A stretch of 37,769 nucleotides of DNA from a virus. This document shows positions 1-37,769 of the stretch, one piece after another. The stretch is from IMG/VR virus record IMGVR_UViG_3300045988_104068. One strand, given 5' to 3'. Each line of letters starts with the position of its first letter. Positions within the stretch are counted from its first letter, which is position 1. A program made the translations under genes and the position numbers. The notes beneath the pieces were generated by a model that ran no database searches, was not told the origin of the DNA, and was given only the letters and a program-made list of their open reading frames with translations.

Positions 1-58
1 CGAGGTGCGCACCACGCCCACAAGCTCCGGACCCCAGAGGGCACGCATGGGCTCCAGC
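1..58. repeat. Terminal overlap, copy 1 (circularisation overlap)
   Basis: Exact 58-nt identity with 37712..37769 (cgaggtgcgcaccacgcccacaagctccggaccccagagggcacgcatgggctccagc). Confidence 0.95.
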
Positions 59-252
59 ACGTTGCGTTCCAGCGTGCCGAGGGTGTTGCCCAGCATGACG
101 CAAAGGCCCTCGTCCCGGGCCGCGCAGATGCGCTTGGGGATGGTAACAGCGCAGTCCAGATAGGTCTTGCCGGAGCGGGTGGCCCCAGTCTTGACGTTCC
201 AGCGGTGGGAGCAATTGCGAAGGAACTCCTGCTGAAACTCAGTCAATGGCAC
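1..252 (-). CDS. terL: Terminase large subunit, N-terminal part (5' end of the gene whose remainder is 36707..37711, joined across the circular junction)
   Basis: Reverse complement reads (V)PLTEFQQEFLRNCSHRWNVKTGATRSGKTYLD...EPMRALWGPELVGVVRTS with Walker A GATRSGKT. GTG at 252 follows GGGAGGTG. The C-terminal residues overlap the start of ORF 36707..37759. Confidence 0.9.
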   Translation of the reverse strand, partial: MPLTEFQQEFLRNCSHRWNVKTGATRSGKTYLDCAVTIPKRICAARDEGLCVMLGNTLGTLERNVLEPMRALWGPELVGVVRTS

Positions 253-625
253 TGTCCACACCTCCCAGCAGCTTGCGAGCCGCTTCCAGTGCATCCGCCG
301 CCGGGTCCTCCTGCACGGTCTCCTCGCCCAGCATCTTCAGCAGCACCCCGGCGGCACGGGCATCACCGCGCTTCGCGGCTTCAGTAATGCCCATGACCAC
401 CGACATCTGATTGTCGATGTCCTCATTGTCCACCTCGTCCCGCAGCAGGGCATTCACCCGGCGGAGGTCGGTCTCCGGCAGGCTGAGATAGTAGTCGGCC
501 GCTTCTTTCATGCTGCGCTTGCGGCGGCGGGCCGCACCGGAAGCAATGCCGCCCTTCTGGGCGATCTGTCTCTGTTCGCTCTCCGTTCGTTCGTTGAACG
601 GGATGAGATTTTCTTCGTTGGCCAC
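239..625 (-). CDS. terS: Terminase small subunit (putative)
   Basis: 128 aa with a basic KGGIASGAARRRKRS segment. It lies immediately upstream of terL and its stop overlaps the terL start. GTG start follows AGAGGTGG. Confidence 0.7.
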   Translation of the reverse strand: MANEENLIPFNERTESEQRQIAQKGGIASGAARRRKRSMKEAADYYLSLPETDLRRVNALLRDEVDNEDIDNQMSVVMGITEAAKRGDARAAGVLLKMLGEETVQEDPAADALEAARKLLGGVDSAID

Positions 626-645
626 GTCACCACCTCTCTTGCCGT

Positions 646-681
646 AAAATCAAAAAGCCGCCCGGAAGATCCGAACGGCGG
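646..681 (-). terminator. Intrinsic terminator-like hairpin directly upstream of terS
   Basis: Minus strand CCGCC-GTT-CGG-ATCTT-CCG-GGCGG followed by CTTTTTGATTTTAC. The U-tract ends about 18 nt before the terS start codon. Confidence 0.6.
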
Positions 682-687
682 GATATT

Positions 688-751
688 CAAAAAAATAAGC
701 AGCGCCCGTGCATTCAGTTCGTTGGACATGCGTCAAACGGTGGGCGCTGCT
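688..751 (-). terminator. Terminator-like long hairpin (tandem with 646..681)
   Basis: 10-bp stem AGCAGCGCCC/GGGCGCTGCT enclosing an inner hairpin GTTTGAC-GCAT-GTCCAAC, followed by TTATTTTTTTG on the minus strand. Confidence 0.5.
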
Positions 752-820
752 GCATCCGGAACTTTCGCGGCCAGATGCCCCGCTATGCTTTGCACAGCCG
801 TCCCCCGACTGTACATTGCA

Positions 821-896
821 TGGCGCTCTGGGCAGGCCTTGAACCTGCAACCTACGGTTTTGGAGACCATCGCTCTGCCAATTGAGCTACCAGAGT
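821..896 (-). tRNA. tRNA-Trp(CCA): tRNA-Trp (anticodon CCA)
   Basis: 76-nt cloverleaf: D arm GCTC/GAGC, anticodon stem ATGGT/ACCGT with loop CTCCAAA, T arm GCAGG-TTCAAGG-CCTGC, CCA encoded. Position 1:72 is an A.C mismatch. Confidence 0.85.
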
Positions 897-900
897 AAAA

Positions 901-970
901 AGCCGCCCTTGGAATCGAACCAGCCGTGTCTACACACACGCGCCGCGCTCCAAATTGCGCTCAGGCGGCC
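901..970 (-). ncRNA. tRNA-like element, possible pseudo-tRNA or non-canonical tRNA
   Basis: Acceptor GGCCGCC/GGCGGCT, D arm GCGC-AATTTGGA-GCGC, T loop GGTTCGATTCC. The anticodon arm is CGTGT-GTGTAG-ACACG (6-nt loop, or 4 bp with an 8-nt loop) and the molecule is about 4 nt short of a canonical tRNA. Confidence 0.4.
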
Positions 971-971
971 A

Positions 972-1004
972 TATAAAAACAGCTCCGGTTCTCCGCCGGG
1001 GCTG
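972..1004 (-). terminator. Intrinsic terminator inside the tRNA-like cluster
   Basis: Minus strand CAGCCCCGG-cggagaa-CCGGAGCTG (one mismatch) followed by TTTTTATAT. Confidence 0.6.
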
Positions 1005-1122
1005 TTGGTTGGCGCACATCCTGTCAGGAAAGCTACACCTTGGCAAGGATTCTAAGGTCTTTTCTTGGCACGGGAGGTTGCACGTGCGGCCTTGCGGGTT
1101 GTCTAGTCCATGCGCCATACGG

Positions 1123-1193
1123 TGCGATACGGCGGAATCGAACCGCCTCCTGTCTCTCATGAGCGGCAGGCTGCCTTTGTTTCAATGTATCGC
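1123..1193 (-). ncRNA. tRNA-like element (acceptor/T-arm minihelix with aberrant core)
   Basis: GCGATAC...GGCGG-TTCGATT-CCGCC-GTATCGC-A gives a perfect acceptor and T arm. There is no canonical D arm, and the central hairpin CCTGCCGCTCATGAGAGACAGG contains CTCATGA but has no 5-7-5 anticodon arm. Confidence 0.35.
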
Positions 1194-1401
1194 ATAGAGC
1201 AGTCCGCGAAACGGAAGAGAGAAAAATGCATGCAAAGCCAAAAGGAGGAAATTATCATGGAGGTTCGTTTCGGAGACTGCGTAGAAGCGGCGCTCCGCTG
1301 TGCGCGGTTCCGCTTGTACTGATTTTACCTTACTGCGCCCCGTTTCGGGAGTGCCGGGACATCACAAAATAAACGGTGCCTTTCTATGCAATTTGTACAA
1401 T

Positions 1402-1881
1402 TCATACAGTGCTGAAGTCTGACCAGATCTCTGCAAGAGCTTTGCAACCCCGGTTAATACGCTTCCGGACAATATCAACACCGGAAACCCCTGTTTCATC
1501 GGCAATCTGATCCTGCGTTTTTCCATTAACGTAAAAATCTACGATCGCATTTGCACACTCTGTAGCAACGACAAGGCAATATGCCCGCTTTGTTGCCTCG
1601 TTCTGCAACGCTGTCAGCCGCTTCACCATCTCCCGATACCGCGTCTGTTCCTCAATGATATCCACAGCAGCATTACCGATTTTGTCTCCGTTTCCTGACG
1701 CAGTAGGCATACCGGAAAGGTTCTGCGTAATCTTTGTAGCGCTGCCATAGATCCTGTGAATACGTTCAAGTTGCCTATCCACGTCTATCTTGTAGTCCCT
1801 GCACTGTTGAAACCATGCCTTGACATCGCGGTAGTCTACACCGTCTCGCTTTTCATTTTCAGGTGCACATGTGAAGACCAT
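1402..1881 (-). CDS. Sigma-70 region-4-like phage late transcriptional regulator (DUF1492/ArpU-type, putative)
   Basis: 159 aa. C-terminal HTH QIADETGVSGVDIVRKRINRGCKALAEIW resembles sigma region 4. It is the last gene before the packaging module. RBS AAAGGAG. Confidence 0.6.
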   Translation of the reverse strand: MVFTCAPENEKRDGVDYRDVKAWFQQCRDYKIDVDRQLERIHRIYGSATKITQNLSGMPTASGNGDKIGNAAVDIIEEQTRYREMVKRLTALQNEATKRAYCLVVATECANAIVDFYVNGKTQDQIADETGVSGVDIVRKRINRGCKALAEIWSDFSTV

Positions 1882-2422
1882 CTTTTTTCTCCTTTACTCC
1901 CTCCAAAAATAGCAACACTCCGGGCGCTGCGAACGGGACGCGGTACTCCGCCAAATCAGCAGGGGTGATGTACTTTCGGCCAAACAGGCGCTTCATGTCC
2001 TTCCAGACGGCCCACGGGACGCGGTAGAAAGCCCTGCCGCTAAATGAGCATAGTACAAAGGCGACACCTCCGAGGGCTTCTGTGCGGCTCAGACGGAGCG
2101 ATTGTGCGGCCAACACACGATCAAAGGTCAGCCGGTCACTGTCAGTGTGCTTTGCTTCAAAATTGATGGCTCTTCCGCCTTTGAGAATGCCTTTGTAGTC
2201 CGGCTGGGCCTGTTTCGTGTAGCAGGCAAGGAACCGGCCAGCACGGTCCGGGCTTCCAATCGGGCGCATCGGCTCCGGTGTTTTTTCGATGTCTGCAAGG
2301 CCGATGGATCTGTAATAGGCGCAGGCATTGTCAATGATGCTTTCAAAGCCAGCGCCCTCTGCGCGGCTTCGGGCACCGGTATAGCTGCGGCGAATACTGG
2401 CCGCCGTTCTTCGGTTATCCAT
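1859..2422 (-). CDS. recU: RecU-like Holliday junction resolvase
   Basis: 187 aa with PDYKGILKGGRAINFEAKHT, matching the RecU D-x-G...FE-x-K catalytic pattern. Confidence 0.75.
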   Translation of the reverse strand: MDNRRTAASIRRSYTGARSRAEGAGFESIIDNACAYYRSIGLADIEKTPEPMRPIGSPDRAGRFLACYTKQAQPDYKGILKGGRAINFEAKHTDSDRLTFDRVLAAQSLRLSRTEALGGVAFVLCSFSGRAFYRVPWAVWKDMKRLFGRKYITPADLAEYRVPFAAPGVLLFLEGVKEKKDGLHMCT

Positions 2423-2999
2423 TGCTCAATTCCTCCACATAGCACCAGCTTTGGGGCGGACGACGGAGTCTAAGGCCATCCAGTCCATAGCAAAATGCGC
2501 AGTGTACATCTTTCTTCTTGCCAATTGCGCATTTCTTGCACCACAGTTCGTTTTCCTCGACAGCACGGTGAAAGCACATGATGTCTTTCGGCTGATTATA
2601 AATTTTCAGGTCAGAGATGTGCCAGCCGTAGCCATTACGACCTTGCAGATATTTTTTAGCGGCTGCTTCGGTCAGACAGGCAGCTTGAAGCAGTTCGCCA
2701 GCTGGTTTATACCACCCGTCCAATGTCAAAATGTTTATGTCCATCATCGTTCCGACGTGGACGAGCTTGTCGATTTTATCGCATGTAAACTCGCCAATGA
2801 TATTGCCATCCAACCGCCGCCATCCTTTGCCCGGGACAATTAGGAGCCAGCCTATTTTGGATTTGCTTTTCGTGCAATAGACATAGCACTTAAATGGAGT
2901 CTCCAGCTTCGGGCTGGTCCTGCGCACCTCAAGGGTCTTTTGCCTCCGAATGATGAGGTCGCACCATTCAGGCCGGATACTCAAAAGGACTGCTTTCAT
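2415..2999 (-). CDS. ASCH (PUA-like) domain protein with C-terminal Cys cluster
   Basis: Starts MKAVLLSIRPEWCDLIIRRQKTLEVRR (ASCH-type N-terminus) after GGGAGAGG. Ends with CKKCAIGKKKDVHCAFC. The upstream part of the 285-aa track ORF overlaps the lipoprotein gene in another frame. Confidence 0.65.
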   Translation of the reverse strand: MKAVLLSIRPEWCDLIIRRQKTLEVRRTSPKLETPFKCYVYCTKSKSKIGWLLIVPGKGWRRLDGNIIGEFTCDKIDKLVHVGTMMDINILTLDGWYKPAGELLQAACLTEAAAKKYLQGRNGYGWHISDLKIYNQPKDIMCFHRAVEENELWCKKCAIGKKKDVHCAFCYGLDGLRLRRPPQSWCYVEELSNG

Positions 3000-3015
3000 G
3001 CTCGTACCTCTCCCT

Positions 3016-3366
3016 TCAGTAATACTCGATCTCCACCAGAGATGTGGATACCAGCTCAAATCGGCCATCTCCAAGAGGGATTTGCAGGAGCTGATACTCA
3101 CGCTCAGCAGATAGCTTTGAGTCAGGAAGCAGCTCGCCAAAGTCCTCCACGGTAATGGTGTACTTCGGCTTACGCCTACCGGCATAGCCAACTTTTTCAA
3201 TTGCCGGGGAGTAGACCGTGACATGGTAGCAGGGGTGGTCAGCAGTTTCAGCTTCAGTTTTAGTTTCAGCATCAGCAGATGTCGAACTACAGGATGTAAA
3301 CCACAGCGTCACAATCAGCAATGCTGCTGACACGATAAAGCAGGCCATTCTCTTTTCGGTTTTCAT
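3016..3366 (-). CDS. Lipoprotein, function unknown
   Basis: Signal peptide plus lipobox MKTEKRMACFIVSAALLIVTLWFTSC, followed by an acidic ETKTEAET low-complexity linker. Confidence 0.7.
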   Translation of the reverse strand: MKTEKRMACFIVSAALLIVTLWFTSCSSTSADAETKTEAETADHPCYHVTVYSPAIEKVGYAGRRKPKYTITVEDFGELLPDSKLSAEREYQLLQIPLGDGRFELVSTSLVEIEYY

Positions 3367-3382
3367 GCTTCACTTCGCCTCC

Positions 3383-3577
3383 TCAAAAATCCCAGTCGTC
3401 GGGGACATACAAACGGCACTCTCCATCCCCGTTGTCGCTGGTCGGTTTATCAAACGGGCAGCCCGGGCAACCATTTCCGACTGCTAAGTGGCAATGGCAA
3501 AAATCCATCAAATAATGGGCCATGTCCTCCGGCCTCATAGTGTCGGTTTCAGGGTTAGATTTCGCTTGATCATTCAT
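3383..3577 (-). CDS. Small Cys/His-rich hypothetical protein
   Basis: MNDQAKSN... with FCHCH...GCPGCP...C. ATG follows GGAGGGG and overlaps the upstream stop. Confidence 0.6.
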   Translation of the reverse strand: MNDQAKSNPETDTMRPEDMAHYLMDFCHCHLAVGNGCPGCPFDKPTSDNGDGECRLYVPDDWDF

Positions 3578-3734
3578 CGTCGCCCCTCCAATACTCCACA
3601 AAATAGGTCAAAGTAGATTTGCCGCTGCGCTTTTCCTTTCCCACGCGGACGGTGTAGCCGTTCATCGACAGGATGACAACCAGCGCTTTCCGGTCCTCCA
3701 CCTTGTCGCAGTCGATCTTGTAATGCTGTGCCAT
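3570..3734 (-). CDS. Hypothetical protein (54 aa)
   Basis: MAQHYKIDCDKVEDRK...; TAATG overlap with the upstream gene indicates translational coupling. Confidence 0.55.
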   Translation of the reverse strand: MAQHYKIDCDKVEDRKALVVILSMNGYTVRVGKEKRSGKSTLTYFVEYWRGDDE

Positions 3735-3964
3735 TACCTGTACTCCTTTCCGGTGGCCTTGTCCCTCAGCGGGATGCGGCCTATGATCTCGAACCCTGCC
3801 CACTCGGCCACCTGCCGAAGCAGGGGCACGAGGAGGCTGATTTGCAGCAGTTTGGCAGCTTCCTTCTGCCGCTCATCCTTCTGCATGCTGCGGAAAGCTG
3901 CGCAGGGGGTCGGATCTGCATAATGCTCGGCGTTCCGGCTCATGTTGTCATTGCTCATGTTCAA
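3734..3964 (-). CDS. Hypothetical protein (76 aa)
   Basis: ATGA overlap with the stop of the helicase-methylase gene; same-strand operon context. Confidence 0.6.
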   Translation of the reverse strand: MNMSNDNMSRNAEHYADPTPCAAFRSMQKDERQKEAAKLLQISLLVPLLRQVAEWAGFEIIGRIPLRDKATGKEYR

Positions 3965-6477
3965 GCTCCATTCTCCAACAGGTCAAACAGAGTGGGTGCA
4001 TCCTTTTCTGCATCCGCAGATTCCAGATAGCCCACGCCGTCACGGAAATAATCCGGGTTCAGCTCCACGCCCTTGCCTCTGCGGTTCATCTTCACGGCCT
4101 CATACGGCACAGTGAACAGCCCCGCAAAGGGGTCAGCTACCAGCTCGCCCTCGTTGCTGTACCGCTCAATCAGGCGCTGCACGATGTCGATCTGAAGCGG
4201 GCAAACGTGGAGGTTCTGCCGCCGCTGGCTCTGGGTGGTGTTTAGGGTGCGCATCCGGTTGATATCGTCCCAGACGGTCATGTCCCACGAGCCGGGAGCG
4301 ACCACCATGAACGTGGACGGCAAACGGCCATCCTTGTCCAGACTTTCCGCGAGCTTGACGTGTTCCTCGTAGGAGTAGACGCTGTTCCGGCTGAACTTGC
4401 GGTATACGTTTTGCAGCTTGGAGGTCGGGATTTTTTCCAGTTCCTCGCGGGTGAAAGGCCGGTCGCCGCTGCTGCGCCAGAATGCGTGAGCGTCAATTTG
4501 CCACTGGGCGCGGGTGTATTCCTCTTTGGACTTCTTCACCGGCGTATCGGCATATCCACGGCTGCAATCGGTGGGCAGCTTGCGGAATAGCAGGATGTAT
4601 TCTGGGCAGCCAACACCCATCTTCGTGCCGTCCTTGCACTGCTCCGTCCATCCCAGACGGTAGGTCTGGTTATTCTCCCGGACAACGTCCGTGACAACCG
4701 TAATCATTCCGAAATAGGCGAACCCATGCTTCCGGAAATGAGCGATACAGTCCGCGTGAAACGGCTCAATGGTCGGCGCTGCAAGGCCGGTGACGTTGGC
4801 GAACTCCACGCGATCTTTCACATGGATTGCAGCCACGCGACCCGGCTTCAGGGTGCGCAGCAGTTCCGGGGTCAGATAGTCCATCTGACGGAAGAACTCT
4901 GCATCATCCGGGTTATGGCCGAAGTCATTGTACGAGGGCGAATATTCGTAATGGTTGCCGAACGGGATACTAGTCACATACAGGTCAATGCTGTCCGTTG
5001 GCCAGTTCCGGACTTCTTCCACACAGTCGTTGTTGATGGCCGTGTAATTGTTTCCCTTGACTTCCACTCTCTCACATCCTATCGTTCTCTTCAGGGTCTC
5101 AAGCGCAAGGCTACCGAGACCGTATTCTTTGATGATTTCCTCCATCTGCTCGCTCAGTTCATCGTACTGTCTCCACTTGCGTTGCAGCGCCAGCAGCACC
5201 TCCGTCTCCGTGTCCATGTACAGGATGTCGATGATGACCGGGGACTTTTGCAGGAAACGGTAGATGCGGTGAATGGCTTGAATGAAGTCGTTGAACTCGT
5301 AGTCGATGCCCATGAAAATGGCGCGGTGGCAATGGCGCTGGAAATTGCAGCCGGAACCGGACAGGCTTTTCTTGGTTCCGAAGATGCGGGTGCGGCCCTG
5401 TGCGAAGTCCATGACCCGCTGCTCTCTGGTTTCCAGCTCCATGCTGCCGTAGATATCGACCATCTCCGGCACGGCCTTTTTGAGCGCCTTGCGCTCGTCC
5501 TCCAAATCGTGCCAGACCACAAAATGCTCGTCCGGCGGTGCCTCCGCAATGATGCGGGCTACCTCGGCGGCGCGAATATCGATGCTGTCCCTTTTCTCCT
5601 TGGCTGCATCCGACAAGCCCATGGCGGCATCATGGCCGAGCTTCATCTGGCCGTCCGCTTCAAATTCGGCGGGCCGGTCAAGGCTGTTCAGCTTGTGGTA
5701 TCGGATATCCATCGGCGGCAGTGAATAGCCGTCATCCGAGAATCCGAGGTCGCTCGGCTTTTGCAGGAAAAGGCCCCAACTGGCGCACCAGATCCAGAAC
5801 TCGCGCTCGCGGCCAGGATACAAGGTCAGATTGTTGGCCTTGGTGCTGTCCCTCTTGAAAAAGCGGGTCAACGCCTGTCCGGTGTCCATCACTTCCAGAA
5901 AGCCCGCATAGTGAATCAGCTCTTTGAACCGGTTCGGGGCCGGGGTCGCGGTGTTTGTCAGCTTATATTTCACGCCCTTGAACTTGAGCATGAAGCTCTG
6001 GTAGGTCTTGCTGCCGAAGCTGCGCAGCGTTGCAGCCTCGTCCAGACTGACCGCCGTGAAGCGGTGCGGGTCAATATCGCCATCGCGAACCCTCTCGTAG
6101 TTGGTCAGGATGATGGGGGCCGTGCTGGCCTCCACCTCGGCCATGGTCTTGCAGTAGGGCGGTTCTTCCATGCCCAGCAGATTGACCGCATCTGCCCGGA
6201 ACTCCGGCATTACGTTCAGCGGCATCACAATGAGTGTCTGGCCTCCCTCGTGCTTCTGAAGGATTCTGCACCATTCCAGCTGCATGACCGTCTTGCCCAG
6301 ACCGAAGCGGGCAAAGATGCTGCGCCGACCGCCGCGCAGCGCCCACAGGACGCTCACGCGCTGGTGATCTTTCAGCACCGGGTTGACCTCTGCGGGGTCA
6401 ATCTCAATGCCTGACAGGGGCGCAATGTCGATTTTGCGCTCCAAAAATTCTTTGTATGTCACGTTTTCATCTCCCAT
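3961..6477 (-). CDS. SNF2/DEAD-like helicase fused to a beta-class N6A/N4C DNA methyltransferase
   Basis: Starts MGDENVTYKEFLERK. Helicase motifs: FGLGKT (motif I), SLDEAA (motif II), and a C-terminal helicase lobe (GSGCNFQ...IHRIYRFLQ). Methylase motifs follow: motif IV-like VTSIPFG and later motif I-like LVADPFAGLFT. Confidence 0.8.
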   Translation of the reverse strand: MGDENVTYKEFLERKIDIAPLSGIEIDPAEVNPVLKDHQRVSVLWALRGGRRSIFARFGLGKTVMQLEWCRILQKHEGGQTLIVMPLNVMPEFRADAVNLLGMEEPPYCKTMAEVEASTAPIILTNYERVRDGDIDPHRFTAVSLDEAATLRSFGSKTYQSFMLKFKGVKYKLTNTATPAPNRFKELIHYAGFLEVMDTGQALTRFFKRDSTKANNLTLYPGREREFWIWCASWGLFLQKPSDLGFSDDGYSLPPMDIRYHKLNSLDRPAEFEADGQMKLGHDAAMGLSDAAKEKRDSIDIRAAEVARIIAEAPPDEHFVVWHDLEDERKALKKAVPEMVDIYGSMELETREQRVMDFAQGRTRIFGTKKSLSGSGCNFQRHCHRAIFMGIDYEFNDFIQAIHRIYRFLQKSPVIIDILYMDTETEVLLALQRKWRQYDELSEQMEEIIKEYGLGSLALETLKRTIGCERVEVKGNNYTAINNDCVEEVRNWPTDSIDLYVTSIPFGNHYEYSPSYNDFGHNPDDAEFFRQMDYLTPELLRTLKPGRVAAIHVKDRVEFANVTGLAAPTIEPFHADCIAHFRKHGFAYFGMITVVTDVVRENNQTYRLGWTEQCKDGTKMGVGCPEYILLFRKLPTDCSRGYADTPVKKSKEEYTRAQWQIDAHAFWRSSGDRPFTREELEKIPTSKLQNVYRKFSRNSVYSYEEHVKLAESLDKDGRLPSTFMVVAPGSWDMTVWDDINRMRTLNTTQSQRRQNLHVCPLQIDIVQRLIERYSNEGELVADPFAGLFTVPYEAVKMNRRGKGVELNPDYFRDGVGYLESADAEKDAPTLFDLLENGA

Positions 6478-6490
6478 ATATTGCGAGCCG

Positions 6491-6778
6491 TTACGCTTTG
6501 GCTCTCCCCACAAAAACGCCCGAAAACAGGCGGTTCCCGATTGTGTAGTGATAATACCTGTGTCCGTCCGGAATGGTTTCTTCCGTGCCATCTGCCGGTC
6601 TGAGCACCATCGGATGACCAGCGACCTGAACGACATACTCACCGCCCTGCACAAGCCGCTGCATCCAGCTTTCTGCAGGTGTAGCATCAACCCGGCTTCC
6701 ATCCATGCAGCAGACCGCTACGGCAGGCGGAACAGGGGACAGCATCGTGAAAAGTGAAAGCTGTTCGACTTCAATCAC
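6491..6778 (-). CDS. Hypothetical protein (95 aa)
   Basis: GTG start 6 nt after AGGAGG, GTGA overlap with the upstream gene. Sequence ...GGEYVVQVAGHPMVLRP...YYHYTIGNRLFSGVFVG. Only the 3' third of the 228-aa track ORF is credible. Confidence 0.55.
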   Translation of the reverse strand: MIEVEQLSLFTMLSPVPPAVAVCCMDGSRVDATPAESWMQRLVQGGEYVVQVAGHPMVLRPADGTEETIPDGHRYYHYTIGNRLFSGVFVGRAKA

Positions 6779-6960
6779 GGCGCACCTCCTACTTTGTAGA
6801 TCAGAGCCACAGCAAGCATCCAAATCATAAAAGCGGTAGTTGCTGCAAGAGCTATGGGGTGATCGCGCAGCAGCCAGACAAGCGCATAGCAGACTGCCAT
6901 AATAGCTGCAACAACAGCAACCATAAATGTTGCGACAAACATTGCGAATCCTAATGTCAT
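6775..6960 (-). CDS. Small membrane protein (two hydrophobic segments)
   Basis: MTLGFAMFVATFMVAVVAAIMAVCYALVWLL...TTAFMIWMLAVALIY; ATGA coupling to the upstream gene. Confidence 0.65.
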   Translation of the reverse strand: MTLGFAMFVATFMVAVVAAIMAVCYALVWLLRDHPIALAATTAFMIWMLAVALIYKVGGAP

Positions 6961-7295
6961 AAGTTCTCCTTCGGAAGTTCAGGCATCGGCATCCAAAGAG
7001 GAAAAGTATCCGGTGCACCTGCCACAAAATCCCACTTTGCGGCCTGTGCTGCCTTTGCCCAACGATAAAATGCGATGACCTTTCCGTATGCAGCATCATT
7101 TTCTGTCGGCGGCTCTTCTGCGGTCTTGCGCCAGCGCTGGGCATCCGGGACGACTGCCGGTTCATCTTCCAGCACATCCATTGCGTCCATAATCTGACAC
7201 GCGCGGCATCTTACGCCGTTGTAATGTTCGCAGCCACAGCAATATGCCGCTTTGATGTTTGCAATGGCTTTTTCACGGTCGATAAATTCACTCAT
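6957..7295 (-). CDS. Hypothetical Cys-rich protein
   Basis: 112 aa, CCGCEHYNGVRCRAC cluster, RBS GGAGGGAG. Confidence 0.65.
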   Translation of the reverse strand: MSEFIDREKAIANIKAAYCCGCEHYNGVRCRACQIMDAMDVLEDEPAVVPDAQRWRKTAEEPPTENDAAYGKVIAFYRWAKAAQAAKWDFVAGAPDTFPLWMPMPELPKENL

Positions 7296-7387
7296 TTTTC
7301 AATCTCCCTCCTTGTCAGTTCGCTCGCCAGCAACCTTGCCGCTTCACGGGGGGCAGCGGTGATATCGGCCTGCGATCCTTCCCCCCA

Positions 7388-7852
7388 TCACTTCACGGAC
7401 GGGTTCACGCGCTCAACCAGCTCGCAGCCGGGCACTGCCGTGCCGGTCTTGAGCAGGGCCGCAATGGCCGTCTTGTTGGGTGCGCGGGTGGTCATCTCGG
7501 TCATGTACTCGGCAGGGATGGCAGCTTCATCAAGCACGCAGACGGCCTTACTGCGGCGAAAGCTCACCGCGCACCGGTCACTGCTGAAGTTCTGCCCACC
7601 CAGAGCATCGGTCAGATAGTGCTTGAGACTGTCGATCTTGCGCTTTGCGGCTGCCTTGCGGTCAGCAAAAGCCTTTTCCTGCGCTTCAAAGGCCGCAACA
7701 TCGGCTTCGAGATTCTTTACCCAGCAGGCGATGTTGTCCACCTTCTCTGCCTTTGCCATGTTCAGCTTTTCTAGCCGGTCGATGTCCATAACCTCGCCGG
7801 TCTCCGGATCGATGCAGTCCAAAATCTGCGAGTTGATCTCATACAGGTTCAT
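7388..7852 (-). CDS. Siphovirus Gp157-family protein
   Basis: MNLYEINSQILDCID...KVDNIACWVKNLEADVAAFEAQEKAFADRKAAAKRKIDSLKHYL matches the remembered Gp157 pattern (MxLYEL start, coiled coil). ATG is preceded by GGAGGT. Confidence 0.7.
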   Translation of the reverse strand: MNLYEINSQILDCIDPETGEVMDIDRLEKLNMAKAEKVDNIACWVKNLEADVAAFEAQEKAFADRKAAAKRKIDSLKHYLTDALGGQNFSSDRCAVSFRRSKAVCVLDEAAIPAEYMTEMTTRAPNKTAIAALLKTGTAVPGCELVERVNPSVK

Positions 7853-7871
7853 AGTGCTTTTTACCTCCATA

Positions 7872-7981
7872 CGTTCAGAGCCTGAGAAATGGCTCTGAAC
7901 GGCGTTTTGCGTTTTGCAGTATAACTTTGCCGGTTTGCCCTAAAACCGCGTTCAGGGAGCCGTGCAGGACGCTCTGAACGC
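7872..7981. repeat. Two hairpins built from the same 10-11-nt arm (CGTTCAGAGCC)
   Basis: 7872..7901 is a perfect 11-bp inverted repeat, CGTTCAGAGCC-N8-GGCTCTGAACG. 7948..7981 is GCGTTCAGGGAGC-N10-GCTCTGAACGC, imperfect. Confidence 0.8.
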
Positions 7982-7991
7982 CATATGCTGG

Positions 7992-8312
7992 CTATTCTTT
8001 CAAAAGCTTCCGCTCTGCGCGGGCTTTCAGCATCTTCTGCAACTTACGGTGTGAATGCAGGCAACGCTCTGTCATGAGTCGCTCTCCCTGAATCTTCTGA
8101 ATCCGCGCCAGCCAGTCAGGAAGCAGCTGGTTCTGCCACTTGCAGTGCGGTATGACATCGTAAAACGCCTGTTCTGCGATATCATCCGGGGCCGTCCGAA
8201 GGTCTGACTTTGCCCAGACAGTGGAAATCGCCTTCCGGCTCTCGTCTGTTTGGGGCTTGCCGAAATAGGCATCTGCCACGGCCAGCAGTTCGATGGTCTT
8301 CTCCATCGTCAA
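7992..8312 (-). CDS. Hypothetical protein in the replication module
   Basis: 106 aa, in an operon with the initiator-like gene. Weak resemblance to helicase-loader (G39P-like) N-termini; not asserted. Confidence 0.55.
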   Translation of the reverse strand: MTMEKTIELLAVADAYFGKPQTDESRKAISTVWAKSDLRTAPDDIAEQAFYDVIPHCKWQNQLLPDWLARIQKIQGERLMTERCLHSHRKLQKMLKARAERKLLKE

Positions 8313-9014
8313 TCAAATCACCCCCTTGAAGATGTCTGCATAGACATCCGCTGCAGATCTGGATGTATTGCCCGGTGCAGGCTTGTTCGGTTGCTGCTCA
8401 CTGTCACGGGATATCCACCCGGATGCTGCAGCCTTCCAGTTTTTCATGGGATTCCGGCCCACCTTCCAGCCGTTGGACTCGTAGTAGGCATGGAACCGAA
8501 TAGCCTGCCCTTCTGTGCCACCCTTCTCCGCAAAGTAACTTTTTACTGTTTCAACATCAGGCGGTGAAAACCTGTTCTTGGTTGTAGGGGGCAGCGCTTC
8601 AGCGCTATTACTATCAGATACTTTAGTATCTGAGTAATTATTAGTTTTTAATTTTAGGGGGCTATTGGTTTCGTTTGGTTTCTCAGAAAAACCAATTGGT
8701 TCCGTTTGGTTATCGTCAAAAACCTTTTGGTTTCCGTCGGTTTTCTTTGGCCTGCCGCCCTTTCGGCCTGCTTCTCGGTGTGCAGTAATAGCACGTCTGT
8801 ACGTCTCAATATTCCCGTCAAGCGCTTCCCTCTGAGATTCAAACGCCACCTGTTCGATAGGTTCAAGGCCTTCCGGTTCACTCCCGGTTTCCACATAGTC
8901 CCGCATTGCATTCACAACATGCCGGAATGCCGCATCATCAAGAATGTCAAGAAGTTTGAACGATGTGAACAGGATCAACAAGCCTTTCGGGCGAGCCATT
9001 TCAATATCGTCCAC
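8313..9014 (-). CDS. Replication initiator / replisome organiser (DnaD-like C-terminal region, putative)
   Basis: GTG start 6 nt after GGAAGGAGGTGG. C-terminal VKSYFAEKGG...FHAYYESNGWKVGRNPMKNWKAAASGWISR resembles DnaD/phage replisome-organiser tails. Iterons lie inside the gene. Confidence 0.55.
   Translation of the reverse strand: MDDIEMARPKGLLILFTSFKLLDILDDAAFRHVVNAMRDYVETGSEPEGLEPIEQVAFESQREALDGNIETYRRAITAHREAGRKGGRPKKTDGNQKVFDDNQTEPIGFSEKPNETNSPLKLKTNNYSDTKVSDSNSAEALPPTTKNRFSPPDVETVKSYFAEKGGTEGQAIRFHAYYESNGWKVGRNPMKNWKAAASGWISRDSEQQPNKPAPGNTSRSAADVYADIFKGVI
8657..8750. repeat. Iterons (three ~31-bp tandem units), putative origin of replication
   Basis: TTGGTT at 8665, 8675, 8696, 8706 and 8727 (spacing 10, 21, 10, 21 bp). 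Unit is AAAAACCAATTGGTTCCGTTTGGTTATCGTC. Confidence 0.65.
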
Positions 9015-9030
9015 TACTAACCACCTCCTT

Positions 9031-9089
9031 CCCGTTTTTGAAAACCAAACGCTTTTCGTAAAAACCATTTGGTTTTCTTTGGTTTTTAC
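9031..9089. repeat. Second iteron cluster upstream of the initiator gene
   Basis: AAAACCAAAC and AAAAACCATTTGGTTTTCTTTGGTTTTTAC, with TTGGTT at 9069 and 9079 (10-bp spacing) and inverted AACCAA copies. Confidence 0.6.
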
Positions 9090-9739
9090 AGTTCGATGAT
9101 CTTAACCTCTACGCCGTAGCCGATGACGTTCCGGCACTGCTGTTTGATGCGGGGGATTGCAACAGCGCTGCTTTTGAGGAACTTCTTCGTGCTGGGGGTG
9201 CAGGCCAGATACAGCGTAACGCCGTCCAGACTGGCCTTGGTTCCGCGCAGGTTGTCCGCAATGAACTTGTCACCGTAGACCTCAACACGGCGAATAACCT
9301 CTCCCCAGTTCGCAAAATCCTTGCCCGGATACTTCGTAGGGGTGGATTCCGGTTCAGTCTGCTGGCTGTTCTTGCTCTTGAGTTCGTTCAGGGCATCCAG
9401 CATTGCAGACATGCAGGAAGCGCACACCTTGATCTCGTTCTGAAGCTCAACAAGGGCACTGTTCAAGCCCACCAGCTGGTTAATGGTCTTCTTCATGTCT
9501 TCGTTCTGCTGGTACAGGCGGCTGTCGATAGATTTCAGCAGGATGTAAACCCGGCTATCATCCGGGGTATCATTCGGTACATCCTCAAGCATGAAGTCGT
9601 ATGCACCGTTGCGGATATTGACAACTGCCGACACGGAACGACCGATAATGGCTGCGACCTCTGCATCTGACAGGCCCTTACTAAGAAGAAGCTTTGCATT
9701 GCGCACCTCTTCCGGCATAATATTTCTTTTTGCTGGCAT
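9086..9739 (-). CDS. Hypothetical DNA-binding protein (N-terminal HTH)
   Basis: MPAKRNIMPEEVRNAKLLLSKGLSDAEVAAIIGRSVSAVVNIRNG; RBS GGGAGAG. Confidence 0.6.
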   Translation of the reverse strand: MPAKRNIMPEEVRNAKLLLSKGLSDAEVAAIIGRSVSAVVNIRNGAYDFMLEDVPNDTPDDSRVYILLKSIDSRLYQQNEDMKKTINQLVGLNSALVELQNEIKVCASCMSAMLDALNELKSKNSQQTEPESTPTKYPGKDFANWGEVIRRVEVYGDKFIADNLRGTKASLDGVTLYLACTPSTKKFLKSSAVAIPRIKQQCRNVIGYGVEVKIIEL

Positions 9740-9763
9740 TTTTCTCTCCCTCATTTCTGCCGC

Positions 9764-10315
9764 TCAGAACGGCAAATCTTCATCGTCGTTGATGGGCGCA
9801 GTATATACCGCCGGAATTGCAGAGCTATTCAGCAGCTTCTTGGGCGGAATTTCAAAATCGCCATCCCGGATTTTGTCAATGCTGGTGAACTTGCTGACCA
9901 CCAATTTGGTTTTGATGCTGCCATCATTGGCCTGGTACTCTTCCTCCCCGAGGATGATGCCCACCAGCTTGCCGCGCAGGGTCCTTTCATCGTTGTTGAA
10001 CTTGTAGCCCGGGTTGGACTGCTCCACGCTGGTCAGGAATGCCTTGAAGAACGGCAGCGCGGTCTCCTTGTAGGACTTCTTGGTGGTGCCGCCCCATGCC
10101 CACTGGCCGGATTCCAGCTTTCCACGTTCCTGCATAGCCTTTGTCATTCCATGGAAATAGCCTCGGAACTCGCCCTCTGCAATATCCCAGTAGATGTTGA
10201 GGTATTCCTTCTCAGGCACGTCCTGTGCGGCCACGATACCGGCGACATAAGCGCCTACTGGCAGGGTCTTGAGATCAGTTGCTTCCTGAACTTCGTTCCA
10301 ATTGATGTTCTTCAT
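9764..10315 (-). CDS. Phage SSB, DUF669 type (putative)
   Basis: 183 aa ending in the acidic tail INDDEDLPF typical of SSB C-termini. It sits directly downstream of the Sak4-like ATPase, a known pairing. Confidence 0.65.
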   Translation of the reverse strand: MKNINWNEVQEATDLKTLPVGAYVAGIVAAQDVPEKEYLNIYWDIAEGEFRGYFHGMTKAMQERGKLESGQWAWGGTTKKSYKETALPFFKAFLTSVEQSNPGYKFNNDERTLRGKLVGIILGEEEYQANDGSIKTKLVVSKFTSIDKIRDGDFEIPPKKLLNSSAIPAVYTAPINDDEDLPF

Positions 10316-10321
10316 GATTTT

Positions 10322-10972
10322 TTACTCCTTTTCGTTGTTCTTGGCGGGTACTGCATCGTTTGCAGGCAGACCGTAATATTCGCGAATGGTCTTATCAACC
10401 ATTGCAAGATCGTTGTCAATCAGCTGAGCATCAAACATCCCCATGGGAGATTTGCTCACATCGCTGCCGGTGTTCTGGGTACTAAAATAATATTTGCCAT
10501 CCTGTACCACCGTTTTCAGGACAATGGTGAACAGTCCTTCCACGCAAATCTTCTCGTCCAGCATCTTGCCAATGGTCTTGAACTTCTCGTTGCCGTCGTT
10601 GTCCCTCTCCATGTGGCCCATAATGTAGATAATCTTGTTACTGGGCAGGCTCTTCGCAAGATCAAGCAGCCCCTTGAAGTTAGCTGCCATGTCGGTAAAC
10701 TTCTGATAGCCGATCTGTTTTGCCGTCCTAACAAATTCGTTGGACATGAGATAAGTTGCATCATCAATCACGATGCTCTGCTTTGGGGTCTTGCACAGCA
10801 GGTTTGCAATCGCGCCGTAATCATCCGAAACGGCACCCTTGAGACCGTTAAAACGAAACGGGAACGGCTTGCCCAGCACGTTGACCACGCTCACCTGTTC
10901 GGGCTTAAAATTGCGCAGACTGGTGGACTTGCCGGAACCAGACTGCCCGTAAATCATAACCAAAATAGCCAT
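10322..10972 (-). CDS. Sak4-like RecA-family ATPase (AAA_24)
   Basis: MAILVMIYGQSGSGKST Walker A at the extreme N-terminus, with IVIDDATYL as Walker B. Confidence 0.75.
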   Translation of the reverse strand: MAILVMIYGQSGSGKSTSLRNFKPEQVSVVNVLGKPFPFRFNGLKGAVSDDYGAIANLLCKTPKQSIVIDDATYLMSNEFVRTAKQIGYQKFTDMAANFKGLLDLAKSLPSNKIIYIMGHMERDNDGNEKFKTIGKMLDEKICVEGLFTIVLKTVVQDGKYYFSTQNTGSDVSKSPMGMFDAQLIDNDLAMVDKTIREYYGLPANDAVPAKNNEKE

Positions 10973-11091
10973 TACTCTTCATCCTCCTGATCTTCGGTCT
11001 GTTCTGCCCCTCGCGGCAGGAAATAGTAGTCGTCCGGCGGCTCAAGTGCCGGGCCGTAGCCGTCAAGAGAAAGGTCATACATCGGGTTCAT
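10972..11091 (-). CDS. Small acidic protein (39 aa, below the ORF-track cutoff)
   Basis: MNPMYDLSLDGYGPALEPPDDYYFLPRGAEQTEDQEDEE. ATGA overlap upstream, TAATG overlap downstream, RBS GGAGGTGG. Confidence 0.5.
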   Translation of the reverse strand: MNPMYDLSLDGYGPALEPPDDYYFLPRGAEQTEDQEDEE

Positions 11092-11399
11092 GCTACCACC
11101 TCCGGTGCCGGGTCAATGGCGGTAGGGGAGATGTCTGGTGCGGGAATCAACTTTCCAGCGGTCAAACGCTGCGGAGCAGGGGAGTGCTGCGTTTCGCTTG
11201 CAGGCTTCCCGAACTTGACCTCGGCACCCAGATCTTCGACCTCGACCGTGACGCGCAGGCGGTACAGACCGGTAGTGTCGTTGAATGCACCCGAAACGCT
11301 GTCAAGCAGCTCGTCAACGATTCCGGGGACGTACTTGCCGTCCATAAACTTGCCGTCACTGGAAAAGCGGCCCTGAATCTCAACATAATTTTTTTCCAT
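11088..11399 (-). CDS. Hypothetical protein (103 aa)
   Basis: MEKNYVEIQGRFSSDGKF...; RBS GGAGGT. The longer 205-aa track ORF is an upstream out-of-context extension. Confidence 0.6.
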   Translation of the reverse strand: MEKNYVEIQGRFSSDGKFMDGKYVPGIVDELLDSVSGAFNDTTGLYRLRVTVEVEDLGAEVKFGKPASETQHSPAPQRLTAGKLIPAPDISPTAIDPAPEVVA

Positions 11400-11455
11400 C
11401 TTGTAAAACCTCCGAAAATGTGTTATCTTCGGGTTGATGTGACCTGTAAAATCCA

Positions 11456-11791
11456 TCAACCCTTGCAGCCTGCCGGTGCGCCAACACCAGCGGGCTGCTT
11501 TTTCTTTTGTGCGGCCAAAATCTCTTTGATGCGGCCTTTGCCGTAGGTTCCGGCGCTTGCAGTAAAGCGCTCGTTGTCGTCCACAAGGCCCTGATGGATT
11601 GCCCCGGCCCGCTCTTCCTGCTGGCGGATAAGTTGCTCTGTGCGCTCCCGGTAGCTCGCTTCGAGAGCTTTCACCCTGATATGTACAGCGCGGCACTCCG
11701 GACACCGCTCCGCGCGGCGGCCCACATTGCGCATCACCTTCCCGCAGTCAACACAGACGCGGGTGTAGATCATATTGTTGTTGACTGCCAT
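11456..11791 (-). CDS. Zinc-ribbon protein
   Basis: CVDCGKVM...CPECR four-Cys ribbon followed by a coiled-coil. Confidence 0.65.
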   Translation of the reverse strand: MAVNNNMIYTRVCVDCGKVMRNVGRRAERCPECRAVHIRVKALEASYRERTEQLIRQQEERAGAIHQGLVDDNERFTASAGTYGKGRIKEILAAQKKKQPAGVGAPAGCKG

Positions 11792-11793
11792 GC

Positions 11794-12057
11794 TCAGCCC
11801 GCCTTTCTACCGCTCTTCACGGTGTTCTGGGGCTGATGGTGAATCTTCTTGCTCCGCTTTTTCTCCTGATCGGCGGCGTAGAAGCCCAGCCGCATAAAGA
11901 AGATTGCCAGCAGGATCAGCACCATTGCTGTGATGAACGCGCCGTCCGAGACGGTGCCCAGTGTCTGGGCAGTGCCCTCAACGCCCATGCTGTACAGCAG
12001 GCCCGTCGCAAAGCTCCCCATTGCAAGCCAGTACCAAACGCCAGATTTGATTCTCAT
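11794..12057 (-). CDS. Membrane protein (two TM segments)
   Basis: GVWYWLAMGSFATGLLY and AFITAMVLILLAIFFMRLGFY; RBS AAAGGAGAA. Confidence 0.65.
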   Translation of the reverse strand: MRIKSGVWYWLAMGSFATGLLYSMGVEGTAQTLGTVSDGAFITAMVLILLAIFFMRLGFYAADQEKKRSKKIHHQPQNTVKSGRKAG

Positions 12058-12311
12058 GCGGATTCTCCTTTCTCAACAGTAGGGAAGAACAGCTCCCCGA
12101 TTTCGTCCTGCCGGATGTCCAACAGTTCACAAATTGCTACGATCTCTTTACTTGTCCACGGCTGGTGCCCGTTCATCCGGGCGCTCATAGTGTACCGGCC
12201 AATGCCGCTATGTTCAGCGACTTCCTGATCGCGGTAGCCGCAGCTGTGGAACCGCCCCCGCAGCTTCCAGTACGGAATCTGCCGGAAGGTGCCCTGTACG
12301 ACCTTCATCAT
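12054..12311 (-). CDS. Small HTH-type phage regulator (putative)
   Basis: 85 aa, RDQEVAEHSGIGRYTMSARMNGHQPWTSKEIVAICELL resembles short phage HTH proteins. Confidence 0.55.
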   Translation of the reverse strand: MMKVVQGTFRQIPYWKLRGRFHSCGYRDQEVAEHSGIGRYTMSARMNGHQPWTSKEIVAICELLDIRQDEIGELFFPTVEKGESA

Positions 12312-12404
12312 GCTTTTTCGACCTCTTTTCTTTGATGTGTGCCAGCCGTGCAGGCTGGTTCTTGTCCCAGCGGGCTTCCCGCCAGTATTTGTTCCGCCCG
12401 TTCA

Positions 12405-12653
12405 TCAGGCGGTCTCCTTGCCAAGACGCTGCTCCTTCTCCTGCTCGCTCAAAAGCTCGCGGGGGTCAACGTTCAGCGTGTCGGCAATGGCCTTGAGCGT
12501 CCGGGGGCTGGTGCCGCCCTTCTTTTTGATGTAGTAGTAGGTGGCCCGCTCAAGGCCAGCAGCCTGCATCAGCTCGGTAACATTTACTCCCCGTAAAATC
12601 ATCAGGGATTCAATTTTTTTCATGCTTACCTTCAAATTATCACCTTCTTTCAC
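12405..12653 (-). CDS. XRE-family HTH protein
   Basis: LRGVNVTELMQAAGLERATYYYIKKKGGTSPRTLKAIADTLNVDPRELL. The start may instead be the ATG at 12623 (MKKIESL). Confidence 0.7.
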   Translation of the reverse strand: MKEGDNLKVSMKKIESLMILRGVNVTELMQAAGLERATYYYIKKKGGTSPRTLKAIADTLNVDPRELLSEQEKEQRLGKETA

Positions 12654-13399
12654 GCTTCCAGCCGCTTTGCCCGGACATTCAGAAACTGGTTCACAAAGTA
12701 AATCTGTCCCTTCCCCGTGACTTTCGGGGTCTTGTTGATGCTGGTGTGGCCGTCCGAGTGCACCACGGTGGTCTCCTTGATCTCAAACAGGCACATTTCC
12801 ACGGCCCGCTGGGTGGGCATATTATAGTCGCTGCGCTTGGGGTCGCGGATCAGATAGCCGTGCTCCCGCATCCAGCTGAACAGCCGGTTCTGCCCGATCT
12901 GCACACCGTTCTGGCACAGCAGTTTTGCCAGCTCACCTACAAGGATGCTCTTCTTGCTGGCGCTTACAGCATCCGCAAAGATGCCCTTCGGGGTCAGCTC
13001 TGCAATCTGAGCGTCCTTGTGTTCCAGCTCGTCGTGGGCGGCAATAAGGGCCTGCGCCATCAGCTCCGCGCGGGAAAGCTGCGGGCGCTGTGCCAGCTGC
13101 TTCTCCATCTGGTTGAAGGCCTCGATGTACTTGAGCTTCCACTGCACGGCTTCCTTGCCGGTAAAGCCCATGGCCAGCAGGGAAAAGCCGTCGCGGTTCA
13201 TCAGGTACATGGTGGCCTTTTTGTTTTGAGCAGTGGTGTACTCGGTCTTGTGGAACATTTTGAGGAGAGCGCAATTTTGCGCCGTCAGATTTTTGATGGA
13301 GCGGAGCACATCTTTATGCTCTTTTCCGAATCGTTCGGCAACGTCCCGGCTGGATGCCACCGGTTCGCCGTTCTGGGTGGATAAGATGATGTCGTTCAT
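12650..13399 (-). CDS. ant: Antirepressor (Rha N-terminal domain + KilAC/ANT C-terminal domain)
   Basis: MNDIILSTQNGEPVASSRDVAERFGKEHKDVLRSIKNL (Rha-like). C-terminal LFSWMREHGYLIR...NMPTQRAVEMCLFEIKE...VTGKGQIYF (KilAC-like). RBS CAAGGAGGT. Confidence 0.8.
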   Translation of the reverse strand: MNDIILSTQNGEPVASSRDVAERFGKEHKDVLRSIKNLTAQNCALLKMFHKTEYTTAQNKKATMYLMNRDGFSLLAMGFTGKEAVQWKLKYIEAFNQMEKQLAQRPQLSRAELMAQALIAAHDELEHKDAQIAELTPKGIFADAVSASKKSILVGELAKLLCQNGVQIGQNRLFSWMREHGYLIRDPKRSDYNMPTQRAVEMCLFEIKETTVVHSDGHTSINKTPKVTGKGQIYFVNQFLNVRAKRLEA

Positions 13400-13416
13400 G
13401 GTGAATATGTACCTCC

Positions 13417-13445
13417 TTGTATTCACTTCACTTTCGCTGTAAAAT
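13417..13445 (+). promoter_or_regulatory. Sigma70-like promoter for 13475..14068
   Basis: TTGTAT-N17-TAAAAT, followed by AAAGGAGGTG. Confidence 0.55.
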
Positions 13446-13474
13446 AAAAAAGAGGAAAGGAGGTGAATGAAAAA

Positions 13475-14068
13475 ATGATTTTTGAAAGTCTTTTAAGCAT
13501 GCATGGTCTGAATATGCAAATTGAGCGAGATGGCGAAATTATTGCAACCGTTCCGGGTTTGCCGAACCGGGAAACAGCAACGAATCGGCAGTACGTTGGG
13601 TTTTGCCCGGGAACCGATATTAAGATAGACGACGTTGTTATCACTCCAGCCAGTGAACGGCTTTATGTCACGGAAACGCAGGCATCGTTCTTCCAGAAGC
13701 AGCAGGAAGAAATAAAAGCGTTCTATATGACCGAAGTCGAGAAAAAGCGGAAAGAAAACGAACAGCGTCAGAGCAATATTTATAACATCGGTACAGCTTA
13801 CGGTTCTGTAATCGGAACAGCCAATACAGCAACCATCAACTATCAGACGAATTTTCAAGAATTGCGTGAAAGAGCGGAAGCTGAAAATGCACCGGACAAA
13901 GAGCAAGTCCAGAAGTTGATTGACCTTGTTGAAATGATCGTAAATGACCAGATTCCTCCGCAAAAGGGTTTGCTATCCAAGTTTTCCGAAACGATGGAAC
14001 GTCACTCATGGATTACAAGCGCGGTTGCATCTGCGCTTGTATCGTGGTTGACACAACTTCCGCACTGA
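13475..14068 (+). CDS. Orphan lysogeny-oriented protein with a C-terminal hydrophobic helix (197 aa)
   Basis: ATG 8 nt after AAAGGAGGTGA. Contains the NIYNIGTAYGSVIGTANTATINY linker and the C-terminal WITSAVASALVSWLTQL. No family recognised. Confidence 0.7.
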   Translation: MIFESLLSMHGLNMQIERDGEIIATVPGLPNRETATNRQYVGFCPGTDIKIDDVVITPASERLYVTETQASFFQKQQEEIKAFYMTEVEKKRKENEQRQSNIYNIGTAYGSVIGTANTATINYQTNFQELRERAEAENAPDKEQVQKLIDLVEMIVNDQIPPQKGLLSKFSETMERHSWITSAVASALVSWLTQLPH

Positions 14069-14252
14069 TTTCGATGGTCAAGTTCAACAATGTTTTTCCA
14101 TTGCTGGATTGAACAAATGAATAGTCTTTAACATTCTGAATAACAGTTCCGTCTATCTGGCAGCTAAAACGGCCGTCCAGCTGTGATAACTGAATCTTTT
14201 GTGCCCAGCGTTCCGGTTCCAGCGGTTCGCTGGGCTTGTTGTTGTTGTCCAT
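14013..14252 (-). CDS. Small hypothetical protein (79 aa), paralog of 17492..17665
   Basis: MDNNNKPSEP... after CAAGGAGGTG. Its 3' end overlaps the convergent plus gene by 56 nt. Confidence 0.6.
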   Translation of the reverse strand: MDNNNKPSEPLEPERWAQKIQLSQLDGRFSCQIDGTVIQNVKDYSFVQSSNGKTLLNLTIEISAEVVSTTIQAQMQPRL

Positions 14253-14265
14253 GTGTTTCACCTCC

Positions 14266-14294
14266 TTGTGTGCACCTCGCTCCTGCGGTAAAAT
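14266..14294 (+). promoter_or_regulatory. Sigma70-like promoter for 14322..14537
   Basis: TTGTGT-N17-TAAAAT, the same geometry and homologous sequence as 13417..13445. Confidence 0.55.
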
Positions 14295-14321
14295 AAGAAA
14301 AACAGGAAGGAGGTGGAAATC

Positions 14322-14537
14322 ATGAGTGATGGAAATAAAATTCGGCACAATCTGGCACTTGCTTATGCAAACAACAAATTGCAGATTGCGTTGCAGCGCG
14401 GTGAGCGTCCGCAGGGTCTTGACTTGAATGACCCTGCACAGGCGGCCTGTGTACTGGCTTCTTGGTACAGCGACTGTCTGGAGCAACTAATCAATCTTGA
14501 GGATAGTAAGATTTATAGTCCCTCCAGCATGGATTAA
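14322..14537 (+). CDS. Orphan lysogeny-oriented small protein (71 aa)
   Basis: ATG after GGAAGGAGGTGG; helical, no family recognised. Confidence 0.6.
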   Translation: MSDGNKIRHNLALAYANNKLQIALQRGERPQGLDLNDPAQAACVLASWYSDCLEQLINLEDSKIYSPSSMD

Positions 14538-14716
14538 ATAATCCGGTCATCGCGCTCAGTTTTTACGGATGCAGAAAGCAGACTAATGATTCGCTCTGCG
14601 TCCGAAAAACTGACATTTTCGCTCTTGAGCTGCTCGAACAGCTTGAGGGCGATTTTCTTTAAGCGCTCGGCGTGTTCGCGGCGCTCTTGGATTTCTTTCT
14701 GGATGTTGTTCTTCAT
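14534..14716 (-). CDS. Small coiled-coil protein (60 aa)
   Basis: MKNNIQKEIQERREHAERLKKIALKLFEQLK... after AAAGGAGGTGAAG. Its stop shares a TTAA tetranucleotide with the convergent plus gene. Confidence 0.55.
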   Translation of the reverse strand: MKNNIQKEIQERREHAERLKKIALKLFEQLKSENVSFSDAERIISLLSASVKTERDDRII

Positions 14717-14811
14717 CTTCTTCACCTCCTTTGGATGGCTGGCAAGTATGTATTTTTCACTATGGATGTGCTATCATAAAGACACCCCAAAACGGAAGGA
14801 GGTGAAAAAAC

Positions 14812-15186
14812 ATGAGCTTGTCATTGACTAAAATGGCTGTTCTTACTGGATATGCAAATACCATTTCCCTCAAAGAATTTGCAAAGAACCGTTTATTTCT
14901 GGTGACACCTGCTGGCATGATCAGCGGTATCCCCGTATTTGATGAGGAAAATAGCAATCCGAACATTGCCGTTGCGCAGACAGTTAACTCCTCAGCTCTC
15001 AAGGCCGTTTCCAAAGCTGCTTCTGCTGAAGAAGAAAGTCCGCAGACGGGTGAAAGCTGTGAGTTTATTCTGCTAAAGGATGCTCGTCTGGAAACCACAA
15101 GTCCCGTTGTGAATTTCCCTGTTCTGACTGTCTTTTGTGACCAGATCATTGCTGTGACCCTTGGCACTGATCTCACCAATGGCTAA
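14812..15186 (+). CDS. Orphan lysogeny-oriented protein (124 aa)
   Basis: ATG after GGAAGGAGGTGAAAAAAC. An extended -10 (TGcTATCAT) lies at 14769..14777. The gene is followed by its own terminator. Confidence 0.7.
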   Translation: MSLSLTKMAVLTGYANTISLKEFAKNRLFLVTPAGMISGIPVFDEENSNPNIAVAQTVNSSALKAVSKAASAEEESPQTGESCEFILLKDARLETTSPVVNFPVLTVFCDQIIAVTLGTDLTNG

Positions 15187-15267
15187 CACCTCGCGATTTT
15201 GCCGCCCTTGTACCGCTAATACAAGGGCGGCAATTTCTTTGGGTTCACCAATGATTTTGATTTTCAT
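15073..15267 (-). CDS. Possible small ORF (64 aa), uncertain
   Basis: ATG 6 nt after GGAGGTG, with a leader homologous to that of 14534..14716. However, it overlaps 14812..15186 by 114 nt and spans the terminator palindrome. Confidence 0.3.
   Translation of the reverse strand: MKIKIIGEPKEIAALVLAVQGRQNREVLAIGEISAKGHSNDLVTKDSQNREIHNGTCGFQTSIL
15201..15241 (+). terminator. Plus-strand intrinsic terminator of 14812..15186
   Basis: Perfect 12-bp stem GCCGCCCTTGTA-ccgctaa-TACAAGGGCGGC followed by AATTTCTTTGGG. There is no U-tract in the minus orientation. Confidence 0.7.
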
Positions 15268-15298
15268 GTTTTTCACCTCCTTTTGGATGAATTAAATA

Positions 15299-15315
15299 AT
15301 CTACTTTAAGTAGAT
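15299..15315. promoter_or_regulatory. Distal operator-like palindrome at the 3' end of cro
   Basis: ATCTACTT-T-AAGTAGAT, perfect 8+8 palindrome overlapping the cro stop codon. It has the same half-site as the three sites in the cI/cro intergenic region. Confidence 0.6.
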
Positions 15316-15512
15316 GCACTGGCGAAAAAAATTTGGTCGATGGGAATGCCGACGACCTCACTGATTCTTTTCGCGGTGGCGACGGTAGCGTCTTCGGGCG
15401 ATTGCTCGATTTTGCGGTATGTATCGCGCGAAATTCCGAGCTTTTCTGCCATTTCACGCTGTGTGAAACCGGCGTACTGGCGGGCTTGTTTAACGGTGAA
15501 TCCCAAGTTCAC
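15306..15512 (-). CDS. cro: Cro-like XRE HTH repressor
   Basis: VKQARQYAGFTQREMAEKLGISRDTYRKIEQ. Divergent from cI. The likely true start is TTG at 15506, 7 nt after AGGAGG. Confidence 0.8.
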   Translation of the reverse strand: MNLGFTVKQARQYAGFTQREMAEKLGISRDTYRKIEQSPEDATVATAKRISEVVGIPIDQIFFASAST

Positions 15513-15538
15513 ACCTCCTTTCGTCTGGGTTCGAGAAT

Positions 15539-15567
15539 ACTATACTCCACTTTTAGTAGAATGTCAA
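15539..15567 (-). promoter_or_regulatory. Early lytic promoter (PR-like)
   Basis: Minus strand TTGACA-N17-TATAGT. The spacer contains the operator CTACTAAAAGTGG. Confidence 0.7.
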
Positions 15568-15623
15568 GAACTTAAAGTAGAAAATTTTAAAATAAATGTT
15601 GACATAGCTCTACTTTTGGTGTA
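15545..15623. promoter_or_regulatory. Three operator-like sites between cro and cI
   Basis: CCACTTTTAGTAG (15547..15559), ACTTAAAGTAG (15570..15580) and CTACTTTTGGTG (15610..15621), all variants of CTACTTwAAGTAG. Confidence 0.6.
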
Positions 15624-15627
15624 ATCT
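15599..15627 (+). promoter_or_regulatory. cI (maintenance-type) promoter
   Basis: TTGACA-N17-TAATCT, with an operator site in the spacer. Confidence 0.6.
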
Positions 15628-15649
15628 CTACATATAAGGAGTGATTCAA

Positions 15650-16279
15650 TTGAGCATCGCTGAAAATATTAAAAAAATCCGATTGGAACACGAGCTATCA
15701 CAGGCTGACCTTGGCAAGATTGCAGGTGTCAGCGACAAAGCGGTGTCCACTTGGGAACTCGGGATAAAAATACCTCGCATGGGCGCAGTGGAGAAAATGG
15801 CAAATTACTTTGGTATCCCCAAAAGTGCAATTTTGGATGATGCCCAGCCCGCTCCTGCATCCCGTCCCATCCCCCCGGGCTTTGAGCCGATGCCGAAGAT
15901 GAAGAAGATCCCGCTGATCGGAGCCATTGCCTGCGGGGAACCCATCACGGCAGAGCAGAACATTGAAAAAATGGTGGACGTGCCGGAGAACATCCGGTGC
16001 GATTTTTCCCTGACCTGCCACGGTGACAGCATGGTGGATGCCGGCATTCACGATAAAGACGTGGTGTATATCCGCATCCAGCCGGAGGTGGAGAACGGCG
16101 AGATCGCAGCGGTGCGCATTGATGGTGAAGCCACCCTCAAGCGGGTATATTACAACCCCGGCACGCTGACCCTGATGCCCGCAAACCCGGCTTATGCGCC
16201 CATGATCTACACCGGCCCCCAGCTGGAGGAGGTGCACATTGAGGGCAAGGCCGTAGGCTGGACACACTGGGTGGGGTAA
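15650..16279 (+). CDS. cI: CI-type repressor (XRE HTH + S24 LexA-like autopeptidase)
   Basis: N-terminal HTH IRLEHELSQADLGKIAGVSDKAVSTWE. C-terminal S24 motifs: IACGEP cleavage-site region, GDSM (Ser) and ATLKR (Lys). TTG start 7 nt after AAGGAG; the track start at 15641 abuts the RBS. Confidence 0.85.
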   Translation: MSIAENIKKIRLEHELSQADLGKIAGVSDKAVSTWELGIKIPRMGAVEKMANYFGIPKSAILDDAQPAPASRPIPPGFEPMPKMKKIPLIGAIACGEPITAEQNIEKMVDVPENIRCDFSLTCHGDSMVDAGIHDKDVVYIRIQPEVENGEIAAVRIDGEATLKRVYYNPGTLTLMPANPAYAPMIYTGPQLEEVHIEGKAVGWTHWVG

Positions 16280-16329
16280 TTTTGGATTATCGGAGTCATT
16301 CCAGTCTATATAGCGAAGGAGTGTTATGT

Positions 16330-17133
16330 ATGAAGAAAACTATGAAAAAGACCGCTGCAGCACTGTGCATTGCCGCAACGCTTGTATCTGTGGCAGCGCC
16401 GGCAATGGCTGTCAGCCCAGCAGAATATATGAGCACAGCCGCTCTTGAAGAATGCAATACTGCGACGGTAGCGCAGGTGGAAAGCCTGATCAACCAAATC
16501 GGAACCGTCACGACTGCCCGCCGCCCGGCAATTGTGGCTGCCGTGAATGCCTATAATGAATTGGACGATGCAAGCAAGGCGCAGGTCAGTAACTTTGCGG
16601 TGTTGGCAGAAGCCCAGCAGGTGCTGGGACTGAAAGACGCTCTTGCAAAGCTGAAAATCAGTTACGATAAGGTCGAGGACGCAAGAAGCTATGTGTCACC
16701 CACGGAAGACCGACTGAGCAATCAAGGCAAAAGCTATATACTGCCCTTCTTTGTAAATGGCAGCACCAATGATCCGTCAATGTTTTTCATGGTTCTGTGT
16801 AGCGGCAACAAATATGTGTACTTGGACACGATCACGATTCGCGCAGGCGAGTATAAATACACCTACACGATCGATTGGACGGATGTGGATCGTGGCTATG
16901 ATGGAAAGCAGTATTGGGAACTGACCTCCTTTGTAGGCGATGATGAAGATATCCAGTGGTTTAAGAATATTTTGAGCGCTGATGAAATCATTATCCGATA
17001 CAGCGGCGATGGTGGCAGCATCGACCACACAGTCTCCCCCGAAGAGCGTCAGGCAATTACGGATGTCTTGAACGCATATGATCTGTTCAAGGCAGCAAGC
17101 CCGACTGTACGCGCAAAGGCTTTGAATAACTGA
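16330..17133 (+). CDS. Secreted protein of unknown function (lysogenic-conversion candidate)
   Basis: Signal peptide MKKTMKKTAAALCIAATLVSVAAPAMA. Downstream of cI on the same strand; RBS AAGGAG. Confidence 0.7.
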   Translation: MKKTMKKTAAALCIAATLVSVAAPAMAVSPAEYMSTAALEECNTATVAQVESLINQIGTVTTARRPAIVAAVNAYNELDDASKAQVSNFAVLAEAQQVLGLKDALAKLKISYDKVEDARSYVSPTEDRLSNQGKSYILPFFVNGSTNDPSMFFMVLCSGNKYVYLDTITIRAGEYKYTYTIDWTDVDRGYDGKQYWELTSFVGDDEDIQWFKNILSADEIIIRYSGDGGSIDHTVSPEERQAITDVLNAYDLFKAASPTVRAKALNN

Positions 17134-17140
17134 TGTAAAC

Positions 17141-17179
17141 TAAACAAAAACGCCCCCGGTGCTGCGAACACCGAGGGCG
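17141..17179 (-). terminator. Minus-strand intrinsic terminator
   Basis: CGCCCTCGGTG-ttcgcag-CACCGGGGGCG followed by TTTTTGTTTA on the minus strand. No U-tract on the plus strand. Confidence 0.6.
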
Positions 17180-17198
17180 CAGAAGGAGAAAATACGGG

Positions 17199-17495
17199 AT
17201 GACAAAAGATACCGAAAAGGTCTTGCTGAAACTTTATCGTGCATACACGGAGCGCCGCAAAACCTTGCCGAAGTCTCAGGCAAAATATTTTGCATCAGAA
17301 GATGTGTCGGCTGCATTGCCGGGGATCCCGTGGGATGACGTGAGAGAGGCGCTTGCGGAACTGCGTGATGATGGCTATATCGACCTTTACATGATGGGTG
17401 CCTGCGATCTGTTTCCGAAGGCTATCGAGTACGGCGAAACGGCTGTCGAACGCGGCATTGACAAGGCGCTGGATGTGTGGAGTAAACTCCATTAA
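17199..17495 (+). CDS. Small winged-helix-like protein (YjcQ-like, tentative)
   Basis: 98 aa, ...VREALAELRDDGYIDLYMMG...AIEYGE. Family assignment is by loose pattern only. Confidence 0.6.
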   Translation: MTKDTEKVLLKLYRAYTERRKTLPKSQAKYFASEDVSAALPGIPWDDVREALAELRDDGYIDLYMMGACDLFPKAIEYGETAVERGIDKALDVWSKLH

Positions 17496-17665
17496 CCGAG
17501 TTTCAGTTTGTCCACCGAAATGTTCAGCGTCATATCTGCGAGGGGATGGCCCGCATCGCACTGGATGGAGAAGCCTTTGACGCGATGGACTTCAACACCG
17601 TTCAACTTCATTTTGAAGTCTTTTTCGTAAAGATAAAGTTCGACGGCATTCTGACGCTCTGACAT
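17492..17665 (-). CDS. Small hypothetical protein (57 aa), paralog of 14013..14252
   Basis: MSERQNAVELYLYEKDFKMKLNGVEVHRVKGFSIQCDAGHPLADMTLNISVDKLKLG. ATG after GAAAGGTG. Its stop shares TTAA with the convergent gene. Confidence 0.6.
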   Translation of the reverse strand: MSERQNAVELYLYEKDFKMKLNGVEVHRVKGFSIQCDAGHPLADMTLNISVDKLKLG

Positions 17666-17713
17666 GATAGCACCTTTCTTTCTGTGTATGAATGAAAAGA
17701 TTCGTTCACGTTC

Positions 17714-17755
17714 ATTATACATCAAAATTATGCTAAAGTATAGCATAATTTTGAT
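17714..17755 (-). promoter_or_regulatory. Promoter (-10 TATAAT) abutted by a perfect 15-bp inverted repeat (operator)
   Basis: ATCAAAATTATGCTA-aagta-TAGCATAATTTTGAT at 17721..17755. The minus-strand TATAAT lies at 17714..17719. Confidence 0.6.
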
Positions 17756-17763
17756 TTGCACAA

Positions 17764-17809
17764 ACAAATAAAAAAACCTCCCCCAGTGTTACCAGCACCG
17801 AAGGAGGTT
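17764..17809 (-). terminator. Minus-strand intrinsic terminator
   Basis: AACCTCC-N21-GGAGGTT followed by TTTTTTTATTTG on the minus strand. Confidence 0.65.
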
Positions 17810-17935
17810 TCCGAACCGCTTGCCCGAAGGCGTCACGGCTCTGTACAGTAGATTTTGGCGAACCTCTGCACAGACTATGATACCACCTCCGGGCAGGCTT
17901 GTCAAAGTGTACCCTTGTGTATGGAGGTGGATTTT

Positions 17936-19072
17936 ATGAAAAAACGGGTCAACACGGCGTTTTGGGTCGAGAAGGAAAGCCGCTGGTGCATCGCGGTGCA
18001 GAAGAACGGCACCCGCAAACGGTTTTACAGCAGCACGCCTGGCCGCACCGGCCAGCGGGAAGCCAACGCAAAGGCCGATGCCTGGCTTGACGACAGCATC
18101 CGGGACGGAAAAAAGAAGGTAGCTGCCCTCTATGCCCAGTGGGTAGAAGAACTGAAGCTGACTTGCGGGACATCCTATGTGACACAATGCCAGCGTTACG
18201 GGGACTGCTATATCCTGCCGACCTGTGGGAATATCCGCATTGACGAGTTAACCGAGGGCGATCTTCAAAAGGCCATTGACGTTTCGTTCCGGAAGCGCTC
18301 ACAGAAAAAGAACCAGCGCAAGCCCATCTCAAACCAGCCGTTGAGCCGAAAGACGCTTATGACGATCCGGGCTGCGGAAACCGCCTTTGTCAAGTGGTGC
18401 CGAAGGAACAAGTACACGACACTCTACCCCGACCTGTCTATCCCGAAGAATGCCAGGATGGGGAAACGCACAATTCTTCAGCCCACCGCCCTGAAGGTTC
18501 TGTTTAGCGTAGACACCCGCACCTACTATGGAAAGCTGGTATTTGATGAATATATCTACGCCTACCGTTTTGCAGTTGCGACCGGCCTGCGCCCCGGAGA
18601 GCTGATTGGCTTATGGTATGGAGACATCAAAGGGAACACGGTCAACCTTCGGCGCAGCATCAACGTGCACCGGGAACAGACGACCGGAAAAAACGAAAAC
18701 GCAATCCGCTCTTTTGACATGGGCAAGGAAGCTCGCGAGGCATACGAGGCACAGGTGCAGCTTCTGAAGGCTCAAGGTATGCTTCTGAACTACAATACCC
18801 CGCTGTTTCAGATCCCGTCAGAACACGCGCTCTATCGCCGCTGGGAATCCTACCAGGAAGCAAATGGGCTTGAGCCGAAAGTTTCACTTTACGAGCTGCG
18901 GCACACCTTTGTCAGTGTTGAATCCAGCGTCCTGACTGACAGCCAGCTGAAGATGCTCGTGGGCCATAGCAAGAACATGGACACTGCCGGAGTGTATCGG
19001 CACGAGCTTGACGGTCAGAGGGAAGATCTTGCTGCCGCTACCACCGCGGCATTCAAAAAGGCACAGGCCTGA
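17936..19072 (+). CDS. int: Tyrosine integrase
   Basis: ATG after GGAGGTGG. C-terminal catalytic region LRPGELIGL..., YELRHTFVSV, LVGHSKNMDTAGVYRH (R-H-R-Y pattern). Confidence 0.9.
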   Translation: MKKRVNTAFWVEKESRWCIAVQKNGTRKRFYSSTPGRTGQREANAKADAWLDDSIRDGKKKVAALYAQWVEELKLTCGTSYVTQCQRYGDCYILPTCGNIRIDELTEGDLQKAIDVSFRKRSQKKNQRKPISNQPLSRKTLMTIRAAETAFVKWCRRNKYTTLYPDLSIPKNARMGKRTILQPTALKVLFSVDTRTYYGKLVFDEYIYAYRFAVATGLRPGELIGLWYGDIKGNTVNLRRSINVHREQTTGKNENAIRSFDMGKEAREAYEAQVQLLKAQGMLLNYNTPLFQIPSEHALYRRWESYQEANGLEPKVSLYELRHTFVSVESSVLTDSQLKMLVGHSKNMDTAGVYRHELDGQREDLAAATTAAFKKAQA

Positions 19073-19075
19073 CTC

Positions 19076-19097
19076 TGGTAACAGTTTTGGTAACACT
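19076..19097 (+). repeat. attP arm-type repeat, left (TGGTAAC x2)
   Basis: TGGTAACAGTTTTGGTAACACT, nearly identical to 19285..19306. Confidence 0.7.
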
Positions 19098-19211
19098 CTT
19101 TTTTGTAAACGTAGCAAAATACATGGGTTACAAACCAACCCCACTACATTTTTAGCAAGTGTTTAGGCGCGTTGCAGATATGTTTTTGACGTCACTCAAT
19201 CATTTTTTATT

Positions 19212-19235
19212 GTTCGACTCCCATCGCCTCCACCA
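19212..19235 (+). other. attP core: copy of a host tRNA 3' end
   Basis: GTTCGACTCCCATCGCCTCCACCA is a T-loop, 3' T-stem, 7-nt acceptor strand, discriminator A and CCA. The upstream sequence is not tRNA-like. Confidence 0.7.
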
Positions 19236-19236
19236 T

Positions 19237-19280
19237 GAAAAAAGAACGCCATTTCGTTAGGAATTGGCGTTCTTTTCTTT
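19237..19280. terminator. Bidirectional intrinsic terminator adjacent to the attP core
   Basis: AAAAAAGAACGCCA-N13-TGGCGTTCTTTTCTTT: 9-bp stem with U-tracts in both orientations. Confidence 0.75.
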
Positions 19281-19284
19281 GTCA

Positions 19285-19306
19285 TGGTAACGTTTTTGGT
19301 AACACT
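19285..19306 (+). repeat. attP arm-type repeat, right (TGGTAAC x2)
   Basis: TGGTAACGTTTTTGGTAACACT. Confidence 0.7.
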
Positions 19307-19315
19307 ATTAAGTTT

Positions 19316-19657
19316 TCAGACTGCTCTCACCAGTGCATTATACAACATCTCAATGAACTGCACCGCGCTGGGCGCACCGGTCAGCGGATAGCCTGCCAGC
19401 TGCTGCACATACTCCGGGTTTGTGAGCCATGCACCTTTAGCTGCCCGGCGGACAGCGCTTTGAATCGCTTTTGGCTCACATCTTCTGCGGTCGGCGATAG
19501 GGGTATAGATATCTTTCTCCACGGCCTGCAGGCGGTCTTCCTGCTCACAGACCAGCTCAAGACACTGGCACAGGATACTGTAGACGCTCAGATTGCGTGT
19601 GATGCCCATCGGGCGCAGCAAATCATTGACCTGAGTGGACAATTCGGAAACGATCAT
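19316..19657 (-). CDS. Spo0A C-terminal (DNA-binding) domain-like protein without a receiver domain
   Basis: MGITRNLSVYSILCQCLELV...IYTPIADRRRCEPKAIQSAVRRAAKGAW...PSAVQFIEMLYNAL aligns by eye with B. subtilis Spo0A IGVPAHIKGYLYLREAI...[28 protein letters not shown]...PTNSEFIAMVADKL. Confidence 0.7.
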   Translation of the reverse strand: MIVSELSTQVNDLLRPMGITRNLSVYSILCQCLELVCEQEDRLQAVEKDIYTPIADRRRCEPKAIQSAVRRAAKGAWLTNPEYVQQLAGYPLTGAPSAVQFIEMLYNALVRAV

Positions 19658-19717
19658 AGTTGACACATCCTTTCTATGCGTCAACTCTAACCGAAAAATA
19701 CTTAAAATTTACCAATT

Positions 19718-19744
19718 ACGTCGATATACGTCGTAAAGCGTCGA
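19718..19744. promoter_or_regulatory. Three 10-bp-phased 0A-box-like direct repeats
   Basis: ACGTCGATAT / ACGTCGTAAA / GCGTCGAAAC. The cores CGTCGAT, CGTCGTA and CGTCGAA compare with the 0A box TGTCGAA. Confidence 0.5.
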
Positions 19745-19750
19745 AACATG

Positions 19751-19795
19751 CCAAACAAAAACAGCCCCGAGGAACCGTCAGGCTCCCCGGGGCTG
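19751..19795 (-). terminator. Minus-strand intrinsic terminator after the lysis module
   Basis: CAGCCCCGGGGA-N10-TCCTCGGGGCTG followed by TTTTTGTTTG. Confidence 0.7.
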
Positions 19796-19810
19796 CTGCT
19801 ATGTATGGGA

Positions 19811-20074
19811 TTACCGCTTGATACAGCGGTTCGTCAGCTTGCCGTATACATCCTCGTACAGCTCCTGCTTATCGCCGTTGTAGGTGTACTCAGCATAGAT
19901 TCCGTCACCTGCCACGGTGGTGGACAGCAATGCCTTATAGTTCTGGAGTGTCTTGCAGGCCCACACCACAAAGACATTTTCGAGGGTGATCTTCGTCTCA
20001 CGGTGGGCGTTGTACCACTCGACCAGTGCATTTTTGCAGATGCTTTCATATTCGGCCATGCCAGTAATAATCAC
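19811..20074 (-). CDS. Hypothetical protein (87 aa)
   Basis: GTG after AAGGAG. Its position downstream of the holin is common in Firmicutes phages. Confidence 0.6.
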   Translation of the reverse strand: MIITGMAEYESICKNALVEWYNAHRETKITLENVFVVWACKTLQNYKALLSTTVAGDGIYAEYTYNGDKQELYEDVYGKLTNRCIKR

Positions 20075-20087
20075 GTCTGCGTCTCCT

Positions 20088-20354
20088 TTACTTCCCCTGT
20101 GCCTTCAGCTTGTCGTAGGTCTGGTCTGCCTGAAGGGCTGCGGGGGTGAAGCTGTTGTTCTTCCACCACGCGACCAGCGCGGCCACGGTGGTGATACCGG
20201 CGGTGACCAGCTGCTCCACGGTCTGGCTCTCGATGGGCAGCACGGGCTTGCCCAGTGCAGACAGCACCTGATTGGTCAGGGCCAGCAGCAGGCAGGCGGT
20301 GCGGGCAATGGTACCTGCGGAGATGGTGGGTGCGTTGTAGGTGTGTGCGTTCAT
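20088..20354 (-). CDS. Holin (two TM segments)
   Basis: 88 aa. TM segments TACLLLALTNQVLSALG and LVTAGITTVAALVAWW, the AWWKNNSFT motif remembered from Firmicutes phage holins, and a charged C-terminus. Next to the endolysin. Confidence 0.7.
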   Translation of the reverse strand: MNAHTYNAPTISAGTIARTACLLLALTNQVLSALGKPVLPIESQTVEQLVTAGITTVAALVAWWKNNSFTPAALQADQTYDKLKAQGK

Positions 20355-20356
20355 AG

Positions 20357-20599
20357 TCAGTTCCTTTCTCTTTCGTGTTCGTCTGCTTCTAAATCAGCGA
20401 TGCGGTGGTTGGCCACCTTCATCTGCTCTTCCAAAATGGGGACGCGGCGGGCAAAATTGTTGTGTTCCCGCACCTCGCGGGTCAGCTCTTCCAGCTTGGT
20501 GTCGGTCACGGCCTGACTGCGGCTGTTGGCGATCAGCACGCCGATCAGGGTCACCGCACCGGCAAGGATGGCTGAGATGATGCTTTCCACTGGTCTCAC
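20357..20599 (-). CDS. N-terminally membrane-anchored coiled-coil protein (lysis accessory, putative)
   Basis: IISAILAGAVTLIGVLIA TM segment followed by a heptad-rich helix. Located between the endolysin and the holin. The start may be GTG at 20590. Confidence 0.55.
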   Translation of the reverse strand: MRPVESIISAILAGAVTLIGVLIANSRSQAVTDTKLEELTREVREHNNFARRVPILEEQMKVANHRIADLEADEHERERN

Positions 20600-20603
20600 C
20601 CCC

Positions 20604-21017
20604 TCACAGTGTCCACCGGCTCTTGTTCGGGCGGGTGTCTACGTGCACCCAGCCCTTTGCCCGGCCTGCCTTGACCGGGTAGCGGCCCACGCCGCCCCAG
20701 CCGGGCATCAGGCTCTCTACGTAGGCGGCCACAGCCAGCGGGTCGGTATCCTGCACCTGAATGTCAGCGGCCCGGCCCAGCAGGTGCTGGCTGGATCTTG
20801 AGCCGCCCACCCTCGTGTTGTGGCTGGCTGTGCGGTAGCCGCTGGTGATGGTCACCGGCTTGCCGAAGTGCTCCCGGATGCACTGCAGCAGCACCACAAG
20901 GCCTTCGTCAATGAGGATGGTGTCGGTACCGTCGCGGCAGCGGAACTCCCGCACACGGAATGCGGGGGAGAGCTGCTTTGCGCCGTCCTTCTTCAGGCTG
21001 TACTGTTTGATCGCCAT
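20604..21017 (-). CDS. Endolysin, peptidase M15 (zinc D-Ala-D-Ala carboxypeptidase-like) family
   Basis: SGYRTASHNTRVGGSRSSQHLLGRAADI...GWVHVD gives the H-x6-D...H zinc triad pattern. No recognisable wall-binding domain. Confidence 0.75.
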   Translation of the reverse strand: MAIKQYSLKKDGAKQLSPAFRVREFRCRDGTDTILIDEGLVVLLQCIREHFGKPVTITSGYRTASHNTRVGGSRSSQHLLGRAADIQVQDTDPLAVAAYVESLMPGWGGVGRYPVKAGRAKGWVHVDTRPNKSRWTL

Positions 21018-21043
21018 ATGGATCACGTCCTTTCACGGCCCGG

Positions 21044-21196
21044 TCAGGCGCTGGTCTTTTCGTTCAGCATCTCGGTCAGCTCGGCATATTGCTCGTCGGT
21101 CAGCTTGGCGGCGGCGTAGAAGATATCCAGCTTCTTTTCCATACCGGCGGTCTGGCCGCGCTCGATCATACGTTTGCAGGTTCTATAAAGTGCCAT
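21044..21196 (-). CDS. XkdX-like small protein
   Basis: MALYRTCKRMIERGQTAGMEKKLDIFYAAAKLTDEQYAELT resembles XkdX-family proteins found between tail-fibre and lysis genes. Confidence 0.5.
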   Translation of the reverse strand: MALYRTCKRMIERGQTAGMEKKLDIFYAAAKLTDEQYAELTEMLNEKTSA

Positions 21197-21215
21197 AGTA
21201 GTCATTCCTTTCTGT

Positions 21216-21644
21216 TTATGCGGTGGTTTCATCATCGGTCACGCCCAGCTCCAAAAGAGTCATGCGGTAGTCCTGGTCAAGGTTCAAAGCGTCTGCGTCC
21301 GCAAGAGCGGCATTCAGCGCCGCCACCGTCTCCGGCAGCTTGTCCTTTGCTTCCTGCTTTTTGCGTTCTTCTTCCTGCGCGGCCAGCTCTTCGGCGGTGT
21401 AGCGGATGTATCTCTGGATGGGTACCTTTTCCACCCATTCCTCCTGCGCCTGTACGCCGAGCACATCCACCACCCGCTGCACGTCCATGCCGCCGTTCGG
21501 ATACTCGGTCACGGTCTCCCAGTGCCACTGCTCCTCCACACCCTCTACGGCAGGGTGGGTGATCTCTTCAGTGCTGGTGGTCAGATACCCAAGCGTCAGG
21601 TCCGGGTTTTCCACGACCGCGCCGGTCTCGTCAAGGATCTTCAT
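21216..21644 (-). CDS. Hypothetical tail-associated protein
   Basis: 142 aa, ATGA-coupled to the upstream gene. Confidence 0.6.
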   Translation of the reverse strand: MKILDETGAVVENPDLTLGYLTTSTEEITHPAVEGVEEQWHWETVTEYPNGGMDVQRVVDVLGVQAQEEWVEKVPIQRYIRYTAEELAAQEEERKKQEAKDKLPETVAALNAALADADALNLDQDYRMTLLELGVTDDETTA

Positions 21645-21943
21645 TGTGTCACCTCCATGGGGGTCACATATTTGCCGATTCGCGAGTAAGATACTTTTCC
21701 GTCAGGACTTTCAGCCGACAGCATCCACTGTCCGCCGGTCTTGCCGGAGTCACTGCGGTTTACTTTTACGCATCCATTTTCGTCCAGCTGCATCGGGGGC
21801 ACAAAGCTACCGTCGCTGCGCCGCAGGTGGAGTCTGATTTTGCAGGTTTTCCACTCTTCCGGGATGGCAAAGTGCAGACTGGTCGGGTGACCCTCACTGC
21901 CAAACTGCAATGTTGCCACAGTGTCAAATGTCACAGGGATCAT
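21641..21943 (-). CDS. Hypothetical tail-associated protein
   Basis: 100 aa, RBS AAAGGAGG. Confidence 0.6.
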   Translation of the reverse strand: MIPVTFDTVATLQFGSEGHPTSLHFAIPEEWKTCKIRLHLRRSDGSFVPPMQLDENGCVKVNRSDSGKTGGQWMLSAESPDGKVSYSRIGKYVTPMEVTQ

Positions 21944-21961
21944 CGCTCAAAACCTCCTTTC

Positions 21962-22951
21962 TCAGGCCACGCGCCGCCAGATGTGCACATAGTAGGCGGC
22001 AGGCTGCACGGTGGCGCTGCGGCCGTAGATGGCATTAGACTTGGACGCATCCAGACTGAACTTATATACATCAGAAAAGTTATTGTATTCGCCCGTAGTT
22101 GCGATCTCGCTGCCGGCAGTGAATGCGCCGGATACCTCATGTTCACCCTTTTTTACATCCGCGACAAAAGAGCCTGTGATGTTCGGCAGTCCGGCCTCCA
22201 CGGTGGTGCCCGCTGCGTGGCCGCTGCCAGCACCCATCAGTACCCGGTTCTGCGCAATCTCCTGCCATGTACCGCCGAACAGTGCGGCAGGGCTTGTACG
22301 TGCGGTGCTCTGGTAGATGCTGCCCACGGGAAAAGGATCCACGCTTTTCAAGCTTTTCAACAGCGCATCCACCTCGGCACGGGTATAAAAGCTGCCACCC
22401 CTCATGGATTCGATCACGGCCTTCCACTGCTGCACCAGCGTGCCGGTGGGGATGCCATGCACACCATCCCGCATCACGCCGCAGACGGTCTCATCTGCGC
22501 GCGTGTCGTAGATGTCGGCGGCGGTAACGGCGGTGGAGCCTGCAGGGCGCTTGATCTCGGCAAGGCAGAGGTCGTAGATCAGCTCGGTGCGGGTGATGGC
22601 CGGGGCAGCAGGGGAAGCGGAGTCCGGCGTGCCGTCCAGCACCTGCAGGCGGGTCTTTTTGGCGGCGGCATCGTAGCGCAGCACCACGCGGTCAATGCGG
22701 CTGCGCACAGGGTCCGCTTCGGTGAGCACCACGGTGGCGGGCTGCTCCATGATGATGCTGCGGCCCTTGAACCGCGCCGGGCGCACCCATGCCTGCCCGG
22801 CGCTCACCTGTACGCTCAGGTCACCCTGTGCCGTGACGGAGAAATCCTCCTCGGCGCTGTACACGCCGCTCAGGCGGGTGGCGAGGTAACCCGAAGCGTC
22901 GTCGGCATCGTAGGTAATGCCGTTTTCGGGGTAAGTAATGATATCAGCCAT
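21962..22951 (-). CDS. Receptor-binding / baseplate upper protein (tail fibre-like)
   Basis: 329 aa. C-terminal FPVGSIY...GGTWQEI...VLMGAG...GLPNITG...NAIYGRSATVQP pattern is typical of phage tail-collar/fibre tips. Confidence 0.65.
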   Translation of the reverse strand: MADIITYPENGITYDADDASGYLATRLSGVYSAEEDFSVTAQGDLSVQVSAGQAWVRPARFKGRSIIMEQPATVVLTEADPVRSRIDRVVLRYDAAAKKTRLQVLDGTPDSASPAAPAITRTELIYDLCLAEIKRPAGSTAVTAADIYDTRADETVCGVMRDGVHGIPTGTLVQQWKAVIESMRGGSFYTRAEVDALLKSLKSVDPFPVGSIYQSTARTSPAALFGGTWQEIAQNRVLMGAGSGHAAGTTVEAGLPNITGSFVADVKKGEHEVSGAFTAGSEIATTGEYNNFSDVYKFSLDASKSNAIYGRSATVQPAAYYVHIWRRVA

Positions 22952-22963
22952 AAAGTCCTCCTT

Positions 22964-23971
22964 TCAGGTCTTGTGCCATGTGGGCGTGCCCAGCCGGATT
23001 GTGCGGGTGGTGCCGCTGTCCTCGCTCTGGGTGATGATGTCGGCCACGCGCACCATGGCGGTGTAGCCCAGCTGAGGCAGGCTTGCGCTCAGCACATCGC
23101 CCACCTGCAGGGTATCATCGTCCACGTCAAACTCGATGCTGCCGGTGCGCAGCTGGGCCAGCAGCTTTTCGCCGCCCCGGTCAGCCAGCTTTTCCAGATA
23201 GCTCTGGCTGGTGCTGGTCTCGCCGTCCTCCGGCTGCACGTCACGGGCATCGACGTACATTTCCCGCCGGCCGGAGCCGGTAGCGTTCACATCGCCCACC
23301 CAGACGGTGGCGCGCTCGTCACCTTCGCCAGCGCCCTGCACGAGGGCTACGTTGGCGTAGTCGGTGTCGGCAAAGCTCCACCCGGCATTCAGCAGATTGC
23401 CCCACTGGGGGCTGTATCTGCGGTTCGGGTCGAAGGTGGGCCGGAAACACTCGAAGAGCAGCTTTTTCTTGCTGCCCTTGCCGTCCAGCACGATGCGGAA
23501 CCCCAGATCACAGGCCTGCCCGATGGTCTGGCAGTAGTCGAAAATGCTGCCGCCGGAGGTCTGCTTTTCAAAGGTGGTGTCAAAGCCGTACTCGGTGCCC
23601 AGCTCCAAACGGGGCCACGGCTTTGCGGCGCTCACAAGGCTGCGCATGGCGGCTTCGGCGTTCTGGTTCTTGATGCTCACCGCAGACACCCGCTTGGTCA
23701 GCAGCCATGTTGCCGGGTAGCCGGACACCACAAGGTTTGCGTCCTCGTTCTGGTTGGCGCGGGAGCAGATGCGCATGGGGATGCGCGGGCTTTCGTCGCT
23801 GCGCACCAGCCAGCGGCCCTCCTGCAAAAGCTGCAGGTTCTCGGCGGTGGGACGCACCTCCAGCGTGAAGCTGCCCTCGGAGTAATAGGGGCTGTCCCAG
23901 TAAAAAGACACCCACACGTCCACCCAGCCCACGCGGGCAAGGGTGTCTGCGTCTAAAACGTCCAGTCTCAT
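22964..23971 (-). CDS. Tail-associated baseplate hub protein (Gp37-like)
   Basis: 335 aa, immediately after the distal tail protein, ATGA-coupled. Confidence 0.6.
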   Translation of the reverse strand: MRLDVLDADTLARVGWVDVWVSFYWDSPYYSEGSFTLEVRPTAENLQLLQEGRWLVRSDESPRIPMRICSRANQNEDANLVVSGYPATWLLTKRVSAVSIKNQNAEAAMRSLVSAAKPWPRLELGTEYGFDTTFEKQTSGGSIFDYCQTIGQACDLGFRIVLDGKGSKKKLLFECFRPTFDPNRRYSPQWGNLLNAGWSFADTDYANVALVQGAGEGDERATVWVGDVNATGSGRREMYVDARDVQPEDGETSTSQSYLEKLADRGGEKLLAQLRTGSIEFDVDDDTLQVGDVLSASLPQLGYTAMVRVADIITQSEDSGTTRTIRLGTPTWHKT

Positions 23972-24831
23972 AGCGGTTCGGGCAGGATGCCCGCCTCCAT
24001 CGGGTAAAAGCTCACGGATGCCTGCAGGTAGCCGGAGCCGTTCTCGGCCTGCATGGAGAGCATGTTATCGCCGGGCTGCAGCTCGGTGAGGGTGCTGTCC
24101 TCGTCCAGCTGGGAGAAGATGTTCTCGGTCACGCCTGCCCGGGTCAGGGTGCAGGCCAGCCGGTCAGAGGTGCTGCGGTAGATTTCCAGCGTCTCGTCCG
24201 GCTGCAGGGTCAGGTCAAAGCCGATGAAGGCCCCGGTCTGCAGATCCACCACCTTGGGATGCGTCACCGGCATGTCGCACCGCAGGGTGGCCGTGAAGGG
24301 CACCGGCAGGCTGCCCTCGTTGCGCAGCACTGCCGCCGTGCCGTCCCGTTTGATGCCGTAGATGTGGCTGTCGTAGCAGACAGGAAAGCGGAACGCCTTT
24401 TCGTACCCGCCCAGCACGCTGCTGACGGCATTGAGGTCGTACCAGAAGGGCTTTTCGCTGTAGAGCATGAGCGAACAGCGCGGCTGCGGCGTGTAGCTGG
24501 AAAAGTAGGGCGTTTTCTGCAGCACGAACCGGGTGAAATAGTGGTCGCCAAAGTACAGGGTGCCCTTGGTGAAGTAGGGCAGCTTTTTGCTGAACGCCCG
24601 GGCATTGTCCAGCGCATACGCGCCCCAGAACACCACATCGAGGGTGCGGGACACGCCGGAGACGCTCTGCCCCTCCACGGTGTCGCCCACCTGATTGACA
24701 CCCTGCGCGGTTTTCAAGTCCACGTCGATGCCGTTCAGCGGGTCGAGAAAGTAAGGGGCGTCGTAGTCCCAGCCCAGATGTAGGACGGCACCGGCATCTG
24801 TCACGATCTTGAGATGATCTTTAAAGAGCAC
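23968..24831 (-). CDS. Distal tail protein (Dit)
   Basis: 287 aa directly downstream of the tape measure gene, the conserved position. Confidence 0.65.
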   Translation of the reverse strand: MLFKDHLKIVTDAGAVLHLGWDYDAPYFLDPLNGIDVDLKTAQGVNQVGDTVEGQSVSGVSRTLDVVFWGAYALDNARAFSKKLPYFTKGTLYFGDHYFTRFVLQKTPYFSSYTPQPRCSLMLYSEKPFWYDLNAVSSVLGGYEKAFRFPVCYDSHIYGIKRDGTAAVLRNEGSLPVPFTATLRCDMPVTHPKVVDLQTGAFIGFDLTLQPDETLEIYRSTSDRLACTLTRAGVTENIFSQLDEDSTLTELQPGDNMLSMQAENGSGYLQASVSFYPMEAGILPEPL

Positions 24832-24843
24832 AGTGTCCTCCTT

Positions 24844-27801
24844 TCATCGTTTGCGGGCCTTGGCCTTGTCGGCTTCCCAGCGGGTCTCGCGGGCAAGGTC
24901 GGCGGCGGTCTGAGCCTTGCTCTGGATGTACTGATTGATGGTGGTATCACCCTCGCGGTGGTAGCTGTTGGCAGCGGACACCACCTGTGCAGTGCCGGAA
25001 GCGGCCACGGTTGAGCCGAGGCGCATGTTGTCGGAAAGCACCAGCGCCCCCGCCTGCCGGATCATATCGGCAAGGGCAGAGTTTGTCTTTTCCAGCGCCT
25101 TGGTGTTGGCGTTGATGGCATCTTCCAGACTGCCGGTGCCGGTGGTGATGTCCACGCTGCCCATGCTGCCGGAGCCGGAGGACCCGCCGCCAGAGGAACC
25201 GCCGCCGTGGCTTACGTTCTTTTTGGAGCCGCCCATGCTGCCCACGATGGCAGCAATGGCAACGCCCAGCGCGACCGCTGCCGCTGCCACGATCAGGCCC
25301 ATCGGGATGCCGAAAACGGTCGCGCTCAGCGCGGCGGAGATCGCGGTCAGCAGGCCTTCAAAGGCTGCACCGACCGCGCCGATCAGGGAAGCGACGCCCG
25401 CAAAAATGGTGGGGAAGCTGGACAGCAGACCGCCGCTCAGGCCCTGACTGATGGCAAGGGCCGCATTGCTCAGCGGCCCCTGCAGACCCTGAAAGACCGA
25501 CACGAGGGTGGAACCAAGGCCCTGCGCCTGCTGCCAGACCTCAGAGAAGCCGCTGGTCAGGCCGTGCACGATCTGCCCGCCCAGATCAATGGCACCCTGT
25601 ACCAGCTGATCGCGGGCACCGCCCAGCGCTTTGTTGAGCTTAGTCACGATGCCAAGGGCAAAATCATTGACCTGCTTTTTCTGGTCGGCAGTCAGACCGT
25701 CGTAGATGGTGCTTGCCACCCACTTGCCGATGCTCAACCAGTTCTGATTCTTGACGGCGGTGTACAGATCATCGAAGGTGCCAAGCATGCCGGTATCTGC
25801 TTCGGTCTGCAGCGCCTTCCACAGGCCGTCGAAGCTGGCAGCGCTGGACTTTTTGATCTGCTCAGCCACCTGCACGGTGCCGTCTGCGGCGATGGTCTTG
25901 ACCCGCTCGATGGTCACGAGGGCACCGTCCACCACGTCGTCGTAGACCTCGGTGATGACCTGCTTCTGGGTCTCGGTGCCGTCGGTCAGGGTCTCGGTGA
26001 CGGTCTGGGTGGTGGTCTTGACCCCGTCTGCCAGTGTCTCGAAGGTGGAAGTGACCGTCTTGGCGGTCTCCCGCACCGTCTCCATGGTCTGCTTGACGGT
26101 CTTGGTGCCGTCCGCAGCCACCTCTGTGATGGTTTTGATGTCCTTCAGCACACCATCCACCATCTGCCGGGAAGTCTCGGTGATGACCTGCTTTTGCTGG
26201 GTCTTGCCGTTGGAGAGCGTTTCGGTGATGTTTTCGGTGGTGCGGGTGATCTTGCCGTCGATTTCGGTCGTGGTGTCCGAGATGGACTTGACTACTTCTG
26301 CGGCGGCCTGCTTCGTGGCCTTGCTGGCCTTCTTGGCTCCGCTGGTGATGGCAGGGTAGGGGTTCGCGGCTGTCTGGCTCCCGGCACGGCTGCTGCCGTT
26401 GCCGGAGCTGCTTGTGCCCTTCGGGACCCATCCGTTGTCATCGTCCCATTCGAGGTCTTTGTGGGAGCTGTCCCACTGTTTCGCGTTCTTGCGCTTGTTG
26501 TAGTTGTTGATGGCGTTGTTGTAGGCGGAGTTATAAGCATCTGCTGCAGCGCCGATGCCGTTCTTCAGGTTGGCCAGCGCTGCCGCTGCGCCTTCGATTT
26601 TTGCGACCAGATCATTGATCCAGTCCACCACCGTGCCGATGGCGTTCTGTGCGATCTTTTTCACAGACGCAAATGCGGAGTTGACGGCATTGCGGAAGGT
26701 CTCGCTGGTCTTATAGGCCGTCACGAGACCCGCTGCCAAAGCTGCAAGTAAAGACACTACAAGGCCGATGGGGTTCGCCTTGAGAACCGCGTTCAAACCT
26801 GCCTGCGCGACTGCAAGACCGGTCGCCCCGGCTTCGGCGGCTTGGTGGGCAGCGGTCATGGCCGTGGTTGCGGCAGTGTGAACCACTTCAATTGCAGTAG
26901 CGGCGGCTACATAGCCCTTGTATGTCAGGAATGCCGTTCCGGCAGCGGCCACAACAGCCGTTGCAATACCGATGGTCTCCTTGAGCTGGGCCATCTTCTC
27001 GTCGCTGTCGAGGAAGGAGACCACCACCTCGTTCAGCTTGACCACCAGCTCACCCAGAGCTGCAAACAGGCCGCTGGTCAGCTCACCGGTCAGGGCGCTG
27101 ACATTATCCTTCAGGGTGGACATGCGCCCGCTGAAGGTCTGGCTGGCTTCCAGCATACCGTTGTAGAACTGCCCGCCCTGACTGGTGGCGGCTTCCACCG
27201 CCGCTTCCAGCTCGCTGAAGCTGACCTTGCCATCCGAGATGCGCTTGTACAGGTCGGACATGCTCTCGCCGGTGGCATCACAGATCTGGTTCAGCGGGTT
27301 GAAACCCGCATCGATCATCATGTTGACGTTTTCCAGCGTGACCTTCTGGGCGCTGGACATCTTGCCGTAGGCGCGGGTCAGGGTCTGCAGCTTCTCGGCG
27401 TTGCCCAGCGAGATATCACCCAGCCGCTGCAGCACACCGGTGGTGTCGTCTGCCGCAATGCCGAACTGCAGAAGGGTCTGGGTGCCGCTAGTCAGGTCAT
27501 CCAGCGAGAAAGGCGTGGATGCCGCCATTTTGCGGATCTCGGAAAGCTTTGTGGCGGCGGCCTCCTCGCTGCCCAGCATGACCTTGAAGTTGGTCAGGTA
27601 GCTTTCCATGGTGGCGTTGTAATCCACACCGCTCTTGACCACCTCGGCCAGCTTGGACGATGCCTGTTTTGCAAAGTCCGCGATCATCTGCCCGGCGGCT
27701 ACCGTCCACTTGCTGGTGCTTTTTTCCGCCTGGTCGCTGTTCAGCCTTACTTCGCCGGTGATGCTGAAATCTGCCACTGTGTCCACCTCTCTCCATTCCA
27801 A
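24844..27801 (-). CDS. Tape measure protein
   Basis: 985 aa, largest ORF, long helical and Ala/Gly-rich TM-like stretches with internal repeats. The true start may be GTG at 27777 after GGAGAGAGGTGG. Confidence 0.9.
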   Translation of the reverse strand: MEWREVDTVADFSITGEVRLNSDQAEKSTSKWTVAAGQMIADFAKQASSKLAEVVKSGVDYNATMESYLTNFKVMLGSEEAAATKLSEIRKMAASTPFSLDDLTSGTQTLLQFGIAADDTTGVLQRLGDISLGNAEKLQTLTRAYGKMSSAQKVTLENVNMMIDAGFNPLNQICDATGESMSDLYKRISDGKVSFSELEAAVEAATSQGGQFYNGMLEASQTFSGRMSTLKDNVSALTGELTSGLFAALGELVVKLNEVVVSFLDSDEKMAQLKETIGIATAVVAAAGTAFLTYKGYVAAATAIEVVHTAATTAMTAAHQAAEAGATGLAVAQAGLNAVLKANPIGLVVSLLAALAAGLVTAYKTSETFRNAVNSAFASVKKIAQNAIGTVVDWINDLVAKIEGAAAALANLKNGIGAAADAYNSAYNNAINNYNKRKNAKQWDSSHKDLEWDDDNGWVPKGTSSSGNGSSRAGSQTAANPYPAITSGAKKASKATKQAAAEVVKSISDTTTEIDGKITRTTENITETLSNGKTQQKQVITETSRQMVDGVLKDIKTITEVAADGTKTVKQTMETVRETAKTVTSTFETLADGVKTTTQTVTETLTDGTETQKQVITEVYDDVVDGALVTIERVKTIAADGTVQVAEQIKKSSAASFDGLWKALQTEADTGMLGTFDDLYTAVKNQNWLSIGKWVASTIYDGLTADQKKQVNDFALGIVTKLNKALGGARDQLVQGAIDLGGQIVHGLTSGFSEVWQQAQGLGSTLVSVFQGLQGPLSNAALAISQGLSGGLLSSFPTIFAGVASLIGAVGAAFEGLLTAISAALSATVFGIPMGLIVAAAAVALGVAIAAIVGSMGGSKKNVSHGGGSSGGGSSGSGSMGSVDITTGTGSLEDAINANTKALEKTNSALADMIRQAGALVLSDNMRLGSTVAASGTAQVVSAANSYHREGDTTINQYIQSKAQTAADLARETRWEADKAKARKR

Positions 27802-27829
27802 AAGAGCGCGGGCACAAGGGCACAGGCTG

Positions 27830-28027
27830 TTATAACTTGATCTCTACCTCCCGCTTACAGGCGGGATTTTTGCATTTTACCCACAGGCCATGGGCGGATG
27901 CGGCATTTTCTGCCCACACCGGCAGCGCCCGCCCGCAGTATGGGCAGGGCACCGGGGCGCGGCTAGTGCCGGAACCGCGCAAGGAACGCAGCGTCATGCT
28001 CTTCGACCGAAACGACACGGGCGGCAC
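27830..28027 (-). CDS. Small zinc-ribbon ORF (Cys-rich KTR-like), coding status uncertain
   Basis: CPYCG...KCKNPACKREVEI. Overlaps the end of the Gp15-like gene in the +1 frame, with no convincing RBS of its own. Confidence 0.4.
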   Translation of the reverse strand: MPPVSFRSKSMTLRSLRGSGTSRAPVPCPYCGRALPVWAENAASAHGLWVKCKNPACKREVEIKL

Positions 28028-28574
28028 CCCCTCTCAGCTCAGCAGGCAGGGCAAAGCGCTCCTGCAGGTCGGCGTAGCGGTCGCGCATACTGCCCTCGTA
28101 CTCGGACAAGTCCATGGTGCGCCAGCCCATGATCTTAGCCATGAGGGTCTCCTCCGGCAGGGCCGCGAACAGTGCCCGGAACCGGAACCAGTGCACCTTT
28201 TCGCGGGTCAGGTCGATGCCGTAGGCCTGCTGGAACGCCGCCACGATGTAACCGGCATCACACTGGTAGTCGAAGGCAAGACCGGAAGAGGGCGCGGTAC
28301 TGCTTTCAGCCGCGGCGCTTTCGGCTGCTTTTTCGCCCGCCTTATAAAACTCGATCATGTACCCGTAGGCATCGATGATCTTCTGAGGGTCGTTCAGAAA
28401 ACAGTGTGGGTCTTTGTAAAAACGCCAGAGGGCGCTGACCGCAAAACCGATGGGATCATCTCCTGTCTGGCCGCGCACATAGGTGTTGACCAGCCAGACC
28501 ATGGGCCGGAAATCCGGGATGATCTCGTATCCATGCCACCGGGTGGGCAACTCGTCCAGCAGCAGATCAGACAT
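27963..28574 (-). CDS. Gp15-family tail assembly protein
   Basis: MSDLLLDELPTRWHGYEIIPDFRPMVWLVN... Position is between the chaperone-like gene and the tape measure. Confidence 0.6.
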   Translation of the reverse strand: MSDLLLDELPTRWHGYEIIPDFRPMVWLVNTYVRGQTGDDPIGFAVSALWRFYKDPHCFLNDPQKIIDAYGYMIEFYKAGEKAAESAAAESSTAPSSGLAFDYQCDAGYIVAAFQQAYGIDLTREKVHWFRFRALFAALPEETLMAKIMGWRTMDLSEYEGSMRDRYADLQERFALPAELRGGAARVVSVEEHDAAFLARFRH

Positions 28575-29130
28575 GGCGCTCTGCGGCGATCTGCAGTGCG
28601 TATGCCGCCAGCTGCTGCATGGCATCAGGATCATCCCGCAGGGCATTCATAGCCTGCCGGGCATCGATCAGCCGCTCGGTTTTCTGCTTTGCGGATACCT
28701 GCGCATCCACCCGCTCCACCATCCGGGAGGCAGGCGGTGCGGGATAGCTTACAGGCGGATTGTGCTTGCCCTTTTTGGCCTGTGCGCGGCGCTGCTCCCG
28801 GTTCATGTGCTGGGCAGGCTTTGCGGCATAGCGCTGTTTCTCGGCGGCAAAGGCATTGCCCAGCTCCTCGATCACGTCATAGATGGGGGCCATGTTGTTT
28901 TCATCCAGCCCCAGACGGGCGGACGAGCCTGCACCGAGGATCTCGTCGATGCAGTCCATGGCAATGCGTGCCTGTGCACGTGCATGGTCGCCCAGACGAA
29001 CGCCGCCGCGCCGGAACTGCTCCGACTCCTCGGCGCTCCTGCGCTGCATCCGCTCGTTGGCATCCTCAAAGCGGTCAAGGTCGTTGGCGTTCATCAGGGA
29101 AAATTCAAATTCCTGTCCACAAATAACCAT
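28567..29130 (-). CDS. Tail assembly chaperone-like protein
   Basis: 187 aa, immediately downstream of the major tail protein. RBS GAAAGGAG. Confidence 0.55.
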   Translation of the reverse strand: MVICGQEFEFSLMNANDLDRFEDANERMQRRSAEESEQFRRGGVRLGDHARAQARIAMDCIDEILGAGSSARLGLDENNMAPIYDVIEELGNAFAAEKQRYAAKPAQHMNREQRRAQAKKGKHNPPVSYPAPPASRMVERVDAQVSAKQKTERLIDARQAMNALRDDPDAMQQLAAYALQIAAERHV

Positions 29131-29191
29131 GTTCTGGCTCCTTTCAGTTGAGCCGTGCCCCGGTTCTGCCCCGGAGAAAACTAATCACGGC

Positions 29192-29225
29192 ATAAAAGAT
29201 CCCCGTTCCGGTGTGGAGCGGGGAC
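29192..29225 (-). terminator. Terminator-like hairpin after the major tail gene
   Basis: GTCCCCG-N13-CGGGGAT followed by CTTTTATG. Confidence 0.5.
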
Positions 29226-29241
29226 TGTGTTTGAAAAAAAA

Positions 29242-29778
29242 TCAGCCCTTGACGGCCTTTGCAGGCGCAGCGGACTGGGTGGCGGGGTTGTAGTCAAACT
29301 CGTCCGGCGTGCCGATGGCCTTCACGTCGCAGGCAAAGGTGGCCTTGGAACCGGCTGCACCGCCTACGTCGCTGGTGACGATGATGGCAGCGCGGCCCTG
29401 TTCGCCCTTGCCGGTGCGCAGGCTGAAATAGATGTACGGCACGATGATATCGCTGCCGGTACCGTACACAATCTTGTGGCTCAGCACAAAATCCTGAAAA
29501 TCATCGCCCACGCAGCGGTCGCCGTTGACGGTAAGGGTGCGCTGGGTGCCGGTCTTTTCGGTGACGTTGCCGGTACGGATGTACTGAGCATCCTCGGTGG
29601 TGGCGTTCAGGGAGCCGGAATGCTCCTTCACATGGTCGGCGCAGACGATCCACTGGCTTTCCTTGGTCTGGGTGCTCTCGATCTGGAACGCCAGCACAAA
29701 ATCGTTCGCCGTCTCAATGCCGGTATACGACGCGCTGGGCGTGATGCCGGACTTGGTAATGGCTTCAGATACAGTCAT
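29242..29778 (-). CDS. Major tail protein
   Basis: 178 aa, position and size. RBS GAAAGGAG. Confidence 0.7.
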   Translation of the reverse strand: MTVSEAITKSGITPSASYTGIETANDFVLAFQIESTQTKESQWIVCADHVKEHSGSLNATTEDAQYIRTGNVTEKTGTQRTLTVNGDRCVGDDFQDFVLSHKIVYGTGSDIIVPYIYFSLRTGKGEQGRAAIIVTSDVGGAAGSKATFACDVKAIGTPDEFDYNPATQSAAPAKAVKG

Positions 29779-29791
29779 ATCAAAACTCCTT

Positions 29792-30250
29792 TCATTTGGG
29801 CATGTAGTAGGTCAGGCGCATTTGCAGCTGCATCTTACAGCTGCCCGCGCTGTTTGTGACGATGTAGCCGCTGTTTGTCACGGCAATGCCGGTAGGGGTC
29901 TTGCCCCCGCCGCAGGCCGAGAGGTCGGGCAGGTTATGGCGGGCATCCTGCTGCATGACCCACTCGGTGAGCTGCTCGAAAAAGCCGCTGTTCTGGATGC
30001 TGACGGCATCCACCTCGCTGTACTCCCGGCGGCTGAGGAAGAGGTAATTCTTCGCCATTTCCCAGCCGGAGATGTACTTGGTGATGATGGGATCACCGGG
30101 ACTGTCCTCGATGGAAAATGCTGTGGATTCTTCTTCCAGCCCGGCAATGCGGAATGCCGCACCGGTGGCTTCCTGCTCGTCGGCGATCAGCGGGCAGGTC
30201 TTGAGCCATGCCCGCAGGGCGGCAATGGTTGGCTTTACGGTTTCGCTCAT
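29792..30250 (-). CDS. Tail completion / tail terminator-like protein
   Basis: 152 aa, connector-module position. Confidence 0.55.
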   Translation of the reverse strand: MSETVKPTIAALRAWLKTCPLIADEQEATGAAFRIAGLEEESTAFSIEDSPGDPIITKYISGWEMAKNYLFLSRREYSEVDAVSIQNSGFFEQLTEWVMQQDARHNLPDLSACGGGKTPTGIAVTNSGYIVTNSAGSCKMQLQMRLTYYMPK

Positions 30251-30636
30251 TTGTTCCCTCCCAGAAACTGCTTTGCGGCATCATGGGCGAACTTTTCCAG
30301 CTCGTCCTTGTGGTCAGCGATGGCGTTTTGTCCCCAGTAGGAACCGCGGTGACGTTCCGTTTCGCCCTTCGCGCCGTGCAGGTCGGTGCCCTGTTCGTGC
30401 AGGTAATACTGCCTGCGGGCGTAGGGGGTGTTGTACACCAGTTTGCCGTCCTTGAAGTCGGATGCAGCACCGTTCACGCTGTCTTTCAGCTGACCACTGT
30501 CTAGCGGAACATATTTGTCCACAACATCGGCCACTTTCTGAGAAAAGGCAAACTGCAACCTTGCAAACCGCGCATCCATGTCGGCCTGAAAGCCGGGCCG
30601 GAACGTGATCTTGAAATCAAAAACCGGTGCGCTCAT
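30247..30636 (-). CDS. HK97 gp10-like head-tail joining protein
   Basis: MSAPVFDFKITFRPGFQADMDARF...YARRQYY; RBS GGAAGGGAG. Confidence 0.6.
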   Translation of the reverse strand: MSAPVFDFKITFRPGFQADMDARFARLQFAFSQKVADVVDKYVPLDSGQLKDSVNGAASDFKDGKLVYNTPYARRQYYLHEQGTDLHGAKGETERHRGSYWGQNAIADHKDELEKFAHDAAKQFLGGNK

Positions 30637-30640
30637 ACGA

Positions 30641-31045
30641 TCAGCTCCCTTCCACGTGCCAGTGGGGCAGCAGCGGCTCCCGGTTATCGGAGACAGCCGC
30701 CGCCGTGCAGCACAGGTGCGTTTTTTCGAGTTTGGCATACTCGGCTTCGGTCAAGGCAGGCACCGCGCCCTGCACCAGCTTCCAGCCGCGTTTCAGGGTC
30801 CAGTGCTTGGCCTTTTCCGCAGCAGACAGCGCCGCCCACTGGGCGTAGGGCAGATAGCCCATGGTGCACACGCTGGCCGGGATGCGGATGTGGGTGGTGC
30901 GCTCCGGGTCCTTGGCGGTGCCGGAGCCGGAGGTGTAGCGGCATTCCCGCCAGCTGCACCCCGGGAACACCCAGCACACCGGCCTGTCCGTCTCGGTGGC
31001 AGTGTCGTGGATGAGGTTCACAACAGTAACGGCTGTCTGCATCAC
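30641..31045 (-). CDS. Head closure / head-tail adaptor protein
   Basis: 134 aa. Start is GTG at 31045 or ATG at 31042, overlapping the upstream stop. Confidence 0.55.
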   Translation of the reverse strand: MMQTAVTVVNLIHDTATETDRPVCWVFPGCSWRECRYTSGSGTAKDPERTTHIRIPASVCTMGYLPYAQWAALSAAEKAKHWTLKRGWKLVQGAVPALTEAEYAKLEKTHLCCTAAAVSDNREPLLPHWHVEGS

Positions 31046-31416
31046 AAAATCCCCCTGTACAGCAGATCGTGCGGGTCACTGCCCAGCGCGGTGCGGATGA
31101 TCTCATAGGCTTCCTGCCGGGTGGCCGCGGTCACGCTGGCATTGCTGCCAAAGGTGACGCTGTAGCCGTCGTTGGAGACGCTGGCAGCACCCGGTACAGC
31201 GCCCGCCGCAGATGCAGCGGCCAGCAGGCCGACGATCTGCCCGCAGGCATCTGCCAGCGCTTCCCGGCAGGCCTCACACCCGGCAGCGTGGCTCTCCGCC
31301 CGGCCAAAGGTGGCGGCATCGATCATGCGGGAAGCCCGGCTGCACAGCACGCCGAACGCCGTTTCCGGCACCGTGCCGCCCGCCGCCGTGTACTGGTCAT
31401 AGGTGCAGTAGAGCAT
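31042..31416 (-). CDS. Head-tail connector (gp6-like)
   Basis: 124 aa directly after the capsid gene. RBS AAGGAGG. Confidence 0.6.
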   Translation of the reverse strand: MLYCTYDQYTAAGGTVPETAFGVLCSRASRMIDAATFGRAESHAAGCEACREALADACGQIVGLLAAASAAGAVPGAASVSNDGYSVTFGSNASVTAATRQEAYEIIRTALGSDPHDLLYRGIL

Positions 31417-31429
31417 CGGTCAGACCTCC

Positions 31430-37769: not shown

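Follow-up and report, generated by a model that had tools for sequence, protein, structure and literature searches.

Three predicted promoter-gene-terminator units on the cI strand, antisense within the early operon of a Faecalibacterium-type prophage

In the Staphylococcus aureus phage 80alpha, antisense nesting links the expression of genes to lysogeny or lysis, with a reciprocal switching seen by RNA-seq, and antisense interference contributes (PMC11087260). The corresponding concept is that of the noncontiguous operon (PMC11034616, PMC7154746). On the 80alpha gene map, antisense genes are found in the cI and cro operons, those of the cro operon being gp11 and gp19 (DUF4393), and ith-1 overlaps tha-1 by 64 nt. 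Another close system is that of the morons of lambdoid phages, which Juhala and Hendrix reportedly described in 2000 as autonomous promoter-gene-terminator units located between phage genes.

The locus studied here belongs to a window of 37,769 nt (the whole stretch of DNA analysed, IMG/VR record IMGVR_UViG_3300045988_104068), read as a prophage of a Faecalibacterium-type gut bacterium. Its layout is already known from other prophages. As in 80alpha, genes with their own promoters (predicted here) run against a phage operon and are covered by its transcript, and expression states would be tied to lysogeny or lysis, here judging from geometry. As in tha-1/ith-1, the larger gene has its 3' end overlapped by a small convergent one. 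The comparison with 80alpha leads to the following differences: (i) three tandem units are stacked directly behind cro; (ii) the predicted terminators are localized inside the partner coding sequence; (iii) the tha/ith arrangement is reversed, i.e., the nested antisense genes, each with a promoter of its own, are here the larger candidate effector genes, and it is the small ones that depend on PR; (iv) the proteins are unrelated and lack a HEPN domain (Pfam, PADLOC), BLASTP against Tha-1, Ith-1, gp10 and gp11 of 80alpha giving no similarity. Like morons, the units have a promoter and a factor-independent terminator of their own (as predicted), are found between conserved neighbours in some relatives and lacking in others, have an atypical base composition and are expected to be expressed from the repressed prophage. 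Unlike morons, the units each move together with a convergent early gene, their borders are the start/RBS motifs of early genes and their terminators lie within coding sequence. The locus is read, with a probability of about 0.6, as three independent moron-type units that follow one another head-to-tail in the orientation of cI and lie antisense within the early operon of PR.

Table 1. Features between the antirepressor and cI-like genes, in window positions.
Feature	Position	Strand	Description
antirepressor ant	12650..13399	-	Rha + KilAC domains; Pfam Phage_pRha 1e-29, ANT 8e-34
junction 1	13400..13474	+	ant RBS (minus strand) and predicted p197 promoter: -35 TTGTAT 13417-13422, -10 TAAAAT 13440-13445, RBS 13459-13465
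p197 (197 aa)	13475..14068	+	N-terminal beta-barrel (residues 1-98), conserved FNIGTAYGSVIGT motif, helical C-module (= phrog_21028)
m79 (79 aa)	14013..14252	-	small beta-rich early gene; conserved convergent partner of p197-family genes
predicted terminator T1 of p197	14203..14248	+	hairpin 14203-14235, then CTTGTTGTTGTTG; within m79 codons 2-17
junction 2	14253..14321	+	m79 RBS and predicted p71 promoter: -35 TTGTGT 14266-14271, -10 TAAAAT 14289-14294, RBS 14309-14315
p71 (71 aa)	14322..14537	+	Faecalibacterium-restricted family
m60 (60 aa)	14534..14716	-	small helical early gene
predicted terminator T2 of p71	14619..14661	+	hairpin 14619-14652, then TTTTCTTTA; within m60 codons 19-33
junction 3	14717..14811	+	m60 RBS and predicted p124 promoter: extended -10 TGcTATCAT 14769-14777, RBS 14798-14804
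p124 (124 aa)	14812..15186	+	phrog_3773
m64 (64 aa)	15073..15267	-	conserved only in N-terminal ~25 aa (MKIxIxGxPKEIAALVLAVQxRQ)
predicted terminator T3 of p124	15199..15243	+	14-bp hairpin 15199-15233, then TTTCTTTGGG; within m64 codons 9-23
operator-like perfect palindrome	15301..15313		CTACTTTAAGTAG; between cro and m64
cro-like HTH gene	15306..15512	-	early operon gene 1; Pfam HTH_3 4e-12
PR-like promoter	15567-15539	-	TTGACA-17-TATAGT; consensus score 11/12
cI-like repressor	15641..16279	+	HTH_3 + Peptidase_S24; Pfam 8e-27 and 8e-11

An earlier sequence-only reading had described six ORFs on alternating strands, with the plus genes oriented as cI, and an ORF check of the sequence confirms each of them at its coordinates, together with the convergent 3' overlaps of 56 nt (p197/m79), 4 nt (p71/m60) and 114 nt (p124/m64). 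The AT-richness it had noticed is also borne out, since GC is 0.44-0.47 over 13.5-15.5 kb vs. roughly 0.5-0.66 elsewhere. Each plus gene has the strong GGAGGTG RBS, 6-9 nt upstream of its ATG, and the RBS/ATG spacing is perfect for all six ORFs. On the minus strand the order is cro, m64, m60, m79 and ant (the early gene that comes first downstream of the stack), followed by more than 20 other minus genes. p124, p71 and p197 are interposed, i.e., opposite-strand genes are nested between genes of one operon, as in a noncontiguous operon or excludon.

The six ORFs are intact and free of indels in 33 sequence variants (77-99% nucleotide identity), in which substitutions are codon-position-specific; the arrangement is thus not a matter of chance. 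Five of the six are under purifying selection with reference to shifted-frame controls (dN/dS 0.9-2.2 overall): the three plus genes have values of 0.09-0.21, i.e., 0.086 for p197, 0.16 for p71 (controls 1.4-1.8) and about 0.2 for p124, the part overlapped by m64 included, and m79 and m60 have values of 0.24-0.31, i.e., 0.24 for m79 outside the overlap (controls 0.9-1.6) and 0.31 for m60 (controls 1.2-1.8). The 18-codon tail of m79 inside the p197 overlap is under no protein-level selection. For m64, the overlap has a dN/dS of 0.97 and the 27 codons outside it one of 0.52; the m64 tail is read-through antisense to p124. In relatives the conserved m64 N-terminus is followed by variable tails, in proteins of 44-52 aa.

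The promoter elements that had been proposed are present in the three junctions, i.e., two TTGTRT-N17-TAAAAT promoters and one extended -10. The two N17 promoters match the consensus moderately (8/12), which is why they are absent from the list of the automatic scan. Junctions 1 and 2 are paralogous (78% identity over 41 nt in the alignment of the D3/D4 repeats). Junction 2 is also present, with about 91% identity, at loci devoid of p197, and junction 3 is always tied to p124 (96-99% identity). Diverged homologues have extended -10 elements at the same place, and upstream of distant homologues there are extended -10 or -35/-10 elements. The CTACTTTAAGTAG motif of the palindrome is found twice more between cI and cro (15547-15559 and 15568-15580). 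A search for cI/Cro operator-like sites gave only these three (15301, 15547 and 15568), and none at the promoters of the plus genes.

The hairpin at 15199-15233, with a T-tract on the plus strand only, had been taken as the sole terminator of the region. The element stands, its uniqueness does not: two others are found at 14619-14652 and 14203-14235, each of the three plus-strand hairpins with T-tract being located within the convergent minus gene. T1 has 10 pairs, 2 of them covarying (RNAalifold, 17 variants), and its paired cells amount to 98% vs. 32-56% in slid controls; its G.U pairs are valid on the plus strand only. T2 is more stable on the plus strand (dG -21.9) than on the minus strand (-15.2) and is frozen at the nucleotide level, with 1 polymorphic position out of 34 vs. 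61 out of 146 in the remainder of m60 (p = 4e-6). T3 (dG -28, z -5.7) is frozen likewise, with 3 polymorphic positions out of 35 vs. 197 out of 421 elsewhere (p = 4e-6), and in Aster, L002 and L004 it also follows unrelated plus genes. It must be said that T1 and T3 have interrupted T-tracts. Intrinsic terminators would be written into the N-terminal codons of the opposite-strand gene, a form of genome economy which explains why unrelated small phage proteins have N-terminal peptides in common (MDNNKKPSEP... and MKIxIxGxPKEIAALVLAVQxRQ). Taken as sequence features, these elements support the view that each plus gene is real and autonomously equipped, with a predicted promoter, an RBS and a predicted terminator. 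On the minus strand, the automatic scan gave no terminator-like site between cro and ant (13400-15300), and by geometry the read-through from PR must cross p124, p71 and p197 in antisense, as had been proposed.

The proposed functioning is the following. In each unit, a sigma-A-type promoter would sit in a short junction that also serves the neighbouring early gene of the other strand, whose RBS and start codon it contains. It would drive a protein-coding gene under purifying selection, followed by an intrinsic terminator whose hairpin and T-tract lie in the 5' part of the coding sequence of the small early gene that converges on it. As long as cI represses PR, the plus genes would be read from promoters of their own, free of operators, as far as their own terminators. 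Upon induction, transcription from PR, meeting no terminator on its own strand, would run head-on through the three units and damp the plus genes; the same transcript would express m64, m60, m79 and then ant. The plus products are most likely accessory proteins expressed in the lysogen, whose targets would be other phages or the host. The sequence shows the reality of the genes, the promoter-like and terminator-like elements, the modularity of the units and the conservation of synteny. As regards the timing of expression, the interference and any defence role, we infer them from this arrangement; a defence role with shut-off by antisense or by an inhibitor is plausible by analogy with Tha/Ith.

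The region had been viewed as one candidate exclusion/defence cassette. The view of a single cassette does not hold, since the three units assort independently: more than 100 related loci contain varying combinations of them between ant and cro, a given unit being present in some and lacking in others. Among Faecalibacterium phages, the exchanged modules consist of a plus gene and its convergent minus gene. The recombination breakpoint maps to the minus-gene start/RBS, with the shared motif CAT-N4-5-TTCACCTCCTT, and the position of the breakpoints largely explains the tail-to-tail pairing in close relatives. The p71 homologues are all at least 55% identical, and m60 always occurs with p71 (27 loci). 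The AF2 model of p124 is poor (pLDDT 46) and unusable for fold search. A specific action of m64 against p124 is improbable, because the m64 tail is free of constraint and the conserved m64 N-terminus is found after unrelated plus genes.

None of the six products belongs to a defence (Abi, Sie), exclusion or toxin family by these searches: PADLOC gave 0 families and neither Pfam nor NCBIfam gave a match. The description of the genes as orphans does not hold, p197 and p124 matching PHROG families (phrog_21028 and phrog_3773), both of unknown function. Sequence-profile searches of the PDB with the p197, p124 and m79-family alignments gave nothing below E = 1, no credible RNA family was found by Rfam over 12.5-18 kb, and the literature on Faecalibacterium prophages, Aster included, gave nothing about this region. 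A type I toxin-antitoxin was rejected: both partners are protein-coding and under selection, there is no strongly hydrophobic small peptide (<60 aa) and no Rfam match.

The p197 family comprises 577 representative clusters from Clostridia phages, and no paralogue is found within the window. Residues 89-189 of p197 match phrog_21028 (E 1e-16), whose profile covers the FNIxNAxGSVIGT...SWIT..WL module, and the relative P0173 matches it full-length (2e-25). The AF2 model of p197 (pLDDT 75.8 overall, about 90 for the N-domain) contains an N-terminal beta-barrel. The hydrophobicity of the C-terminal helix is only weak (Kyte-Doolittle 0.96 vs. a usual threshold of 1.6 for membrane helices); the membrane-acting layout that had been suggested is accordingly weak, and p197 as a tail-anchored membrane protein was rejected as unsupported. 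The Foldseek matches of the N-domain (PDB and BFVD) are almost all phage neck, stopper and head-to-tail joining proteins, with weak scores for a small beta-barrel (E from 4e-4 for the best to 1e-2, TM about 0.5 on target). Judging from the best matches, the modelled N-domain may resemble SPP1 gp16-type stoppers; p197, by contrast, is encoded in the immunity region and has 197 aa with an unrelated C-module, vs. a connector-module protein of about 110 aa with a single domain for gp16; hhalign gave no relation between p197 and the connector proteins of the phage itself. Among relatives, the C-module is constant and the N-domains are variable, some being HTH_3, wHTH-like or YjcQ-like; the HTH or wHTH-like ones could indicate regulators rather than defence proteins, which speaks against the moron-type reading proposed here. 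Two candidate likenesses were not borne out by BLASTP, i.e., that of p98 to the YjcQ-like N-domain of P0173 (no match) and the inclusion of m58 in the m79 family (not supported).

Homologues of m79 are partners of p197-family genes in distant phages, and the pair is found immediately behind cro in phages that differ widely, down to their integrases and replication genes. By sequence comparison, p197 and its m79-like partner are an old and widely conserved pair, far older than the pairing driven by breakpoints in close relatives. By analogy, p197 and m79 are the best candidate for an effector and its lytic-phase antagonist in the Tha/Ith manner. Extended to the locus, it is possible, if rather doubtful, that each plus gene encodes an anti-phage effector of the lysogen and each convergent small gene an inhibitor made from PR which prevents self-abort on induction, i.e., an equivalent of Tha/Ith in which virion neck proteins would be recognised or imitated by the p197 N-domain, the effector part being the C-module. 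In tha-1/ith-1, too, the genes converge and overlap at their 3' ends, and the pairing is kept at a p197 identity of only 41-56%, even when the N-domain is swapped. The constant C-module under variable N-domains and the nature of the Foldseek matches point in the same direction, as does a Lawsonibacter asaccharolyticus genome contig where the p197 homologue is truncated beside an intact m79-like gene. However, there is neither sequence similarity to Tha/Ith nor a HEPN or other effector domain, physical overlap alone would enforce co-inheritance, and the properties of m64 described above make it improbable as a specific inhibitor of p124. Moreover, several C-module genes have no m79-like neighbour, and m79-like domains are also found apart from C-module genes. 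A further proposal is that p197 and m79 form a widespread, undescribed two-gene system at the switch of Clostridia temperate phages: a swappable N-terminal sensor or decoy (here stopper-shaped), a constant C-module blocking superinfecting phages and a small protein behind cro neutralising it on induction, i.e., a non-HEPN analogue of Tha/Ith with autoimmunity controlled by 3' overlap and antisense transcription. This is regarded as unlikely.

It is quite improbable that the units mainly insulate the switch, i.e., that constitutive convergent transcription and long 3' antisense suppress leaky PR transcription into m64, m60, m79 and especially ant, thereby stabilising lysogeny, the proteins being secondary or regulators. 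The three units are indeed localized between PR/cro and ant, the plus transcripts would be antisense to most of each small gene, the hairpins are conserved beyond coding needs and antisense interference contributes in 80alpha (PMC11087260). The p197 family directly follows cro in many phages, and some C-module relatives have HTH_3 or YjcQ-like N-domains. Nevertheless, the three plus proteins matter in themselves, being under strong purifying selection (dN/dS 0.09-0.2), the variable combinations of units in otherwise similar phages mean that none is essential to the switch, and some C-module genes are distant from it, e.g., adjoining the terminase. Finally, an annotation artefact, i.e., chance frames in an AT-rich spacer with one strand truly coding, agrees with the unconstrained tails of m64 and m79 but is essentially refuted by the frame-specific selection on five of the six ORFs, their perfect RBS/ATG spacing, their integrity in the variants and their homologues in hundreds of contigs.

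If the moron-type reading is confirmed, the antisense nesting of accessory or defence genes in a lytic operon, coupled to the life cycle, would extend to abundant Clostridia phages of the human gut; the experimental demonstration of such a coupling comes so far only from S. aureus. The p197 C-module family with its m79-like partner is a concrete effector/antagonist candidate, and the compact hotspot made of cro, small gene facing backward gene, and ant is a place to seek new anti-phage or host-modulating genes. In the related prophage L121, the corresponding slot, beside a p124 homologue, is filled in the same orientation by a known candidate defence gene (Abi_alpha, PADLOC PDC-S47). The plus genes thus resemble, by slot and orientation, the prophage Abi/Sie genes found near the immunity region (Abi_alpha/PDC-S47, Abi_2); they differ from them in that the six products have no Pfam, NCBIfam or PADLOC family match and the p197 C-terminal helix is no convincing membrane anchor. 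Many of the slot genes of the relatives encode tail-anchored membrane proteins.

The window, of ~37.8 kb, is the genome of a temperate siphophage, of Faecalibacterium type. Its nearest named relatives are the Faecalibacterium phages Aster and FP_Lugh, with a patchy nucleotide similarity of only 70-83%. Nearly all the genes are on the minus strand, except those of the lysogeny module, i.e., cI, a secreted 267-aa protein, p98 and the integrase. The region studied is the 1.9 kb separating cro from the antirepressor gene ant. Its GC content is 0.44-0.47 versus 0.5-0.66 elsewhere in the window, in agreement with the AT-richness noticed in the sequence-only reading. The six ORFs proposed there were recovered with the same strands and coordinates: three plus-strand genes (p197, p71 and p124) and three convergent small early genes of the minus strand (m79, m60 and m64), the number being the length in amino acids. 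The 3' overlaps measure 56, 4 and 114 nt, as stated in that reading, and the strong ribosome-binding site, of AAGGAGGTG type and ideally spaced, is found in 6 of 6 ORFs.

Features of the switch region and its surroundings (T1-T3, plus-strand terminator elements behind p197, p71 and p124; dN/dS with shifted-frame controls)
Feature	Position	Strand	dN/dS	Controls	Remarks
ant	12650-13399	minus			antirepressor; Rha + KilAC domains
p197	13475-14068	plus	0.086	2.0-2.2	
m79	14013-14252	minus	0.24 (outside overlap)	0.9-1.6	
T1	14203-14235	plus			tail CTTGTTGTTGTTG; m79 codons 2-17; 10 pairs, 2 covarying, 17 variants
p71	14322-14537	plus	0.16	1.4-1.8	
m60	14534-14716	minus	0.31	1.2-1.8	
T2	14619-14652	plus			tail TTTTCTTTA; m60 codons 19-33; dG -21.9 plus, -15.2 minus
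p124	14812-15186	plus	about 0.2 (m64-overlapped part included)		
m64	15073-15267	minus	0.52 (27 non-overlapping codons); 0.97 (inside overlap)	0.9-1.2 (non-overlapping codons)	
T3	15199-15233	plus			tail TTTCTTTGGG; m64 codons 9-23; dG -28 kcal/mol, z -5.7
Palindrome	15301-15313				perfect CTACTTTAAGTAG; just upstream of m64, overlapping the stop codon of cro
cro	15306-15512	minus			PR-like promoter TTGACA-17-TATAGT at 15567-15539
cI	15641-16279	plus			lysogeny module
267-aa protein	16330-17133	plus			signal peptide; between cI and integrase
p98	17199-17495	plus			phrog_750
m58	17492-17767	minus			convergent with p98, 4-nt overlap

About 130 related loci were gathered from IMG/VR, GenBank phages, metagenome assemblies and GTDB genomes, and selection was estimated by Nei-Gojobori counts on unique variants, with shifted-frame controls. 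Cassette 1 (p197 and m79) contains no indels and both genes are intact in 33 of 33 distinct variants (identity down to 77%). Within the 56-nt overlap the constraint is on the p197 frame (0.16), with none on the m79 tail (8.2). Selection and intactness thus lead to the conclusion that five ORFs are bona fide genes. In the sixth, m64, the start is real and the C-terminal extension behind it is largely accidental: conservation is limited to the first ~25 residues (MKIxIxGxPKEIAALVLAVQxRQ), and in relatives this N-terminus bears quite different tails, leading to proteins of 44-52 aa. In two loci of Ruminococcus-type prophages (L118 and L123, about 4370-4610), the position of cro is taken by a m64-like gene, with no HTH cro gene called.

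The promoter elements previously proposed were all found, i.e., TTGTAT-N17-TAAAAT at 13417-13445, TTGTGT-N17-TAAAAT at 14266-14294 and an extended -10 (TGcTATCAT) at 14769-14777. The two N17 promoters score just 8/12 versus the consensus, too low to be reported by the automatic scan; they are localized in two paralogous junctions (78% identity over 41 nt). As for termination, the hairpin with a T-tract on the plus strand only exists (T3), but it is not the only one in the region as had been claimed, since two more plus-strand elements were found (T1 and T2). No minus-strand terminator was found between cro and ant. Each of T1-T3 is embedded in the 5' portion of the coding sequence of its convergent early gene; read on the opposite strand, the T-tracts are Lys/Asn codons close to the N-terminus of the partner. 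On the minus strand T2 is weaker, since its G.U pairs turn into C.A mismatches, and T1 has many G.U pairs, valid on the plus strand only. Paired cells reach 98% for T1 versus 32-56% in slid controls, and its covariation score is above those of all 500 shuffles. T2 and T3 are nearly nucleotide-invariant though the surrounding cassettes diverge by 15-25%: polymorphic positions are 1/34 in T2 versus 61/146 in the remainder of m60, and 3/35 in T3 versus 197/421 elsewhere (p about 4e-6 in both cases). Synonymous sites are frozen too (variable third positions: 1/11 inside the T2 hairpin, 30/49 outside). Since there are three plus-strand terminator elements, each plus gene appears fully equipped, i.e., with a putative promoter, a ribosome-binding site, a coding sequence and a terminator. 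Terminators embedded in the coding sequence of the partner are among the most valuable leads of this analysis.

Searching all loci with the window proteins (tblastn) shows that p197+m79 (pair 1), p71+m60 (pair 2) and p124+m64 (pair 3) travel strictly as convergent pairs, and their combinations between ant and cro vary (1 alone, 1+3, 2+3, 2 alone, etc.). When the window is aligned with loci devoid of pair 2, the breakpoint is the start-codon/RBS motif CAT-N4-5-TTCACCTCCTT, common to all minus genes. The junction piece 14204-14315 has ~91% identical copies beside unrelated genes, and the T3 hairpin with the m64 N-terminus likewise recurs beside unrelated genes. Breakpoints at a shared motif and reused junction pieces explain mechanically the tail-to-tail linkage in close relatives; the reused pieces also explain why unrelated small proteins share N-terminal peptides, e.g., MDNNKKPSEP... 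In the DNA, this peptide corresponds to a plus-strand hairpin with its T-tract, read as the reverse complement, and it is part of the reused junction module. It begins unrelated small minus genes in L002 (2991-3137 and 3758-4051), L004 (5168-5377) and L001 (3685-3834); minus genes of this type often have a transmembrane helix at their end. In relatives, the slot is filled by many other plus-strand genes, most of them with a C- or N-terminal transmembrane helix. One of them, an Abi_alpha gene (L121, 1221-2048), matches the PADLOC candidate system PDC-S47 (1e-47) and adjoins a p124 homologue. The same locus has an Abi_2 gene (3751-4743) directly after cI.

Contrary to the sequence-only reading, p197 is not an orphan: it matches phrog_21028, with hundreds of clusters. 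An exhaustive profile search gave 577 representative clusters at E < 1e-3 (286 at E < 1e-10), in host genomes including Lachnospiraceae, Roseburia, Lawsonibacter, Peptococcaceae and Desulfosporosinus. The conserved part, corresponding to phrog_21028, is the C-terminal ~100 residues (FNIxNAxGSVIGT, helices, SWIT..WL), termed C-module. The N-terminal domain differs by member: a beta-barrel in p197, YjcQ-like and winged-helix-like in P0173, helical in P0243 and P0246, and XRE-type HTH_3 in P0226 (L115, 176-829). The latter, with another HTH gene next on the same strand, may be a repressor-like variant. The AlphaFold2 model of p197 has a confident barrel (residues 1-98, pLDDT about 90) and moderate helices (127-194). 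Its top Foldseek matches in PDB and BFVD are weak (best E 4e-4, TM about 0.5 on target) and almost without exception phage neck proteins, e.g., Chi neck, Douge connector, T1 stopper, SPP1 connector and «head-tail joining» or «stopper» entries; p197 has no sequence relation to the connector genes of the phage itself. The membrane-acting layout suggested earlier is not established, the C-terminal helix being weakly hydrophobic (Kyte-Doolittle 0.96).

Homologues of p197 with just 41-56% identity occur in quite different phages (serine-recombinase integrases, RecT/YqaJ modules, different cro/cI). They are nevertheless found directly behind cro, on the strand of cI, and are always 3'-overlapped (20-56 nt) by a minus gene of 56-92 aa homologous to m79 (core xINGxxIxxVxDYKIxSSxxGxTELxLxI; pairwise E 2e-10 to 2e-3). 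This partner is retained despite the swap of the N-domain, e.g., in P0173. The pairing is not obligate: certain C-module genes have no partner or are antisense elsewhere, e.g., beside terminase, and m79-like domains are present elsewhere too. This pair of families, conserved at the switch of Clostridia phages, is also among the most valuable leads. In a Lawsonibacter asaccharolyticus genome contig (L133, 2501-3115), the p197 homologue is cut short, with 57 codons left, and the convergent m79-like gene is intact.

p124 belongs to phrog_3773, with homologues in Ruminococcus-type prophages; there a m64-like gene is first in the lytic operon, p124 is antisense directly behind and the T3 hairpin is also present. 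p71 is confined to Faecalibacterium, every homologue being at least 55% identical. The six products have no match in Pfam, NCBIfam, PADLOC and PDB sequences, and no Rfam family maps to the region.

As judged from sequence, the region is made of three autonomous units nested antisense within the PR operon, i.e., that of the early promoter of cro. In the lysogen, the units would be transcribed up to T1-T3, giving p197, p71 and p124 together with antisense RNA covering most of m79, m60 and m64. Once the prophage is induced, transcription from PR would run head-on through the units, damping the plus genes, and would yield the small early proteins, then the antirepressor. Such a working follows the logic of the «noncontiguous operon», established experimentally in S. 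aureus phage 80alpha, where the small antisense gene ith-1 overlaps the 3' end of the defence gene tha-1 by 64 nt, its product inhibits Tha and so prevents autoimmunity upon induction, and more antisense genes (orf11, orf17/19) within the lytic operon switch on induction (PMC11087260). The window proteins are unrelated to Tha and Ith, thus the resemblance is one of architecture, not of family membership. Of the sequence-only reading, the observation is largely right and the interpretation finds partial support: accessory genes expressed in the lysogen and shut off by antisense transcription agree with this architecture, for which there is experimental precedent elsewhere, but the single cassette has to be replaced by three shuffled morons. 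Defence is a candidate function of the plus genes. True cognate effector/inhibitor pairs are an attractive reading for p197+m79 but an unlikely one for p124+m64. A mainly regulatory role, in which the units would insulate ant and the early genes, is disfavoured by the strong selection at the protein level and by the presence or absence of units among relatives. Artefactual ORFs are essentially refuted by the selection analysis.

Operator-like sites of CTACTTTAAGTAG type are restricted to 15301, 15547 and 15568, and no cI/Cro operator-like site was found at the plus-gene promoters. The sites 15547-15559 and 15568-15580, between cI and cro, are imperfect versions of the motif of the perfect palindrome; the latter may serve as a third, distal operator, either as a roadblock or to anchor a loop.

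In many related phages the antirepressor is shared just over its N-terminal Rha part (residues 1-103/111) and its KilAC half is swapped, a pattern that indicates domain-level mosaicism. The slot between cI and integrase is the classical position of superinfection-exclusion or lysogenic-conversion genes. The 267-aa protein encoded there has no family match, and its conservation is 98-100% across many related prophages. A further convergent pair, p98 and m58, always together in related loci, lies just upstream of the integrase. Neither has sequence similarity to Tha/Ith or m79; m58 is localized where «xis» would be annotated, and the topology is the same as that of tha-1/ith-1 in 80alpha.

Follow-up and report, generated by a model that had tools for sequence, protein, structure and literature searches.

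Truncated spo0A homologs that lack a receiver have been described in gut phages by Schwartz et al. (2023, mBio; PMC10294663), with signal-independent action proposed for their products, and a receiver-less phage spo0A is already a published kind of gene. The family that we describe here shares with those proteins the restriction to the effector domain, the occurrence in gut phages and the idea of phosphorelay-independent action. It differs in its hosts, since PMC10294663 links the genes to phages of spore-formers whereas the present family is found in phages of Faecalibacterium, a genus regarded as non-sporulating. Boxes, promoters and autoregulation are not mentioned in PMC10294663, and a full-text search for phage-encoded or truncated spo0A returned no treatment of the subject besides that paper.

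The sites bound by Spo0A have been studied in both phages and bacteria. In phages phi29 and Nf, Spo0A footprints have been obtained on tandem 0A boxes of 7 + 3 bp (PMC2731898). Like the boxes of the present phage, those of phi29 and Nf are consecutive, lie 3 bp apart and are part of a phage genome (PMC2731898), but they serve the control of the phage by host Spo0A and are found at early and late promoters and at origins, in phages without a Spo0A of their own, whereas the boxes of the present phage lie solely in front of a phage-encoded Spo0A-type gene. In bacterial systems, Spo0A specifically contacts bases G2, C4 and G5 of the 0A box, its isolated DNA-binding domain binds without phosphorylation, and the spo0A gene of C. 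difficile has a high-affinity 0A site ~75 bp upstream of the start codon (PMC3485338). Bacterial Spo0A and the phage protein are alike in fold (TM about 0.8), in the G2/C4/G5 core of the box and in the head-to-tail spacing of 7+3 bp. However, bacterial 0A boxes, such as the tandem boxes at abrB and those of spo0A autoregulation, number one to four, compared with five to eight phased boxes in the phage family. As far as we found, the phased cis-array, its generality and its occurrence in a spo0A-bearing non-sporulating genus are apparently undescribed.

The Spo0A_C gene and its prophage-end module

The window analyzed here is the whole of a 37,769-nucleotide stretch of phage DNA (37.8 kb; IMG/VR record IMGVR_UViG_3300045988_104068). 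In addition to a holin and an M15 endolysin, it contains the following features.

12650-13426: antirepressor, switch region
15641-16279: CI-like HTH+S24 repressor, switch region
17855..19072, + strand: tyrosine integrase on the other side of attP (Pfam Phage_integrase and Phage_int_SAM_3)
19212..19235, + strand: attP core of 24 nt, identical to the 3' end of host tmRNA (ssrA), as found in locus L091
19240..19276, both strands: bidirectional terminator hairpin between the gene and the attP core
19316..19657, - strand: Spo0A_C gene, 113 aa, receiver-less effector domain (Pfam, PDB, AF2/Foldseek, homologs)
19666..19674, - strand: ribosome-binding site (RBS) GAAAGGATG, 8 nt 5' of the ATG (sequence reading, family-wide conservation)
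19684..19689, - strand: candidate -10 hexamer TAGAGT, within the conserved block TTTTCGGTTAGAGTTG
19748..19797, - strand: intrinsic terminator of the late/lysis operon (stem 19760-19797, U-run 19748-19759)

The open reading frame list gives the gene as 19316..19684 on the minus strand, with an alternative TTG start at 19684 that would yield 122 aa. As judged from the sequences of the family, the ATG at 19657, which is preceded by the RBS, and not the TTG, is the conserved start, giving a protein of 113 aa. Longer versions of the protein exist in databases (calls of 150-182 aa, and 172 aa in the annotation of phage Aster), in which the upstream repeats described below would be coding DNA of an N-terminally extended reading frame. 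We rejected this reading because the window has an in-frame stop, because relatives differ in their unit spacing (9 to 11 bp), and because both RBS and ATG are conserved.

The 113-aa protein matched Pfam PF08769 (Spo0A_C) with 64.7 bits (E = 8.5e-18; gathering cut-off 25 bits). This was the sole domain found, and the match covered positions 1-104 of the 104 in the profile with residues 10-109 of the protein. An N-terminal receiver with a phospho-acceptor Asp was absent from the protein in the Pfam search. Searching the PDB with phmmer retrieved only the Spo0A C-domains 1fc3 and 1lq1. An AF2 model built from an alignment of 18 family members (pLDDT 87) has six helices in the Spo0A effector fold, and in Foldseek the same two structures were the sole matches with E < 0.01 (TM 0.75-0.83, rmsd 2.4 A), with no further match at E < 1. 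Against the Spo0A equivalog model of NCBIfam, TIGR02875, the protein reached 38 bits, compared with a curated cut-off of 200, and aligned to model positions 147-253 only. The name given at NCBI is 'sporulation initiation factor Spo0A C-terminal domain-containing protein' (e.g. WP_120019764.1), and PHROGs lists the family as of unknown function. By these sequence and model comparisons, the 113-aa protein is a complete Spo0A effector domain without a receiver and not Spo0A proper.

The recognition helix of the phage protein (AIQSAVRRAA; longer stretch KAIQSAVRRAAKGAW) is not that of canonical Spo0A. Throughout the phage family the helix has the form AIQSxIRRAA (IQSAIRR type), with Q66, S67, R70 and R71 invariant, as opposed to VER(A/N)IR in Spo0A and most stand-alone relatives. 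Spo0A proper thus carries ER at two adjacent helix positions where the phage family carries QS, and identical DNA specificity is for that reason not to be assumed. We take the changed residues to correspond to E213/R214, which contact bases in the 1LQ1 complex. Judging from the helix, the phage protein may prefer a somewhat different site, and canonical host Spo0A may fit the boxes better. Since the helix is invariant within the family, a comparison of helix with box covariation has no power. The helix that contacts sigma-A differs as well, reading LAGYPL in the phage protein and LFGYTV in Spo0A.

The gene is bounded by terminators on both sides. The upstream hairpin consists of 17 pairs (-34.6 kcal/mol, z = -5.9), and UUUUUGUUU follows it; as read from these properties, it is a terminator that insulates the Spo0A_C module from upstream transcription. 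The downstream hairpin has a predicted energy of ~-20.5 kcal/mol on either strand (z = -5.3 and -5.9), and the A-run and T-run that flank it make termination possible in both directions. After integration, the rebuilt tmRNA transcript and that of Spo0A_C would both end at this hairpin, and a homologous hairpin lies 3' of tmRNA in L091. On the gene strand, a simple scan for the sigma-70 consensus gave no promoter call. The hexamer TAGAGT looks like a -10 element, an assignment that we infer; relatives have TAAAGT or TAAATT as variants, the TAGAGT/TAAAGT element lies 25-34 nt upstream of the ATG, and the surrounding block TTTTCGGTTAGAGTTG recurs throughout almost the whole family at a constant distance from the RBS. 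Upstream of the candidate -10, the match to a -35 at 17 bp is poor, and at ~20 bp there is an element of the TTGG type. Some Spo0A-dependent promoters have over-long spacers, for example spoIIG, and the candidate promoter with its TTGG-type element resembles these.

In five long contigs, Spo0A_C is the last prophage gene, after the tail genes, M15 endolysin, holin and DUF6275, and integrated copies place it 81 nt from the convergent tmRNA, beyond which follow smpB, recR, ybaB and dnaX. The chromosomal synteny of spoIVB with spo0A was not found for the phage gene: its place is in a prophage, with the lysis genes on one side and the att site on the other, and the spoIVB-spo0A pair of the host is a separate locus. 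These results bear out three parts of the original prediction, which had been made from the sequence alone. The whole Spo0A effector domain without a receiver, at first an alignment by eye, is confirmed by the full-profile HMM match and the fold match. The gene does have terminator hairpins on both sides, of which the downstream one is bidirectional, as expected for a transcription unit of its own, and it does lie at the prophage end beside the attachment site, as the last phage gene.

A 10-bp-phased array of 0A-type boxes upstream of the gene

The original prediction had also pointed to three 0A-box-like repeats at 10-bp spacing upstream of the gene. These boxes proved to be real and unique in the window, but they are part of a longer array with about seven units rather than three. 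The array occupies the entire spacer from the upstream terminator to the RBS and overlaps the probable promoter.

19689..19755, - strand: head-to-tail array of ~7 units with a 10-bp period (shuffles, PWM scan, 10-bp register, conservation)
19689-19715: three weak proximal units
19719-19725, + strand: strong box CGTCGAT
19729-19735, + strand: strong box CGTCGTA
19739-19745, + strand: strong box CGTCGAA
19749-19755, read on the + strand: fourth, distal box TGCCAAA

On the gene strand the unit reads wTTnCGACryw, which is the reverse complement of the 0A box TGTCGAA, and the 10-bp register runs GTTTCGACGC / TTTACGACGT / ATATCGACGT / AATTGGTAAA / TTTTAAGTAT / TTTTCGGTTA, with a further distal unit, TTTGGCATG, preceding GTTTCGACGC. 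The match to TGTCGAA is 6/7 for CGTCGAA and 5/7 for both CGTCGTA and CGTCGAT, and G2, C4 and G5 are kept in all three strong boxes. The strong boxes are distal, at about -62 to -98 from the ATG, and the spacing of 7+3 bp is that of the tandem head-to-tail arrangement of 0A boxes. Three copies of CGTCG at exact 10-bp spacing (19719-19743) occur once in the 37.8-kb window and were found in 0/100 dinucleotide shuffles even with one mismatch allowed; RCGTCGWWA occurs three times in the window, each time within the array. Scanning the window with a family position weight matrix (PWM) gave five sites, all in a single cluster at 19696-19757, and no second 0A-type cluster elsewhere in the phage, the lysis-lysogeny switch included. 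Rfam gave no match in the region. Phased T-tracts alone would, as a separate observation, give curved DNA.

The repeats are conserved in homologous phages, as the original prediction required. We found 151 close homologs of the protein, mostly of 112-116 aa. Family members are present in 80 IMG/VR contigs, at 18 loci in GTDB species genomes (most labelled Faecalibacterium, including an isolate of F. intestinale) and in the isolated Faecalibacterium phage Aster. From 80 distinct upstream regions we retained 23 with pairwise identity below 85%. Self-match among these 23 regions was 0.424 at a shift of 10 nt, compared with 0.265 +/- 0.010 in shuffles, and 0.372 at a shift of 20 nt. An iteratively refined PWM (138 sites) read wTTnYGRCRYwT, the core of which is the reverse-complemented 0A box, with frequencies in 0A-box numbering of 0.83 for G2, 0.80 for C4 and 0.87 for A7; the family consensus box is the canonical TGTCGAA. 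Adjacent sites (n=115) were most often 10 bp apart (64 spacings), with 15 spacings of 9 bp and 6 of 11 bp.

Under a strict definition of the box (at most one mismatch to TGTCGAA, with G2, C4 and G5 kept), 22 of the 23 regions contain boxes, and the total of 28 compares with 5.0 +/- 2.0 expected for both orientations together. All 28 have the same orientation, pointing away from the gene, and the perfect TGTCGAA is present in 4/23 regions, at the position equivalent to that of the window's boxes. Array position, phase and orientation are conserved in relatives with as little as 57% protein identity, whereas single boxes drift. In a set of 22 near-identical variants of the window version, no substitution lies in a CGAC core and all are between boxes or within the weak proximal units, although with few substitutions overall this avoidance is weak evidence.

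The array also travels with the gene. In different prophages the module lies next to tmRNA, tRNA-Tyr, tRNA-Ala, tRNA-Leu or a large serine recombinase. The gene of phage Aster has the integrase directly at its 3' end and a tRNA-like att sequence upstream of the array, so that with the att on the opposite side the array is linked to the gene rather than to attP. Some relatives have a wholly different upstream context, with other genes and without the terminator, and the array is still present. Conversely, scaffolds MT837129 and MT835756 have the homologous late-operon terminator followed directly by tRNA/att, with neither array nor gene. The record of phage Lugh (FP_Lugh) ends before a gene behind the array would be reached. 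This shared movement and joint absence indicate that array and gene, together with the terminators on either side, act as a single unit of insertion and, as far as sequence comparison goes, the unit is probably a self-contained accessory module ('moron') of a temperate Faecalibacterium phage.

To place the family among other stand-alone Spo0A_C proteins, we searched 1.84 billion cluster representatives with a profile and obtained 1971 matches at E <= 1e-3. The best 150 of these 1971 are almost all 100-150 aa in length and include no receiver-containing Spo0A, which suggests that stand-alone Spo0A_C proteins are an old and diverse group and not recent truncations. The closest relatives of the phage family are hundreds of other stand-alone proteins of ~110 aa, not full-length Spo0A. 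We collected genes with a VERNIRT-type helix by means of a degenerate DNA pattern, and the 100 stand-alone genes obtained fell into 26 clusters. A near-consensus box was found within 160 nt upstream in 13 of the 26 clusters (4.8 +/- 2.1 in shuffles) and a perfect TGTCGAA in nine (~0.5 expected); 18 of these boxes are forward and one is reverse, with clustering at -90..-107 and at -42. The VERNIRT-type families, from gut viromes and metagenomes, resemble the phage family in their length of ~110 aa, the AGYPL motif and the upstream 0A boxes, but they have one or two forward boxes, whereas the phage family has five to eight, all reversed and in strict 10-bp phase. On these counts, the presence of 0A boxes upstream of stand-alone Spo0A_C genes is general.

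Candidate binders of the array

Based on the GTDB titles of its relatives and on the isolated phages Aster and Lugh, the host of the prophage appears to be Faecalibacterium. This gut genus is a keystone commensal and is considered non-sporulating. Two contigs (L237 and L241) carry a different prophage with the identical 113-aa protein beside a tRNA-Leu gene, and just beyond the prophage they encode a spoIVB-like gene (Peptidase_S55 + PDZ) and then a 269-aa protein with Response_reg and Spo0A_C domains. The 269-aa protein has an Asp at the phospho-acceptor position (VVLLDAFMPGLD) and a recognition helix with the same sequence as in B. subtilis Spo0A. The 90% identity cluster to which this protein belongs contains 4051 sequences, a size that fits a very abundant gut species. 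In a literature search, Faecalibacterium spo0A appeared only under UniProt-style 'Spo0A homolog' names, in one proteome paper. The presence of a full-length canonical Spo0A on carrier contigs makes host Spo0A~P a realistic second binder of the phage array. The region upstream of the host spo0A itself had no comparable array (PWM scores < 7 bits).

On balance, the array is probably a cooperative operator for Spo0A-type domains, used mainly by the phage protein and probably also by host Spo0A~P. Autoregulation is our first choice because the sites are found at the gene's own promoter only and the module moves as a unit, because a like logic is seen in unrelated stand-alone families, and because bacterial spo0A can itself have upstream 0A sites, as in C. 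difficile. The original prediction had left open whether the phage protein autoregulates or host Spo0A~P controls it, and either would be compatible with the sequence and with host contigs that encode canonical Spo0A.

In the strongest alternative, which we regard as rather unlikely, the array would primarily sense host Spo0A~P, the stationary-phase signal of the host would turn the gene on or off, and the phage protein would not bind its own promoter. This alternative draws on the host protein just described, a REC+Spo0A_C protein whose helix is as in B. subtilis and which is encoded on contigs with the identical phage protein, on the pairing of a canonical family consensus box with a non-canonical phage helix, and on the precedent of the consecutive phi29/Nf boxes that are bound by host Spo0A (PMC2731898). 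A phage that reads host Spo0A~P would, however, be expected to have boxes at the lysis-lysogeny switch or at other phage promoters, and they are found only at the Spo0A_C gene. For a transcription-factor gene that lies behind sites typical of its own family, autoregulation is the simplest reading, and other stand-alone families, in different hosts, also have upstream boxes. Sensing of host Spo0A~P would in any case be compatible with autoregulation alongside.

A binder may also be dispensed with altogether, if the periodicity reflects intrinsically curved, UP-element-like DNA that strengthens the promoter. Each unit does begin with TT(T) (T2 0.88 and T3 0.87 in the PWM), and tracts at 10-bp phase bend DNA. 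We consider this explanation very improbable, given that the non-T core is equally conserved (G 0.80 and C 0.83 on the gene strand) and spells the 0A box; curvature fails to explain the single orientation of 28 to 0 and the perfect TGTCGAA, and it leaves the exclusive association with a Spo0A-domain gene unexplained. Least credible of all, to the point of being nearly dismissed, is that the repeats are arm-type sites of integrase/excisionase or operators of another phage protein (the DUF6275 neighbour or the CI repressor): the array does lie within ~500 bp of attP, and direct repeats are the usual form of arm sites, but the core is flanked by a different and better-placed repeat pair, GGTAACnnTTTTGGTAACACT (19077-19097 and 19286-19306), which is also seen at other att sites. 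Phages that differ in att site, integrase type or upstream gene still have the array beside the gene, and no similar cluster is found at the CI/switch region.

Proposed regulation and its significance

For the cooperative operator that we favor, we infer the binding, the identity of the binder, the sign of the regulation and the targets in trans as follows. Spo0A-type domains would sit side by side, head to tail, on one face of the DNA of the array. Lacking an inhibitory receiver, the phage domain should bind DNA without phosphorylation. The main binder is most likely the phage protein, which would thereby feed back on its own level. As to the sign, our guess is activation and then repression: at low occupancy the distal boxes would activate, and an array filled up to the promoter would repress. 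Host Spo0A~P probably binds the array too, which would tie expression to the stationary-phase signal and could provide a trigger. In trans, the phage protein may act on host promoters with 0A boxes, by activating or simply by occupying them, independently of the phosphorelay.

A more far-reaching proposal, which is speculative and in our view unlikely to hold in full, is that the array and the receiver-less domain together form a phosphorylation-independent latch. The promoter would be fired through the distal boxes, either by basal expression or by a pulse of host Spo0A~P, after which the phage protein would sustain and cap its own synthesis and take over or block the residual Spo0A regulon of a non-sporulating host.

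The receiver-less phage spo0A genes reported in 2023 were an observation of gene content, to which this locus adds a conserved candidate binding site beside the gene. With a candidate site and a small protein, the function of a phage Spo0A domain may be reduced to a simple experiment. The module is also very common in public assemblies, in which the exact 113-aa protein is present in 507 index blocks; the cluster around it at 90% identity comprises 1229 sequences. Were the protein to rewire the Spo0A regulon of its host, the prophage would shape the physiology of a keystone commensal. If the latch is true, 0A boxes ahead of stand-alone Spo0A_C genes would be the mark of a widespread and previously unrecognized class of self-wired phage 'orphan effector' regulators.

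The array in the FP_Lugh record

The GenBank entry for Faecalibacterium phage FP_Lugh, labelled a 'complete genome' (relative loci L001, in which positions 1-128 correspond to MG711464.1 33948-34075, and L102), breaks off within the array of 0A-box-like units. The record stops exactly where the RBS and the Spo0A_C gene would be expected to start, and host tRNA sequence forms its beginning. A search for Spo0A_C within the FP_Lugh record (MG711464.1) did not find it. Overall, FP_Lugh as deposited appears to be a piece of prophage that is one gene too short.

Features of the window, in order of position
821-896: tRNA-Trp(CCA), one of two phage tRNA genes
19077-19097 and 19286-19306: direct repeat GGTAACnnTTTTGGTAACACT, one copy on each side of the attP core
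19212-19235: attP core, a perfect 24-nt match to the host tmRNA 3' end
19811-20074 (-): DUF6275 protein (106 bits), with an SPP1-type holin on one side and a terminator on the other
32923-32999 (-): tRNA-Lys(TTT), the second phage tRNA gene

The GGTAACnnTTTTGGTAACACT repeats are likely arm-type sites of the integrase. The same sequence also adjoins the att sites of relatives, both in a tmRNA integrant (L091) and in a tRNA-Leu integrant (L241). Faecalibacterium phage Taranis also has an annotated member of the DUF6275 family. Two adjacent weak matches to the matrix built from the array boxes (AATTCGGCACAA and AATCTGGCACTT, 10 bp apart) were also seen in the early region of the window at 14339-14360 (+); both are probably due to chance.

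The module in other integration contexts

A second type of prophage encoding the identical Spo0A_C protein is inserted at a tRNA-Leu gene (L237 6001-9153; L241 6001-8787). These variants are without DUF6275, and in them the holin is followed directly by the module. Because this tRNA-Leu gene immediately precedes the host spoIVB-spo0A pair, less than 2 kb separates the phage Spo0A_C copy from the host master regulator, a closeness that may be coincidence. The terminator-array-gene module with the identical protein was also found at L239 6420-7901, where it adjoins a large serine recombinase in place of the tyrosine integrase and tmRNA site.

Other Spo0A_C proteins and their boxes

Stand-alone Spo0A_C genes with the VERNIRT recognition helix (L103, L105, L106, L112 and metagenome loci L113-L232) have TGTCGAA in forward orientation about -90 to -107 from the start codon and TGTCGTA at -42. 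Their boxes are fewer than those of the window's family, and opposite in orientation. The VERNIRT helix is also found in P0260, a 261-aa Spo0A abundant in gut metagenomes (a cluster of 1351 sequences, GC about 50%; L131, L135, L151, L177, L199, L232, L233 and L234). Its gene lies in canonical recN-spoIVB-spo0A synteny, its phospho-acceptor Asp is replaced by Asn (DLVILNATMAGSDG) and the N-terminal acidic pair is missing. P0260 looks like a chromosomal Spo0A with a pseudo-receiver.

Five further proteins are made up of 3-5 tandem Spo0A_C domains in a single chain (P0133, 439 aa; P0134, 454 aa; P0140, 394 aa; P0152, 350 aa; P0234, 849 aa), several of them with the canonical VERAI helix. Spo0A_C domains covalently joined head-to-tail in this way would fit phased tandem 0A boxes.
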